Source of the DNA: Clostridiales bacterium
GTDB lineage: Bacteria > Bacillota > Clostridia > Oscillospirales > CAG-272
NCBI GenBank assembly: GCA_022791685.1
Contig: JAAVZO010000021.1
Span: 93,716-157,715, forward strand
Direction: 5' to 3'
DNA: 64,000 nt
The notes beneath the pieces are model-generated. The model had not been told where the DNA came from, ran no database searches, and saw only the letters and a program-made list of their open reading frames with translations. Positions within the stretch are counted from its first letter, which is position 1; every line of letters begins with the position of its first letter. Positions 1 through 64,000 of the stretch are shown one piece after another. The position numbers and the translations under genes were made by a program.

Positions 1-1
1 C

Positions 2-634
2 GATAACGCCTACTATCTCGCCGAAGCCTCAGGCGGAGAGATCACAGTGGAGCTTATCGAAAGTTTCACGCCAAAGGTGCTCGGAAGCTTTGACCGCGCG
101 GGAGATGTTCATTACGACCTTTTATCCTGTCTGCAAAAGTCAATACGCGGTTCAGACCCAGACGCAGCTGTATTCTATCTCGCAAAGCTGCTTGCAGGAG
201 GCGACCTTATTTCAGCGTGCAGACGGCTTCAGGTGATGGCAAGCGAGGATGTAGGACTTGCGTACCCGATGGCAGCAGTGATCGTTCGTGCCTGCGTCGA
301 AAGCGCCCGTGAGCTTGGATTGCCGGAAGCACAGATCCCACTCGCGAATGCCGCGATAATGCTCGCAACCGCTCCAAAATCTAACTCAGCTGACGCTGCA
401 ATAACAAAGGCAAACGCAGATATATCCATTGGAAAGGGACAAAACGTTCCGACTCATCTACGCAGTCCGAATTTCGTTGGGTATAAATATCCGCACGATT
501 ATGAAAATCACTGGGTGAGACAGCAGTATCTTCCGGATGATATCAAGGACGCACATTATTATGAATACGGGCCTAATAAGACTGAACAGGCAGCTAAAGC
601 GTACTGGGATAAAATAAAGGGAGATATTAAATAA
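2..634 (+). CDS. rarA: Replication-associated recombination protein A (RarA AAA+ ATPase), C-terminal part; 5' end outside window
   Basis: Motifs HYDLLSCLQKSIRGSDPDAA, SEDVGLA, APKSNS, YKYPHDY...QQYLPD; frame is open back to position 2. Confidence 0.93.
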   Translation, partial: DNAYYLAEASGGEITVELIESFTPKVLGSFDRAGDVHYDLLSCLQKSIRGSDPDAAVFYLAKLLAGGDLISACRRLQVMASEDVGLAYPMAAVIVRACVESARELGLPEAQIPLANAAIMLATAPKSNSADAAITKANADISIGKGQNVPTHLRSPNFVGYKYPHDYENHWVRQQYLPDDIKDAHYYEYGPNKTEQAAKAYWDKIKGDIK

Positions 635-635
635 T

Positions 636-1127
636 ATGATTAAACTGGATTCACTCGCACTTGAAATGACGCGGTTTTACTCCGGAGACCCAGCGCGAAT
701 ACAGCACTTCATGAAGGTTCACGCATATTCTGCGCTCATTGGACGGCTCGAGGGGCTCGGAGAGCGAGAAATGCTCGTACTCGAATGCGCAGCGTATACA
801 CATGACATAGGAATAAAACCGGCTGAGGAGAAATATAATTCATGCTCAGGAAAATTACAGGAGCTCGAAGGTCCTCCGGTCGCACGTGAAATGCTCACAC
901 AACTTGGTTTTGATGGTGAACTAACCGAGCGTGTATGTGCAATGATCGCGCATCATCATACTTATACAGGAATTGATACTCGTGAGCTGCAAATTTTGAT
1001 CGAAGCTGATTTTATTGTCAATCTTTATGAAGGTAAATCAAGCCGAGAAGCAATTGCTGATGCAATAGATAATATATTCAAGACCGAATCTGGAATTGCG
1101 CTCATACGCAGTGTGTTCGGTAACTGA
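636..1127 (+). CDS. HD domain phosphohydrolase
   Basis: H..(AAYTHDIG)..HHH..EAD pattern of the HD superfamily; starts 1 nt after rarA stop. Confidence 0.85.
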   Translation: MIKLDSLALEMTRFYSGDPARIQHFMKVHAYSALIGRLEGLGEREMLVLECAAYTHDIGIKPAEEKYNSCSGKLQELEGPPVAREMLTQLGFDGELTERVCAMIAHHHTYTGIDTRELQILIEADFIVNLYEGKSSREAIADAIDNIFKTESGIALIRSVFGN

Positions 1128-1146
1128 AAAGGTGGTCATAATTAAA

Positions 1147-2142
1147 ATGAAAATAGTACAAATAGGCGGAGCAGGTCATGCGTTTTATGCCTACAATGCG
1201 ATAAAGTCACACGCTTTTGATTTTGCCGCCCTCTCTTGCGGCAGTCACGGAATTGAAGCAGAGGGAACGAATGCGACTCTTGCAGACTTGCAAAGACGCG
1301 GATTCAGTCCAAAGTTATATTCGGACTGGCGTGAAATGATTGACTCCGAAAAGCCGGATATCGTTATAGTAAATCCGTGGTTCAACGATATAGCTGACTG
1401 CGCCATATACGCGCTTGATCGCAATATAAATGTATTCTGCGAAAAGCCGCTCGCGCATGATCTTGAAAAACTCACAGAGCTTGAAGCTGCCATTGCAAAT
1501 TCGCGCGGCAAGCTCGCCGGAATGCTCGAAACGCGCTACGAGCCGACATTTACGGCGGCAAAGAAGCTTATTGGTGAAGGCATGATAGGTGAGATACGCC
1601 TTATGGATTCGCGCAAGTCCTACAAGCTCGGAAAGCGTCCGGACTTCTATAAATCACGCGATACCTATTGCGGTATTATTCCGTGGGTAGCTATACACGC
1701 TATTGACTGGATGATGTGGCTGTCCGGGAAGAGATACACCTCAGTGACCGCTGCTCATTCGTCGCGCGCAAACTTTGGTAACGGCACAATGGATATCACA
1801 TCAGCTGCACTGTATACAATGACAGATAACGTTATCGCAACTGTAACCGCAGATATGCTTCGCCCATCAAAGGCGACAACTCATGGCGACGACCGCGTTC
1901 GTGTAGTTGGAACTGAAGGAATACTTGAGATAACCGACGGAGCGCTTACTCTGCTTTCAGATAATAGCGGCGGAAAGGTAGTTGTTCCGAATGAACCGGC
2001 GCGCGATATATTTGAGGATTTTCTGAATGTCATCGACGGCGGAGAGAGCGATCTGACTGCTGAAAGCGCAATAGAAGCGACACGCTGGGCATTAAAGGCA
2101 CGCGATTATGCAGACAAAGCAAATTTAGAGGTAAATGTATGA
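1147..2142 (+). CDS. Gfo/Idh/MocA family oxidoreductase
   Basis: N-terminal IVQIGGAGH, VFCEKP motif, IHAID; start moved to ATG 1147 downstream of AAGGTGG. Confidence 0.88.
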   Translation: MKIVQIGGAGHAFYAYNAIKSHAFDFAALSCGSHGIEAEGTNATLADLQRRGFSPKLYSDWREMIDSEKPDIVIVNPWFNDIADCAIYALDRNINVFCEKPLAHDLEKLTELEAAIANSRGKLAGMLETRYEPTFTAAKKLIGEGMIGEIRLMDSRKSYKLGKRPDFYKSRDTYCGIIPWVAIHAIDWMMWLSGKRYTSVTAAHSSRANFGNGTMDITSAALYTMTDNVIATVTADMLRPSKATTHGDDRVRVVGTEGILEITDGALTLLSDNSGGKVVVPNEPARDIFEDFLNVIDGGESDLTAESAIEATRWALKARDYADKANLEVNV

Positions 2143-2918
2143 GTACATTTAAATTACTCGCAATCGGCGATGTGGTCGGTCCGGAAGCGGTCAAATATAT
2201 AAGCGAAAAGCTATGGGTATTCAGAAATGCAAATAAGATAAACATGGTAGTCTGCAACTCAGAAAATGCCTGCAATGGCAACGGAATCGACCCGCAGAGC
2301 TCGGAAGAATTGTTGTCAGGCGGATGTGACGTATTGACTGGCGGCAATCATACCTTCCGTAAAAAAGAAATACGCCGCTACCTTGACGACAGCAGCTACG
2401 CGATTCGACCAGCTAACCTTCCTGCCGGAACTCCGGGAAATGGTTATACCACTGTTAATATTGATGGAATACGTGTACTTGTCATAAATGTTCTTGGCAC
2501 TATATATCTTGAATCGCTCGCTTGTCCGTTTGCGACAATCGACCGAATTCTCGAGAGAGAAACGGGCAGCTACGATATTGCCGTGCTTGATATACACGCC
2601 GAAGCAACAAGCGAAAAAATCGCACTCGGACGATATTTCGACGGTCGCATAGCGGCGATATTCGGAACTCATACGCACGTTGCAACCGCTGATATGCAGA
2701 TACTTCCGAAGGGAAGCGGATATGTGACGGACCTTGGAATGAGTGGTCCGCCGGATGGTGTACTCGGTATCCGCGCGGATATCATTATCGAAAAGCTGCG
2801 CACTAAGCTTCCGGTCAAGTTTGAATTTGCCGAAGGCGCGACTGAGGTCAATGGTGTGATATTTACTCTTGATACCGATAAAAATCGCTGTGTTTCAGTC
2901 GAACGTGTTAAATTCTGA
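2139..2918 (+). CDS. ymdB: YmdB/TIGR00282 family metallophosphoesterase
   Basis: GDVVG, GNH, DIHAEATSEK, GTHTHV, VTDLGMSGP motifs. Confidence 0.92.
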   Translation: MSTFKLLAIGDVVGPEAVKYISEKLWVFRNANKINMVVCNSENACNGNGIDPQSSEELLSGGCDVLTGGNHTFRKKEIRRYLDDSSYAIRPANLPAGTPGNGYTTVNIDGIRVLVINVLGTIYLESLACPFATIDRILERETGSYDIAVLDIHAEATSEKIALGRYFDGRIAAIFGTHTHVATADMQILPKGSGYVTDLGMSGPPDGVLGIRADIIIEKLRTKLPVKFEFAEGATEVNGVIFTLDTDKNRCVSVERVKF

Positions 2919-2948
2919 GTGAAAATTTAGATTAAACCACAATATGTG

Positions 2949-2982
2949 AAAAATCTCCTCACAAGAGGAGATTTTTTTATTT
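2949..2982. terminator. Bidirectional intrinsic terminator
   Basis: AAAAATCTCCTC-acaa-GAGGAGATTTTT between convergent genes. Confidence 0.85.
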
Positions 2983-3318
2983 TCAGCTTTTTCTGTTTTC
3001 TTCCCCCCATACACACATCTGGTCGAGAATAGGTATCAACGACTTGCCGCGGTCTGTAAGGCTATATTCAACTTTTGGAGGTATTTGCGGATACTCTTTT
3101 CGGTCGACCAATCCATCCGCCTCAAGCTCTTTTAATGTTGCACTTAAAGTTTTATATGATATACCAGTGATATATCTTTTCAACTCATTGAAACGTACGA
3201 TCGTATACTCCATCAGCGTATATAAAATAAACATCTTATATTTTCCTTGTATCAGTGACATAGTATAGCTGAATCCGGTTTCTTCAAGCTTTGAATTCTG
3301 CATACATTCAAGATTCAT
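2983..3318 (-). CDS. HxlR family winged-helix transcriptional regulator
   Basis: GKYK..IL, RFNELKR..GIS.KTLS..LKELEADGLV.RKEYPQIPPKVEYSLT. Confidence 0.93.
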   Translation of the reverse strand: MNLECMQNSKLEETGFSYTMSLIQGKYKMFILYTLMEYTIVRFNELKRYITGISYKTLSATLKELEADGLVDRKEYPQIPPKVEYSLTDRGKSLIPILDQMCVWGEENRKS

Positions 3319-3340
3319 AATGTCGCTCTCCTTTTGGTAA

Positions 3341-3411
3341 GTACTTAACTTTAATGTTAGTATCGCACTTAAATGTGCGTACTTGATTTTTTATTATGTA
3401 TCTGCTATAAT
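3341..3411 (+). promoter_or_regulatory. Putative HxlR operator inverted repeats and sigma-A promoter of the flavoprotein gene
   Basis: Imperfect IRs TACTTAAC-N5-GTTAGTA and CGCAC-N6-GTGCG next to TTGATT-17-TATAAT in the divergent spacer. Confidence 0.5.
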
Positions 3412-3469
3412 TATATCATGGATCAGCAATAAAGTCAATCCATATACTGACAGATAGGAGTTTATAATT

Positions 3470-4015
3470 ATGTGTAAAAAAATTGTTGTTATTACTGGAA
3501 GTCCCCGAAAGGATGGAAATAGCTTTGCTATGACTGATGCGTTCATTAAAGCAGCAGAAGCTAAAGGGCATACCGTAGTCCGTTTTGACGCAGCAATGAG
3601 AAAAGTAGGCGGATGTCATGCCTGCGAGACCTGTTTCAAGACCGGAAAAGCCTGCTCGTTTGATGATGATTTTAACATCATAGCTCCGGATATCTTAGCA
3701 GCAGATGCAGTAGTATTTACAGCACCTGTTTACTGGTACTCCATACCTGCTCAAATAAAGTGTGTGATCGATAAGCTGTTTTCGTTTTGTGTCGCCGGAA
3801 AGGATATTGGCGGAAAAAACTGTGCGATAATCACCTGCTGCGAAGAAGACGATATATCAGTAATGGACGGTGTGAGAATACCGATCGAACGCAGTGCTCA
3901 ACTGCTGAAATGGAATATTGTTGGAGAAGTATTGGTTCCCGGAGTGCTAAAGGCCGGTGAAATTGCAAATACTGACGGCTGCAAAAAAGCAGCAGCACTG
4001 GCAGATGTAATATAA
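3470..4015 (+). CDS. Flavodoxin-like / iron-sulfur flavoprotein (NADPH-dependent FMN reductase family)
   Basis: GSPRKDGNS, CxxCxxCxxxxxxC, PVYWYS. Confidence 0.9.
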   Translation: MCKKIVVITGSPRKDGNSFAMTDAFIKAAEAKGHTVVRFDAAMRKVGGCHACETCFKTGKACSFDDDFNIIAPDILAADAVVFTAPVYWYSIPAQIKCVIDKLFSFCVAGKDIGGKNCAIITCCEEDDISVMDGVRIPIERSAQLLKWNIVGEVLVPGVLKAGEIANTDGCKKAAALADVI

Positions 4016-4023
4016 TACAATAA

Positions 4024-4058
4024 CGCTGCACCATGCAATGAAATTGCATGGTGCAGCG
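4024..4058. terminator. Hairpin/terminator between convergent genes
   Basis: Perfect 16-bp stem CGCTGCACCATGCAAT-gaa-ATTGCATGGTGCAGCG. Confidence 0.75.
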
Positions 4059-4076
4059 CAGTTTTATTCGTATATA

Positions 4077-4253
4077 TTACGGCAATAACATGTCTGAGCT
4101 ATCATATATCCGAACCGCCGAAATCAGCGCATCCTCGCGGCTCAGCGCCGGACAGACTATGACATATTCGTTTTTATTATACTGACCTTTTGTCGCGATC
4201 ACATTCAGGTCGTCACTAAATAATATATTGAAAACCTTATGCCGATTTTTCAT
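4077..4253 (-). CDS. Possible small hypothetical protein (58 aa, MKNRHKVFNILFSDD...)
   Basis: ATG-to-TAA ORF filling the gap between nth and the hairpin; no clear Shine-Dalgarno. Confidence 0.3.
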   Translation of the reverse strand: MKNRHKVFNILFSDDLNVIATKGQYNKNEYVIVCPALSREDALISAVRIYDSSDMLLP

Positions 4254-4271
4254 CGTAAGTTATCAGTTACT

Positions 4272-4919
4272 TTAATTTTCGATTTTATTATGTGCGCAGA
4301 GATCGGATATTGGACATTCACCGCATTTTGGTGCGCGCGCTGTGCAGACATCACGTCCGAAATTTACGATACGGTGGCAGAAATCCGACTGCTTTTCAGG
4401 AGCAATTATTTTGACAAGAATACGCTCGATCTTGACCGGATCCTTCAGGCTCTCAGGATAAAAGCCGAGCCGTCCACATATACGTATGCAGTGCGTATCT
4501 GTAACGATTGCCGGTTTTTTATAAACGTCGCCAAGCAACAGATTCGCTATTTTGCGTCCCACTCCCGGCAGTGTCAGCAGCTCGTCCATTGTATCAGGCA
4601 GTCGTCCTCCAAAGTTTTCGATCAGCATTTTGCAGGAGTCCTTGATATTCTTTGCCTTGACCTTGTAAAGTCCGCATGGACGAACGATTTCTTCAAGCTC
4701 AGTAAGTTCACAATCGGCTATTGATTCAAGAGTAGGGAAGCGCGTGAACAGCTCGCGGCAGACGATATTTACACGAGCGTCTGTACATTGAGCTGACAGT
4801 CTTCCCATTATCAGCAGCTTCCAAGCATCCCCTTCATATTCAAGGGCACAAACAGCTTCAGGGTATATTTCTTCAAGTCTCGCTACAAGCTCAGCAGCGA
4901 TATTATTATCAATTGGCAT
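4272..4919 (-). CDS. nth: Endonuclease III
   Basis: LSAQCTD, HhH LPGVGRKIAN, DTH, CxxxxxxCxxCxxxxxC [4Fe-4S] motif. Confidence 0.95.
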   Translation of the reverse strand: MPIDNNIAAELVARLEEIYPEAVCALEYEGDAWKLLIMGRLSAQCTDARVNIVCRELFTRFPTLESIADCELTELEEIVRPCGLYKVKAKNIKDSCKMLIENFGGRLPDTMDELLTLPGVGRKIANLLLGDVYKKPAIVTDTHCIRICGRLGFYPESLKDPVKIERILVKIIAPEKQSDFCHRIVNFGRDVCTARAPKCGECPISDLCAHNKIEN

Positions 4920-4946
4920 ATTTACCTCATTATTATGTATAAATGA

Positions 4947-5008
4947 ATATTTACACCGCTTGATTGACGGTGTAAATATATTATATCATATGCTATAGCA
5001 ATTGTCAA
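4947..5008 (-). promoter_or_regulatory. Sigma-A promoter of nth with a 12-bp inverted repeat over the start site
   Basis: Minus strand TTGACA-17-TATAAT (5008-4980); IR ATATTTACACCG-N9-CGGTGTAAATAT at 4947-4979. Confidence 0.7.
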
Positions 5009-5040
5009 TTTCTCTTGCTATATTATTTATAATTCAGGCT

Positions 5041-5210
5041 TCCAATCTGCATTTTTTTCGCCCCTTGGCAAAACTTCCGGAAATACCTCGCGCATTAATA
5101 ATCCGAAATCCTCCATATCGCGCAGATTAGCAGTCAACACCTTCTGCGAAATGCCAGTGAGGGTCTTTTTTTAATTGTCCCAACCGCTTTGTTCCACCAC
5201 GCAGATAAAT
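5041..5210 (-). pseudogene. Degenerate HxlR-family regulator fragment
   Basis: Minus strand reads IYLRGGTKRLGQLKK/TLTGISQKVLTANLRDMEDFGLLMREVFPEVLPR with one extra A in an A7 run; no start codon or C-terminus. Confidence 0.8.
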
Positions 5211-5365
5211 TTTATATTTTAATTATAGTGTATATCCAAATAAATGCTAAGAGATTATATTAAATTTAATCTTATGAATTGTTCGATAGGCTTACTTTAA
5301 TAATACAGCACGCCGCAGAAGCTGGTCAGGCTTCTACGGCGCTTGTGTTGGTATATATTCAGTTT

Positions 5366-7948
5366 TTATTCGTTTTCAACGTAATCGACTACGCGCACGA
5401 GTACAGCGGTCATATCGTCACTGCGCTTATTATTTAGTGCTGCATTGTCGATTATCTTTTCTGCCATTATTTGCAGATTATCCTCCCATTCATATGTGAG
5501 CAGGTTTGCTAACCATACCCCGTCCTCGAGCGATTGTGCTATTCCATCGCTCAGCATTATAATTATATCGCCCTCCTCAAGGTCAAACTTAATTTGCTCT
5601 GCGTCAAGCGCAGCCATAATTCCAATTGGCACAGTCTTTGACTGTAATTTGTATAGATTTCCGTTTCGTAGAATGAACGACGGCGCTGCGCCGCTCTTGA
5701 TAAAGCATGCGTGTCCGCTTATCAGGTCTATCTCGGCGAGGTCGACCGTCGCCGAGCATTCACATCCGCGGCTGCGTATGAATCCGTTCAGCATTTCGAG
5801 TGTAACTGCCTTGCTGTTTCCACCCGACAACAGCTGTTCAACGAATATCGCGCACAGCTTTGAGGTTATTGCTGCCTCTCGCCCGCTGCCCATTCCGTCG
5901 GAAATCAATGTGTAAAAATAGTCTTCACGTGTTTCGAAGGTAAGCGCAGTATCTCCGTTCGCGCTTTCAGTTTCTTTTATGCTCGCTGCACGAGCCTTTT
6001 CGACGTTATAACGCCGCCTTGCCGACATCGTTACTTCAACGCTATCACCTTCGATATTAAATTTCGGTCGTGTAAGACGTGTATGTAGTGTATTTTCGGC
6101 AGCGGTACGTATTTCGTCCGCTCCGAGCCGCATTCCGGCAAGCTCTACGTTTGAGAGCACCACCTGCTTTCTTCTGTTTCCCCAGCAAATCGCACGCGCA
6201 CCTGACATATCCATATATTTGAGTGAACGCCGCAGTTTTGATGTAAGTTCTGTATCGATCTTGTATTCAGCTTCATTTTCGGCAATAGATTCGTTAAGCA
6301 GCCTCGACATAGATTCATAATCCAGCGCAAAAGCCTCTGTTTTGTCACTTCGGATCAGCCGTTCAACTAACGCCGCCGTTTCGAGATTTATATCCGAAAT
6401 TATATTCTCGATATTATAGCAGCGCTCACGCAGGTATGAAGGAACTGAATCGGTTTCGATCCTTCCTTTGGTGTACAGCTCGGTCGTGATTTTACTCTGT
6501 GCGTCCAGCGTAGATGTACACTCACGCTCGAAGCAGAGTGAAGCGAGCGAACACCGACTGCAATGCTTGTCGAACGAGGTGTCGCATATCTGCTTTAAGT
6601 CGATAATTCCGGGCCTTCTCAGTCTGTCAGAGAGAGTATAGATCACGTCCGAAAGTCGTCCGAGCGCCTCAGAAAGCGAGTTCATCCTGAGTATTGTATC
6701 ATGCTGTTTCTTTTCTGTGATCAATGCTAAATCTCCGGTTTTATCATTAGTCTGCTGCGCAAATGCGGGCAGCCGCGGAAGAAGTCCGTAATATGCAAGC
6801 GGCATAAATATAGTCACTGCGCCAAGTGTATCTGGAAGTATCGTCTGTAGTACCGTAAAGCCGTCGAGTGATGCACCGAGAGCCATTGATACTATGCAGA
6901 CCGCAGCCGCAGAGAATGCGCGTGAAAGCTTCCAGAACATCCCCGCAAGCAGTCCAGTAGCAGCGGCTATACAGGGGGCTGAAGTTATTGTATATATTCC
7001 AAAGTTCGTACCGCTGGCAAGTCCGGCAATAAGTCCGGCAGTACAGCCTCGAAGTGCGCATTCACGTGAGCTTGACCCGCTCGACCCAGCCCACAATGCG
7101 ACTATAACAGCCGCAGTGAATGCAGGAGAAAAGCCGAAAATATTATAGTCACGAAGGGCGAATACTGTAACAAACATTATTACAGCCGTTCCGATCTCGG
7201 CATACCGCAGCAATCGTTCGTCTCGGTTGAAGACCATCGACATTGCGAGTGTCAAAAGTGGGCATAGGAAAAATCCGAGCACGAATCCAAACAGGTCGTA
7301 ATATAGGAATCCGCCTGAGATAAGTCTATATAGACCGAATACGAACGCCGCGAAGCAGGATGAAGCTATACGAAGAAGTATACTTTCACCGAACATTGTC
7401 GCTCCCGCGTCACCTGATGCCAATGCGGCAGCCTGTCCACGAAGTCGGGTGATAAGCTTTGATTTGCCGCCGATTTTATGTGCATCATCATTTGCAGCTG
7501 AAAAATGACGAGTGTTGTCTGTATTTTGTCCGTGCGCGGGCGGCGTTCCTGCCGCCTTCTTTGTGTGAGACCTACCACGCACAGATCCTGATTTGGTACT
7601 GTTATCTGTATTACTTACTGCGATATCAGAAGCCACACGTCCAAGTGCGATCCGCAGCAGCAGCGTCACTGTGTAAACTATCGCCAATGCGACTGCCATT
7701 CCGCGGTTGAACAGGGACGATATTATCAGTCCTATGTAGACAGCTGGAACATATCTGTCAGCCGCAGCGAGCAGCGCTATTCCGAACGGATAGCATGAGA
7801 ATGCAGCGCCTGATGAGCCGAGCAGTCCTGCAAGCAGCGCAAGTGCGAAGCTCTTAACAATTGCCAATGGACTTATTTTAATTTTTGCGCCCGTTTCATC
7901 TGAAAGCTTGTCTGCAATTCGATTTTTAAGTGTTTTTTCAAATGCCAT
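5366..7948 (-). CDS. spoIIE: Stage II sporulation protein E (membrane-bound PP2C phosphatase)
   Basis: Multiple TM helices, CxxCxxxxxC, C-terminal PP2C motifs NGD, SDGMGSG, ATVD, KSGAAPSF, SDG, DDMT; start set to ATG 7948 after AAGGAAG. Confidence 0.88.
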   Translation of the reverse strand: MAFEKTLKNRIADKLSDETGAKIKISPLAIVKSFALALLAGLLGSSGAAFSCYPFGIALLAAADRYVPAVYIGLIISSLFNRGMAVALAIVYTVTLLLRIALGRVASDIAVSNTDNSTKSGSVRGRSHTKKAAGTPPAHGQNTDNTRHFSAANDDAHKIGGKSKLITRLRGQAAALASGDAGATMFGESILLRIASSCFAAFVFGLYRLISGGFLYYDLFGFVLGFFLCPLLTLAMSMVFNRDERLLRYAEIGTAVIMFVTVFALRDYNIFGFSPAFTAAVIVALWAGSSGSSSRECALRGCTAGLIAGLASGTNFGIYTITSAPCIAAATGLLAGMFWKLSRAFSAAAVCIVSMALGASLDGFTVLQTILPDTLGAVTIFMPLAYYGLLPRLPAFAQQTNDKTGDLALITEKKQHDTILRMNSLSEALGRLSDVIYTLSDRLRRPGIIDLKQICDTSFDKHCSRCSLASLCFERECTSTLDAQSKITTELYTKGRIETDSVPSYLRERCYNIENIISDINLETAALVERLIRSDKTEAFALDYESMSRLLNESIAENEAEYKIDTELTSKLRRSLKYMDMSGARAICWGNRRKQVVLSNVELAGMRLGADEIRTAAENTLHTRLTRPKFNIEGDSVEVTMSARRRYNVEKARAASIKETESANGDTALTFETREDYFYTLISDGMGSGREAAITSKLCAIFVEQLLSGGNSKAVTLEMLNGFIRSRGCECSATVDLAEIDLISGHACFIKSGAAPSFILRNGNLYKLQSKTVPIGIMAALDAEQIKFDLEEGDIIIMLSDGIAQSLEDGVWLANLLTYEWEDNLQIMAEKIIDNAALNNKRSDDMTAVLVRVVDYVENE

Positions 7949-8009
7949 GATATCTAACTTCCTTACCTTTGAATTTTCTTTTGGGTTTTCGTATTCATGT
8001 TGTGCTGAT

Positions 8010-8043
8010 ATTATACCACTTTTCCTAAAAAAGCTGTGTCGAT
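8010..8043 (-). promoter_or_regulatory. Spo0A-type sigma-A promoter of spoIIE
   Basis: Minus strand TCGACA-21-TATAAT with extended TG; the -35 overlaps a 0A-like box TGTCGAT (8037-8043). Confidence 0.55.
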
Positions 8044-8376
8044 TGATGTATGAACTATTTTTTCGGATTAGGCGGCGGCAGGACGGGGAATATCGACGAC
8101 TATCGTTTCCCGCCGTCAAACGCCGGAATTCTGTCGCTATATATTCATTTAGGGAGTTTTTTCACGAGCATTTGCCATTATAACTTTATAATTTTATAAA
8201 ATTTAATCATTGCATTATACATGGATAACGTGATATAATATTATATGATACTTTTTTGTGCTGGTATTGTATTTTTATACATAGATTTGGAAAGCATAAA
8301 GAAGCCTAAAATTTGTTGATTTTACGTAATTTGGACGCGTTGCCGTGTCCAAGACGAGCCATATAAAGGAGAAGCT

Positions 8377-9213
8377 ATGTACAGAATCACTTTAAAAAAA
8401 CCGCTTAACCCAACCGTAACAATGATGGATATTGAAGCGCCGCTTGTCGCTGCCAAAGCGAAACCGGGTCAGTTTATTATCCTTAGAACAGACGAAGACG
8501 GCGAGCGTATTCCTCTGACCATTGCAGGATATGACCGCATTGCCGGTACTGTGAGAATTATTTTCCAGATAGTCGGCGCTACTACTGAAAAGCTCAACCA
8601 TAAAAACGAGGGAGATTTCATAGAAGACTTTGTAGGTCCGCTCGGAATGCCTACTGAGATTGAAGGACTCAAGAAGGTATGTATTGTCGGCGGCGGTGTT
8701 GGCTGTGCAATAGCGCTTCCTATAGCTCAGGCGCTTCATGAGATGGGCTGTGAGGTCACATCAGTTATCGGATTCCGCTCGAAGGATCTGCTTATTCTTG
8801 AGGACGAGTTCAAGGCAGCGTCTGAAAAGCTGTTCGTAATGACCGACGATGGCTCATACGGCCGCGAAGGCAACGTATGTGTGCCGCTCAACGAAATGTT
8901 CGCAGCCGGTGAAAAGTTCGACAAGGTCATCACGATCGGTCCGCTGATCATGATGAAATTCGTAGTTGCAGCAGTTAAGCCTACTGGCATTCCCTGCACA
9001 GTTTCGATGAACCCAATTATGATCGATGGTACAGGAATGTGCGGCGGCTGCCGTCTTGTCGTTGGCGGCAAGACTAAGTTCGCGTGTGTCGACGGTCCTG
9101 ATTTCGATGGATACGAGGTCGATTTCGACTCGGCTATGGAGCGCGGCACTATGTACCGTGACTTCGAGCGTCACGCACATGAGGATACCTGCAACCTCTT
9201 CAAAAAAGCCTAA
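8377..9213 (+). CDS. nfnA: NADH-dependent ferredoxin:NADP oxidoreductase subunit A (PyrK-like FAD/2Fe-2S)
   Basis: PGQFII, ERIPLTI, GGGVG, DGTGMCGGCR...CVDGPDF; paired with the downstream GltD-like gene. Confidence 0.88.
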   Translation: MYRITLKKPLNPTVTMMDIEAPLVAAKAKPGQFIILRTDEDGERIPLTIAGYDRIAGTVRIIFQIVGATTEKLNHKNEGDFIEDFVGPLGMPTEIEGLKKVCIVGGGVGCAIALPIAQALHEMGCEVTSVIGFRSKDLLILEDEFKAASEKLFVMTDDGSYGREGNVCVPLNEMFAAGEKFDKVITIGPLIMMKFVVAAVKPTGIPCTVSMNPIMIDGTGMCGGCRLVVGGKTKFACVDGPDFDGYEVDFDSAMERGTMYRDFERHAHEDTCNLFKKA

Positions 9214-9416
9214 CAAATACCTAAATTACGCGGCTTTTCAACTTGTCACGGCATCAGTTGGGGATTGAATCCAGCGGACTAAAGTCCGCATACTGATGCG
9301 AAATGTCTCCCGCCTATATAAGGCATCGCCGCTTTATGCGGCATCACCGCGGAACGTGGTGTGACATCGTGGCAACGTTATATATCCTGCCGCATTGAAA
9401 GGAAATTACTATAATC

Positions 9417-10829
9417 ATGCCAAATATGTCAAATAAAAAGAACCCCATGCCCTCTCAGGAACCTGAGGTTCGTGCTCATAATTTTAAAGAAGTTGCGACC
9501 GGCTACAGTGAAGCGGCTGCACTTGACGAGGCTATGCGCTGCCTTAACTGCAAGCATATGCCATGTGTATCGGGATGTCCTGTAAATATTCACATTCCCG
9601 AATTTATCGAGAAAGTACGTGAGGGCGATTTTGAAGGTGCTTATCAGATCATAAGCAAAACATCGTCTCTTCCGGCGGTCTGTGGACGTGTATGCCCTCA
9701 GGAGACACAGTGTGAAGCTAAGTGTGTGCGCGGAATCAAGGGCGAGCCTGTAGGTATCGGTCGTCTCGAGCGCTTTGTTGCTGACTGGCACAATGCACAT
9801 TCTAACGAAGCGCCCAAATGTGAGCCGTCTAACGGTCACAAGGTAGCTGTTGTCGGCTCTGGTCCTTCTGGCCTTACCTGTGCTGGTGACCTTGCTAAGA
9901 AGGGCTACAAGGTAACTGTATTTGAAGCACTCCATACAGCTGGCGGTGTACTTGTTTATGGTATCCCAGAATTCCGTCTTCCTAAGGATATCGTTAAGAA
10001 GGAAGTTGAAAATCTGAAGGCTATGGGCGTTGATGTTGAGACAAATATAGTTATTGGAAAGACTCTGACTGTAGACGAGCTGTTCGAGAACGGCTATGAA
10101 GCAGTATTCATCGGCTCTGGAGCAGGACTTCCGAACTTCATGAATATCCCGGGTGAGAGCCTCAAGGGCGTATACTCCGCTAACGAGTTCCTTACAAGAA
10201 GCAATCTTATGAAAGCGTATATCGATTCTCCGGTAACTCCTATCTCGAAGGGCGGCAAGGTAGCAGTAGTCGGCGGCGGAAACGTTGCTATGGACGCTGC
10301 GAGAACAGCGCTGAGACTCGGAGCAGAGAAGGTATATATAATTTATCGTCGTTCGATGGAAGAGCTTCCTGCTCGTCGTGAAGAGGTTGAGCACGCTATC
10401 GAAGAGGGAATCGAGTTTAAGCTGCTCAACAACCCGATAGAGATACTCGGTTATCATAATCCAGACGACCGCCGTGACCCGAAGAACGGTTGCGTAACCG
10501 GAATCAAGTGCATTCGTATGGAACTTGGTGAGCCGGACGAGCGCGGTCGCCGCCGCCCTGTACCGGTCGAGGGAAGCGAATTTGTACTCGACGTTGACAC
10601 GGTAGTAATTTCGATAGGCACATCACCGAACCCGCTTATAAAGACTACGACTGAGGGACTTGAGGTCAACAAGCACGGCGGAATAATAGTTGAGGAGAAT
10701 ACCGGAGCGACCACTCGCGAGGGCGTATACGCCGGCGGTGACGCTGTTACAGGCGCAGCGACGGTTATTTCCGCGATGGGTGCAGGTAAGGTTGCCGCAA
10801 AGGCGATCGACGAGCATTTGTCGAAATAA
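9417..10829 (+). CDS. nfnB: NfnB / glutamate synthase small-subunit-like flavoprotein (often annotated gltA)
   Basis: RCLNC...C...CP, CGRVCPQETQCE, GSGPSG, YGIPEFRLPK, GGGNVAMD, GGDAVTG. Confidence 0.88.
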   Translation: MPNMSNKKNPMPSQEPEVRAHNFKEVATGYSEAAALDEAMRCLNCKHMPCVSGCPVNIHIPEFIEKVREGDFEGAYQIISKTSSLPAVCGRVCPQETQCEAKCVRGIKGEPVGIGRLERFVADWHNAHSNEAPKCEPSNGHKVAVVGSGPSGLTCAGDLAKKGYKVTVFEALHTAGGVLVYGIPEFRLPKDIVKKEVENLKAMGVDVETNIVIGKTLTVDELFENGYEAVFIGSGAGLPNFMNIPGESLKGVYSANEFLTRSNLMKAYIDSPVTPISKGGKVAVVGGGNVAMDAARTALRLGAEKVYIIYRRSMEELPARREEVEHAIEEGIEFKLLNNPIEILGYHNPDDRRDPKNGCVTGIKCIRMELGEPDERGRRRPVPVEGSEFVLDVDTVVISIGTSPNPLIKTTTEGLEVNKHGGIIVEENTGATTREGVYAGGDAVTGAATVISAMGAGKVAAKAIDEHLSK

Positions 10830-10848
10830 GCTGAAACAGCGATAATAT

Positions 10849-10881
10849 AAAAAACGAGAGCAAAATTTGCTCTCGTTTTTT
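10849..10881. terminator. Bidirectional intrinsic terminator
   Basis: AAAAAACGAGAGCAAA / TTTGCTCTCGTTTTTT between nfnB and the paralog array. Confidence 0.85.
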
Positions 10882-10890
10882 GCGTGGTCA

Positions 10891-11523
10891 TCACTCGTCA
10901 GTCTGCCAGTAATCGTAAAGAATTGCTTTGGTGTAGCCATAACTGTCGATAGTGTTTATTCCTAACTCTTCAAGTTCTTCAGCCGTTAAATAAAATCCGT
11001 CATAATTTATCCACTGCGTACAGTTTACAAAGCGTATCTCTGCCTGCGCGATTAGTCGGTCTGGGTAGGTCTGGTCATACACCGAAACAAGCAGCGCGCT
11101 TTCATATATTTAACGTTTGGTATTTTTATATTCGAAATTTTTCGGTATGTGCATATACACGTCGCATAAGGTTTCTGCCTTTTCGCTCATATGCTGATAG
11201 TCCGAACAGGTGCGAAATTCGTGCATTTCTTTGAATGCTTCCTGCTCCGTATTGTTGTTCACACTTTCGTACCATTGTGCGTCGACTCCGAGCGCGAGCT
11301 TATAATTATTATGCGGCTTTTCAACTACTTCAAGTTCAGGAAAGGTCAAGTAATTATCCTCCGGCAATCCGGTAAGCAGACGCACATTGCCGCTCGTACA
11401 ATCGTCAGTGCATATTGCTGCGATCATTCCATCCGCTTCGGCTATGAAAAAGGTAAGCGAGTTCATATCTATGACTGATATGGAAAGGTATATTAGCAGA
11501 TATTTTTTAAGCAGTGGTTTCAT
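10891..11523 (-). pseudogene. Paralog copy 3 of tandem membrane-anchored hypothetical family, disrupted
   Basis: Track ORFs 11110-11535 and 10891-11082 are in frame, split by TAA (11110-11112) where copy 2 has Tyr; 318 nt shorter than copy 2. Confidence 0.88.
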
Positions 11524-11528
11524 AAATT

Positions 11529-12479
11529 TCACCATTCGTCAACTTGCCAGTAGTCGTACAGGACAGCTTCGGTGTAGCTGTAATTGTCTAGTGTGTTGAT
11601 TCCTAATTCTTCGAGAAGCTCCGGATAAACACCATATCCATGTTCGTCCCTCGTCCAGTCAGTGTAATTGACAAAGCAGATCTCCGCCTGTGCGAGAATG
11701 TGGCCCGGTCTTGCAGGATCATATACTGACACAAGTACTGCTGATTCAAAAATATATCGATGTATACCGCTGTATTCTGCAAGATACGGCATATCTAAAA
11801 CGTCGAATATACTCTGCGAATATGTCCTTGAATGCGTATCATCCTTGCAGGCTTTCAGCACGTGCGACGATGTGAATACTTCATCTATGCTAATATCGTG
11901 CAATGTATTACCATAATGATGTGAATCTACGCCAAACATTAGCTTGTGACTGCCGCGTGCTACAGGGTCGCCGTGATAATCCATTTTAGGCAGCACAAGA
12001 TAATTATCCTCCGGAACACCATACAGAATTCGCAGATTTCCATGTGCATTTTCATTCGTAACAACTGCCTCTATCATTCCCTCAGCTTCTGCGACGAAAA
12101 ATGCAAACTTTCCTACACTGGTTACCATGTAAGTTATATTTCCATAATCTCCAAAATATTCGTCGTATCTATTATATTCGTTGAATTCGCCTTTTTTGAT
12201 TTTGGGTCCTACACGGATAACCTCACCCTTCTTCATCTCGGTAAGACGGGTGTATTGCTCGGTTTGGTCGCTGTTCCATACGTTTTCCCAAGCATAAATT
12301 TTCAGCAGATATTCATCGTATTCGTTGACCTCATCTTCCGGCATAGCAAACAAAATCTGGTCGCCAGGCTTCATTTGATCGGCAAGGTCACAAACTGCGA
12401 ATGTTGCTGTGATTACAAGCGCGATTCCGAATATGGCGGAAAGGTAGATTAGCAAGTATTTTTTAAGTAGCGGTTTCAT
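11529..12479 (-). CDS. Paralog copy 2, N-terminally anchored hypothetical protein
   Basis: MKPLLKKYLLIYLS + hydrophobic helix; C-terminal LGIN..D.YSYTEAVLYDYWQ shared with copies 1 and 3. Confidence 0.85.
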   Translation of the reverse strand: MKPLLKKYLLIYLSAIFGIALVITATFAVCDLADQMKPGDQILFAMPEDEVNEYDEYLLKIYAWENVWNSDQTEQYTRLTEMKKGEVIRVGPKIKKGEFNEYNRYDEYFGDYGNITYMVTSVGKFAFFVAEAEGMIEAVVTNENAHGNLRILYGVPEDNYLVLPKMDYHGDPVARGSHKLMFGVDSHHYGNTLHDISIDEVFTSSHVLKACKDDTHSRTYSQSIFDVLDMPYLAEYSGIHRYIFESAVLVSVYDPARPGHILAQAEICFVNYTDWTRDEHGYGVYPELLEELGINTLDNYSYTEAVLYDYWQVDEW

Positions 12480-12484
12480 AGATT

Positions 12485-13402
12485 TCACCATTCTTCAGTT
12501 TGCCAGTAATCGTATAAAACGGCTTCGGTGTAGCCGTAGCTGTCGGGGATGTTTATTCCTAACGTATCGAGTGTATCCGGACCTATAACTGATGACAAAT
12601 AGCTGCCTTCATCGCTTTTTTTATCTATTTGCCATGCTGAGTACATATAAATTCGAATCTCTGCTTTTGCAATCAGTCTTTCTGCATTATTTAAATCATA
12701 CATAGATATGAAAAGTAAACGTTCCTCAACGCAGCGATAGTATGACGTGCCATCCTCACCTCTTATATCATAAGCATCGCTTAAACGCTGCTTATACTCA
12801 GAATTGCGCATTTTCTCATTGACTTCAACTGAAATATCGCGGTTGCTTTTTGCTATATAGTCATTACCTATACGCCTTTTAGGATATGGATTGAGCAGCA
12901 AACTATATCGGCTTCGAGGAATCATATCAGGAAATTCTTCAAGCACGGCATCAGAAAATCCAGTTCCTGGTTTTCCATATGGAAGCCAACCGCCGGAATA
13001 TTCTGCCTCGATTTCTCCATCGCCTTCAGCAATAAAAACAGAACTCTCTTTAAACATTATATCATTCGCTGGATGGTTAAGGATATTATCGTATCTTAAA
13101 TACTCCCCAAAATCCATTACAGAATGGAGGGTACCTACTCGAATTGGCTCGCCGAGCTCCATTTCAACCTTAGCTATACTTTGCTCAGCCTGGTCATCAT
13201 TCCAACTACAACTCCACGCGTATAACTTTAAAATATGATTCGCTTGATTTACCTTTTCATCTCGAACTTCAAATAAAATCTGATTGCCAGGCTTCATACG
13301 ATTCACAAGATCTCCAACTACAAATGCAATTGTAATTGCAAGCAAAACACAAATTACAGCAGCAAAGTAAATTATTAGATATTTTTTAAGTAGTTGTTTC
13401 AT
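12485..13402 (-). CDS. Paralog copy 1, N-terminally anchored hypothetical protein
   Basis: MKQLLKKYLIIYF + hydrophobic helix, MKPGNQILF, YGYTEAVLYDYWQTEEW. Confidence 0.85.
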   Translation of the reverse strand: MKQLLKKYLIIYFAAVICVLLAITIAFVVGDLVNRMKPGNQILFEVRDEKVNQANHILKLYAWSCSWNDDQAEQSIAKVEMELGEPIRVGTLHSVMDFGEYLRYDNILNHPANDIMFKESSVFIAEGDGEIEAEYSGGWLPYGKPGTGFSDAVLEEFPDMIPRSRYSLLLNPYPKRRIGNDYIAKSNRDISVEVNEKMRNSEYKQRLSDAYDIRGEDGTSYYRCVEERLLFISMYDLNNAERLIAKAEIRIYMYSAWQIDKKSDEGSYLSSVIGPDTLDTLGINIPDSYGYTEAVLYDYWQTEEW

Positions 13403-13415
13403 ACAATTTAGTCAC

Positions 13416-13450
13416 ATATAGCCGACAGAAATATTTCCGTCGGCTATATA
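13416..13450 (-). terminator. Stem-loop between the secreted protein and the paralog array
   Basis: ATATAGCCGACAGAAA / TTTCCGTCGGCTATAT; no clear U-tract on the coding strand. Confidence 0.5.
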
Positions 13451-13471
13451 TTTTAAAATCAAAGCTTACGG

Positions 13472-13945
13472 CTAGCAATATAGGTAATTCCCTGTAGCAT
13501 ATCCGCTGGCAGGGCATTCCCATCTGTGCATACTTATGCCGCCTTTACAACCATCATCAATACACACAAATCGTCCCTTACCGTGTGAAATATTCGTTAC
13601 TGTCAATTCTCCAGTATGATCATGACCATTAAACGTATAATATCTCGACCAATCATATTCTCCCCAAGATGATTCAATGTTATTATGAGTACCGTATCCA
13701 TGCTGGATATATGTTCCATCAACATTTCCCGGTGAGAAATAGCATCTCTTGTCTGCTGCAAGAGATAAAGTCCCCACAATAGTCGACGACTGAAGCGACG
13801 GAATCGTGTACGTCAGCACTAAGCCATCGAGACTGCCGTGATCTCCAGGGCAGCAGTCCTCATGAGCCAGGGTCGGAAGTGCGAAGCTGCCTACAATCCC
13901 TGCTGTAAGAGTAGCGGACAGGATAAGCGAAAAGATTTTTTTCAT
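13472..13945 (-). CDS. Secreted Cys/His-rich hypothetical protein
   Basis: Sec signal MKKIFSLILSATLTAGIVGSFALPTLA; 7 Cys and several His in the mature part; ends in Cys. Confidence 0.8.
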   Translation of the reverse strand: MKKIFSLILSATLTAGIVGSFALPTLAHEDCCPGDHGSLDGLVLTYTIPSLQSSTIVGTLSLAADKRCYFSPGNVDGTYIQHGYGTHNNIESSWGEYDWSRYYTFNGHDHTGELTVTNISHGKGRFVCIDDGCKGGISMHRWECPASGYATGNYLYC

Positions 13946-14173
13946 AACAATTTTCTGTTCGTTGCCTCAGGTTTCGTCTGACGCTGTTGAGACACACTTT
14001 CACAGCGTATGGATACAGCTCTTTTTATCCATTATATGTCAGTATTCATGCAGAGTTACATTCGTACTAACACATCAGACTATTGCAATTTATGTAAAGC
14101 CTTGCAATCAGCTATACATCAATAAGGAGAAATATTCTTTTCTTTTCAGCATAACTTTATTCTATCTGCATAT

Positions 14174-14202
14174 ATAATACCATATACAGCACTATTTGTC
14201 AA
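14174..14202 (-). promoter_or_regulatory. Candidate sigma-A promoter for the island
   Basis: Minus strand TTGACA-17-TATTAT with extended TG. Confidence 0.55.
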
Positions 14203-14359
14203 CAGTTTTAGCTAATATATTCTATCTTCGTCGATATAGCTATATGTAGCATATCGATTTTGTATCATATCACTAAGCGAAAATGTAAAATCAAAAAAGA
14301 CATCGAGCTATGCTCAATGCCTTTCAATTGCTCTATATCAGTAGCGCTATTTTGCTACA

Positions 14360-14782
14360 TTATCCTCTGCGGTTATAATCCGACTTCGGATTTACGATCT
14401 CACGCCAATCAAGTCCGCCTGCTTCAAGTGCAGTTACAAGTACTTCGGCAGTTGCTATATTCGTAGCTACCGGAATATTGTATACGTCGCACATCCTGAG
14501 AAGATTGTACTCCTCCTCGTCGAACTCTATGTCTTTTGATGTGTCACGGAAATATATCAGAAGGTCGATCTCATTATATGCCACGCGCGAGGTTATCTGC
14601 TGCGCGCCGCCATGCGCACCAGAGAGAAGTCTCTCAATTTTAAGTCCGGTTGCCTCTGCTATATATTTTCCAGTAATTCCCGTTGCACAGAGGTTGTGTT
14701 TGCAGAGTATTCCGCAGTAAGCTATGCAGAACTGCGTCATAAGCTCTTTCTTTTTGTCATCCGCAATGATTGCGATTTCCAT
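14360..14782 (-). CDS. mgsA: Methylglyoxal synthase-like protein
   Basis: IAIIA.D.KK, ATG.TG, SG..GG.QQI, LLRMCDVYNIPVATNIATAE; catalytic residues appear altered. Confidence 0.8.
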   Translation of the reverse strand: MEIAIIADDKKKELMTQFCIAYCGILCKHNLCATGITGKYIAEATGLKIERLLSGAHGGAQQITSRVAYNEIDLLIYFRDTSKDIEFDEEEYNLLRMCDVYNIPVATNIATAEVLVTALEAGGLDWREIVNPKSDYNRRG

Positions 14783-14831
14783 TTATATCAATCCTTTCGT
14801 TATATATCCTATATACTTCTTTAATCCCGCC

Positions 14832-15656
14832 TCAGACTCTGCCAAGCAGTCGTCTTATCTGCCGCTTTGTGCGTATCCCGCCAAAGCCCTGAAACAGCGG
14901 TACATACCTGCCCATTATTCGACAGGCGATATTATCAAATGCAGCTGCGCAGTTTTTTATTTCCTGTGAATCAGCAGCAAGCCTGCCGTTTTCACTTAGT
15001 ATCATTAGCTCCCGTTCATAGGGAACTATTCCGCAGAGCTGTATATAAGTTTTATCAATAATTTCATTTATACCAGGTCGTGAGCCTTTTATTGCTCCGT
15101 CAAAGTCAAAGCTGTTTATAAGCAGTCTCTGTTCACCGACCCGCCACTCCGACAAATACTCGCCAGTCTTATCCGCCGCACGTATACTTGACGGCTGATG
15201 TGATGCAACTATGATCGCACTGCTCGTGATCCCCATGCCAAGAATAGCAGGTGATACAAGTGAGCCGGGAGTATCAAGTATGATATAGTCAAATGCTTCA
15301 TCTGAAGCTGCCGAAATAAGCATATTCTGAAGCTCGTCAGTAGTAAGCTCGTTGCCGCCTTGAAATGGTGCGGCAAGGAAACAGAGTTTATCGCAGCGCG
15401 AATCTCTCAACATTGCCTTAGAAACTGGTATTCTGCCTTTTGCTGCATCGTAAAGGTCATATATGACCTCATCCTCAACTCCAAGAAGAAGATCAAGACA
15501 GCGCATATCAAAATCACAGTCAACAAGCAGAGTTTGCTTTCCACGCTTTGCGAGTGACATAGCTAAGTTAGCAGCGCAGGTCGATTTTCCTACTCCGCCT
15601 TTACATGATGTGACCAGTATTGTCCGCACCTTATTTGCCGTATTCGATTCTGACAC
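14832..15656 (-). CDS. minD: Septum site-determining protein MinD
   Basis: KGGVGKST deviant Walker A, LDLLLG.E, IRAAD, possible C-terminal amphipathic helix. Confidence 0.82.
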   Translation of the reverse strand: MSESNTANKVRTILVTSCKGGVGKSTCAANLAMSLAKRGKQTLLVDCDFDMRCLDLLLGVEDEVIYDLYDAAKGRIPVSKAMLRDSRCDKLCFLAAPFQGGNELTTDELQNMLISAASDEAFDYIILDTPGSLVSPAILGMGITSSAIIVASHQPSSIRAADKTGEYLSEWRVGEQRLLINSFDFDGAIKGSRPGINEIIDKTYIQLCGIVPYERELMILSENGRLAADSQEIKNCAAAFDNIACRIMGRYVPLFQGFGGIRTKRQIRRLLGRV

Positions 15657-16405
15657 ATCCCCTCATAACGCCGGACATATATCCTGATTTCAACATTTTA
15701 TCACATAGTACGCTTTAATGCCTGCATTGACAGCTGACATGAATCTGCGAAATTTACCTCCACCAATTTTATAGATTTGTGATATCATAACAAATCTCAC
15801 ATCGGTTTGATGATATATTAGTATATAATCACATATTAACTAATCCACTATAAATATGATAACACATTTTTGTGTTTATTGTCAATAGCTATAGAAAAGT
15901 TTTTTGGTATTATACTGAATTTTTACGTTTTGTATATATTCTACTATTCTATATTGTGCAATATGCCGGTAAATTGAGAGACAAGCAACTTTTTGTGCGT
16001 TATCAGCTTACTGAGATAATCTGCAAACGCAGTTTCATAGTATTAAGATAGCGCGTATTTTAGTCGAAAACACCTGAAATAATAATATTTTGATTAGTTC
16101 AGTCATTTCGACGAATTTCGATACAATAATGGACCTCCTTAAGATAAAGTTCAATATTCCATTAAACCTAAACAATATCTATAGATTTATTATTGTATTC
16201 ACAACAAAATTGCACTCAACTATACTGCATAGCGCTGATATACGTCAGCGTATATATTATACCACACTTTTTCCGCTTTGTAAATACATATATTTATCTT
16301 CTTTAAAATAAAAAGCAATTTATTTTTTTACAAAATCACTATTGTATTTCCCGCAGAAATATTGTATAATAATTCATAAATAATAAAATAACAGGAGAAA
16401 CTAAA

Positions 16406-17662
16406 ATGGTTCTTGAAAACATGGAATTTATCCGCCAGTTCGACCCAGAGATCGGCGACGCTATCGAAAAGGAATATGCGCGTCAGCAGAGAGGTCTTGA
16501 GCTCATCGCTTCCGAAAACGTTGTATCCCCCGCAGTTATGTCTGCTATGGGTACCGTCCTCACAAACAAATACGCTGAGGGTTATCCCGGAAAGCGTTAT
16601 TACGGTGGATGCGAATGCGTTGATATAGCAGAGAATATCGCTATCGAGCGCGCTAAGAAGCTCTTCGGAGCTGAGCACGCTAACGTTCAGCCGCACTCTG
16701 GCGCACAGGCTAACACTGCCGTATACCTCGCTCTTCTTAAGCCCGGCGATACCGTTATGGGTATGAATCTCGCTCACGGCGGACATCTTACTCACGGAAG
16801 CCCTGTCAATATCTCTGGTATTCTCTATAACTTCGTTCCTTACGGCGTTGAAGATGATACCAGCATGATCGACTACGACAAGGTCGAAACTCTCGCAAAG
16901 GAATGCAAGCCGAAGCTTATCGTAGCAGGCGCGTCGGCATATCCGCGTGTTATCGACTTCAAGCGTCTCTCTGAGATCGCTAAGAGCGTCGGCGCATATC
17001 TGATGGTAGATATGGCTCACATCGCTGGTCTTGTAGCTGCTGGACTCCATCCGAACCCAGTTCCGTATGCAGACGTTGTCACCACCACCACCCACAAGAC
17101 CCTTCGCGGTCCGAGAGGCGGTATGATACTCTGCCGTGAAGAGCTTGCTAAGGCTATCAACAAGGCTGTATTCCCGGGCACTCAGGGCGGTCCGCTCATG
17201 CACATCATCGCAGCTAAAGCAGTATGCTTCGGCGAAGCTCTCAAGCCCGAATTCAAGGCTTATCAGCAGCAGATTGTAAACAACGCAAAGGTTCTTGCCG
17301 ATTCTTTGATGGCTGAAGGCTTTGACCTTCTCTCCGGTGGAACTGACAATCACCTTATGCTTCTTGACCTGCGTTCTATGAACATTACCGGCAAGCAGCT
17401 TGAAAAGCAGCTCGATGAGGTTTATATCACCGTAAACAAGAATGCGATCCCTAACGACCCGCAGTCTCCGTTCATCACCAGCGGCGTAAGAATCGGTACT
17501 CCGGCTGTAACCTCACGTGGTCTTGTTGAAGACGACATGAAGAAGATCGCACACCTTATAAAGCTTGCAGCTGTAGATTTCGAAAACAGCGCCGACTACA
17601 TCCGCGGCGAAGTTACCGCTATCTGCCAGAAGTATCCGCTTTACGAAGGCAACCTGAAATAA
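16406..17662 (+). CDS. glyA: Serine hydroxymethyltransferase
   Basis: [34 protein letters not shown]. Confidence 0.98.
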
Positions 17663-17698
17663 TATCAAAGTATACACCGAGTTCAGAATAACTGCAAA

Positions 17699-18589
17699 AT
17701 GATTCAAAATCTTGATTTGTACACGGTATTCCTGCATACAGCGCGTTGTGGAAGTATATCGCATGCCGCACGTGAAATGCACATTTCTCAACCTGCCATA
17801 AGTCTCGGAATCGCCAAGCTGGAGGAAGAACTCGGTGTAAAACTGTTCTTTCGCACAAATCGCGGGATCAGTTTGACAAGTGAAGGCGAAACGCTGCGCG
17901 AACATCTTTCAAGTGCATTTGCAATGATCGAGGCAGGCGAGGATAAACTGCGTGATATCGCCGGACTTCGAAGCGGTACGCTTCGGATCGGTGCGAGCGA
18001 TATGACACTGCGTTTCTTCTTACTCGACTATATTCAGCGTTTTCACGACCACTTTCCCGGAGTCAAACTCACTGTAACAAACGCGCCAACTCCATCGACG
18101 CTTGCAGCGATACGCAGCGGGCTTATAGACTTTGGCGTGATAAGTGAGCCCGGCGGTGATGATGAGGATACCGACTCAATCGAGCTTATCCCTGTGCGCG
18201 AAATACACGATATATTTGTGTGTACGGACAAATATCCTCTGATAGGGCGAAAGGTAGATATATCTGAGCTGGCTAAATATCCGTTGATATTGCTTGAGCG
18301 TGAGACATCGACAAGAAGGTATATCGACAATTTCTTCGGTACTGGAGTACTGAACCCTGCAATAGAGCTTGCTACAAGCGACCTTCTGCTTGAATTTGCA
18401 AAACGCGGTATTGGAGTAACGTGTATCGTCGAGGATTTCGCACGCGCTGACCTTGAAGCAGGTCGACTTCACAAAATAGAGCTGAAAAAAGAGATCCCTC
18501 CGCGGCGCTTTATGCTTGCGTATCTTAAAAAGCTGCCGCTTCCGGCGGCTGCCGGCAACCTGATAGGTGAAATAAAGAAAAATATGTAG
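17699..18589 (+). CDS. LysR family transcriptional regulator
   Basis: GSISHAAREMHISQPAIS..I..LEEELGVKLF.R HTH; 296 aa. Confidence 0.95.
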   Translation: MIQNLDLYTVFLHTARCGSISHAAREMHISQPAISLGIAKLEEELGVKLFFRTNRGISLTSEGETLREHLSSAFAMIEAGEDKLRDIAGLRSGTLRIGASDMTLRFFLLDYIQRFHDHFPGVKLTVTNAPTPSTLAAIRSGLIDFGVISEPGGDDEDTDSIELIPVREIHDIFVCTDKYPLIGRKVDISELAKYPLILLERETSTRRYIDNFFGTGVLNPAIELATSDLLLEFAKRGIGVTCIVEDFARADLEAGRLHKIELKKEIPPRRFMLAYLKKLPLPAAAGNLIGEIKKNM

Positions 18590-18629
18590 AGTTTTCCAAT
18601 AATACTATGTTTTTCTATTTTGAAAGGAT

Positions 18630-19907
18630 TTGATAACATTGATTAAAATAAACAGTGCAGAGATACTTTGCGTCGGAACTGAACTGCTGCTTGGAGATAT
18701 AGTAAACACCGATGCAGCTTTTATATCAAGGCGGCTTGCGGCGCTGGGTATAAATCAATACTTTCAGAGTACAGTTGGTGACAATCCTGAACGTCTTTCT
18801 GAAGCGCTCCGGTTAGCACTTGACAGAAGCGACCTTGTTATCATGACCGGTGGACTCGGACCGACATATGACGACCTGACAAAGGAAACCGCTGCGCGTT
18901 TGATGAGACGAGAGTTGAAGCTGCACGAAGAGAGTCTGGCAAGAATACACGCAAGACTCGATCGCCGCGGTATTGAGATGACAGAGAACAATAAAAAACA
19001 GGCATATCTTCCTGAAGGCGCGGTTGTATTTAAAAATAACTACGGCACAGCTCCCGGAATGGCTATTGAGGATGAAGAACGAGGCAAAATAGCGATATTA
19101 CTGCCAGGTCCTCCGCGTGAATGCGAGCCTATGTTCGAAGAAGAAGTTGAGCCGTATTTGAAGAAATTCTCGAGCCACATCCTATACTCCCGAAATATCC
19201 ACATTTTTGGAATGGGAGAATCAAAAGTTGAGGACACTCTGCGCGATATTATGACTACATCGCTAAATCCGACAGTTGCACCTTACGCAAAGAGCGGGGA
19301 AGTGCTGCTGCGAGTAACTGCGGGCGGCAGCAGCGAGGATGAGTGCAAAATATTGTGCGATGAGATGATAGAAAAAATCAAACTAACTCCAGTCGGAGAG
19401 TTTATCTATGGAATCGACATCGGCACGCTTGAAGATGCACTTGTTTCTGAGCTTACCGCTAAAGGATTAAAAATAGCGTCGGCTGAGTCCTGCACCGGCG
19501 GGTACGTGGCAAAACGCATTACAAACGTTAGCGGTTCAAGCGGAGTGCTTGACGGCAGTATCGTAACCTACGCGAACGAAGTAAAAGAGCGCTTTGTCAA
19601 TGTTTCACGTGAAACATTGACAAAATTCGGTGCAGTGTCACACGAAACCGCAATTGAAATGGCTCGCGGAGTTCGTGAACTGTTCGGTTCTGATATCGGC
19701 GTATCGACGACTGGTATCGCCGGGCCTACTGGAGGAACTCCGGAAAAGCCTGTTGGTACTGTATTTGTCGGTATTTCTACAAATAAATATGAGGATGTTC
19801 GCGAACTTCATGTAGGAAACGGACTCGCTGACCGCGAATACGTGCGATATATTTCAGCAAGTAATGCTATTGAAATGGCGTTACGAGCAGCTAAAAAGCT
19901 CAGTTAA
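18630..19907 (+). CDS. cinA: Competence/damage-inducible protein A (with NMN deamidase domain)
   Basis: VGTELLLG, TGGLGPT.DDLT, AESCTGG, TGIAGP.GG. Confidence 0.95.
   Translation: MITLIKINSAEILCVGTELLLGDIVNTDAAFISRRLAALGINQYFQSTVGDNPERLSEALRLALDRSDLVIMTGGLGPTYDDLTKETAARLMRRELKLHEESLARIHARLDRRGIEMTENNKKQAYLPEGAVVFKNNYGTAPGMAIEDEERGKIAILLPGPPRECEPMFEEEVEPYLKKFSSHILYSRNIHIFGMGESKVEDTLRDIMTTSLNPTVAPYAKSGEVLLRVTAGGSSEDECKILCDEMIEKIKLTPVGEFIYGIDIGTLEDALVSELTAKGLKIASAESCTGGYVAKRITNVSGSSGVLDGSIVTYANEVKERFVNVSRETLTKFGAVSHETAIEMARGVRELFGSDIGVSTTGIAGPTGGTPEKPVGTVFVGISTNKYEDVRELHVGNGLADREYVRYISASNAIEMALRAAKKLS
19601..19616. other. parS centromere-like site within cinA
   Basis: Perfect TGTTTCACGTGAAACA. 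Confidence 0.92.
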
Positions 19908-19954
19908 AACCATATATTTGACTATAATTTGTATAAACTTAAGGAGAATCCATT

Positions 19955-21235
19955 ATGAATGCACAGCAGACTATCGCCGCAATCGAGAGCGGCAAATACG
20001 CTGAAATCTTCACTACTCTTTATGGAGAAGAAAATGTAAAAGCTCAGGAAGCACGCTATGTCGGCGTTGTAAATGAATTTGCAAAGCTGTTCGGAGCTGA
20101 CCGTGAAATCTCGCTCTTCTCGGTAGCGGGCAGAAGCGAGATTTCCGGAAATCACACCGACCATAACTGCGGACGTGTACTCGCAGCTTCGATCAACCTC
20201 GATATTATCGCCGCAGCTTCTCCGCGCGACGATATGCACATCAGTATCAAATCTGAAGGCTTCCCGATAGATGAAGTTGACATCACTAATCCCACCGTTG
20301 ATGAATCGCTCTACTACACTTCAAAATCGATCATCTCCGGTATGTGCAGCGGATTCCTCAAATATGGACATAAGGTAGGCGGTTATGACGCTTACACTAC
20401 CTCTAACGTATTTAAGGGCTCGGGACTTTCCTCCTCTGCTGCTTTCGAGGATATGGTTGGACTTATCCTCAACGGATATTACAACGAGGGAAGTGTTGAT
20501 AACGCTGAAATCGCAAGAATTGCTCAGTATTCCGAGAATGTATTCTTTGGAAAGCCCAGCGGACTTATGGACCAGACCGCTTGTGCGGTAGGTGGATTTG
20601 TTGCAATCGACTTCAAGAATCCTTCCGATCCAATTATTGAAAAACTTCCATTCGATCTCACCGCTGCTGGTTACAGTCTCTGCATTGTCAATACCGGCGG
20701 AAACCACGCAGACCTCAACGAGGATTATGCGTCCGTTCCAGCTGAAATGAAGAAGGTTGCTGCTTACTTCGGAAAGAATGTACTCCGCGAAGTAACACTT
20801 GACGAGATTCTCTCGAATATTCCGAAGCTTCGTGAGCTTGCAGGCGACCGTGCTATAATGCGCGCTATCCACTTTGAAAACGAGAATGAGCGTGTATCTG
20901 CCCAGACTGAAGCGCTCAGAAACGGCGATATCGACGGATTCTTTGCCGGCGTACTCGCTTCTGGAAACTCAAGCTTCAAGTATCTGCAAAACGTTTACAC
21001 TGTAAAGAACGTATCTGAGCAGGGACTTTCTCTCGCACTCTGTGTCGCTGATAATGCGCTCAAGGGCAAGAAAGCTGCATACCGTGTACATGGCGGCGGA
21101 TTTGCCGGAACAATTCAGGCATTTGTTGCAAATGAAGATGTACCTGCATTCAAGTCGGCTCTCGACGCTGCATTCGGCGAAGGCGCAGTAACGATACTCA
21201 AGGTTCGTCCATACGGCGCTATACGCATCCAGTAA
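19955..21235 (+). CDS. galK: Galactokinase (GHMP kinase)
   Basis: GRSEISGNHTDHN, GSGLSSSAA, G.MDQ, HGGGFAG. Confidence 0.88.
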   Translation: MNAQQTIAAIESGKYAEIFTTLYGEENVKAQEARYVGVVNEFAKLFGADREISLFSVAGRSEISGNHTDHNCGRVLAASINLDIIAAASPRDDMHISIKSEGFPIDEVDITNPTVDESLYYTSKSIISGMCSGFLKYGHKVGGYDAYTTSNVFKGSGLSSSAAFEDMVGLILNGYYNEGSVDNAEIARIAQYSENVFFGKPSGLMDQTACAVGGFVAIDFKNPSDPIIEKLPFDLTAAGYSLCIVNTGGNHADLNEDYASVPAEMKKVAAYFGKNVLREVTLDEILSNIPKLRELAGDRAIMRAIHFENENERVSAQTEALRNGDIDGFFAGVLASGNSSFKYLQNVYTVKNVSEQGLSLALCVADNALKGKKAAYRVHGGGFAGTIQAFVANEDVPAFKSALDAAFGEGAVTILKVRPYGAIRIQ

Positions 21236-21708
21236 TGTCAAAGAAAAAGAAGAAAAATCACGCGCTCACCTATTCTCCGGAATCGGTGAGCGCGGTAAAA
21301 AAGCAGCTTAAAACATTTAACTGGAAGCGAGTTATCACCATAGCACTATCAACTATAGCAGCGTTCGCGGTATATGAAGCTGTATTGAGCTTTGAAGAAC
21401 AGCAAAAGCTCGGGTACAGTATAATTATGCCGATATATTATGTGATCGTAACTATTCTTGTTATTGTTGTGGTATTTCTGAATCACGGGTTCTCCAAAAA
21501 GCAATTCACTCCTGATATGCTAAGAGAGGATGTTCCGGAAGATGAGGCACTGCGTATATGTGCAAAGCTGAATCGACACAAGGCGCTTGCAAAGAAATTC
21601 ATGCTTGTGCTGATCCCATTTATGCTGGCATTACTGCTTGATATTATTTATCTTTTCTATGGTGATATGCTTTCAGCCGTTTTCAAGATGTTTGTACCAA
21701 ATTCGTAA
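21235..21708 (+). CDS. Hypothetical membrane protein (about 3 TM)
   Basis: Overlaps galK stop (TAATG); hydrophobic segments. Confidence 0.75.
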   Translation: MSKKKKKNHALTYSPESVSAVKKQLKTFNWKRVITIALSTIAAFAVYEAVLSFEEQQKLGYSIIMPIYYVIVTILVIVVVFLNHGFSKKQFTPDMLREDVPEDEALRICAKLNRHKALAKKFMLVLIPFMLALLLDIIYLFYGDMLSAVFKMFVPNS

Positions 21709-21713
21709 TAACT

Positions 21714-22496
21714 ATGACAGATTTTTCAGTTTACACTCTCGCGTCAAGCTCACGCGGAAACTGCACATATGTGCGCTGCAATGACACAGAGCTGCTTATC
21801 GACGCTGGTATCAGTATGCGCAGAATAGAAACTGCACTATGCGGACTTGGTACCAAGCTTTCTAATATCAGCGCAATATTTATAACTCACGAGCACAGCG
21901 ACCACGTTTCAGCACTCGAAACAATATCAAAAAAATATCCTATTCCGGTACATTTCGTTGAAGCATCAGCAATGGCGTTTCTGGGAACTGAGAAAACTCG
22001 CACCGTCGGACAGGCTGCTGTAATACATCCGCCGATCTATTGTGAATGCGTTGGCTCGCTCAAGGTGCAAAGCTTTGTAACACCACACGACAGTGCAGGA
22101 AGTGTCGGATTTGTTGTAAGTGACGGAACTGCTGAGCATACATTTGCTTTGGCAACTGATATCGGATGTATCACTGAATCAATAGAAACCGCACTGATCG
22201 GCGTTCAAAATGTGATACTTGAATCAAATCACGACGAGAATATGCTTCTATGCGGCGCTTATCCGTATCAACTTAAGCGCCGTATTTTATCAAGGACCGG
22301 ACACCTATCAAATGAAGCGGCTTCAAAATTCGCACTTCAACTTGCAAACAACGGAATGAAGCGGCTGCTGCTCGCTCATTTGTCGCCTGACAATAATCAT
22401 CCAGTGCTCGCACTGCGGACTGCCGAGTTAGCGCTTGAAAATACTGATGCAATGGTAAATGTAGCGGCGATGTCTGAGCCAACACAGCTTGTATAA
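21714..22496 (+). CDS. MBL-fold metallo-hydrolase, WalJ/YycJ-like
   Basis: LASSSRGN, THEHSDH, TPHD, ESNHD, HLS; upstream of rlmH. Confidence 0.88.
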   Translation: MTDFSVYTLASSSRGNCTYVRCNDTELLIDAGISMRRIETALCGLGTKLSNISAIFITHEHSDHVSALETISKKYPIPVHFVEASAMAFLGTEKTRTVGQAAVIHPPIYCECVGSLKVQSFVTPHDSAGSVGFVVSDGTAEHTFALATDIGCITESIETALIGVQNVILESNHDENMLLCGAYPYQLKRRILSRTGHLSNEAASKFALQLANNGMKRLLLAHLSPDNNHPVLALRTAELALENTDAMVNVAAMSEPTQLV

Positions 22497-22520
22497 GCAA
22501 ATACATACACTAATTATATA

Positions 22521-23003
22521 ATGCTTAAATTGACAATAATATTTGTCGGCACTATCAAGGAGAAATATCTCACTGACGCAGTTGCCGAATACGAAAAGCG
22601 ACTGTCTGCATACTGCACAGTCAATAATATCTGTATACGTGACGAACGTCTTCCTGAGCGTGCGTCGCAGGCAGAGATCACCGCTGCACTCGAACGTGAA
22701 GGTGAGCGTATCCTCGCCGCGATACCTCCACGTGCATATACTATTGCTTTATGTGTCGAAGGAAAACAGCTGTCGTCTGAACGTTTTTCGGAGCGCCTGT
22801 TATCACTTGCAAACGAAGGATATTCAGAAGTATGTCTGATAATAGGCGGCTCTGACGGGCTCTCAGATGCGGTAAAACGAACAGCTCGTATGCGGTTATC
22901 AATATCCGAAATGACATTTCCGCACCAGCTTATGCGTGTAATACTGCTTGAACAGCTATATCGGGCGTTCAACATCGCAGCAGGTGGAAAATATCATAAA
23001 TAA
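22521..23003 (+). CDS. rlmH: 23S rRNA pseudouridine1915 N3-methyltransferase
   Basis: IIGGSDGL, MTFPHQLMRVILLEQLYRAF...GKYHK. Confidence 0.97.
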   Translation: MLKLTIIFVGTIKEKYLTDAVAEYEKRLSAYCTVNNICIRDERLPERASQAEITAALEREGERILAAIPPRAYTIALCVEGKQLSSERFSERLLSLANEGYSEVCLIIGGSDGLSDAVKRTARMRLSISEMTFPHQLMRVILLEQLYRAFNIAAGGKYHK

Positions 23004-23020
23004 AATAGCAAAAGGAAATT

Positions 23021-23335
23021 ATGGATAATACATTTATTACGCCAGAAGGTCATAGCGGTTTTTTAGCGAAAAAACTTTTCAACGAGATGGGGAAAATTCA
23101 ATGGGGTGCTGTTGCATATATTGACAAAAACGGCGGCGGTCCAGAGGGAAATCACACTCACAGTGATGATCATATATTTATCATCGTTGAAGGTGAAGTG
23201 AAAATCGTCTTGGGTGATGAATCGCATATAGTAAAAAAGGATGAGACGTTCTTTGTTGATGGAATGACACCTCATTCTATCTGGAATAATGGCGAAGATA
23301 CCGCCAAAGTTATTAAAATATCAGTCGCAAGATAA
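23021..23335 (+). CDS. Cupin domain protein
   Basis: HTHSDDHIFIIVEG ... PHSIWN. Confidence 0.85.
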   Translation: MDNTFITPEGHSGFLAKKLFNEMGKIQWGAVAYIDKNGGGPEGNHTHSDDHIFIIVEGEVKIVLGDESHIVKKDETFFVDGMTPHSIWNNGEDTAKVIKISVAR

Positions 23336-23390
23336 ACTAAGATATAGCAATAATTAAATTTAATCTGGCAGCTTGAAAAGGAAACATCAG

Positions 23391-24878
23391 ATGAATATTC
23401 TTAAAAAAATTGCCGTCCGCGTAATTCCGGTCGGTGTGCTGGCATTTATCATAACTGCAACAATTGCATATCAGCGCGGAGTATACGATATCACCTTTAT
23501 CGAGCGCCCACAATCAAGTACAGCCGCCGACTCCTCAAATCCGGTTACAGATCCTCCGTCAGATGAATTACAGTCTACAGATCCAGCAGATACCGGTGAA
23601 AACAGCGCGCTTCCACCGGATGATACGTCAAATAACAATGATAATCCACAAATTAAAACCGATTCAGTATCAGAACTGTTAAATCAAATGGAATCTACAA
23701 AATCGGTTGTCTCACGCGGATATAATATTACCGACGGCGAATATGGTATCGGCATGAAGCTAACTCTGCTTGACCCATCAATCGGTATATCAAATAGCTT
23801 TTCACTTAGAAATAAGCAAATAGACGTAGCCGTGCGCATACCGGATGAGGTATACAGCGGCTATACAACCGTCACGGAGACGCAGACAGTCAAGCGCCCG
23901 CTTGTTGAGATATATATGGATTATATCCTTGTCGACAACGGCAGCAGTGTTATAGTGCTCGATAAAAGCGGCAATGTTATAGCACGTGGCTTTGACATTG
24001 AGCGATATCAACCCGCATATACACGCGACAAAAATGATATTGCACTATTCAAAGAAACTGACCAAAAGGGTGTAACTAAATACTACTATTTCAATGAAGG
24101 CAACGAGTTTATCGAAAGTGATTACAACGACGCAGCCGATAATCGCGGGTTATATATCAACTATCCGAGCTATTTCGGAAAAACCGACAACAGCTATCAC
24201 CGATTCTATAATCAAAACAGCGGATTCTACGGCTACGGAAACGCGAACGGCTCAATGCGCACTGCTTATCGCTATACGCAGGCATACAACTACAGTGAAG
24301 GGCTTGCAGCAGTCGTTGACAGCAACGGCATATTGACATATATCCAGCAGTGGTTTTATAATCAGCTCAGCGGCACACGAAACTATCGTGACCAATTCAA
24401 CCGCTATGTGACCTCGAATTACCTTCCGCCGGATTCACACGGAATAGAAACGCTTGGCTTCTATTACTTTGACCACGGGCTTTGCCGCGTCCGCAAACGC
24501 ATCGTTGACAACTACAAAAACGAGCGCATAATGTCAGATAAAGATATAATCATACGCCGCGACGGAACAGAGTTTGAGGTACCAAGCGACTATGAGGTGC
24601 TATCCTATTCCTGCGGAATGATCCTGCTTAAAAAGGACAGCAATTACGGGTATATCGACTACACCGGAAAATGGATAGTACAACCGGAGTATGACTACGC
24701 AGAGCCTTACAATGAAGGGCTTGCAGTAGTCGGTAAAAACGGAAGCTATGGACTTGTCGATAAAGATGGAAATTTCGTTATACCCATGATATTCGACTAC
24801 GTTCAAAGCTGCTCCGGCGGAATTATAGCCGCTTGGGACAACGATAACGGTTGGGCTATTTTCAATAAAGTGAATTGA
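23391..24878 (+). CDS. Membrane-anchored WG-repeat protein
   Basis: N-terminal TM, low-complexity linker, repeats YSEGLAAV / YNEGLAVV..GSYGLVDKDG. Confidence 0.82.
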   Translation: MNILKKIAVRVIPVGVLAFIITATIAYQRGVYDITFIERPQSSTAADSSNPVTDPPSDELQSTDPADTGENSALPPDDTSNNNDNPQIKTDSVSELLNQMESTKSVVSRGYNITDGEYGIGMKLTLLDPSIGISNSFSLRNKQIDVAVRIPDEVYSGYTTVTETQTVKRPLVEIYMDYILVDNGSSVIVLDKSGNVIARGFDIERYQPAYTRDKNDIALFKETDQKGVTKYYYFNEGNEFIESDYNDAADNRGLYINYPSYFGKTDNSYHRFYNQNSGFYGYGNANGSMRTAYRYTQAYNYSEGLAAVVDSNGILTYIQQWFYNQLSGTRNYRDQFNRYVTSNYLPPDSHGIETLGFYYFDHGLCRVRKRIVDNYKNERIMSDKDIIIRRDGTEFEVPSDYEVLSYSCGMILLKKDSNYGYIDYTGKWIVQPEYDYAEPYNEGLAVVGKNGSYGLVDKDGNFVIPMIFDYVQSCSGGIIAAWDNDNGWAIFNKVN

Positions 24879-24910
24879 ACAACAGAAAGTGATGGTAATA
24901 TTCATAAACA

Positions 24911-26815
24911 ATGGAGAAATGCAAAGAATACTTCGCGGGAAATGTTGACGTATGCGTAGTTGGCGCTGGTCACGCCGGGATAGAGTGCGCGCTCGCAGCA
25001 GCAAGACTGGGGCTCTCGACAGTACTGTTTACTATAAATCTGGATGCTGTCGGTAATATGCCATGCAATCCGTCTATCGGAGGTACAGGAAAGGGACACC
25101 TCGTGTACGAAATCGACGCACTTGGCGGTGAAATGGGGCGCGCCGCTGATAAAGTAATGCTGCAAAGCCGTGTGCTTAATCTTGGCAAGGGTGCAGCGGT
25201 ACATTCAAAGCGCATTCAGGCTGACCGTGCGGCATACCGTACATTGATGAAGCGCACGATCGAGCGTACACATAATCTAAAGCTTATTCAGGCGGAGATT
25301 ACAGATATCCACACGTCTGTGGAAAACGGAGAACGAAGAATTGACGCTGTTGTTACTAAATTCGGGGCTGTTTGGAAATGTAAGGCAGCCATTCTGTGCT
25401 CAGGAACCTACCTTCGTGGGCGCGTCATTGTAGGTGAGACCGCGTATTCATCAGGACCGGACGGTATGCTTCCAGCTAACGAGCTGTCGGCAAATCTCGA
25501 GCGCGAGGGAATCACTCTTATGCGCTTTAAAACCGGAACGCCTGCACGTGTTCACCGTGATTCAATTGACTACACTAATCTCGAATTACAGCCCGGTGAT
25601 ACTTTTGTAGATCCGTTTTCGGTCGATTCAGACAGGGAAGAGCTAAATAAACGTGAGCAGATACCCTGCCATATTGTCTATACAAACAAAAAAACTCACG
25701 ACATAATTCGCGCAAATTTGTCACGTTCACCGCTTTATTCGGGAATGATAGAGGGCATTGGTCCGCGTTACTGCCCAAGTATAGAGGATAAAGTAATGCG
25801 GTTTGCAGATAAGGAGCGCCACCAGCTGTTCATCGAGCCGATGGGGAATGATACAGATGAAATGTATATTCAGGGCTTTTCATCATCTCTTCCAGAGGAA
25901 GTTCAGCTCGAAATGCTTCATAGTCTCGAAGGATTCGAAAATGCGCAGGTAATGCGTACCGCTTATGCCATCGAGTATGACTGCATTGACCCGACTCAGC
26001 TATTGCCGACGCTTGAATTCAAGGCGATATCCGGACTCTACGGCGCGGGGCAGTTTAACGGTACATCTGGATATGAGGAAGCCGCGGCACAGGGACTTGT
26101 TGCCGGTATAAATGCGTCTCTCAAAATCAAGGAAGAAGATCCTATGGTACTGACACGTCAGAGCTCATATATAGGTACGCTTATTGATGACCTTGTGACA
26201 AAGGGAACCAAGGAACCCTACCGAATAATGACTTCACGCTCAGAGTACCGTCTATTGCTGCGTCAAGATAATGCGGCAGAACGGCTCACACCTATCGGAC
26301 GGCGTGTCGGGCTGATATCGGACGAGCGTTGGCAGAGATTTATTGACGAGCGCAATGCTGTTGAAGCGGAAGTGAAACGACTTGAAACCACGTCTATTCC
26401 ACCGAGTATAAAGCTTCAGGAAATACTTGAAGCTAACAATTCTACAGCTATAACTACGGGAGTAAAGCTTGCTGAGCTGCTTAGACGACCTGAGCTGAGC
26501 TATGACAAAATCGCAGAGGTCGACATTACACGACATGAATTACCGCCGAGGGTACGGGAACAGGCTGAAAATCAAATAAAATATGCCGGTTATATCAAAC
26601 GTCAGCTTGCCGAGGTTGCACGAGCTGCTAAGCTCGAAGAAAAAAAGCTTCCGGTGCCATTTGATTATTCGGAGATAAAGGGAATTAGACTTGAAGCAAT
26701 ACAAAAGCTAAATAAGCTTCAGCCGCTCAGTATCGGTCAAGCTTCAAGAATAAGTGGTGTATCACCAGCGGATATATCAGTACTGCTGATATATTTCTCG
26801 CAGAAAGGTAACTGA
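24911..26815 (+). CDS. mnmG: tRNA uridine 5-carboxymethylaminomethyl modification enzyme (GidA)
   Basis: [42 protein letters not shown]. Confidence 0.98.
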
Positions 26816-26816
26816 C

Positions 26817-27545
26817 ATGAACGAATTTACCAGCAAATTTACATCTATTCTTTTGAGAAATTCACTTGATGAATTTGCGTCGGCAGAGCTCGCAGAAAAG
26901 TTTGAAGCTCTGACTGCTCGTATGCTTGAAGTCAATGCGCATATGAATCTGACCGCTATCACTGATATCGACGGAATCATTTTAAAGCATTATGCCGATT
27001 CGCTTACAGCTGCAAAGTATATTCAAAGTGGAGCAAAGCTTATTGATGTTGGCTGCGGCGCGGGTTTTCCGTCACTCCCACTGGCAATCGCACGTCCTGA
27101 TATCAGCATAACTGCACTTGACAGCACTGCGAAACGGATAAACTATATATCAGAGACATCGGAAATACTTGGAATATCAAATATTTCCGCAATAACCGGA
27201 CGAGCAGAGGAGTTCGCAAAAGTGCCGGAATATCGTGAACACTTTGATATTTCCTGCGCGAGGGCTGTCGCAAAACTCAACGTTTTATGTGAACTCTGCA
27301 TTCCATTTATCAAAAAAGGCGGAAATTTTCTTGCCATGAAGGCTAACGCTGATGGTGAACTTACCGAATCAGAGGGTGCAATAAAGAAGCTCGGAGGTAA
27401 GCTTATTTCCTCCGATAGACTTAACCTTACCGGAAATACTGATGATGACAGCAATCCTCGAACCCTGATACTTATCGAAAAAATTTCCCCAACGCCAAAA
27501 AACTATCCGCGCAATAATTCGCAAATATCGAAAAAGCCGCTCTAA
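26817..27545 (+). CDS. rsmG: 16S rRNA m7G527 methyltransferase (GidB)
   Basis: NLTAI, KHYADS, DVGCGAGFP, RAVA. Confidence 0.97.
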   Translation: MNEFTSKFTSILLRNSLDEFASAELAEKFEALTARMLEVNAHMNLTAITDIDGIILKHYADSLTAAKYIQSGAKLIDVGCGAGFPSLPLAIARPDISITALDSTAKRINYISETSEILGISNISAITGRAEEFAKVPEYREHFDISCARAVAKLNVLCELCIPFIKKGGNFLAMKANADGELTESEGAIKKLGGKLISSDRLNLTGNTDDDSNPRTLILIEKISPTPKNYPRNNSQISKKPL

Positions 27546-27558
27546 GCGGCTTTTTTTG
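27531..27558 (+). terminator. Intrinsic terminator after rsmG
   Basis: AAAAAGCCGC-tctaa-GCGGCTTTTTTT. Confidence 0.8.
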
Positions 27559-27716
27559 CGCCTCAAAAACGAGATTTAGCCGGATTCGATTATTTTTCGA
27601 CGGCTCACATTATTTTTCACAACACAAAATTCGTCAGCCTTTTCGTGGGAATTGTGGTATCCTATATACATATATTTCCGGCGTAATAATACCGGACAAG
27701 CAAAGGAGAAACAAAT

Positions 27717-28736
27717 ATGACTACCCTCAATTTATTTCGAAACCCCAAAAAGGAGCTTGAAGCTGAACGCGCACAGCTCGAACGCAAATGGCAGGAGCTT
27801 TCCGAAAAGGAAATCGCTCTGCGCTCAGAGGTAGAACGCACCGCGGCAGAGAAAGCCGCTGCCGAACTTCGCGCCCGCCGCATGGAAGAGTATGGACGAA
27901 TACACAATATCGCTACCGACCGGATAATCCCAAATCCATCACAGCCACGCAAACAATTTGAAGACGACTCTATAATCCGATTAGCCGACAGTATACGTCA
28001 ATATGGCATATTGCAGCCGCTGACCGTTCGCAGGATCGACGATGGGCTTGTATTAAATGATAATGCAATTGACGGTATTGCCACTTATAGCAAGGATATG
28101 TTTGAGATAGTGGCTGGTGAACGCCGGCTGCGTGCCTCTAAGTTGCTGCAGCTCGCGACCGTTCCGTGCATAATCGTAGACGTTGACAGCAAAAAATCAG
28201 CAGAGCTCGCGATAATCGAGAACATCCAACGTGAAAATCTCAATATATTCGAACAAGCAAGCTCGATTGCGTCGCTTATTGACATTTATAGCCTGACCCA
28301 AGAGGAAGTTGCAAAACAGCTTTCGATGTCGCAGTCGTTTGTCGCAAACAAGCTGCGCATTCTTCGCTTGACTGCACCTGAACGCGAGCTAATACTAAAA
28401 TACAATCTGACCGAGCGTCACGCACGCGCACTGCTGAAGATAGATTCAGTAGAGCAGCGCATACGAATAATTGAGTACATAAATTCACATCAGCTGAACG
28501 TTGCAACTACTGAAGCGTACATTGACCGTTTTATGGCTGAAAACGCGAGCGCTAAACGTCATCGCTCACCGCGCCGTATCATCCTAAAGGACATCCGCAT
28601 ATTCTACAATTCTATTGACAAGGCAGTATCACTTGTGCGGCAGGCTGGGATTCCGATCGAAAGCGAACGCAATGAAGCCGATGATGCTATCGAGGTGCTG
28701 ATACGCATTCCAAAAGCTAATTCGTCCGCACACTGA
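27717..28736 (+). CDS. noc: Nucleoid occlusion protein Noc-like (ParB family)
   Basis: PNPSQPRK, AGERRLRA, IENIQRENL, QSFVANKLR, TERHAR, KDIRIFYN; located between rsmG and parA. Confidence 0.8.
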   Translation: MTTLNLFRNPKKELEAERAQLERKWQELSEKEIALRSEVERTAAEKAAAELRARRMEEYGRIHNIATDRIIPNPSQPRKQFEDDSIIRLADSIRQYGILQPLTVRRIDDGLVLNDNAIDGIATYSKDMFEIVAGERRLRASKLLQLATVPCIIVDVDSKKSAELAIIENIQRENLNIFEQASSIASLIDIYSLTQEEVAKQLSMSQSFVANKLRILRLTAPERELILKYNLTERHARALLKIDSVEQRIRIIEYINSHQLNVATTEAYIDRFMAENASAKRHRSPRRIILKDIRIFYNSIDKAVSLVRQAGIPIESERNEADDAIEVLIRIPKANSSAH

Positions 28737-28749
28737 GTTCGATCTGCAA

Positions 28750-28765
28750 TGTTTCACGTGAAACA
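28750..28765. other. parS site upstream of parA
   Basis: Perfect TGTTTCACGTGAAACA, extending to a 20-bp palindrome. Confidence 0.93.
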
Positions 28766-28841
28766 TTATACGATATTATCCGCGTCAAACAAAATATTTC
28801 GACTAATCCCGCTTTTATCTCCCGTATTAACAAAATAACCA

Positions 28842-28870
28842 TTGACTTTTTTCGCGAATGTTGATATAAT
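28842..28870 (+). promoter_or_regulatory. Sigma-A promoter of parAB-serS
   Basis: TTGACT-17-TATAAT with extended TG. Confidence 0.8.
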
Positions 28871-28913
28871 ATATTATATTATTAATTTTACAACTATCAG
28901 CGGAGGGAGCCGC

Positions 28914-29675
28914 ATGGCTTTTACAATTTCATTCGCTAATCAGAAGGGCGGCGTAGGCAAGACTACATCGGCAGTAAACTGTGCTGCCGCTATAGGAGCA
29001 CTCGGCAAAAAAACATTGCTCGTCGACCTTGACCCGCAGGGCAATGCTACGAGCGGCGTAGGTGTTCCACGCAAGCGGCTGCGTGCCTCTACATACGACG
29101 TAATAATCGGGCGTGCGTCTGCAAGCGAAGCAATAATCGAAACAAAATTTGCAAATCTTTCAATAATGCCGTCTCAAATCTCACTCGCAGGAGCAGAGTT
29201 TGAACTGGTGGACATGGACAACCGCGAGCTGCTTTTCAAAAACGCGATCGCGGAGGTCGAGGATAACTATGATTATATTTTTATAGATTGTCCGCCTTCA
29301 CTCGGCATACTTTCAATAAACGCACTCGCAGCGAGCCACGGCGTTATAATACCGATGCAGTGCGAATTTTATTCGCTTGAGGGACTGTCTCAGCTAATGT
29401 TATCTATAAAACAGGTAAAGAAGCTGTACAATACATCGCTTGAAATCACTGGAATTCTGATTACAATGTTCAACGGTCGACTAAATCTATCAATGCAGGT
29501 TTTGGAGGAGCTGAAAAAATATTATGCGGACAAGCTCTTCGCGACCGGAATAGTCCGCAATGTCAAGCTTTCCGAAGCACCAAGCTACGGTGAGCCGATT
29601 ATTTACTATGACAAGTACTCAAAGGGTGCTAAGGCGTACATGGATGTCGCCGGAGAGATACTCGAGCGTACTTGA
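28914..29675 (+). CDS. parA: Chromosome partitioning ATPase ParA/Soj
   Basis: NQKGGVGKTT, DLDPQGNATSG, DCPPSLG, EAPSYG; ATG 28914 after GGAGG. Confidence 0.96.
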   Translation: MAFTISFANQKGGVGKTTSAVNCAAAIGALGKKTLLVDLDPQGNATSGVGVPRKRLRASTYDVIIGRASASEAIIETKFANLSIMPSQISLAGAEFELVDMDNRELLFKNAIAEVEDNYDYIFIDCPPSLGILSINALAASHGVIIPMQCEFYSLEGLSQLMLSIKQVKKLYNTSLEITGILITMFNGRLNLSMQVLEELKKYYADKLFATGIVRNVKLSEAPSYGEPIIYYDKYSKGAKAYMDVAGEILERT

Positions 29676-29742
29676 TACAAATTGAAATACTGGAGACTTG
29701 AGTCTGAAATATAGTTCAGGCTTGAAAGGAATGGTCATATAA

Positions 29743-30612
29743 ATGTCAAAAAGGAAGGGTCTAGGCAGAGGAATGGAATCCATTTTTCTCGACAATTCAC
29801 TGGATGCACCCGAGAGAACCAGCACCCTCCGCATTTCTGAGATCGAACCGCGCCGATCTCAGCCGCGCAAAAGTTTTGACGCGGAATCACTATCACAGCT
29901 CGCCGATTCTATCGCGGCAAATGGACTGATACAGCCGATCATTGTTCGTGCTGTTGAAGGCTCAGATTTTTATCAGATAATTGCAGGAGAGCGTCGTTGG
30001 AGAGCAGCAAAGCAGGCGGGACTTGGTGAAGTGCCCGTTGTAATACTCGAAGCCGACGACCGAAAAGCTGCTGAATATGCGCTTATTGAAAATATACAGC
30101 GTGAGGATCTAAATCCGATTGAGGAAGCACAGGGCTTCCGCTCACTCATTGAGGATTATAATCTCACTCAGGAACAGGCAGCTAAACAGGTAGGAAAGAG
30201 TCGTGCAGCTGTTACAAACTCGCTGCGTCTGTTAGAGTTGCCGGATAATGTGCTCGATTTGATCGCTAATAAGCAATTGAGCGCCGGTCACGCACGTACG
30301 CTGCTTGCGCTAAGTGACAAGTCGATAATATCTGAAGCAGCTAATATAATAGTCAGGGACGAGCTGTCGGTAAGAAGCGCTGAGGCGCTTGTGAAGAAGC
30401 TCAATGCTGAACCTGCGCAAGAGAAGAAAAAGGACCCAGTCGCTGAAAGCTATTATGTATCGCTTGAGAGAAAGATAACTGACACTCTTGGCTGCAAGGT
30501 AAGAATCACTCATTCAAAACGCAGCCACGCGCTCTCGATCACATACAAAAATACCGCTGAGCTTGAATCGCTGATTTCAAAGCTCACAGGCGATACGATC
30601 ACTGATGACTGA
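29743..30612 (+). CDS. parB: Chromosome partitioning protein ParB/Spo0J
   Basis: KGLGRG, QPRK, IIAGERRWRA, ENIQREDLNPIEEA, GHAR. Confidence 0.96.
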   Translation: MSKRKGLGRGMESIFLDNSLDAPERTSTLRISEIEPRRSQPRKSFDAESLSQLADSIAANGLIQPIIVRAVEGSDFYQIIAGERRWRAAKQAGLGEVPVVILEADDRKAAEYALIENIQREDLNPIEEAQGFRSLIEDYNLTQEQAAKQVGKSRAAVTNSLRLLELPDNVLDLIANKQLSAGHARTLLALSDKSIISEAANIIVRDELSVRSAEALVKKLNAEPAQEKKKDPVAESYYVSLERKITDTLGCKVRITHSKRSHALSITYKNTAELESLISKLTGDTITDD

Positions 30613-30649
30613 TAATTTTTAGGACAAAATTACAAGGAGATATACAAAA

Positions 30650-31939
30650 ATGCTTGATATTAAATACATCAAGGAAAATCCCGATGACGTTATTGAACGT
30701 CTCGCGAGAAAAGGCAAGGACGCAAAAGAGGAGATCGCGCACATTCTCGAGCTCGACACAACGAGACGTGCGATGATTTCTGAAAACGAGGCACTTAAGG
30801 CTGAGCAGAACAAGGTATCAAAATCGATTCCTCAGCTCAAGAAGGAGGGCAAGGATGTTGCGCCTATCTTCGCTCAGATGAAGGAGCTCTCGAATAAAGT
30901 AAAGGCAAATGACGACAAGCTTAAGGAAGTAGAGCTTGAATATACAAATCTAATGCTCGGACTGCCGAATCTGCCTGACCCAGACCTGAAGCCGGGCGAA
31001 AAGGAGAATAACGAGCCTATCCGCTATTTCGGCGAGCCGCATAAGTTTGACTTCACTCCTAAGCACCATGTTGACCTCTGCACAAATTTAGGTCTTATCG
31101 ACTACGACCGCGGCACCAAGCTTGCAGGCAGCGGCTTCTGGATTTATAAAGGAATGGGCGCACGCCTTGAATGGGCACTGCTAAATTACTTCATAGACAC
31201 ACACACTGCTGACGGATATGATTTCATTCTTCCGCCGCATATGCTCGAATATCAGTGCGGACTTACAGCAGGTCAGTTCCCGAAATTCGCTGACGAAGTA
31301 TATAAGATCGAGAATCCGACAGATGACCGCACACACTATATGCTTCCGACTGCCGAAGCTGCACTCGCAAGCATTTACCGTGACGAGATTCTGACTGAAG
31401 CAGACCTTCCGAAGAAGTTCTTCTCGTACACTCCTTGCTTTAGACGCGAAGCTGGTTCATATCGTTCGGATGAGCGCGGCATGGTTCGTGGACATCAGTT
31501 CAACAAGGTTGAGATGTTCCAGTACACTAAGCCTGAGGACTCAGACGCAGCATTTGACGAGCTCGTTACAAAGGCTGAAAATCTCGTAAAGGGACTCGGC
31601 TTCCACTTCCGCACCGTAAAACTCGCAGCAGGTGACTGCTCGGCTTCTATGGCGCGCACATACGATATCGAGATTCAGATTCCGTCGATGAATGGCTATA
31701 AGGAAGTTTCATCTGTATCTAACGCACGCGACTATCAGGCTCGCCGCGGTCAGATACGCTTCAAGCGCGAATCGACCGGAAAGACCGAATTTGTTCACAC
31801 ACTCAATGGCTCGGGACTCGCTACCTCGCGTATTTTCCCGGCTATGGTCGAGCAGAATCAGCTTGCAGACGGCAGCGTAGTTGTTCCGGAAGTACTCCGC
31901 AAGTATGTAAACTGCGAAGTTATCAAACCAGTTAAATAA
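30650..31939 (+). CDS. serS: Serine--tRNA ligase
   Basis: MLDIK, LPTAE, FRREAG, HQFNKVE, HTLNGSGLA. Confidence 0.98.
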   Translation: MLDIKYIKENPDDVIERLARKGKDAKEEIAHILELDTTRRAMISENEALKAEQNKVSKSIPQLKKEGKDVAPIFAQMKELSNKVKANDDKLKEVELEYTNLMLGLPNLPDPDLKPGEKENNEPIRYFGEPHKFDFTPKHHVDLCTNLGLIDYDRGTKLAGSGFWIYKGMGARLEWALLNYFIDTHTADGYDFILPPHMLEYQCGLTAGQFPKFADEVYKIENPTDDRTHYMLPTAEAALASIYRDEILTEADLPKKFFSYTPCFRREAGSYRSDERGMVRGHQFNKVEMFQYTKPEDSDAAFDELVTKAENLVKGLGFHFRTVKLAAGDCSASMARTYDIEIQIPSMNGYKEVSSVSNARDYQARRGQIRFKRESTGKTEFVHTLNGSGLATSRIFPAMVEQNQLADGSVVVPEVLRKYVNCEVIKPVK

Positions 31940-31994
31940 TTAACTCTCAACTTAGCAAATCAACGTTGTACGCTTATTTTGAAGGAGGATTCAA

Positions 31995-32555
31995 GTGGAT
32001 TTTTTCAAAGAATTTTTTGAAGCTTTGGGCAATGATCTAAATAAAATCTTCGGCGAAACGATTACGCTTGGAGATAATCCGATAACAACGCTCAACATTA
32101 TAGTTTGGTCGCTTTATATCGGCTTTATTATCGGAATAGGCATCACTGTTTATAATCGCTGTGTACTCGGTACGCTGATACGAAAGCTTATCGAGCGTCA
32201 AGCTTTCAGCGATGGAGGAGCGGTAACCGTAGCCGAACTCGGCTGCGGTAATCCGTTCATCAAGTTCGCTCTGCGCGAAAAGGGAACTCTGAGACGTATA
32301 GTATATATGGTAGGCGATACTCCTGAGACAAGAAAACGCGAAAGCTTTGACACCGCGAAATTTTATCTTCCGGAGCAGAATATACACCGCGCTGAGGTAG
32401 TATATGGAAGCAGTGGAATGAATATCGTATCTGTTCTTTTGTCGGTGCTGGCATTTCTTGTAGTTGTTATGGTAGCCTTCTTTGTCATACCAAATCTGAT
32501 ACAAATGCTGACCAACTTCATCGCCGGTGTTACACCAAACAGCAATATACTTTGA
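31995..32555 (+). CDS. Hypothetical membrane protein
   Basis: GTG start after AAGGAGG; two hydrophobic helices. Confidence 0.75.
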   Translation: MDFFKEFFEALGNDLNKIFGETITLGDNPITTLNIIVWSLYIGFIIGIGITVYNRCVLGTLIRKLIERQAFSDGGAVTVAELGCGNPFIKFALREKGTLRRIVYMVGDTPETRKRESFDTAKFYLPEQNIHRAEVVYGSSGMNIVSVLLSVLAFLVVVMVAFFVIPNLIQMLTNFIAGVTPNSNIL

Positions 32556-32653
32556 TTTAAATTGCATAACAATTTAAATCAAATATACTAATTGAACCGG
32601 AGGTACAATGACAAAATCTCTGCATAAAAGTGATTTTGAACTAACAATATAAT

Positions 32654-33475
32654 ATGGATAACAGAAAATCAGGTCGTCGAACACGTCGTCACCGCAGTAC
32701 ATTCAGTATATTTTTGACTATACTGATAATCGCAGCGATAGCAGTAGGCATCGTCGCCGCAGGAATATACTTCTCAGGCATAAGATATTTTTCGACCACA
32801 ACCGAAGATGGAATGAAGATAAATTATTTCGGACGAGTCGACGCAGAGGGAAAGCCGCTTAACGGCAAGCTCTACTATTCGGACGGAGTTACCGGTGAAG
32901 TTGAGATGGACAAAAACACTATTGTATACTCCAACGGCGATGTGTATGAAGGCGGTCTCAATAACCTGCAAAAAAATGGTCAGGGTAAATTGATATATGC
33001 TTCCGGCGATGTGTACGAAGGAGAATTCGACCACGATATGATCACCGGATATGGCACATATTCATTTTCGAATGGCGATGTGTATGAAGGAAACCTCGTC
33101 GATGGAAAAAAAGAGGGAATTGGTACATACACTTGGGTCGACGGCTCAGTCTATACAGGCGAATATAAGAACAACATGAAAAACGGCGAGGGCAAGTATG
33201 TATGGACCGACGGCTCATCCTATGAAGGTACGTATGTAAACGAGCTCAAGGAAGGCAAGGGCACATACGTATTCCCGAACGGTGACCGATATGTTGGCGA
33301 CTTCGTAGCTGATGTTAGAACCGGAAACGGTGTATACACATGGGCTAACGGAGAAATATATGAGGGCGAATTCCTCAACAACAAGATGTCCGGCAAAGGT
33401 AAATATACTTGGCCAAGCGGACGTATATATGAGGGATATTTCGAAAACGGAAAAATCGTTCAGGAAGAAAACTAA
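32654..33475 (+). CDS. Membrane-anchored MORN repeat protein
   Basis: N-terminal TM followed by 23-aa repeats of the YEGEF....GxGxYxxxNGD type. Confidence 0.92.
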   Translation: MDNRKSGRRTRRHRSTFSIFLTILIIAAIAVGIVAAGIYFSGIRYFSTTTEDGMKINYFGRVDAEGKPLNGKLYYSDGVTGEVEMDKNTIVYSNGDVYEGGLNNLQKNGQGKLIYASGDVYEGEFDHDMITGYGTYSFSNGDVYEGNLVDGKKEGIGTYTWVDGSVYTGEYKNNMKNGEGKYVWTDGSSYEGTYVNELKEGKGTYVFPNGDRYVGDFVADVRTGNGVYTWANGEIYEGEFLNNKMSGKGKYTWPSGRIYEGYFENGKIVQEEN

Positions 33476-33508
33476 AAAAACTGCTGCACTTTTGTGCAGC
33501 AGTTTTTT
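33474..33508. terminator. Bidirectional terminator
   Basis: AAAAAACTGCTGCAC-tttt-GTGCAGCAGTTTTTT between convergent genes. Confidence 0.88.
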
Positions 33509-33843
33509 CATCTGTCATGCTCGTTTACAGTAAGCTTTATCAATAAATCAATATCATCCGGCTGAATCTTTGCGGGATATGCAGCCTTATTTCTGACAGT
33601 CTCGCCACATTTCTCGCAGCGGTATATTATAATATATCCCTTTTTGGGGTCTGGGATAACCTGCACAGGGCGAAGCAATCCACGACAATCGTTGGCGCGG
33701 TCGCCGGGATTTATATCGACGTGCAGTGAGCACAAGCAGCGTGGACAGTGGTCACGAGACGTAACTCCAAGTGGTTTGACCTCATGCCCGCAGTTCGAGC
33801 AGATGAAGCCGTTATCATTTTTTTGAAATCTTTTTTCTTCCAT
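33508..33843 (-). CDS. RNHCP domain (putative Zn-binding) protein
   Basis: FICSNCG, RDHCPRCLCSLHVD..PGDRA..C, CEKCG. Confidence 0.88.
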   Translation of the reverse strand: MEEKRFQKNDNGFICSNCGHEVKPLGVTSRDHCPRCLCSLHVDINPGDRANDCRGLLRPVQVIPDPKKGYIIIYRCEKCGETVRNKAAYPAKIQPDDIDLLIKLTVNEHDR

Positions 33844-33872
33844 ATTTACTACAAATTTCCTCTAATAATTAG

Positions 33873-33902
33873 GTATTCTTTTATTCTGAAGCGGACACAA
33901 TA
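33873..33902 (+). promoter_or_regulatory. Candidate forespore sigma-F/G promoter
   Basis: GTATT-15-GGACACAATA resembles the B. subtilis sigma-F consensus. Confidence 0.4.
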
Positions 33903-33935
33903 AAGCTGAAATTACCGAAAGGAATCAAGGCTTTT

Positions 33936-34424
33936 ATGATACGCACAAAAAAATCAAGCAAAATTTTTGCTCTCATTCTCGCCTTCATTATGGCAGTAGT
34001 GATCACTGCAGCAATGTCGGCGATATCAGTATCCGCGGCAGTAAACGATGAAGGTGGTATGCCATCGGCTGGAGACAGTCTTCCGAACACCGACAACAAT
34101 GGCGGATACAACGATGACAGCGCAAATGACAGCGGTGATAATTCAGACAACCGAATGGGCGGCATCTCGCGCAGCGGGAATGGAATGGCTCGCAGCAATG
34201 ATGAAGGTACCGAAAATGGAAACGGTAACGGAGATAACGATAATAACGCCAACAATAATGATGACAGTGATACAGGAACAGTAGCAGCGCCTCCGCTCGA
34301 AGGCGATAATAGCACAAGCGGCACTGAATCCGGCGGTATCGGTATATGGGGTATTATCATTGCAATTCTGGTCATACTTGCCGTTGTACTGCTCATATTT
34401 GCGTTTCTTCCTAAAAAGAAATAA
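33936..34424 (+). CDS. Exported N/D/G/S-rich low-complexity protein with C-terminal TM anchor
   Basis: Signal peptide, low-complexity middle, C-terminal hydrophobic helix + PKKK. Confidence 0.78.
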   Translation: MIRTKKSSKIFALILAFIMAVVITAAMSAISVSAAVNDEGGMPSAGDSLPNTDNNGGYNDDSANDSGDNSDNRMGGISRSGNGMARSNDEGTENGNGNGDNDNNANNNDDSDTGTVAAPPLEGDNSTSGTESGGIGIWGIIIAILVILAVVLLIFAFLPKKK

Positions 34425-34433
34425 CGTAAGCCT

Positions 34434-34462
34434 AAATCCGATGCTAAAGCATCGGATTTTTT
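34434..34462. terminator. Terminator between convergent genes
   Basis: AAATCCGATGCT-aa-AGCATCGGATTT followed by a T-run. Confidence 0.8.
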
Positions 34463-35855
34463 ATTTTCCGACACAGAAGTGATGGAATATTCCATCAACG
34501 ATATCTTCGGTAACACGCCGTCCGTCAAGCTCACCGAGCTCAGCAAGTGCGGATTCAAGGTCAAGTCCAGCTGTATCCGATGTCAGTCCGGATTCAAGCG
34601 CACACAATGCCGAACATATATATCCATGTGCACGGATAGCTACGGCATTCTGACGCGCGTTGAGTATCATCGCCTGATTATCATAGTCTATATCTCCAAC
34701 TGCAAACAGCCGCTCAACTGTAGCTTTCAGCTCGTCGATTCCTTCACCGGTCTTTGCTGATATTGTAGCAATATTTTCAAAGCTTGAAATGAGTCCGCAG
34801 TCAAATTTTGTCTCTCCCGCGTCAGATTTATTCAGCACTGCGATCTTTGCCGCGTTAAGCTTATCGATGCGTGCAAATAATTCCATATCTTCCACGTCTG
34901 CTTCACGTGTAAGGTCGAACACTGCGACAATAAGCTCCGCATTTTCAAGCTCAGCTATCGACCGCTCGACTCCGATCCTCTCGACTTCATCAGAGGTTTC
35001 GCGTATTCCAGCAGTATCACAGAGCCGCAGAAGCACTCGGCCAAGCTTTACGCTCTCCTCAACTGTATCGCGCGTAGTTCCGGCTATGTCAGTAACGATC
35101 GCTCTATCACGCCCTACAAGACGGTTGAGAAGCGATGATTTACCTGTATTGGGCTTTCCTACAATTACAGTTCGTATACCCTGCGTAACAGCCCTGACAG
35201 CCCCATAAGAGCTGCACAGTGAATCAAGCTCACCGTCGAGCCATCTAAGTTCGGATATTATCTCATCGTCAGACATAAGCGTTAGATCCTCGTCAGGGAA
35301 ATCGACTCCAGCATATACACTTGTTACTACAGATTTAAGCCGCTCGTACAGCTTGTCAGCCTTATCGCGGAATATGCCGCGCTCCTGAGCCGCTGCAAGT
35401 GACAGCTGCTCATCGGTTTCAGCGTCGATAAGCATACCTATCGCCTCCGCCTGTGACAGCGACAGCTTGCCGTTAGTAAATGCTCGGCGGGTAAATTCAC
35501 CTGCACCAGCCTGTACAGCGCCAAATCCAAACACTGCTTCAAGTACACGCTCGGTTATAAGTATTCCGCCGTGACAGCTGATTTCGACTACATCCTCTCC
35601 GGTATAAGAATTCGGAGCACGGAAAATCGTACACAGACCATCGTCTATCCGACGAAGCTTATCCTCACTATCAGTTCTCTGATAGATATAGCCATATACA
35701 GCGTGATTGCTCGGATATTCCTCGAGCGGCTTACCCGATGAAGGCTTGAACATCGCAGAAGCGATATCGACAGCTTCGTCACCGGATATGCGTATTACCG
35801 CGATCCCGCCTCTGCCATATGCGGTAGAGACTGCGGCAATTGTGTTATTAGTCAT
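34461..35855 (-). CDS. mnmE: tRNA modification GTPase MnmE/TrmE
   Basis: GKPNTGKSS, GTTRD, DTAG, NKSD, C-terminal FCVGK. Confidence 0.98.
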   Translation of the reverse strand: MTNNTIAAVSTAYGRGGIAVIRISGDEAVDIASAMFKPSSGKPLEEYPSNHAVYGYIYQRTDSEDKLRRIDDGLCTIFRAPNSYTGEDVVEISCHGGILITERVLEAVFGFGAVQAGAGEFTRRAFTNGKLSLSQAEAIGMLIDAETDEQLSLAAAQERGIFRDKADKLYERLKSVVTSVYAGVDFPDEDLTLMSDDEIISELRWLDGELDSLCSSYGAVRAVTQGIRTVIVGKPNTGKSSLLNRLVGRDRAIVTDIAGTTRDTVEESVKLGRVLLRLCDTAGIRETSDEVERIGVERSIAELENAELIVAVFDLTREADVEDMELFARIDKLNAAKIAVLNKSDAGETKFDCGLISSFENIATISAKTGEGIDELKATVERLFAVGDIDYDNQAMILNARQNAVAIRAHGYICSALCALESGLTSDTAGLDLESALAELGELDGRRVTEDIVDGIFHHFCVGK

Positions 35856-35874
35856 TTTTATTTTTCCTTATCTA

Positions 35875-35942
35875 CAACTTGTCAATATATCCCCGCCCCT
35901 AAGGCAGAATCACCCGTAGGGCGTGGACATATTGACAAGTTG
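35875..35942. repeat. Intergenic inverted-repeat element
   Basis: 14-bp perfect IR CAACTTGTCAATAT / ATATTGACAAGTTG with a GC-rich imperfect inner stem. Confidence 0.7.
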
Positions 35943-36003
35943 AAAAATGGCTGTATCATTTTGAATGACCTCAAAACGATACAGCCCGTTTTATTTACTA
36001 TTT

Positions 36004-36969
36004 TTACGAATCGGATGAATCGTTGTCATCAGACGAGCCTACAAGACTGTTAATATAGTCGTCAAAGCTCTTGAACTTTGTCGGCTGCTCGCGCTGCGGA
36101 CGCTCCTTCGAACCATAAGTCGATATCAGATCTGACAGCTCCTCAGCGGTGAGATCATCTCCGTCGTTATACTTCGGAGTCACCGGCTTCTGAGGCTGCT
36201 CCTTACGCTTCTGGGAACGAGCTGGACGCTCCTTCTCCTTGCGCTTTGATGAGCTCGCCGATTTCTCTCTGCCATCGTTTCGATTGCTGCTATTCTTATC
36301 TCCGCGCTCACGATTTGGTACGCTGAATCCTTCACTTTCGAGATATACGACTACACGTCGATTGTTTTCAGAACCAATAGAATTTGTTGAAACACCTTCG
36401 ATATTCTGTATCTCTGAATGTATTATTCTGCGTTCATATGGCGGCATAGGCTCAAGCATAACGCTTTTCTTATACTTCTTGACTCTCTGGGCCATACGCT
36501 GTGCAAGCGCACGAAGCGTCTGCTCGCGCTTACCGCGGTAATTTTCAACATCGACCGTGATATGCACATAATCGCGTGATTCGTCTTCCTCGCGCTTATT
36601 TGCTGCAAGATTTGTGAGATACTGCAGTGCGTCGAGCGTATCTCCGTGATGTCCGATAAGCACGCCTGCCGCTTCACCATTTACTTTGATCTCGCGGTCG
36701 CTCTTTTTAAGAACATTCATCTCGACTTCGGCTTCAATATCCATATTTCTCAGCAGCGTATCAATAAATTCTTTCGCTACCAAAGCTCCCTCGCGGGAAT
36801 ATATGACCTTTAGCTTTGCCGGAGCAGAACCTATACCAAGGAATCCTGATTTCTCCTGCTCGACTATTTCATAAGTCAGCTTGTCAGCAGGTATCCCGAG
36901 CTTTTCGGAGGCTTCAGCGAGAGCTGAGTCAACCGTCTTTCCGCTTATAATCATTTCCTGTTTCATCAT
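36004..36969 (-). CDS. jag: RNA-binding protein Jag/KhpB/EloR
   Basis: Jag_N (GKTVDSAL, GFLGIG), KH (LIGHHG.TLDALQYL), R3H (ERRIIH). Confidence 0.95.
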   Translation of the reverse strand: MMKQEMIISGKTVDSALAEASEKLGIPADKLTYEIVEQEKSGFLGIGSAPAKLKVIYSREGALVAKEFIDTLLRNMDIEAEVEMNVLKKSDREIKVNGEAAGVLIGHHGDTLDALQYLTNLAANKREEDESRDYVHITVDVENYRGKREQTLRALAQRMAQRVKKYKKSVMLEPMPPYERRIIHSEIQNIEGVSTNSIGSENNRRVVVYLESEGFSVPNRERGDKNSSNRNDGREKSASSSKRKEKERPARSQKRKEQPQKPVTPKYNDGDDLTAEELSDLISTYGSKERPQREQPTKFKSFDDYINSLVGSSDDNDSSDS

Positions 36970-37008
36970 TAACACTCCTTTCCATCAAAATTGGAACACG
37001 TCTAATAT

Positions 37009-38157
37009 TTACTTGTCGTTTCGTTTATCGTCCTTCAACTTCGGAGCTTCATCAGGCGATACGCCTTCCTTGAGCTTCGGTCTGCCGTCGTCTTCCTCGT
37101 CATCAGCGCTATCAGATGAAGTAGATGTTGTCTCGTCTTCGTCATCTTCATCGTCTATACGATGGAGTGAACGTACCTTCTGCATTTTCTTCTGCTGCTT
37201 TTTCGACATTGATTTTATATTCAATTCTCGCTCTGCTGCTTTATAATCCTCATCGGTAAACTTCGGTATAGGAAGCATTTTCGACAGTATAAACTGCTGA
37301 ACAAGGCTTAGAATATTGCGGAAGATCCAGTAAAGACCGATCGCAGCAGCAACTGTGAATGTGATGTATACCGAGAGAAGCGGCATTGAAAGATTCATTA
37401 TCTTCATCGAAATGTCGTTCTGTGCCTCAGGATTAGGATTATACATAAGCTTACGAGTAAGCCATGTGCTGCCGAGCGTTACGACGAGCGTAAGCAGCGG
37501 GATGAGCAGCAACAGGCTGAAGTTGGTAAAGCTCGGTATCTGAGAGAGATCGAGCATACCACCGAAAATAGTAAAGTTAGGAAGTACTTCCTCGGTAATA
37601 GCTGATCCGCTTCCATCAACGAAATTCGATACGCCAAGCTCGCGCATTTTCGTGATAAGGTCGATCTGACGCACGCTTCTGCCTGCCTCAAACATCGCAT
37701 ATGCCGATTCTTCAGCACCTGAAGCTATCAGCATTTCATATATCTTAGCCTGAATGTTATTGATAACGTCAACACTGAAGCTGCAAATATATTTCAGAGG
37801 ACTTGTAACAACATTATACAGCGAGATAAGTATCGGGAACTGAATGAGCATTGGTAAGCAGCCGCCCATCGGGTTGAAATTCTCCCGCTGGTAAAGCGCC
37901 ATGATCTCCTCGTTCAGCTTCTGCTGAGTCGGCTTGTCCGTCCGTCCGGCATACTTTTTGCGTATAGCCATTTCTTTTGGACGCAGTGAAGCCTGCTTCA
38001 CCGAATTTTTCTGCTGTTTGATACCAAGCGGAAATAGGATAACCTGAAGTATCAGCGCAAATAAGAACAGCGCCAACGCATAGTTATGCGTAAGTTGATA
38101 GCTTATCTTGATTATCCAGCCGAGCGGTATATTTATTATATCCCAAATACTGCTCAT
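37009..38157 (-). CDS. yidC: Membrane protein insertase YidC/SpoIIIJ
   Basis: LFPLGIKQQK, NPMGGCLPMLIQFPI, GLYW. Confidence 0.95.
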   Translation of the reverse strand: MSSIWDIINIPLGWIIKISYQLTHNYALALFLFALILQVILFPLGIKQQKNSVKQASLRPKEMAIRKKYAGRTDKPTQQKLNEEIMALYQRENFNPMGGCLPMLIQFPILISLYNVVTSPLKYICSFSVDVINNIQAKIYEMLIASGAEESAYAMFEAGRSVRQIDLITKMRELGVSNFVDGSGSAITEEVLPNFTIFGGMLDLSQIPSFTNFSLLLLIPLLTLVVTLGSTWLTRKLMYNPNPEAQNDISMKIMNLSMPLLSVYITFTVAAAIGLYWIFRNILSLVQQFILSKMLPIPKFTDEDYKAAERELNIKSMSKKQQKKMQKVRSLHRIDDEDDEDETTSTSSDSADDEEDDGRPKLKEGVSPDEAPKLKDDKRNDK

Positions 38158-38213
38158 CTTGTTGTTGTAAACACTCCTTAATTTTTTATTTTCAGAAATC
38201 AAAGATGGTAAAA

Positions 38214-38444
38214 TCAGCGATTTCTTTTTTTCTTTTCGGGAACGGGATCATACCCGCCCTTACAGAATGGGTTACAGCGCAGAATCCTCCACACCGTCAG
38301 CGCAAGCCCTACAATAAAACCGCGCTTTTCAAATGCCTCGATCGCATACTGCGAGCAGGTCGGAACGAACCGGCAGCATGGCGCTTTCAGCGGTGAAAGA
38401 TATTTTCTGTACAGCTCGACGAGCCATATGGCAATATGTTTCAT
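38214..38444 (-). CDS. yidD: Membrane protein insertion efficiency factor
   Basis: [31 protein letters not shown]. Confidence 0.97.
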
Positions 38445-38839
38445 TTTTGATTTTGTTTTGTTAAGAGCCGCCGGAAAGCAGCTGTCATATCCTTTTCTAT
38501 ATCCTGCGACTTTGCATTAAGTATAGAAGCGCGGGCAACTATAACGATAAGATTTCCCTTTCGAATATTCTCACCACACGCAGAGAGACTTTTCTGGGCC
38601 ATACGATATCCCTCGCGTATTATTCTCTTTGCGCGGTTTCGTATTACAGCATTTCCAAGCTTTTTGGTTACGGTTATACCCACACGGTTGCAGCGTTGAC
38701 CGGATGGATCCGCCTTTGCAATTCGTGCAGCAGCATAATCTGGCAGGGTATACACTACGACGCAGCGTCCGACGTACTTTTTTCCCTTTGAATAGGCTTT
38801 TGAGTATAGATGATTTTCGCGTATTGCGCGCAGCTTCAT
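38441..38839 (-). CDS. rnpA: Ribonuclease P protein component
   Basis: [21 protein letters not shown] (RNR motif). Confidence 0.96.
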
Positions 38840-39090
38840 TGTATTCCTTTCCCCACGTAGCTATTTAGAGCGTTAGTTATGATATATTACAATAAAAACC
38901 CCCGAAATACGGGACATTTCCCCGAGCTCTTCGGCGGTTCATCGAATTGCTATAAAAGCTTAAATTGACGGCAAAGTCAGATACGACCCAATGATAATGA
39001 AATGATCGGGAAGTATCTGTCCCTGCGGCAATCTAATCCGGCGCGGATATCCTGTTGTTTGTAAAGGATATACATTCGCTTGGCAGTAAC

Positions 39091-39225
39091 TCAGTATGTG
39101 AGTCTCTTTCTGCCCTTTGCGCGTCTTCTCTTGAGCACCTTTCTTCCGTCAGCGGTTCTCATTCTCTTTCTGAAACCATGCTCAACCTTTCTCTGACGCT
39201 TCTTCGGCTGGTAAGTTCTAAGCAT
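39091..39225 (-). CDS. rpmH: 50S ribosomal protein L34 (absent from ORF track)
   Basis: Hand translation [44 protein letters not shown]; SD AAGGAGG. Confidence 0.98.
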
Positions 39226-39623
39226 TTTGGCACCTCCTTAGCTATATTGAATCTTATATCTCCGTACCGTTATGTTGTAACGTAATCGGCGCGGGGCTAT
39301 ATTCATGCAGTAATTGATCCTACTGTAATTTAAAATCACAGAATAACACCTATTATTATACACAACAATGATAGGGTTTGTCAAGGGCTTTTTAAAAAAA
39401 AGTGGAATATCCGAAAAAAATTCACTAATTCATCCCGTCTTCACCTTTTTACAGCTCTGTCCGCCAGCTTTTAATTTTTAATTAAAAATTATCTGTAATA
39501 TGCTACAAATAGCCGCTTTTGCTCTTGATTTATTAAAAAAAATATGATATAATAATTGGTGATATATATTTAGATGTAATAAAACTAAAATAATGCGTCA
39601 AAAATCCGGAAAGGAATCTATAA

Positions 39624-41045
39624 ATGCAGTCCCTTAACGACATATGGGAGCTCGCGGTAAGTGAGCTCGCCAAAAAATACGAAAAATATACTGTCGATCT
39701 CTGGCTTTCATCGCTTGTACTCTGCGATCTTAATGATTCTACAGCGGTATTTATCTGCGACCCCGGACTCAGATATAAAATAGTCACGCAGAAATATCTC
39801 GAGGATATAACCGAAGTACTTGCAAAGGTGATCGGATTTAGAGTTGAGGTAGTAGTGATAAACAAAGAAGACAACCCCGCAGAGTACCTAATGTATGTGC
39901 CAAAGGGTGAGACAGCGCCCGAGCCAGTAAATCTTGCAGATTTTCCACCATCAAAGCCCGCTGAGGATGAAAATTCAGATGGAAGACAAGAAAGACCGCG
40001 CGCCGCACAAAATTGTCAGAACGAATACACCTTTGAGAATTTTGTTGTAGGCAATTCAAACAAGTTCGCGCATGCTGCCTGCGTCGCGGTATCAAACGAC
40101 CCCGCTTGCTCAAGCAACATAGAATCGACCACCTATAATCCGCTGTTCATTTACGGTCCGAGCGGTGTCGGAAAAACGCACCTTCTGTATGCAATTATAA
40201 ATCAGATACGAAATAACCGACCAAAGCTTAAGATAGTATATGTAAAAGGTGAGGAATTCACCAACCAGCTTATCGACTCGATCTCAAAGAAAACTCCCGA
40301 GAAGTTCCGTGAAAAATATCGCACAGCAGATATTCTGCTTATCGACGACATTCAGTTTATTGCCGGACGCGACTCAACTCAGGAGGAGTTTTTCCATACC
40401 TTCAACGCATTGTATGAGGACCATCGCCAGATAATTCTTACCTCCGACCGACCACCAAAGGATATCCAAACGCTGGAGGACCGTTTGAAAACAAGGTTTG
40501 AGTGGGGTATAACCGCAGATATACAGCCGCCGGATGCTGATCTTCGAGCTGCTATTCTCAAAAAGAAGGCTGGAGAAATGAATATCCAGCTTTCAAACGA
40601 TGTGGTCAACTTCCTTGCCGAAAATCTCAAGAGCAATATCCGTCAACTTGAAGGAGCGATCAAAAAGCTCGGTGCAATGAGTCTCTTGACCGGTGTGCCA
40701 ATTACAATTGAGGTGGCAAAAGCTTCGCTTTCCGACCTTATAACAGGAGGAGAGCCAGTAAGTGTGACAGTCGACCGGATCCTTGACCGTGTAGCGAAAA
40801 AATACGGTGTGCTTGTTGAAGATATGAAGGGCACTAAGCGAACAAAGGAGATTGCATATGCCCGTCATGTGTCTATCTATTTGATCAGACGGCTGACCGA
40901 TAGATCACTTCCACAGATAGGAAAGATTTTTAATCGAGATCACACTACTATAATTTCATCGCTTAAAACTATTGAGAAAGAGCTTGGTTCAAACCCGCTC
41001 ACTGAGATCGAGGTAAACGACCTTGAAAAGGAAATAAAGGGTTGA
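39624..41045 (+). CDS. dnaA: Chromosomal replication initiator DnaA
   Basis: YTFENFVVG, YNPLFIYGPSGVGKTHLL, LIDDIQF, RDHTTI. Confidence 0.99.
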   Translation: MQSLNDIWELAVSELAKKYEKYTVDLWLSSLVLCDLNDSTAVFICDPGLRYKIVTQKYLEDITEVLAKVIGFRVEVVVINKEDNPAEYLMYVPKGETAPEPVNLADFPPSKPAEDENSDGRQERPRAAQNCQNEYTFENFVVGNSNKFAHAACVAVSNDPACSSNIESTTYNPLFIYGPSGVGKTHLLYAIINQIRNNRPKLKIVYVKGEEFTNQLIDSISKKTPEKFREKYRTADILLIDDIQFIAGRDSTQEEFFHTFNALYEDHRQIILTSDRPPKDIQTLEDRLKTRFEWGITADIQPPDADLRAAILKKKAGEMNIQLSNDVVNFLAENLKSNIRQLEGAIKKLGAMSLLTGVPITIEVAKASLSDLITGGEPVSVTVDRILDRVAKKYGVLVEDMKGTKRTKEIAYARHVSIYLIRRLTDRSLPQIGKIFNRDHTTIISSLKTIEKELGSNPLTEIEVNDLEKEIKG

Positions 41046-41059
41046 GAAGAAGCAACTGA

Positions 41060-41660
41060 GTGAATTTCCAACATGGTTTTAATATTATATCCACAAGTTT
41101 TCCACAGGCTGTTACAAAAAGTGTGGAAACTTTAATAAAACCTGACGGAATGTGCATTTTTTCAGGATTTTCCGGATAGAAAAATTAAAATCACATGCTA
41201 TTGATAACTATCTTTTTTCTTTTACTCTATACTGTTTGCCAACAATTAAACTGCCAACAGCTTCAACAGCAGTATAAAACATCCTGCTGAGTTATAAACA
41301 GCACTGTCAACATCGTAACAGGATGATTTCCACATTTGTCCACAAGAGGACTAAAATATATCAACAAGTTTAAGCTACTGCAAAAATATCCCCAGAGATT
41401 CCACGATATTGTAACAGGCACATGAAAATTAAAAACTCTGAAAAATCCAGTAAACAAACCATTTTTCGGAATTTCCACAGTTTGAACATAGCCTACTACT
41501 ACGACTACTAATTTATATCTTAATTTTATTGTTTTTAATTTATTTAGTTTTAGCTTTTTTGAAAATTAAAATTGCAATTATTACAATATCTGTTGATAAC
41601 CTGCTTTTTAATCTTTGATACCTTCTTTAATAAATTAAACATACTTATTAAATCATTTAA
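41060..41660. other. Replication origin oriC (DnaA boxes, DnaA-trios, AT-rich unwinding element)
   Basis: Boxes e.g. ATATCCACA 41087, TTTTCCACA 41098, TGTGGAAAC 41122, ATTTCCACA 41471; trios CTACTACTACGACTACTA 41493-41510; AT-rich tract follows. Confidence 0.9.
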
Positions 41661-41684
41661 TAAAAATCGGAGAACTGATCTACA

Positions 41685-42827
41685 ATGAAGATTAACTTTA
41701 ATCAATCAAGCCTTGTCGAAGCAATCTCAACTGCTCTTCCCTGCGTTTCAGGAAAAAGCACAATCGCTTCTGTTGAAGGTGTTTTAATCGACTGCACAGG
41801 TGAAAATGCAGTAATAGTTGCATATGACCTTGAAAAAGGAATACGAATAGAATTCGATGCTGAGATAATTGAAGCAGGTGCCTGCATAATCAATGCTCAA
41901 AGTCTTAATTCGATCATCCGCCTTATGCCTACAGGTCAAATACTATTAGAAGTCAATGAAACATGGAGAGCAAAGCTCTCAAGCGGAAACAGTGAATTTG
42001 AAATAAATGCGATGAGCCCACGCGAATATCCCACACTGCCTGATATTTCTAACCGAAAAGGATTTAATATCAAACAGGCTGATATGCGAAATATGATCTC
42101 GCAAACTTTATTCGCAGTTGCACAAAATGACGGCAGACCCACATTCAATGGCGCACTTTTCAAGCTGGAAGGCAACCGGATAACAACTGTAGGATGTGAT
42201 ACCTTCAGACTTGCTATCCGCGAAAAAGTATGCGAGCTCGAAAATACCTCTGACGAAGAACTGAACACCTCCTTCATAGTTCCGGGAAGAACACTCAGTG
42301 AAGTGCTGAAACTTTTGAATGAGCCGGAGGAAATGGTAAGCATAAATATTAGCAGAAAACAGGTAATATTCCGCTTTGATAAGAAGAATATCGTTTTCTT
42401 CAGCCGTTTGATCGAAGGCGAATACATCGATTATGAGCGCATAATCCCTAAAAACAGTAAGATCTTCGTTAATATCGACACCGAAAGCTTCCAGCGTGCA
42501 CTTGAAAGAGCATCAGTCGTTACCGATGAAGCAGCAGGAAAAAATAAATCCTCTGCTCGCTGCCATTTTTATGACAACCGTCTCGAAATTACGTCAGTAT
42601 CAGCTAACGGCAAGGTTCGCGATGAAGTAGCGACGAGCCATGAAGGTGATGAGATCGAGATCGGCTTCAACTGCCGCTATTTAACAGAAGCGCTTAAAGC
42701 TTCTCAATGTGAAAAATTAAAGCTCTCAATGTCGACACCGTATATCAGTATGATCATTGAGCCGCTTGAAGCTGACCCGAACGACCATTTCACATTCCTT
42801 GTACTGCCGTTTAAAATGCTCAAATGA
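41685..42827 (+). CDS. dnaN: DNA polymerase III beta clamp
   Basis: GCDTFRLA, SRLIEGEYIDYERIIP, IGFNCRYL; follows dnaA. Confidence 0.96.
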   Translation: MKINFNQSSLVEAISTALPCVSGKSTIASVEGVLIDCTGENAVIVAYDLEKGIRIEFDAEIIEAGACIINAQSLNSIIRLMPTGQILLEVNETWRAKLSSGNSEFEINAMSPREYPTLPDISNRKGFNIKQADMRNMISQTLFAVAQNDGRPTFNGALFKLEGNRITTVGCDTFRLAIREKVCELENTSDEELNTSFIVPGRTLSEVLKLLNEPEEMVSINISRKQVIFRFDKKNIVFFSRLIEGEYIDYERIIPKNSKIFVNIDTESFQRALERASVVTDEAAGKNKSSARCHFYDNRLEITSVSANGKVRDEVATSHEGDEIEIGFNCRYLTEALKASQCEKLKLSMSTPYISMIIEPLEADPNDHFTFLVLPFKMLK

Positions 42828-43948
42828 TCGCGCAAAAGATTAAATTTAATGATTTCAGAAATATTGCCGCAGCAGATATCCCTCTCTCCCCAGGAGTGAA
42901 CGTTTTCCTCGGAAATAATGCTCAGGGAAAGACAAACGCGCTTGAGGGGATTTACCTGCTTGCATCGGGAAAAAGCTTCCGGACTTCTCACGAACGCGAG
43001 ATGGTAAGGTTTGGACAGCCGTTTTTTGAAGTATCGCTCGATATGAAAGATATACGGCGCGAACAAAACATTAAATTTAAGATTTATTCAAGCGAGAGCG
43101 CAAAACGACGAGAGTGTATTAAAAACGGCGTGTCTATATCAAGGATCGCTGATTTAATTGGCGTATTCCGTGCAGTGCTGTTCTGTCCGGAACACTTGGC
43201 GATAGTCAAAGCCGGGCCGGCAGAGCGGCGCAGTTTTATGGATATTGCTCTCTGTCAGCTTCATCCGCTATATCTCAGCGCACTTCAGCGTCACAATAAA
43301 ATTTTAACTCAGCGCAATGCTCTATTAAAACAGCTTGCCGATGGAGTAGGTTCTCCGGAACTGCTTGAAATATATTCAGAGCAGCTCGCTCGCGAATGTG
43401 CTCAGATATATCGCCAGAGGCTTTCATACATTGATCGGCTCGATGAATACATGAAACGCTTCTTTGACGAGCTCGGTGAAGTGTCAATACACGGCGAAAC
43501 TCCATCTCTCGGTTATAAGAACAGCATTAAAACTGCAGAGAAGCTGAGTGAGACAGACGCATTCAATTTGTACTTCAAGGCATTAACATCGAACACGGCG
43601 CGCGAGATCGCCGCAGGAGCGTCTTTATATGGCTCTCACAAGGATGACATCGAGATCATGCTTGATGGCTGTGAGGCGCGTCTGTACGCTTCTCAGGGGC
43701 AGCAGCGTTCACTTGCGCTTGCAATGAAGCTTGGAGAGGGCGAGATATCGATGGAGTGCAGCGGCGAATACCCGGTGTTTTTATTTGATGATGTGCTCTC
43801 AGAGCTTGATTCACAGCGTCAGAGTTTTCTCTTATCAAGGCTCGGAAATCGTCAGGTCATAATGACAGCCTGCAATCCGACTCCATATACAGGCGATGTA
43901 AATTTCATAAATGTGAGCGGCGGCGTTTATACTGCCGTAGGTCAGTAG
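42824..43948 (+). CDS. recF: DNA replication/repair protein RecF
   Basis: FRN, GNNAQGKTN, SQGQQRS, DDVLSELD. Confidence 0.97.
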   Translation: MIAQKIKFNDFRNIAAADIPLSPGVNVFLGNNAQGKTNALEGIYLLASGKSFRTSHEREMVRFGQPFFEVSLDMKDIRREQNIKFKIYSSESAKRRECIKNGVSISRIADLIGVFRAVLFCPEHLAIVKAGPAERRSFMDIALCQLHPLYLSALQRHNKILTQRNALLKQLADGVGSPELLEIYSEQLARECAQIYRQRLSYIDRLDEYMKRFFDELGEVSIHGETPSLGYKNSIKTAEKLSETDAFNLYFKALTSNTAREIAAGASLYGSHKDDIEIMLDGCEARLYASQGQQRSLALAMKLGEGEISMECSGEYPVFLFDDVLSELDSQRQSFLLSRLGNRQVIMTACNPTPYTGDVNFINVSGGVYTAVGQ

Positions 43949-43957
43949 GGGGAAGCT

Positions 43958-44215
43958 ATGTACATCCACGCCGGAAACAACCGCATAATCCGTACCCGCG
44001 ATATAATCGGCATATTTGATATGGATACCGCAACTATGACTCAGTCAACACGGGATTATCTCAGAAATGCTGAGCGAGACGGACGTATGATAAACATAAA
44101 GGAGGATATACCAAAGTCCTTCATAGTCACTAAAAATCAGTCGGGCGACGAGCATGTATATGTATCGCAGATATCGACGGGAGCACTTTTAGGCAGACTT
44201 AACAGCGAAATATAA
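43958..44215 (+). CDS. remB: DUF370 / RemB (YaaB) family protein
   Basis: MYIHAG..IIGIFD..PKSFI..SQIS; between recF and gyrB. Confidence 0.85.
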   Translation: MYIHAGNNRIIRTRDIIGIFDMDTATMTQSTRDYLRNAERDGRMINIKEDIPKSFIVTKNQSGDEHVYVSQISTGALLGRLNSEI

Positions 44216-44291
44216 CTTAAACTTGGAAAGGACGCACGAAATAAATAGGCGATGATTTGCCTGTTTATTTCGGCGATTGTGATTATTTTAA

Positions 44292-46292
<2,001 letters not shown>

Positions 46293-46296
46293 CAAT

Positions 46297-46507
46297 TTAT
46301 CTACATGGATCTGCATTGTTAATTTTAATTTCCACATGGTTATCAATACAGTGTTGAAAAGTTGTTGCTAAAAACTTGAATGCTGATTTGATTAAATTTA
46401 ATTATTTCTGATTACATGCGAATTTTTAAACTGTTGAATTGATGATTTGAGTTTTCCACAACTATGTGAACAATCTTGTGGAAAAGTGTACAGAAAGCTG
46501 TTGAAAT
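46297..46507. promoter_or_regulatory. DnaA-box cluster between gyrB and gyrA
   Basis: TTATCTACA 46297, ATTTCCACA 46328, TGTTGAAAA 46352, TTTTCCACA 46452, TGTGAACAA 46465, TGTGGAAAA 46477. Confidence 0.7.
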
Positions 46508-46715
46508 ACCATTGACATGAGATCGGCTGTTGATATTTTTATTACAGTGCCGATTCTCATATCCGAATAGTGAAAAATCTGAAAAATTTATTTTTCAGAT
46601 CAACTTTTGTGACCCTATTGCGGTCATTGACCGCAATTTGGCTTCGCCAACCGAGCCCCAAAAGGGCAGAAAGGAAGCTTTCGCTGTAGCGAAAGCTATG
46701 GTTATATTTATATAA

Positions 46716-49262
46716 ATGGAACACAAGGATAAATCGGAAAATCTTGAGTTTCCGAATCAAAAAATCGTAGGCGTTGAAATGCGCAAAGAGGTCGAGAGCT
46801 CATTTATCGCATATTCGATGAGCGTTATTATGTCCCGTGCGCTGCCTGATGTCCGCGATGGTCTCAAGCCGGTACATCGCCGTATCCTATATGCGATGTA
46901 CGAGGACCACCTTACCTACGACAAGCCATTCCGTAAGTCGGCGACTACCGTCGGTAACGTGCTCGGTCGATATCATCCGCACGGCGATACTGCCGTTTAC
47001 GACACGATGGTTCGTCTGGCTCAGCCCTTCTCGCTGCGCTACCCTCTCGTAGAAGGTCACGGTAACTTCGGTTCGGTCGACGGCGACCCGGCTGCTGCTT
47101 ACCGTTATACTGAGGCGAGACTTGCACGCTTCGCAAACGAAATGATGTCGGATATCGACAAGGACGTTGTAGATTTTTCACCTAACTTCGATAATCGTTT
47201 GAAGGAACCCGTAGTTCTCCCGTCGAGATTTCCAAATCTGCTTGTCAACGGCTCTATCGGTATTGCGGTCGGTATGGCGACATACATCCCGCCGCACAAT
47301 CTTGGCGAGGTCATCGACGGTACGATATATCAGATGGATCATCCTGACTGCACTGTCAAGGACCTTATGCAGTTTATCAAGGGTCCGGACTTCCCGACCT
47401 GCGCAACGCTATACGGTTCGAACGGTATATACGAGGCTTATTCGACTGGACGCGGACGCGTCATGGTTCGTTCGAAGTGTACTATCGAGGAAGAGAAGCA
47501 CCGCATAATCGTTACAGAGATCCCATATCAGGTCAACAAGAGTATGCTTGTTGAGTCTATGGCCGGCATGGTCAAGGATAAGCGCATTGAGGGCATTACC
47601 GATATCCGCGATGAATCCGGACGTGACGGTATGCGTATCGTTATCGAATACCGCCGCGACGCTAACGGTCAGGTAATACTGAATCAGCTGTATAAGTATA
47701 CTCAGCTTCAAGATACCTGTGCATTCAATATGGTCGCGCTTGTAGACAACGTTCCGAAGATACTTAGCCTGAAGGAGATACTCAAGCACTACATCGACCA
47801 TCAGGAGAGTGTTATCACACGCCGTGTTAAGTTTGAGCTTGAAAAAGCTAAGCGTGAGGCTCATATATATGAAGGCTTGAAGATCGCTATCGATAATATC
47901 GACGAGGTCATCGCGATCATTAAGAGCTCATCATCGATACCAGATTCGAAGTCGCGCTTGATGGAGCGCTTCGGATTGTCAGATGTACAGGCTCAGGCTA
48001 TTGTCGATATGACGCTTGGCCGTCTTTCCGGACTCGAAAGACAGAAGGTTGAAGAAAGACTTGCAAAGCTGTATGAGACCATAAAGGAGCTCAGCGAGAT
48101 ATTAGCGGACGAGGGCAAGATAAAGGATATAATCAAGACCGAAATGCTTGCGATAAAAGAAAAGTTTGCAGACCCGCGCCGTACTGAGCTGGTCGCAGCT
48201 GAGGACGATATCGTATATGAGGATCTTATCGACCGTCATACCTGTGTTATCACAATGACTCATGCTGGATATATCAAGCGTCAGCCGGCTGATACCTATT
48301 CGGTACAGAAGCGCGGTGGTAAGGGTATAATCGGTATGTCGACCAAAGAGGAGGATTATGTCGAGGATGTGATTGCCGCGAACAGTCACTCACTCATTAT
48401 GATGTTCACTAACACCGGTAAGGTACACACGCGCAAGGCTTATCAGATACCTGAGGCTGGACGAACTGCAAAGGGCTCAAATATTATCAATATTCTTGAG
48501 CTTGAAGCAGGGGAGAAGGTGACGGCGGTAATCTCTGTTCCGGGCTTTACTGAGAACGAGTACCTGTTCATGGTCACAAAGAACGGCGTTGTCAAAAAAA
48601 CGCTGCTTACTGAGTTTGAATATCAGCGCAAAGGCGGTAAGATCGCGATATCTCTTGACGACGGCGACGAGCTCGTATATGTTAAGCATACTACAGGTGA
48701 CGATGGGATCATTGTTGCAACACACGAGGGTATGTCGGCTCGATTCAGCGAGAATGATGTCCGTCCTATGGGACGTAATGCACGCGGTGTAAAGGGAATC
48801 ACACTTGCGGATGGAGACTATGTAGTTGGATGTGCGCTTATCAGCGAGGATACGTCGCTTCTCACAATAACTGAGGGTGGATTTGGCAAACGCTGCGAGT
48901 TTGATAATTTCTCAGCTCATAATCGCGGAGTCAAAGGCGTAATGTGTCATGGTATCAGCGAACGCACTGGAAAGCTTGCAGGAATTGCGTCGGTAAGCGA
49001 GAGCGACGATATACTAATGATCACTAACGACGGCACTATTGTGCGCACCGCAGTATCGGGAATCCCGTTCTATGGACGTTCAGCAGGCGGAGTTATTGTA
49101 ATGCGTCTGTCAGAGGGGGCGTCGCTTGTGAACTTCACAAAGGTTGCTGCTGAGGATGAAAATGAAGATATCGTTGAATCTGATGAGAATGACGAGGCAG
49201 AGAACAATATAGCAGATGAAGTCAGCGATGGAGAGGGCGAAATCATTTCTGACGAGGAGTAA
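46716..49262 (+). CDS. gyrA: DNA gyrase subunit A
   Basis: [29 protein letters not shown], GyrA-box QKRGGKG, acidic tail. Confidence 0.98.
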
Positions 49263-49267
49263 GATTT

Positions 49268-49816
49268 ATGAAGCGTTTTATTGCGTTCATTCTTATTTTA
49301 GCACTTGGAGTTATGTTTGTTTCATGCGGTTCGACGGGCGATTCAGCTGAATTACTCAATGCTTTCAAGGACCTTGTCCCGAAGGCGAGTGAGCTGTATA
49401 AAATTGTATATGACGACGTATTGCCGCATGGTGAGGAGTCACAGATAGAGGGATATTATAGAATATCGGAGGATTCAGAATATCAGTCGATAGCCGAGAT
49501 AAAGTCGGCTATCGGTGAGGTATTTTCGAACGGATATGCGAAAATACTTTATAATACGGCGTTTAACGGCGTTGCAGTAGCGGAAGGCTCGATAAATGCT
49601 AAGTATATGGAGCTTGACGGACATCTGTATGTAAATCCTGAAGCTACGAGCGATTTCGGAAAGCCTCGCGAGTTTGATATATCAAGCGTTCGTGTGGTCA
49701 AGCAGAATCGATTCAAGGCGATAGTTGCCGTGAATGTAGCTGGAAGCGACGAGGTCCTCGAGGTGACTATGCAGAAGGAAAAAGGTCAGTGGAAGCTTGA
49801 CAGCGCGGTTTATTAG
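49268..49816 (+). CDS. Lipoprotein, possibly IseA-like (DL-endopeptidase inhibitor)
   Basis: Lipobox FVSC; Y.ELDGHLY and KE.GQWKLD resemble IseA-like proteins (from memory). Confidence 0.6.
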   Translation: MKRFIAFILILALGVMFVSCGSTGDSAELLNAFKDLVPKASELYKIVYDDVLPHGEESQIEGYYRISEDSEYQSIAEIKSAIGEVFSNGYAKILYNTAFNGVAVAEGSINAKYMELDGHLYVNPEATSDFGKPREFDISSVRVVKQNRFKAIVAVNVAGSDEVLEVTMQKEKGQWKLDSAVY

Positions 49817-49943
49817 ACGTGTTCGATAACCTTTCAATTTAATTTTTAAAATCCTAATTTCATCAGCATTTTAAAAATCTTAGGTTATCGAACAAGTCTA
49901 TTGAGTTTTGCAGCAGAAATTTTTAGTTTTTTTGAAAAACCGC

Positions 49944-50014
49944 TTGCATTTTCCTTTGAGATGTTGTATAATAGTATAAAGAAAATATGTTCGCGGAATT
50001 TGAGACATACGTTC
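49944..50014 (+). promoter_or_regulatory. recA promoter with putative LexA boxes
   Basis: TTGCAT-17-TATAAT (49944-49972); GAAA-ATAT-GTTC (49981) and AGAC-ATAC-GTTC (50003) versus Firmicute GAAC-N4-GTTC. Confidence 0.65.
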
Positions 50015-50042
50015 CGTAAAATAGATATATGGAGAATTTATT

Positions 50043-51200
50043 ATGAAATCAAATAAACAAACTAAGCCTGTTCCGGTGCAGATAACCGATGCTGAAGAGA
50101 GAAAAAAAGCGATCGCGGGTGCCATCGGTCAGATCGAAAAGAACTACGGCAAAGGCTCTATTATGCGTATGGGTGAAGCGCCTGAACTTGAAGTGAGTGC
50201 TATTTCCACTGGCTCGCTTACACTCGACCTTGCGCTTGGAATCGGAGGTGTTCCGCGCGGACGTATCGTTGAAATATATGGTCCGGAATCTTCGGGTAAA
50301 ACGACAGTCGCACTGCACGTTGTAGCTGAGACTCAGAAGGCGGGCGGAGAGGCAGCTTACATAGACGTAGAAAACGCGCTTGACCCTGTTTATGCTAAAG
50401 CGCTCGGTGTTGATATCGACAAGCTGTTAGTATCTCAGCCGTCGAGCGGTGAGCAGGCACTCGATATCGCAGAGGCTCTTATTCGCTCTGGTGCTATCGA
50501 CGTTGTTATAGTCGACTCGGTAGCGGCACTTGTCACTCAGCAGGAAATTGAGGGTGACATGGCTGCATCCCACGTTGGTATGCAGGCAAGACTTATGTCT
50601 CAGGCGCTGAAGAAACTGTCTAATGCAGTATCGAAGACGAATTGCGTTATTATCTTTATCAACCAGCTGCGTGAGAAAATCGGTGTTATGTACGGTAATC
50701 CCGAAACGACTCCCGGCGGACGTGCGCTCAAATTCTATGCGTCGGTTCGAATCGACATACGCCGTGCGGAACAGCTCAAAGAAGGCAACGAAATATACGG
50801 TAACCACATCAAGTGTAAGATCGTAAAGAATAAGGTCGCGCCTCCGTTTAAGACGGCAGAATTTGATATTATCTACGGAGAGGGTATCGCACGCTCGGGC
50901 GAAATTGTAAATATCGGTATTGAGCTTGATATTATTGCAAAGAGCGGTTCGTGGTTCTCATATAACGGACAGCGTATAGCGCAGGGTAAAGAGAATACCC
51001 GCAAATACCTTGAATCAAATCCTGAGCTGCTTGAAGAAATTGCAGAAAAAATCAAAGCTAAGCGTGATGATGTTGAGCAAATGCTTGCTAAGGATTACGG
51101 AGAGACAGGCGGTGACGTTGAGGAAGACGATATCGATCCGGATGATGAGGAGCTCGATATCCGCATTCTCGAGACCGACGACTCTGCGTCCGACGAGTAA
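50043..51200 (+). CDS. recA: Recombinase A
   Basis: [40 protein letters not shown]. Confidence 0.99.
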
Positions 51201-51898
51201 TGCCGGAGATACATATTTCGATAGTCGGACTAAAGCCGCGTAATATGGGCGATGAGGTCGAGCTTGGAATAAAAATCGATGCAGTAAACAATAGTACGGT
51301 GATGAACAGTGAGAGCCGGATATTTACTATAGCGTCTCAAATGCTGTTTGAAATCGGAAATATCGGAGTGAACGTGCTTCCATATGAGCTTACACCGGAG
51401 CAGTTTGATTCCCTTGAGTACAGCGCCAGACTTTGGGAAGTCGTAAAGAAGGGGCTCGACCTTCTATCATATGGCGACAATACACGTCGGCAGCTTGAAA
51501 CCAAGCTGCGCAGCCGTGGCTTTGATATTGAACTATGCGCTGAAGCAGCGGATTATATTGCCAATAACGGCTATATTGACGAGGAACGGATGATAGAGCA
51601 GTATTTCAGGCAGCTTGCTGAGAAAAAGCTGTACGGTCCGTCGCGGATTCGTCAGGAGATAATGCGCAAGGGCTTTTCACGTGATGTAGTATCAGATAAG
51701 CTCAGTGAGCTTATCGATGAGTTCGATTTTTATGAAAATCTGCGTGATATTGTCGAAAGAAAGTTCGATTTTTCCCATGCCAACGGCAATACCGCTGACG
51801 ACAGAAAATACCGTGAATCCTTCATTGCATCAATGTTTCGTCTCGGATACTCACCGTCAGATGTGCGTCAGGTCATACGTGATTTGTCGGAAGAATAA
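51200..51898 (+). CDS. recX: Regulatory protein RecX
   Basis: Overlaps recA stop; L..KLR.RGF, GYIDE, YGPSRI.QE..RKG, RLGY. Confidence 0.88.
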   Translation: MPEIHISIVGLKPRNMGDEVELGIKIDAVNNSTVMNSESRIFTIASQMLFEIGNIGVNVLPYELTPEQFDSLEYSARLWEVVKKGLDLLSYGDNTRRQLETKLRSRGFDIELCAEAADYIANNGYIDEERMIEQYFRQLAEKKLYGPSRIRQEIMRKGFSRDVVSDKLSELIDEFDFYENLRDIVERKFDFSHANGNTADDRKYRESFIASMFRLGYSPSDVRQVIRDLSEE

Positions 51899-51921
51899 AT
51901 TTATATTAGGTGATTTATTAT

Positions 51922-53265
51922 ATGAAAGATAAAATAAAAGTCGGTTTTGTATCGCTCGGCTGCCCGAAGAATCAGCTTGATACTGAGGTCATGCTGCACG
52001 AGCTGTACGATGCCGGATTTGAGATAGTGTCTGAGGATATCGACGCAGATGTTATCGTAGTCAATACTTGTGCTTTTATCGAGAGTGCAAAGCAGGAGTC
52101 GATAGATAATATTATTGACGTTGGCTGGTTGAAGAAAAATCGCACGCTTAAGGCTATCATTGTGACTGGATGTCTTGCGGAGCGCTATCGTGACGCTATT
52201 TTTGATGAGCTTCCTGAGGTAGACGCAGTTCTTGGCGTAGGTAGTATACATAATATAGTTGAAGCTGTTAAAAAGGCTGCTGCTGGTGAGCGCTATTCAT
52301 CATATGAAGATAAGAACGATGTTGAGCTCGGCGGCGAGCGTATCATTACCACCCCTGAATATTTCGCTTATTTGAAGGTAGCTGAGGGCTGCGACAATCG
52401 CTGCACCTACTGCGCTATTCCGTCGATACGCGGTAAATTCCGCAGCCGTCCGATGGAGGAGCTGATAGAGGAAGCAAAGACTCTTGAAGCACTCGGAGTG
52501 AAGGAATTATGCGTAATCGCTCAGGATACGACCCGATATGGACTTGACCTGTACGGAGAATATAAGCTTGCTGAGCTGCTCAACCGTATTACCGAGGAGA
52601 CCTCGATACCGTGGATACGTATTTTATATTGCTATCCGGACAAGATAACTGATGAGCTTATCGACACCATGAAGAATAATCCACGCGTACTTAAATATAT
52701 CGACCTTCCGATCCAGCATATCTCGGACAATATGCTGCGTGCTATGAATCGCCACGGCGACGGCGCACTCATTCGTTCGGTCGTCAAGAAGCTGCGTGAC
52801 AATGTACCGGGTATTGTTATCCGTACAACGGTTATCGTCGGTTTCCCTGGCGAGACAGAGGAGGATTTCGTCGAGCTCTGCGAATATGTCAAGGAAGCTC
52901 GATTTGACCGTCTCGGAGCGTTTACGTATTCCCGCGAGGAGAACACGCCTGCGTATGATTTCGATGATCAGATCGATGAGCAGGTGAAGCAGGACCGCTG
53001 CGATATAATTATGGCGGAGCAGGGAAATATCAGCGCTGAACTTAACGAGCTTAGAATCGGACAGACGCTTGATGTGCTCTGTGAAGGATATGACCCTGTA
53101 TCAGAGACATACTATGGCAGAAGTGAATATGATGCGGCTGAGATCGATGGTAAGGTTTACTTCCGTGCGCCAAAGAACAGCGTTGAAGACGGCGAGATGG
53201 TACGTGTACATATCACGGAAGCTATTGATTACGACCTTATCGGCGATATAGTAAAGGAGAAGTAA
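51922..53265 (+). CDS. rimO: Ribosomal protein S12 methylthiotransferase
   Basis: SLGCPKN, NTCAFI, GCDNRCTYCAIP radical SAM motif, TRAM domain. Confidence 0.96.
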   Translation: MKDKIKVGFVSLGCPKNQLDTEVMLHELYDAGFEIVSEDIDADVIVVNTCAFIESAKQESIDNIIDVGWLKKNRTLKAIIVTGCLAERYRDAIFDELPEVDAVLGVGSIHNIVEAVKKAAAGERYSSYEDKNDVELGGERIITTPEYFAYLKVAEGCDNRCTYCAIPSIRGKFRSRPMEELIEEAKTLEALGVKELCVIAQDTTRYGLDLYGEYKLAELLNRITEETSIPWIRILYCYPDKITDELIDTMKNNPRVLKYIDLPIQHISDNMLRAMNRHGDGALIRSVVKKLRDNVPGIVIRTTVIVGFPGETEEDFVELCEYVKEARFDRLGAFTYSREENTPAYDFDDQIDEQVKQDRCDIIMAEQGNISAELNELRIGQTLDVLCEGYDPVSETYYGRSEYDAAEIDGKVYFRAPKNSVEDGEMVRVHITEAIDYDLIGDIVKEK

Positions 53266-53266
53266 G

Positions 53267-53854
53267 ATGAATCTACCAAATAAGCTCTCGCTGGCGCGGG
53301 TCATAATGGTTCCGCTGTTTGTTGCGGTTATCGTGCTGCCTGAGTCGCTCGTTCCCGATACGTGGTCACGTATACTCGGCGCGGCGATATTCATTCTAAC
53401 TTCATTTACCGATATGCTCGACGGTATGATAGCGCGTAAGTGTAACATGATCACCGATTTCGGAAAGTTTATCGACCCTCTCGCGGATAAGTTTATGGTG
53501 TTCGGCGCTATGCTGGCAATACTGTATAAGTTCGATTATCTGCGTCCGGTATTCATCTGGGTAGCGCTTATCGTAATTTTCCGTGAGTTGGCAGTCACAT
53601 CAATGCGAATGATTGTTGCAAGTAATGCTGGAGTAGTAGTTGCAGCGGCATGGCTCGGCAAGGTAAAAACGGTAACTCAGATAATCTGCATCGTTGTAAT
53701 TCTGCTCGAACCGGTCATTATTCCTGAAACAGCGGCTATATACAGCTGGCACTTATTCTCATGGATAACTATGGCGGTTATGACAATCATGACGATATGG
53801 TCGGGTGTCAACTATATGAAGGCATATTGGAAATTCCTTGACCCGACAAAATAA
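53267..53854 (+). CDS. pgsA: CDP-diacylglycerol--glycerol-3-phosphate 3-phosphatidyltransferase
   Basis: MNLPN, TD.LDG.IAR, FGKF.DPLADK. Confidence 0.96.
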   Translation: MNLPNKLSLARVIMVPLFVAVIVLPESLVPDTWSRILGAAIFILTSFTDMLDGMIARKCNMITDFGKFIDPLADKFMVFGAMLAILYKFDYLRPVFIWVALIVIFRELAVTSMRMIVASNAGVVVAAAWLGKVKTVTQIICIVVILLEPVIIPETAAIYSWHLFSWITMAVMTIMTIWSGVNYMKAYWKFLDPTK

Positions 53855-53870
53855 GATTTTGTTAAAATAA

Positions 53871-53913
53871 AAATACAGCAGTATGTCAATAATTCTGACA
53901 TACTGCTGTATTT
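53871..53913. terminator. Bidirectional terminator
   Basis: AAATACAGCAGTATGTCA / TGACATACTGCTGTATTT. Confidence 0.85.
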
Positions 53914-53923
53914 GATTTATAGG

Positions 53924-55399
53924 TTATTCAATTTCTGAGTATTTTTCGATAGCACTTTCAAGTTTTTGTCTTATTGTGCTCATTTTACCGGCTACTGTTG
54001 AAACCAGATTGTCAGGAGAAGTATATTGTTCCCCAGTTGTGAACATCATACGCGGATATGCTTCACCAAATAACTGCATATGGAAGAAGTCGATATTCAG
54101 TGTTGCACCGTCACGAATTATAGTCAGCATTTCCTTGATGTCGTCATCGCGGGAATATTTTTCCTTGAGCGCTACCTCATAGTATTTCGGAGTTACATCC
54201 ATATAGCTATAGTAGCAGAGCGCTTCCATTACCTTTGAGGTGAGTGGAATATCTCTTGCAGTTTTCGGTACAAGGAATACAGATATCGAAGTTCCGAGCG
54301 AAGAAAGATATTTATCCTGCTCTTTATCATATTTAGGCATTGGAACGATTCCGAAGTCATCATTCATGTCACGTATCATTTCAGTCATTTTGAGGAAGTT
54401 TATCATCAGTGCAAATCTTCCTTCACCGAAGTATGTTCCGGTGTCATATGTCTGAGAGTCGTGTGTATTGAGTGATACTACATTATCATTACTGTATACA
54501 AAGTTGTAGAGCTTTTCATATACCGATATATACTTTTCGGTAAGATCGTTTGCTGTGATCACGCCGTTGTTATCCTTCGAATATGCGGAAACATCAGTGC
54601 CAATTGACAATTTTTCAAGTACGATACGCTCAGCTACAGTTCCCATTTCATCGGTCTTATAGTCGTATACTCCATCTCCGCCGTCATTTCCAGTCGCAGT
54701 TCCGAGTTCTATCATCTTGTCGAGAGTCCAATCTCCGCTGCGAACGAGATCATATGGATTTTCAAGACCATAGTTGTCGAAAATTCGCTTGTTGAAGTAT
54801 ACAACTCCGAGTTCTTTGTATACAGTAAGTGAAGCATCGCCGACGAATTCGAACAGCTTGTCCTCGATAGCAAATCTATCGTACATATCTTGGATCCACC
54901 ACGGGTTGTCAAAGTTGCAGTATTCAAGGTCTCTGCCTTCGACATAGTAGCCTTCCTGAGTTGAAGTTGCTAAAGCAGGAAGCAGTCCTGATATAAGGTC
55001 ATATTCGCCATTATCTGAAAGGATATCGTTGGTTATCGTGTTTATAAATGTCGCTCTTTGATCCCAGTGACCGTCTATTACAACAAAATTAAAGTCAATA
55101 CCGAGCAGTTCCTCGACAGCTTGGTTGCGGTTAAATATCGCATCGTCAACTATATCTCCGGTTTGTTCAACGTCATATTCATACCGTGCATGAGTTGGCA
55201 GCAGGATAGTAAATTCTTTTCCGTCGTTGTCTTCCTTTTGAATTGCGAGCTTGGGAGAGTCATCGACAATTTCGTCAGTTGTGCTTAAATCAGACGAGGA
55301 GTCGTCCGGGGGGGGGTTATCTGCAGAAGTGTCACCACAGGCTGCGGCCGAGGTGAGCATTGCTGCCAGCAGCAAAATAGATAGAATACGCTTAGACAT
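53924..55399 (-). CDS. Extracellular solute-binding lipoprotein (ABC family 1-like), no adjacent permease
   Basis: Lipobox AAAC, RN..VE..LG, YFNK, G.WTLDK, FGIVPMPK; SD GGAGG before ATG 55399. Confidence 0.82.
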   Translation of the reverse strand: MSKRILSILLLAAMLTSAAACGDTSADNPPPDDSSSDLSTTDEIVDDSPKLAIQKEDNDGKEFTILLPTHARYEYDVEQTGDIVDDAIFNRNQAVEELLGIDFNFVVIDGHWDQRATFINTITNDILSDNGEYDLISGLLPALATSTQEGYYVEGRDLEYCNFDNPWWIQDMYDRFAIEDKLFEFVGDASLTVYKELGVVYFNKRIFDNYGLENPYDLVRSGDWTLDKMIELGTATGNDGGDGVYDYKTDEMGTVAERIVLEKLSIGTDVSAYSKDNNGVITANDLTEKYISVYEKLYNFVYSNDNVVSLNTHDSQTYDTGTYFGEGRFALMINFLKMTEMIRDMNDDFGIVPMPKYDKEQDKYLSSLGTSISVFLVPKTARDIPLTSKVMEALCYYSYMDVTPKYYEVALKEKYSRDDDIKEMLTIIRDGATLNIDFFHMQLFGEAYPRMMFTTGEQYTSPDNLVSTVAGKMSTIRQKLESAIEKYSEIE

Positions 55400-55561
55400 A
55401 TATAATACCTCCATATATTTTCATAATATAAGTATATCATATATAGGAGATTAAATCTACAAAAATATTCGGAAGAATATCATAAATGTTTTGATTTTCA
55501 CATTTATTATTGACAAATATCTATTTGCTTGGTATAATTTATTTGAGGTGGAGGCATATAT

Positions 55562-56335
55562 ATGAAACTTAATGATAATAATGAATTATTTCACATTGGT
55601 CTTAAACGAAATGAAGGTGCGCGGCTTGCGATAATCTGTGGAGACCCAGAGCGTGTAAAATCGATAGCGCAGCTGATGGATGAGCCGATGCCGCTTGCTG
55701 TCAGGCGTGAGTATACATCATATACGGCGAAGCTTGACGGCGAGCGAGTCATCATTATCTCACATGGAATCGGAGGACCATCGACTGCTATCTGCGTTGA
55801 GGAATTGAAGATGTTGGGAGTGGAGACGATCATTCGTGTAGGTACGTGCGGCGGAATGGCGATGAAGGTATGTGCTGAAGATGTTGTCATTGCACAGGCG
55901 GCGATTCGTGCTGAGGGAACGTCGCGTGAATATCTGCCGATCGAATTTCCGGCAGCAGCGGACTTTGATGTGACAAGTGCGCTTGTCAGTGCGGCTGAGA
56001 AGCTTGGTAAGGCGTATCATGTGGGTGTCGTTCACTGTAAGGATTCGTTCTACGGTCAGCATTCTCCGGCGAGAATGCCAGTTGCAGATGAATTGCAGAC
56101 GAAATGGAAGGCATGGATTTCCGGAGGTGCGCTCGCGTCGGAAATGGAAACGGCGTCGCTGTTTTGTGTTGCGTCGACTCTTGGTATTCGTGCGGGTGCG
56201 GTGCTGCGTGCGATATGGAATCAGGAGCGTGCGAATGCGAGTATGATTGATGAGGTTGAGGCGGACGAATTGGCTGCGGCGCGTATTGCGGTTGAGGCGG
56301 GACGGAGTTTGTTGAAACAATTACCACATAAGTAA
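55562..56335 (+). CDS. udp: Uridine phosphorylase (PNP/UDP family)
   Basis: GDPERV, REY, GIGGPSTAI, RVGTCG, KDSFYGQ, EME. Confidence 0.9.
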   Translation: MKLNDNNELFHIGLKRNEGARLAIICGDPERVKSIAQLMDEPMPLAVRREYTSYTAKLDGERVIIISHGIGGPSTAICVEELKMLGVETIIRVGTCGGMAMKVCAEDVVIAQAAIRAEGTSREYLPIEFPAAADFDVTSALVSAAEKLGKAYHVGVVHCKDSFYGQHSPARMPVADELQTKWKAWISGGALASEMETASLFCVASTLGIRAGAVLRAIWNQERANASMIDEVEADELAAARIAVEAGRSLLKQLPHK

Positions 56336-56442
56336 AAAAGTCGATTTTGTCAAGCGGAATATTGACACTATATAAAACAAATACTAAAACCACAGCAGAG
56401 ATAAAGTTTGTGGTTTTAGTATTATATTTAAGGGGTGTTATT

Positions 56443-56820
56443 ATGCTTGAAGAAATTACATTATCAGTATCAACATTTCTGTTTCTCATTTGCAGTCTCA
56501 TAATCGGCAGTCTTGCGCCGTCTACTCCAGCAGAACAAGATATGCCGAGTGAGAGTATTATTGAGTATGCAGACGAGATCGAGTGTATGGTGGGTGTAGA
56601 TACGGCAGTTCCAGAACGATTCAGTATTGTTGGTGTTTGGCAGTGCTTTGACTGCACATATGAATTTACGAAATCGGGTACGCTTATTGTTGGTGATAAG
56701 ACTATGCGGTATCAATTACACGGTGATGAGCTGATAATTGACGGCGCTGCATATCCGTTTGAAGCAGTGAATTCTAAGGTTATAAAAATTGATAATCGGA
56801 CGCTGTATCGTGTGAAATGA
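56443..56820 (+). CDS. Hypothetical exported protein with small beta-rich domain
   Basis: N-terminal hydrophobic helix; IVGVW...YEFTKSG; ATG after AAGGGG. Confidence 0.65.
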   Translation: MLEEITLSVSTFLFLICSLIIGSLAPSTPAEQDMPSESIIEYADEIECMVGVDTAVPERFSIVGVWQCFDCTYEFTKSGTLIVGDKTMRYQLHGDELIIDGAAYPFEAVNSKVIKIDNRTLYRVK

Positions 56821-56845
56821 CGAAAAATAAAATCGCGCACAGGTC

Positions 56846-56874
56846 TTGACAATCTGCGCGCGATGTGCTATAAT
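56846..56874 (+). promoter_or_regulatory. Consensus sigma-A promoter of putative antitoxin RNA
   Basis: TTGACA-17-TATAAT with extended TG; no plus-strand ORF downstream. Confidence 0.85.
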
Positions 56875-56880
56875 ATATAC

Positions 56881-56974
56881 AAGACGATTGCCATTGACGG
56901 TGGCGGTCGTTCCGGAATAAATTAGCAAATGAAGGAAACGCCGCTTCTACCGCTTAGGAGCGGTTATTTCTTTC
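56881..56974 (+). ncRNA. Putative type I antitoxin RNA (about 95 nt)
   Basis: Lies between the perfect promoter and hairpin CCGCTTCT..AGGAGCGG + TTATTTCTTT; antisense to the toxin 3' UTR. Confidence 0.65.
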
Positions 56975-56977
56975 TGA

Positions 56978-57076
56978 TTACTTTTTTCTGTTGAAAATAG
57001 TAACAATCAGATTGATAACTTCAATGATAACGATGCAAAAAGACAGAAATGCCTGAATCATATCGGCAGATATCAT
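56978..57076 (-). CDS. Putative type I toxin, small hydrophobic holin-like peptide (32 aa)
   Basis: MISADMIQAFLSFCIVIIEVINLIVTIFNRKK; SD AAAGGTGGTGA; single TM plus basic tail. Confidence 0.8.
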   Translation of the reverse strand: MISADMIQAFLSFCIVIIEVINLIVTIFNRKK

Positions 57077-57134
57077 TGATGTCACCACCTTTCGATGGAA
57101 CAACCCTCGTCTTGCGAAATATATAGCATGGATT

Positions 57135-57163
57135 ATTATATCATATTTTGTCTAATATGTCAA
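57135..57163 (-). promoter_or_regulatory. Consensus sigma-A promoter of putative toxin
   Basis: Minus strand TTGACA-17-TATAAT with extended TG. Confidence 0.85.
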
Positions 57164-57171
57164 TAGAAAAC

Positions 57172-57203
57172 AACCCCTCCAACGTTTATACGTTGGAGGG
57201 GTT
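57172..57203 (-). terminator. Intrinsic terminator of nifJ
   Basis: AACCCCTCCAACG / CGTTGGAGGGGTT followed by GTTTT on the minus strand. Confidence 0.85.
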
Positions 57204-57222
57204 ACTTATGCAATTATATCAA

Positions 57223-60200
57223 TTACTGTTCATCGGGTGCGTAGAGAGCTGCGAATTTCTGGAGTCTCTCATACTTAGCCTTGGCATTTTCCTCAGCCTT
57301 GTTGAAGAGCTGCTCAGCACGCTCCGGGAACGCAAGTGCGAGACGGCTGTAACGAGTCTCAGACTTGATGAAGTCAACGTAGCTTGCGCTCGGTGCCTTA
57401 GAGTCGAGAGTGAAGGGGTTCTTACCCTCAGCCTTAAGTGCCGGGTTGAAGCGGAACATCTGCCAGTAGCCAGCCTCAACTGCACGCTTCATCTCAGACT
57501 GGCAGTTAGTCATACCGCCCTTAACACCGTGCATTTCGCAAGGTGCGTAGCCGATGATGATGGAAGGTCCATGATATGCCTCAGCCTCGGTCATAGCCTT
57601 AATGGTCTGGTTCATATCAGCGCCCATTGCGATCTGTGCTACATATACATAGCCGTAGGACATAGCGATCTCAGCGAGATTCTTCTTGCCGATAGCCTTA
57701 CCTGCTGCTGCGAACTGTGCGACCTGACCGATGTTGGAAGCCTTCGAAGCCTGTCCGCCGGTGTTGGAGTAAACTTCGGTATCGAATACCATGATGTTTA
57801 CGTCCTCGCCAGAAGCGATTACGTGGTCGAGACCGCCGAATCCGATATCATATGCCCAGCCGTCGCCGCCGAATATCCATACGGACTTCTTAGCGAGGTA
57901 ATCCTTCTCAGAGAGGATATCCTTAGCAACAGGGCAGCCTGCAGCAGCGGCCTTTTCGAGCTCAACGATGAGAGCGTCAGCAGCTGCGCTGTTGGTGTTT
58001 CCATCGTCCTTAGTATCAAGGAATGCCTTAGCAGCAGCCTTGAACTCATCGGAAGACTTGTCAGAGTTCATGCACTCTTCGACCTTAGCGATGAGACGAG
58101 CACGGATAGCCTTCTGACCAAGGTAAATACCGAGACCATGCTCAGCGTTATCCTCGAACAGCGAGTTAGCCCATGCCGGACCCTTGCCGGTGTCGCGGTT
58201 TACGGTGTAAGGAGTTGCCGGTGCAGAACCGCCCCAAATGGACGAGCATCCGGTTGCATTCGAGATATACATTCTCTCGCCGAAGAGCTGAGTGATCAGA
58301 CGAGCGTAAGAGGTCTCAGCACAGCCTGCGCAAGAGCCCGAGAATTCAAGCAGCGGCTGCTCGAACTGGCTTCCCTTGACAGAGGTCTTTGCGAACGGAA
58401 CGTCCTTCTTCGAAACCTTTGCTACGCAGTAATCGAATGCGTCCTGCTGAGCAGCTTCCTGCTCCTGCGGAACCATCTGAAGTGCCTTGGTCTTTGCGGG
58501 GCAAACGCCTACGCAGAGTCCGCAGCCCATGCAGTCGAGTGGGCTTACCGATACGGTAAACTTCATGCCGTCAAGTCCCTTACCGATAGTCTTCGGAGCA
58601 AACTTAGTAGCTTCCGGAGCTTCAGCAACTTCCTGCTCATTGAGGAGGAACGGACGGATGGTAGCATGAGGACATACATACGAGCACTGGTTACACTGGA
58701 TGCAGTTTTCAGGGATCCAAGTAGGAACAGTTACAGCAACGCCGCGCTTTTCGTAAGCAGCTGCGCCCTGCGGGAATGTACCGTCAACGTGGTCAACGAA
58801 CTTAGATACAGGCAGCGAGTCGCCGTTCATCTTCGATACTGGGATAACGATATCGTTTACGAACTTAACGAGCTCAGGACGCTTGCCGGTAGCCTTTTCG
58901 CCCTCTGCGTCAGCGTTTACAGACTTCCAAGAATCCGGAACGTCGATCTTAACGAGTGCGTTTACACCAGCGTCGATAGCGTTGTAGTTCATCTGTACGA
59001 CTGCGTCGCCCTTCTTAGCGTAGGACTTCTTAGCCATGTACTTCATGTACTCAACAGCCTGATCGATAGGCATGATATTAGCGAGAGCGAAGAATGCAGA
59101 CTGAAGAATGGTATTGGTGCGCTTGCCCATACCGATTTCGATAGCCTTGTCAATAGCGTTTACAGTGTAGAACTGAATATTATTGTCAGCGATGTACTTC
59201 TTGCACTCAGCGGGGAGGTGCTTGTCCAGCTCCTCAGGAGTCCACTGGCAGTTGAGCATGAAGATACCGCCCGGCTTAACGTCGTTTACGATCTTGAAGC
59301 CCTTCAGGATGTAGGACGGATTGTGGCAGGCAACGAAGTCAGCCTTAGTGATGTAGTACGGGCTCTTGATCGGGTTGTCGCCAAAACGCAGGTGCGAGAT
59401 GGTTACGCCGCCGGTCTTCTTCGAGTCGTACTGGAAGTATGCCTGGATATACTTATCAGTGTGGTCACCGATAATCTTGATGGAGTTCTTGTTTGCACCG
59501 ACAGTACCGTCGCCGCCGAGACCCCAGAACTTGCAGGAGATAGTACCCTTTGCAGCGGTGTCAGGAGCGGGCTTTTCCTCAAGGGAGAGACCGGTGACAT
59601 CGTCGACGATACCGATAGTGAAGTTGTTCTTCGGAGCGTCCTGTGCGAGATTCTCATATACTGCAAAAATGGAGGAAGGAGGAGTATCCTTCGAACCGAG
59701 ACCGTAACGACCGCCAACGATGTCAGCCTTAACGCCCTTAGAAGCAAGTGCGGTAACAACATCGAGGTAGAGCGGCTCGCCGAGAGCGCCGGGTTCCTTG
59801 GTTCTGTCAAGAACGGCGATCTTCTTAGCGGTTGCAGGGATAGCTTCAACGAGCTTGTCTGCAACGAACGGACGATAAAGTCTTACCTTAACGAGACCGA
59901 CCTTCTCGCCTGCTGCGAGCATGTAGTCGATAACTTCTTCTGCAACGTCGCAGATGGAGCCCATAGCGATGATAACACGATCAGCATCCGGTGCGCCGTA
60001 GTAGTTGAAGAGCTTGTAATCTGTACCGATCTTAGCGTTGACCTGATTCATGTAATCTTCAACGATAGCCGGGAGTTCGTCATAGTATCTGTTGCAAGCT
60101 TCGCGGTGCTGGAAGAAGATATCTCCGTTTTCAGCCGAGCCGCGGAGTACAGGGTGCTCAGGGTTGAGCGAACGTGCTCTGAATGCAGCGATAGCGTCCT

Positions 60201-60795
60201 TGTCGACCATTTCGTCGAGATCCTTGTAATCCCATACAGAGATCTTCTGGATCTCGTGAGAGGTACGGAAGCCGTCGAAGAAGTTGATGAACGGAACACG
60301 ACCCTTGATGGTCGAGAGGTGAGCGACAGCACCGAGGTCCATAACCTCCTGAGGGTTGGTTTCAGCGAGCATAGCGAAACCGGTCTGACGGCACGCATAT
60401 ACGTCGGAGTGGTCACCAAAGATGTTCAGCGCGTGAGAAGCTACGCAGCGCGCAGAAACGTGGATTACGCAGGGAAGCAGCTCACCTGCGATCTTGTACA
60501 TATTCGGGATCATGAGAAGCAGACCCTGAGAAGCGGTGTAGGTGGTAGTGAGCGCACCAGCAGCGAGCGAACCGTGAACGGTACCCGCAGCACCAGCCTC
60601 GGACTGCATTTCCATGACTCTTACGTTCTCACCGAAAATATTCTTAAGTCCTGTAGCAGACCAAGTATCGGTGAGCTCCGCCATAACACTGGACGGAGTA
60701 ATAGGGTAAATGGCGGCAACTTCGGTAAACGCGTACGATACGTGCGCGGCAGCCGTGTTACCATCCATGGAAACCTTTTTTCTTTCGATTGCCAT
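57223..60795 (-). CDS. nifJ: Pyruvate:ferredoxin (flavodoxin) oxidoreductase
   Basis: MDGNTAAAH, YPITPSS, QSEAGAAG, two CxxCxxCxxxCP, GCSSIW, GGDGWAYDIG. Confidence 0.98.
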   Translation of the reverse strand: MAIERKKVSMDGNTAAAHVSYAFTEVAAIYPITPSSVMAELTDTWSATGLKNIFGENVRVMEMQSEAGAAGTVHGSLAAGALTTTYTASQGLLLMIPNMYKIAGELLPCVIHVSARCVASHALNIFGDHSDVYACRQTGFAMLAETNPQEVMDLGAVAHLSTIKGRVPFINFFDGFRTSHEIQKISVWDYKDLDEMVDKDAIAAFRARSLNPEHPVLRGSAENGDIFFQHREACNRYYDELPAIVEDYMNQVNAKIGTDYKLFNYYGAPDADRVIIAMGSICDVAEEVIDYMLAAGEKVGLVKVRLYRPFVADKLVEAIPATAKKIAVLDRTKEPGALGEPLYLDVVTALASKGVKADIVGGRYGLGSKDTPPSSIFAVYENLAQDAPKNNFTIGIVDDVTGLSLEEKPAPDTAAKGTISCKFWGLGGDGTVGANKNSIKIIGDHTDKYIQAYFQYDSKKTGGVTISHLRFGDNPIKSPYYITKADFVACHNPSYILKGFKIVNDVKPGGIFMLNCQWTPEELDKHLPAECKKYIADNNIQFYTVNAIDKAIEIGMGKRTNTILQSAFFALANIMPIDQAVEYMKYMAKKSYAKKGDAVVQMNYNAIDAGVNALVKIDVPDSWKSVNADAEGEKATGKRPELVKFVNDIVIPVSKMNGDSLPVSKFVDHVDGTFPQGAAAYEKRGVAVTVPTWIPENCIQCNQCSYVCPHATIRPFLLNEQEVAEAPEATKFAPKTIGKGLDGMKFTVSVSPLDCMGCGLCVGVCPAKTKALQMVPQEQEAAQQDAFDYCVAKVSKKDVPFAKTSVKGSQFEQPLLEFSGSCAGCAETSYARLITQLFGERMYISNATGCSSIWGGSAPATPYTVNRDTGKGPAWANSLFEDNAEHGLGIYLGQKAIRARLIAKVEECMNSDKSSDEFKAAAKAFLDTKDDGNTNSAAADALIVELEKAAAAGCPVAKDILSEKDYLAKKSVWIFGGDGWAYDIGFGGLDHVIASGEDVNIMVFDTEVYSNTGGQASKASNIGQVAQFAAAGKAIGKKNLAEIAMSYGYVYVAQIAMGADMNQTIKAMTEAEAYHGPSIIIGYAPCEMHGVKGGMTNCQSEMKRAVEAGYWQMFRFNPALKAEGKNPFTLDSKAPSASYVDFIKSETRYSRLALAFPERAEQLFNKAEENAKAKYERLQKFAALYAPDEQ

Positions 60796-61061
60796 GTTGT
60801 GGAAATCCTCCTGTATATAAATAAAATTTTGACATTATCAGCATATGGACGTATCCGTGATAAACGCCATTATCTCGTGCGATGGCTCGCCGAAATAGTG
60901 CCGTTTCTGACACAAAAACGCCACAATAATATTATATATCTTTTCGGCGAAAATGTAAAGGCTTAAAATGATAAAACTTATGAATTTTTTCGAAAAAAAT
61001 TTGTAAACATGGCTGTCAGGCTTGATTTTGTGCTAATTTTTGTAAATATCAGAGTCGAAAA

Positions 61062-62084
61062 TCACCCTTTTCCATTTATCCATGCAAATCTGCGTATCGC
61101 TTTTTCACGTCCGGCGGGAGTTTCAATTGAGAATATCGCACTCAGCTGCCCTCTCATTCTTTCGAGCAGCTTTTGCAGATAGCGTTCATTTGCTCGTGCC
61201 TCTAACTTGTGAATCACATTCAGCGCACTGTAATACGCTTCATCGCTGCTGATATCACGCTGTGCGAGAGTACGTGCGTTTTCAGCTGACAGTGGTACTG
61301 CCGGCTCACGTCTGCCAGACATCAGTGATAGTATTGCCTGCTCGAATACGAGCTGACCAAGATTTATAGGTACTCCGGTTGCGCTTGATATTTCGCGTGC
61401 ACAGCGCTTCCAGAGTGCGTCAAGACTATCGCCATCGAAGCTATTCACGAACTGATTCTCAACTTGCAGCTCATCAAGCATGTGCAGCAGTCCGCCGATT
61501 CCGCATACTGATTTATTTACTGTCGGCATTGGATAGCTGACGTGGGTGAAGTTTCGCTTTGCGTCGAAATATACGTCGTATGAATGTATCAGTTCGGCTA
61601 TAGTGGCGTTCAGCAGCCTATTGTACTCAATGCACGGCGCTTTTATCCGGCTGCGCTTGACGGCTCGCAGCTGCGATAGGGCTTTTAGCATTAGCTCGCG
61701 ATTGAGGCGGATACCGGCGTGCTGCAATGCTTCTATTGATTCGAACGTCGCCGATTGATCACCAAACAGCTGTAATATTGCTTTATCAGTTGGTATTCTT
61801 GACAACACAAGGTCAGTACTGTAAAGTATTGAGCCCAGCAGCATTACAGCGGTTGAATTTTCGACTGAGCTCGATTCGCCGTCGGTATATGCCTTTATCA
61901 TATCGGCGAGCCGGTCGAATATGCGCAGCTCAAAGTCGTTGTATTGTTCAGCTGTACAGAGTCCGACGCGCTGTGCTTCGGCGGCAAGAGAGAGGGTATA
62001 GTTCGCTTTGTCTATGCGGGTATTGTCGATAATTCCTGATGTAATTTCGTTATGATCATAATTCGTTATCTGCATATTCTCCAT
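61062..62084 (-). CDS. Conserved hypothetical protein (DUF6179-like)
   Basis: YTDGESSSV...A..LL.SI.Y recalled from that family; SD GGAGGAGG before ATG 62084. Confidence 0.6.
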   Translation of the reverse strand: MENMQITNYDHNEITSGIIDNTRIDKANYTLSLAAEAQRVGLCTAEQYNDFELRIFDRLADMIKAYTDGESSSVENSTAVMLLGSILYSTDLVLSRIPTDKAILQLFGDQSATFESIEALQHAGIRLNRELMLKALSQLRAVKRSRIKAPCIEYNRLLNATIAELIHSYDVYFDAKRNFTHVSYPMPTVNKSVCGIGGLLHMLDELQVENQFVNSFDGDSLDALWKRCAREISSATGVPINLGQLVFEQAILSLMSGRREPAVPLSAENARTLAQRDISSDEAYYSALNVIHKLEARANERYLQKLLERMRGQLSAIFSIETPAGREKAIRRFAWINGKG

Positions 62085-62550
62085 ATTCTGCCTCCTCCGT
62101 ATCAGCATTATATCCGCCGTTTATCTTTGTAATAAGCCCCTCGCACTGGTCGGCAAGCAGCTCGGTTGAACCGCCGCAGAAGTTCTCGAAACAGTTGAAC
62201 ATAAACTCGATAAGCTCATTGTCACTTATTTTGTCGTGTGTTTCGGTCTTGATATAGTAGAAATTCTCAGTGATCGAGTTGACGATTGCAGCCCAGTCGT
62301 CCTGTGTTGCAAAGGTGGAGCGCGAAAATGCATCGATGAGCTTTCCGACTGCGCCGATACCGATTTCAATGCGCGAATTCTCGTGGAGTGCTCGAGCACG
62401 GGTATGTGCGGCTTCGAGTGCGTCCGCCGGAGATAAAACAAGTCCGCGCGGCTCTGTTTTTTCGTTTAGCTCAAGGATTGCGTCAGCGTCATATTTCGCG
62501 GCGGCTTCACTGAGAGCAGTTGTTCGGGATAGTAATGTGAGTTCGTTCAT
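62056..62550 (-). CDS. Conserved hypothetical protein (DUF6323-like)
   Basis: N..T...GL.LS..DA, RIEIG.G, FYYIK.E..D.ISD.ELI.FM...F...C.G recalled from that family. Confidence 0.65.
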   Translation of the reverse strand: MNELTLLSRTTALSEAAAKYDADAILELNEKTEPRGLVLSPADALEAAHTRARALHENSRIEIGIGAVGKLIDAFSRSTFATQDDWAAIVNSITENFYYIKTETHDKISDNELIEFMFNCFENFCGGSTELLADQCEGLITKINGGYNADTEEAEYGEYADNEL

Positions 62551-62676
62551 GCGATATCTCCTATATGAATAAAATGTAAATAATTGCGGGTTGTACTTGA
62601 CAAATGCTATTGTATGTGATATACTAAGTATAGTAAAATATAAAATGTATTATTTTGCGAAAATGGATATAGAATA

Positions 62677-62705
62677 ATTATACCACTTGACAAGCATATT
62701 GTCAA
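62677..62705 (-). promoter_or_regulatory. Sigma-A promoter of the DUF6323/DUF6179-like operon, embedded in a palindrome
   Basis: Minus strand TTGACA-17-TATAAT overlapping ACCACTTGACAA-N5-TTGTCAAGTGGT. Confidence 0.75.
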
Positions 62706-62753
62706 GTGGTTTTTATTTTATTTATGAATTTTCAGCGGAGATGAGAGTGAAAG

Positions 62754-62928
62754 TTATCAACATACAGTTATCAACATTTTCCACATGGTTGACTGTTGAA
62801 AATGTTGATAATTCTGTCCCGGATCGTGTCACATAATAAGGCTTTAATACAGCTTTTCAACATATAACTGCAGAAACCTGTTATTATGTCAAATTTCATA
62901 TACACGTCTATCAACAGTTTTTTCAACA
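62754..62928. promoter_or_regulatory. DnaA-box cluster
   Basis: TTATCAACA 62754 and 62768, TTTTCCACA 62777, TGTTGAAAA 62794, TGTTGATAA 62803, TTTTCAACA 62854 and 62920, CTATCAACA 62908. Confidence 0.7.
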
Positions 62929-62942
62929 GACGTATTTACATA

Positions 62943-64000
62943 TTACCAGTATTTGCGGTCAAGGCTGCGCAGCTGTATCGCTTCGGCTACGTGCTCTTCA
63001 CGTATTGTATTGCTTTTATCAAGGTCAGCGATTGTCCGTGCCACACGAAGCAGTCGGTCGTAGCCACGCGCTGAAAGTCCAAGCTTGTCGTATGCCATTT
63101 TTATAAGATCAGAGGCTTTCTTTTCGAGTATACAGAGCCTTGATAAATGGTGATTTGTCATATCTGAATTCTTATTTATCATCGGTATGTACGGATCTTC
63201 TGCCGTTAAAGCCGCGAACCGCTCACGTGCAAAGTTCCGTGCTTCATTGACACGCTTGCGTATATCAGCCGAGCATTCACTTTCCTGCGGAACAGAAAGC
63301 TCGTCATATGACAGCGATGATACCTCGACCTGTATGTCGATACGGTCTATCAATGGTCCGCTTATTTTTGCGAGATATTTCTTTATATCCCCTTCTTTGC
63401 AGGTACATTTGCGTGACGAGTGTCCGAAATATCCGCATTTGCAGGGGTTCATTGCAGCTACCAGCATGAATGAACATGGGTAGGTCATTTTACCGGATGT
63501 GCGGGTTATAGTGACGCTTCCATCCTCGAGCGGCTGGCGGAGTGATTCAGTCACGTTTTTATTGAATTCTGGAAGTTCATCAAGAAAGAGTACTCCGTTA
63601 TGCGCGAGCGATATCTCTCCTGGCTGTGGAGTCGTGCCGCCTCCTACAAGACTTGGCGCTGACATTGTGTGATGCGGAGAGCGGAATGGGCGGTGTGTTA
63701 TGAGCGACACTCCCTCAGGAAGGATTCCTGAAATTGAGTGTATCTTAGTTGTCTCTACTGCTTCATCAAAGCTCATTTCAGGAAGGATGGTCGGAATACG
63801 CTTAGCGAGCATTGATTTTCCGGTGCCGGGCGGACCTATAAGAAGTATATTATGCCCTCCGGCAGCTGCGATCTCGAGTGCGCGTTTTACCTTTTCCTGC
63901 CCCTTTACATCAGAAAAATCAAGCTTCGAGCGCCCGATCTTCTCGGTGAACTTTGAGCGGTCGAACACTATCGGCTTCATTGGATGTCTTCCGGTGAAAT
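62943..64000 (-). CDS. comM: YifB/ComM family Mg-chelatase-like AAA+ ATPase, 5' end outside window
   Basis: DFSDVKGQ, GPPGTGKSMLA, RPFRSPHHT, LAHNGVLFLDELPEF, AMNPC.CG, SARG. Confidence 0.9.
   Translation of the reverse strand, partial: FTGRHPMKPIVFDRSKFTEKIGRSKLDFSDVKGQEKVKRALEIAAAGGHNILLIGPPGTGKSMLAKRIPTILPEMSFDEAVETTKIHSISGILPEGVSLITHRPFRSPHHTMSAPSLVGGGTTPQPGEISLAHNGVLFLDELPEFNKNVTESLRQPLEDGSVTITRTSGKMTYPCSFMLVAAMNPCKCGYFGHSSRKCTCKEGDIKKYLAKISGPLIDRIDIQVEVSSLSYDELSVPQESECSADIRKRVNEARNFARERFAALTAEDPYIPMINKNSDMTNHHLSRLCILEKKASDLIKMAYDKLGLSARGYDRLLRVARTIADLDKSNTIREEHVAEAIQLRSLDRKYW

Follow-up and report, generated by a model that had tools for sequence, protein, structure and literature searches.

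Between an nfnB-like gene and mgsA, the genome of an uncultured gut-type Clostridia bacterium carries a rare insertion of 3.5 kb (positions 10815-14359 of the window, the 64,000-nucleotide stretch of DNA that was analysed), a compact module of one promoter-like site and four genes, one of them a pseudogene (Table 1). The sequence-only reading had described an island at this site with its own promoter, a Sec-exported Cys/His-rich gene of 157 aa, a stem-loop and three head-to-tail paralogs. The island itself is confirmed by G148, a genome of the same genus, where it is absent and the spacing of nfnB and mgsA is 207 bp, compared to 3545 bp in the window, and by a GC content of 0.403 against 0.459 for the genome, a value equally low in 4.8% of 2341 windows of 3.5 kb.

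Table 1. Features of the island and its borders, in window coordinates.
Feature	Position	Strand	Remarks
mgsA terminator	14325-14295		Promoter-like site stands just after it
Promoter-like site, sigma-70/SigA type	14174-14202	-	TTGACA, 17 nt, TG-n-TATTAT; 11/12 matches, with TG; putative function
Leader, about 220 nt	13946-14173	-	Carries a 24-nt block, 13957-13980
Secreted-protein gene, 157 aa	13472-13945	-	Sec-type, Cys/His-rich; open reading frame plus signal sequence
Strong hairpin without T tract	13416-13449	-	Between the secreted-protein gene and copy A
Paralog A, 305 aa	12485-13402	-	N-terminal membrane anchor and beta-rich ectodomain; nearest relative P0003
Paralog B, 316 aa	11529-12479	-	MKPLL start at 12479; nearest relatives copy C and P0002
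Paralog C, pseudogene	10891-11523	-	Deletion and in-frame TAA, 11110-11112
Stem-loop with A and T runs on either side	10849-10882 (approximate)	.	Read from the sequence; separates copy C from the convergent nfnB-like gene

The near-consensus promoter-like site (14202 to 14174), which agrees with the claim of a separate promoter and is a probable one, scores highest among the 13 such sites of the region, a count that is not above that of shuffled sequences (10.7 ± 2.9). Within the leader, which folds with a z score of -2.5, the 24-nt block is unique within the genome and identical at 21 of 24 positions to the leader of a homologous locus, L034. No Rfam model matched within the island, leader included, at E up to 1. 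The stem-loop that had been noted after the secreted-protein gene is a strong one (dG -27.9 kcal/mol, z -6.6), such that none of 200 shuffles folds as well, and an equivalent hairpin, likewise devoid of a T tract, lies 3' of the secreted-protein gene at L034 and at a further locus, L025. It may act as a partial terminator or as a stem that stabilises the mRNA, and its presence at all three loci fits high expression of an effector and low expression of its partner. At the far end of the island, the stem-loop beside the nfnB-like gene is likely to be a bidirectional terminator that ends the transcription unit; it is not among the entries returned by the terminator and promoter pattern scan.

The secreted protein and its paralogous neighbours

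The first gene encodes a protein with a classical n-h-c signal sequence, read by eye as MKK, IFSLILSATLTAGIVGSFAL and PTLA, followed by HE at the start of a mature part of 130 aa that contains seven cysteines and eight histidines, which upholds its description as exported and Cys/His-rich. Alignment with its relatives leaves nine invariant columns (C68, H87, N88, H110, T111, D131, C133, G135 and H140), and the mature N-terminus is a histidine in two of the three members of the secreted family. The invariance of these His, Asp and Cys residues points to a metal site, for which the three histidines and the aspartate are a lead only. LAS/M23 zinc peptidases carry HxxxD ... HxH motifs and cupins HxH..E ... 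H. An HxH is present in two of the three secreted proteins and HxxxD lies outside the aligned columns; the LAS/M23, cupin and histidine-brace readings of these motifs were dropped, as no model matched. A single-sequence AF2 model of the protein was unusable (pLDDT 41.8).

Of the three head-to-tail paralogs, A and B are intact and the third is not. Copy B begins 5 nt past the stop of A, which is overlapped by a GGTG, and measures 316 aa from its MKPLL start within a full open reading frame of 320 aa (11529-12491). Copy C has lost alignment columns 13-115, about 100 residues that cover the membrane helix and the first part of the beta region, and the reading frames 11110-11535 and 10891-11082 are a single frame broken by its TAA. 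Thus the three copies of the sequence-only reading are present, the last as a pseudogene. The motifs that it listed, an MK(P/Q)LLKKYL start, a central F(I/V)AE..G.I.A and the ending LGIN..D.Y.YT.A.LYDYWQ, were recovered in the paralog alignment, as was the strong divergence between conserved ends: nucleotide identity is 0.67-0.86 over the first 30 codons and 0.72-0.74 over the last 30, and falls to 0.36-0.57 in between. The N-terminus is short and basic (MKPLLKK), and the structural model (pLDDT 70) places a helix at residues 3-36, followed by an ectodomain that is nearly all beta and which, by the positive-inside rule, would lie outside the cell.

Novelty, distribution and linkage of the two families

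Both families are new, having neither a description nor a name, which agrees with the earlier remark that neither was recognisable. The secreted protein gave only chance or signal-peptide matches in Pfam, NCBIfam, PADLOC and PHROGs; no Pfam family matched any of the three secreted proteins at E up to 10, and no toxin, peptidase or bacteriocin domain was detectable. Its profile produced a single PDB match (E 0.89), on the signal region, and its best score against a protein atlas was 0.86, below the lead level of 0.9. Three further genera yielded weak profile matches (E 4e-5 to 6e-4), and the one of these that was inspected falls on the signal peptide of a protein that bears a dockerin. For the paralogs there was no real match in Pfam, NCBIfam, PADLOC or PHROGs and no usable match in the protein atlas; a profile of 49 members found nothing among all PDB chain sequences at E up to 1, and Foldseek found nothing for the model in PDB and BFVD at E up to 0.001. 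The wide VIA fold search returned a best Z of 5.6, to generic Ig-like sandwiches, which is under the Z of 7-8 typical even for unmatched models.

The paralog family, to whose profile A and B align at E of about 1e-122 to 1e-124, comprises 65 representatives among 1.84 billion proteins (E up to 1e-3). Its members have an N-terminal anchor and a beta-rich ectodomain, measure approximately 270-350 aa and end in ...YTEAVLYDYWQ. The bacterium's own genome holds seven family loci, including four scattered single genes; in 600 further genomes drawn from the taxonomic family and order, the protein family occurs only in the two that share the genus. In G148 and in a second genome, G071, its members are singletons or pairs beside unrelated genes, and one G148 member is split over two frames. 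A contig pattern scan (alignment A2) gave 319 pattern matches, none of which was confirmed as a relative. Searches with a single protein gave two weak matches (E 0.004-0.005) that span 44 residues within frames of 710-733 aa.

In a tree of 47 rows, the members adjacent to a secreted-protein gene, that is, the three copies of the window, the pair at L034 and P0012 (as representative of the L025 member), belong to one clade of 21 (UFboot 98 / SH-aLRT 95), and the scattered copies lie outside this clade. The A, B/C and P0004 types are old sub-lineages that have been combined differently from array to array.

Only P0114 (170 aa, 30% identity, BLASTP E 6e-13) is a sure homolog of the secreted protein, and its gene immediately precedes a tandem pair of family members at L034, in a Clostridia MAG in which a third member opens another contig. 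The leader, gene order and junctions of the window are all retained there at 30% protein identity. A weaker candidate of 128 aa with seven cysteines occupies the same position at L025 and in G071; compared with the other two secreted proteins it gives BLASTP E values of 0.72 and 0.24, and its score against the secreted-protein profile arises by construction. The 230-aa protein that follows it is a possible family member only (hhalign probability 55%). Hence all relatives of the secreted protein that could be detected, one sure and one candidate in two strains, adjoin a downstream membrane-anchored protein with a hairpin in between, and by this shared layout the two genes have stayed linked over deep divergence, in a very small sample of two sure loci. 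The co-occurrence and copy-number variation that had been proposed as checks were both observed, since L025 carries one paralog that G071 does not and G148 lacks the island. Of 11 family loci whose upstream DNA could be read, eight are scattered singletons or pairs without a secreted partner, and G148 has family members and no match to the secreted-protein profile. L034 also has a Gp49/HTH_3 toxin-antitoxin-like pair 2.4 kb from the module, and an ABC-2-like permease, scoring below the Pfam cut-off, is found at L025 only.

Interpretation of the module

The best-supported reading, not established and with a probability of roughly 0.4, is that the island encodes a secreted effector together with an array of surface immunity proteins. 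The island would be one transcription unit carrying a two-family module, its genes presumably co-transcribed, the first component being a small Cys/His-rich protein that is exported by Sec and produced in excess, and the second a set of N-terminally membrane-anchored proteins, their beta-rich ectodomains facing the cell wall zone. By analogy with TelC-TipC and with toxin/immunity arrays, the secreted protein would most likely be a protein bacteriocin, an antibacterial effector with its site of action outside the membrane, paralog A the cognate surface immunity protein of the adjacent effector, paralog B an extra, non-cognate immunity protein and C a decaying orphan; binding, toxicity and protection are presumed from that same analogy. 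We favour this reading because the linkage has persisted over deep divergence, because the array members share one well-supported clade, because the paralogs have a TipC-like gene architecture, and because the island and the number and intactness of its paralogs vary between genomes. It is weakened by the lack of a detectable toxin domain in the secreted protein, by the eight of 11 loci without a secreted partner, by there being two sure loci only and by the lack of significant similarity between the 128-aa candidate and the other two secreted proteins. The effector and immunity idea of the sequence-only reading is partly supported: linkage, variation and novelty speak for it, the missing toxin domain and those partnerless loci against a simple form of it.

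A more specific version, about which we are doubtful, is a contact-independent antagonism module of a new kind in strictly anaerobic gut Clostridia: a Sec-exported enzyme-toxin of 130 residues, stabilised by disulfides and metal, would have a new fold and act in the wall zone, and the producer would depend on membrane-tethered ectodomain immunity, also of a new fold and kept as shuffled arrays, because the toxin crosses its own target compartment during export.

The two proteins could instead form a pair without antagonism, in which the paralogs, as receptor, anchor or dedicated foldase, capture, tether, fold or present the secreted protein at the cell surface, the latter being a small enzyme or a factor that binds a metal or ligand. 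The invariance of H87, H110, D131, C133 and H140, the N-terminal histidine of two in three mature proteins, the conserved linkage and hairpin and the absence of a toxin domain would all suit such a pair, as would the model of the paralogs, which has no cytoplasmic domain and hence allows binding only. We regard it as unlikely, since divergent tandem copies, decay, gain and loss at strain level and a very narrow spread are more like a conflict system than nutrient capture, and no transporter is kept in the module, the sub-threshold permease being confined to L025. Chance is an improbable explanation: the paralogs would be a lineage-specific envelope family, housekeeping-like or structural, duplicated beside an independent secreted-protein gene, as the four scattered genes of the same genome, the singletons and pairs beside unrelated genes in G148 and G071 and the lack of a secreted relative in G148 might indicate, but all detectable secreted relatives stand immediately upstream of such anchored proteins with the hairpin in between, L034 keeps the same leader, gene order and junctions at a protein identity of 30%, and the array clade does not include the scattered copies. 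That the paralogs mask or mimic a phage receptor, for defence or to exclude superinfection, the secreted protein serving as decoy or sensor, is very improbable, for although surface display, a variable centre, copy-number change, the island position and the toxin-antitoxin-like pair at L034 accord with it, there was no real PADLOC or PHROGs match, tblastn with the paralog family found nothing in 50,697 phage and 72,556 plasmid records, and no prophage genes were found beside the island.

If the effector and immunity reading is true, the module adds one toxin family and one immunity family without known relatives, acting at the outer face of Gram-positive membranes, and so enlarges a small set of systems that act there; both would come from uncultured Clostridia of gut and rumen, whose weapons against other bacteria have been little mapped. 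Natural relatives with an empty site and the compactness of the module make it directly testable. Should that reading fail, the conserved pairing of a secreted His/Cys-rich protein with a surface tether would still be an unexplained, clade-specific envelope function.

Comparison with known systems

Lactococcin 972 is a small, beta-rich, Sec-dependent protein bacteriocin with a signal peptide and membrane-associated immunity, and is followed by genes for membrane proteins that include a multi-pass transporter. The module likewise combines a small, probably beta-rich protein exported by a signal peptide with downstream genes for membrane proteins; it differs in that none of the three secreted proteins matches a Pfam bacteriocin family at E up to 10, and in that the partner appears to be a single-pass ectodomain protein and not a multi-pass transporter.

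Polymorphic toxin and orphan-immunity arrays, as the accounts cited describe them, include the EsaD-EsaG strings and the orphan cassettes of CDI and Rhs systems (PMC9484751, PMC3482391, PMC3150448). The island resembles these in the row of non-identical paralogs that stands behind an effector-like gene, in copy decay and in being a strain-variable, island-like locus, and its gene order fits the polymorphic-toxin criterion of a cognate immunity gene immediately downstream, which would neutralise the toxin. Unlike polymorphic toxins in the sense of PMC3482391, as far as that account defines them, the secreted protein is a single small domain and not a multidomain toxin with a trafficking domain and an exchangeable C-terminal tip; nor do toxin-tip cassettes lie between the paralogs, and both families are unnamed.

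The closest analogue, judged by architecture, is TelC-TipC of Streptococcus intermedius. TelC is described as a lipid II phosphatase toxin of the LXG type, exported by a T7SS, with TipC as its membrane-anchored immunity protein (PMC6193138, PMC9484751). According to the same accounts, TipC is anchored by a membrane segment at its N-terminus and places its ectodomain in the wall zone, its gene has conserved ends and a variable centre, and several tandem paralogs, some of them non-protective and variable in number between strains, lie downstream of the effector gene (PMC6193138, PMC9484751). Its fold is given as a crescent of three helices and a seven-stranded sheet, with 6DHX as the solved structure of TipC/TipC2 (PMC9484751). 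The present effector candidate, by contrast, is a 130-aa Sec-exported protein and not a large LXG substrate of a T7SS, and the upstream gene encodes a 157-aa signal-peptide protein without a Pfam or NCBIfam match. No sequence similarity to TipC was found, the 49-member profile having no match to any PDB chain at E up to 1; TipC is also absent from the Foldseek and VIA matches listed, which does not exclude its fold. The paralog model (pLDDT 70) is nearly all beta. In common with TipC, the paralogs have an N-terminal membrane segment and a C-terminal domain that is probably outside, to judge from the basic N-terminus and the modelled helix; they stand in tandem downstream of the effector candidate, their 5' and 3' blocks being conserved and their centre variable, and, as with TelC-TipC, their copy number varies between strains.

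An inserted island beside mgsA

The interval between nfnB and mgsA measures 3545 bp in the window (10815-14359) and 207 bp in the same-genus genome G148, where both flanking genes are syntenic at approximately 79-80% DNA identity, and the island recognised by the sequence-only reading is an insertion. Its GC content is 0.403 compared to 0.459 for the genome, and 4.8% of 2341 windows are equally low. In G071, a second same-genus genome, mgsA is followed by a different open reading frame (217 aa; L030 108-761, contig C32; also L033 1-345), where both contigs stop; the mgsA/nfnB junction may be a hotspot of variable content.

The island comprises four minus-strand reading frames between its convergent neighbour and mgsA (see the table). 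Three head-to-tail paralogs had been described, and the degeneration of the third had been overlooked. The two pieces of copy C share one frame, split by a TAA at 11110-11112, and its alignment with A and B lacks columns 13-115, corresponding to the membrane helix and first beta segment; because of this in-frame stop and deletion, copy C is a pseudogene. The stem-loop placed between the secreted-protein gene and the paralogs proved to be a strong hairpin. The promoter proposed for the island is the top-scoring regional site, although such sites (13, against 10.7 +/- 2.9 in shuffles) are not in excess.

Copies B and C start 5 nt past the preceding stop, which is overlapped by GGTG. A Shine-Dalgarno (SD)-like 4-mer at -20 to -4 is present in 921 of 1413 long open reading frames of the genome (65%) and absent for the secreted-protein gene and copy A; by eye, the first partner gene of two other loci (L034, a Clostridia MAG contig, and L025, a metagenome contig) likewise lacks an obvious SD. 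A terminal stem-loop flanked by A and T runs adjoins nfnB and probably closes the island's unit; it was read by eye and is unlisted in the pattern scan.

Features of the island, and distant-clade members of the paralog family
Feature	Position	Strand	Remarks
nfnB/gltD-like flanking gene	9417-10829		convergent with island; domains Fer4_20 and Pyr_redox_2
Copy C, two pieces	11110-11535 and 10891-11082	minus	
Copy B	11529-12479/12491	minus	316 or 320 aa
Copy A	12485-13402	minus	305 aa
Start region of copy A	13403-13424		SD-less
Hairpin 3' of secreted-protein gene	13416-13449		-27.9 kcal/mol, z -6.6; no T tract
Secreted-protein gene	13472-13945	minus	157 aa
Start region of secreted-protein gene	13946-13967		SD-less
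Promoter-like site	14202->14174	minus	11/12 matches, with TG; best of region
mgsA flanking gene	14360-14782		MGS domain
Distant-clade member	L021 1333-2181		G000 (own genome), contig C45
Distant-clade member	L022 1444-2394		G000, contig C45
Distant-clade member	L027 5070-7292		
Distant-clade member	L028 5006-6010		

A restricted family of putative tethered ectodomains

Copies A, B and C match nothing in Pfam or NCBIfam, the family matches nothing among PDB sequences, PADLOC, PHROGs or the protein atlas, and 49 members yield only two one-member chance matches to Pfam (E 0.006-0.007); the initial failure to recognise a known family was therefore well founded. A word-indexed search of 5.8 billion clusters recovered four, and 1.84 billion proteins yielded 65 representatives at E <=1e-3 (24 at E <=1e-30), whose sole source annotation is 'hypothetical protein'. 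Whole-genome searches of the taxonomic family matched 3 of 201 genomes, namely our own and both others of the genus, with none among the 198 from other genera and none among 400 other genomes sampled from the order.

An AF2 model of copy B (pLDDT 70, pTM 0.66) places a helix at residues 3-36 ahead of a domain that is almost entirely beta; this predicted helix and the basic N-terminus point to a putative type II topology with the ectodomain facing outward. Fold searches with the model returned generic sandwiches only (best Z 5.6).

The genome carries seven family loci: besides the array of three, contigs C3 and C23 have one gene each and contig C45 has two. A maximum-likelihood tree of 47 rows, which excludes a split copy from G148 and the 230-aa protein described below, unites copies A, B and C, the L034 pair and P0012, presumably representing the L025 member, in one 21-row clade (98/95). 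Copies scattered through G000, G148 and G071 fall outside this clade. Copy A pairs with P0003 (100/98), while B and C are sisters (100/97), joined next by P0002 (100/99). Since the P0003 and P0004 clusters have members on contigs of the same sizes (4890, 11454 and 18390 nt), and one P0004-type protein has an overlapping start identical to that of copy B, a tandem of A-type and then another type probably exists elsewhere too. In a distant clade of 10 of the 47 rows (support 100/100), the cytoplasmic N-terminus is longer, and two of its loci adjoin regulators that by eye resemble the AraC type.

Linkage and variation of the secreted partner

Initial searches with the 157-aa secreted protein recovered only itself, and its structure model was unusable. 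When a sub-alignment of the paralogs was scanned against species-representative genomes, it located L034 and L035 in a Clostridia MAG. In L034, two family members stand in tandem at the end of the contig, immediately preceded by the gene for P0114, a signal-peptide protein of 170 aa, which upholds the suggested co-occurrence of homologs; a further contig of this MAG begins with a third member. P0114 aligns with the window's protein over 158 columns (30% identity, E 6e-13), sharing NGH.HTGELT and C.GG...H, and on this alignment the secreted protein is no orphan. Approximately 2.4 kb upstream of the L034 module is a toxin-antitoxin-like pair of Gp49-like (DUF891) and HTH_3 genes (L034 1468-2110).

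A 128-aa signal-peptide protein containing 7 Cys is identical in L025 and G071; the 230-aa membrane-anchored protein encoded after it matches the family profile only weakly (hhalign probability 55%, E 1.2e-4). BLASTP of the 128-aa protein against the other two secreted proteins fails to show homology (E 0.72 and 0.24), and its candidate homology rests on 16 invariant alignment columns. A profile of all three gave 3 matches from 1959 candidates among 5.8 billion clusters, all being the query's own rows, in a search that depends on common 5-residue words and may overlook relatives this divergent. Among the genomes of the genus, the profile matches once in G000 and not at all in G148, and in G071 its one match is the 128-aa gene.

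Copy number varies as had been anticipated: relative to G071, L025 has an extra segment that separates the 230-aa gene from the convergent SLH/transglutaminase-like gene common to both. This segment carries a family member of 352 aa, an ABC-2-like membrane protein of 389 aa and two small open reading frames. The 389-aa protein (L025 4567-5736), absent from G071, is multi-pass and follows the extra paralog; its ABC2_membrane_3 match (E 3.6e-4) is below cut-off. The G148 member, divided between two overlapping frames (185 + 145 aa; L026 4616-5592, contig C101), represents one copy, either frameshifted or misassembled, and has no secreted gene next to it.

Going by these gene orders, linkage between the secreted gene and the paralog family is conserved. 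A strong hairpin lacking a T tract stands immediately 3' of the secreted gene in all three loci (window, L034 and L025). Shortly before that gene, a block of 24 nt in the leader (13957-13980, minus strand), occurring once in the genome and without an Rfam match, is 21/24 identical at about 4449-4472 in L034, and may be an operator or translational control element. The block is nearly kept although the two loci's secreted proteins are only 30% identical. Against linkage, a small exported gene precedes only 3 of 11 family loci with readable upstream DNA; the other eight, one of them a pair and the rest lone genes, adjoin genes of unrelated function, e.g. esterase or MgtC, according to open reading frame lists with lower limits of 50-100 aa. 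On balance, we consider it probable that the two families are functionally linked in some way, and unlikely that they are functionally unrelated neighbours.

An immunity-like array and its nearest parallel

We tentatively favour (probability about 0.4) a secreted effector with a surface immunity array, resembling TelC-TipC, the T7SS LXG toxin and membrane-anchored immunity system of Streptococcus intermedius. A Sec-exported toxin acting in the wall zone would expose its producer during export, and the producer would therefore need a co-transcribed surface immunity gene. A non-antagonistic pair, consisting of secreted ligand and surface tether, is a less likely possibility, while a phage-facing role of the module is very unlikely.

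According to two reports, TipC combines an N-terminal membrane segment with an inhibitory ectodomain; its genes form tandem series of several paralogs, not all of which protect, and recombination among them is driven by conserved blocks at the 5' and 3' ends (PMC6193138; PMC9484751). Membership of the TipC family was rejected, because the paralogs have no sequence match to TipC and a different predicted secondary structure, and the module has no LXG/T7SS toxin. Nevertheless, with its small exported protein and following hairpin, tethered ectodomain paralogs with conserved ends and variable centre, decaying copy, island position and strain-level gain and loss, the module in its layout parallels TelC-TipC most closely.
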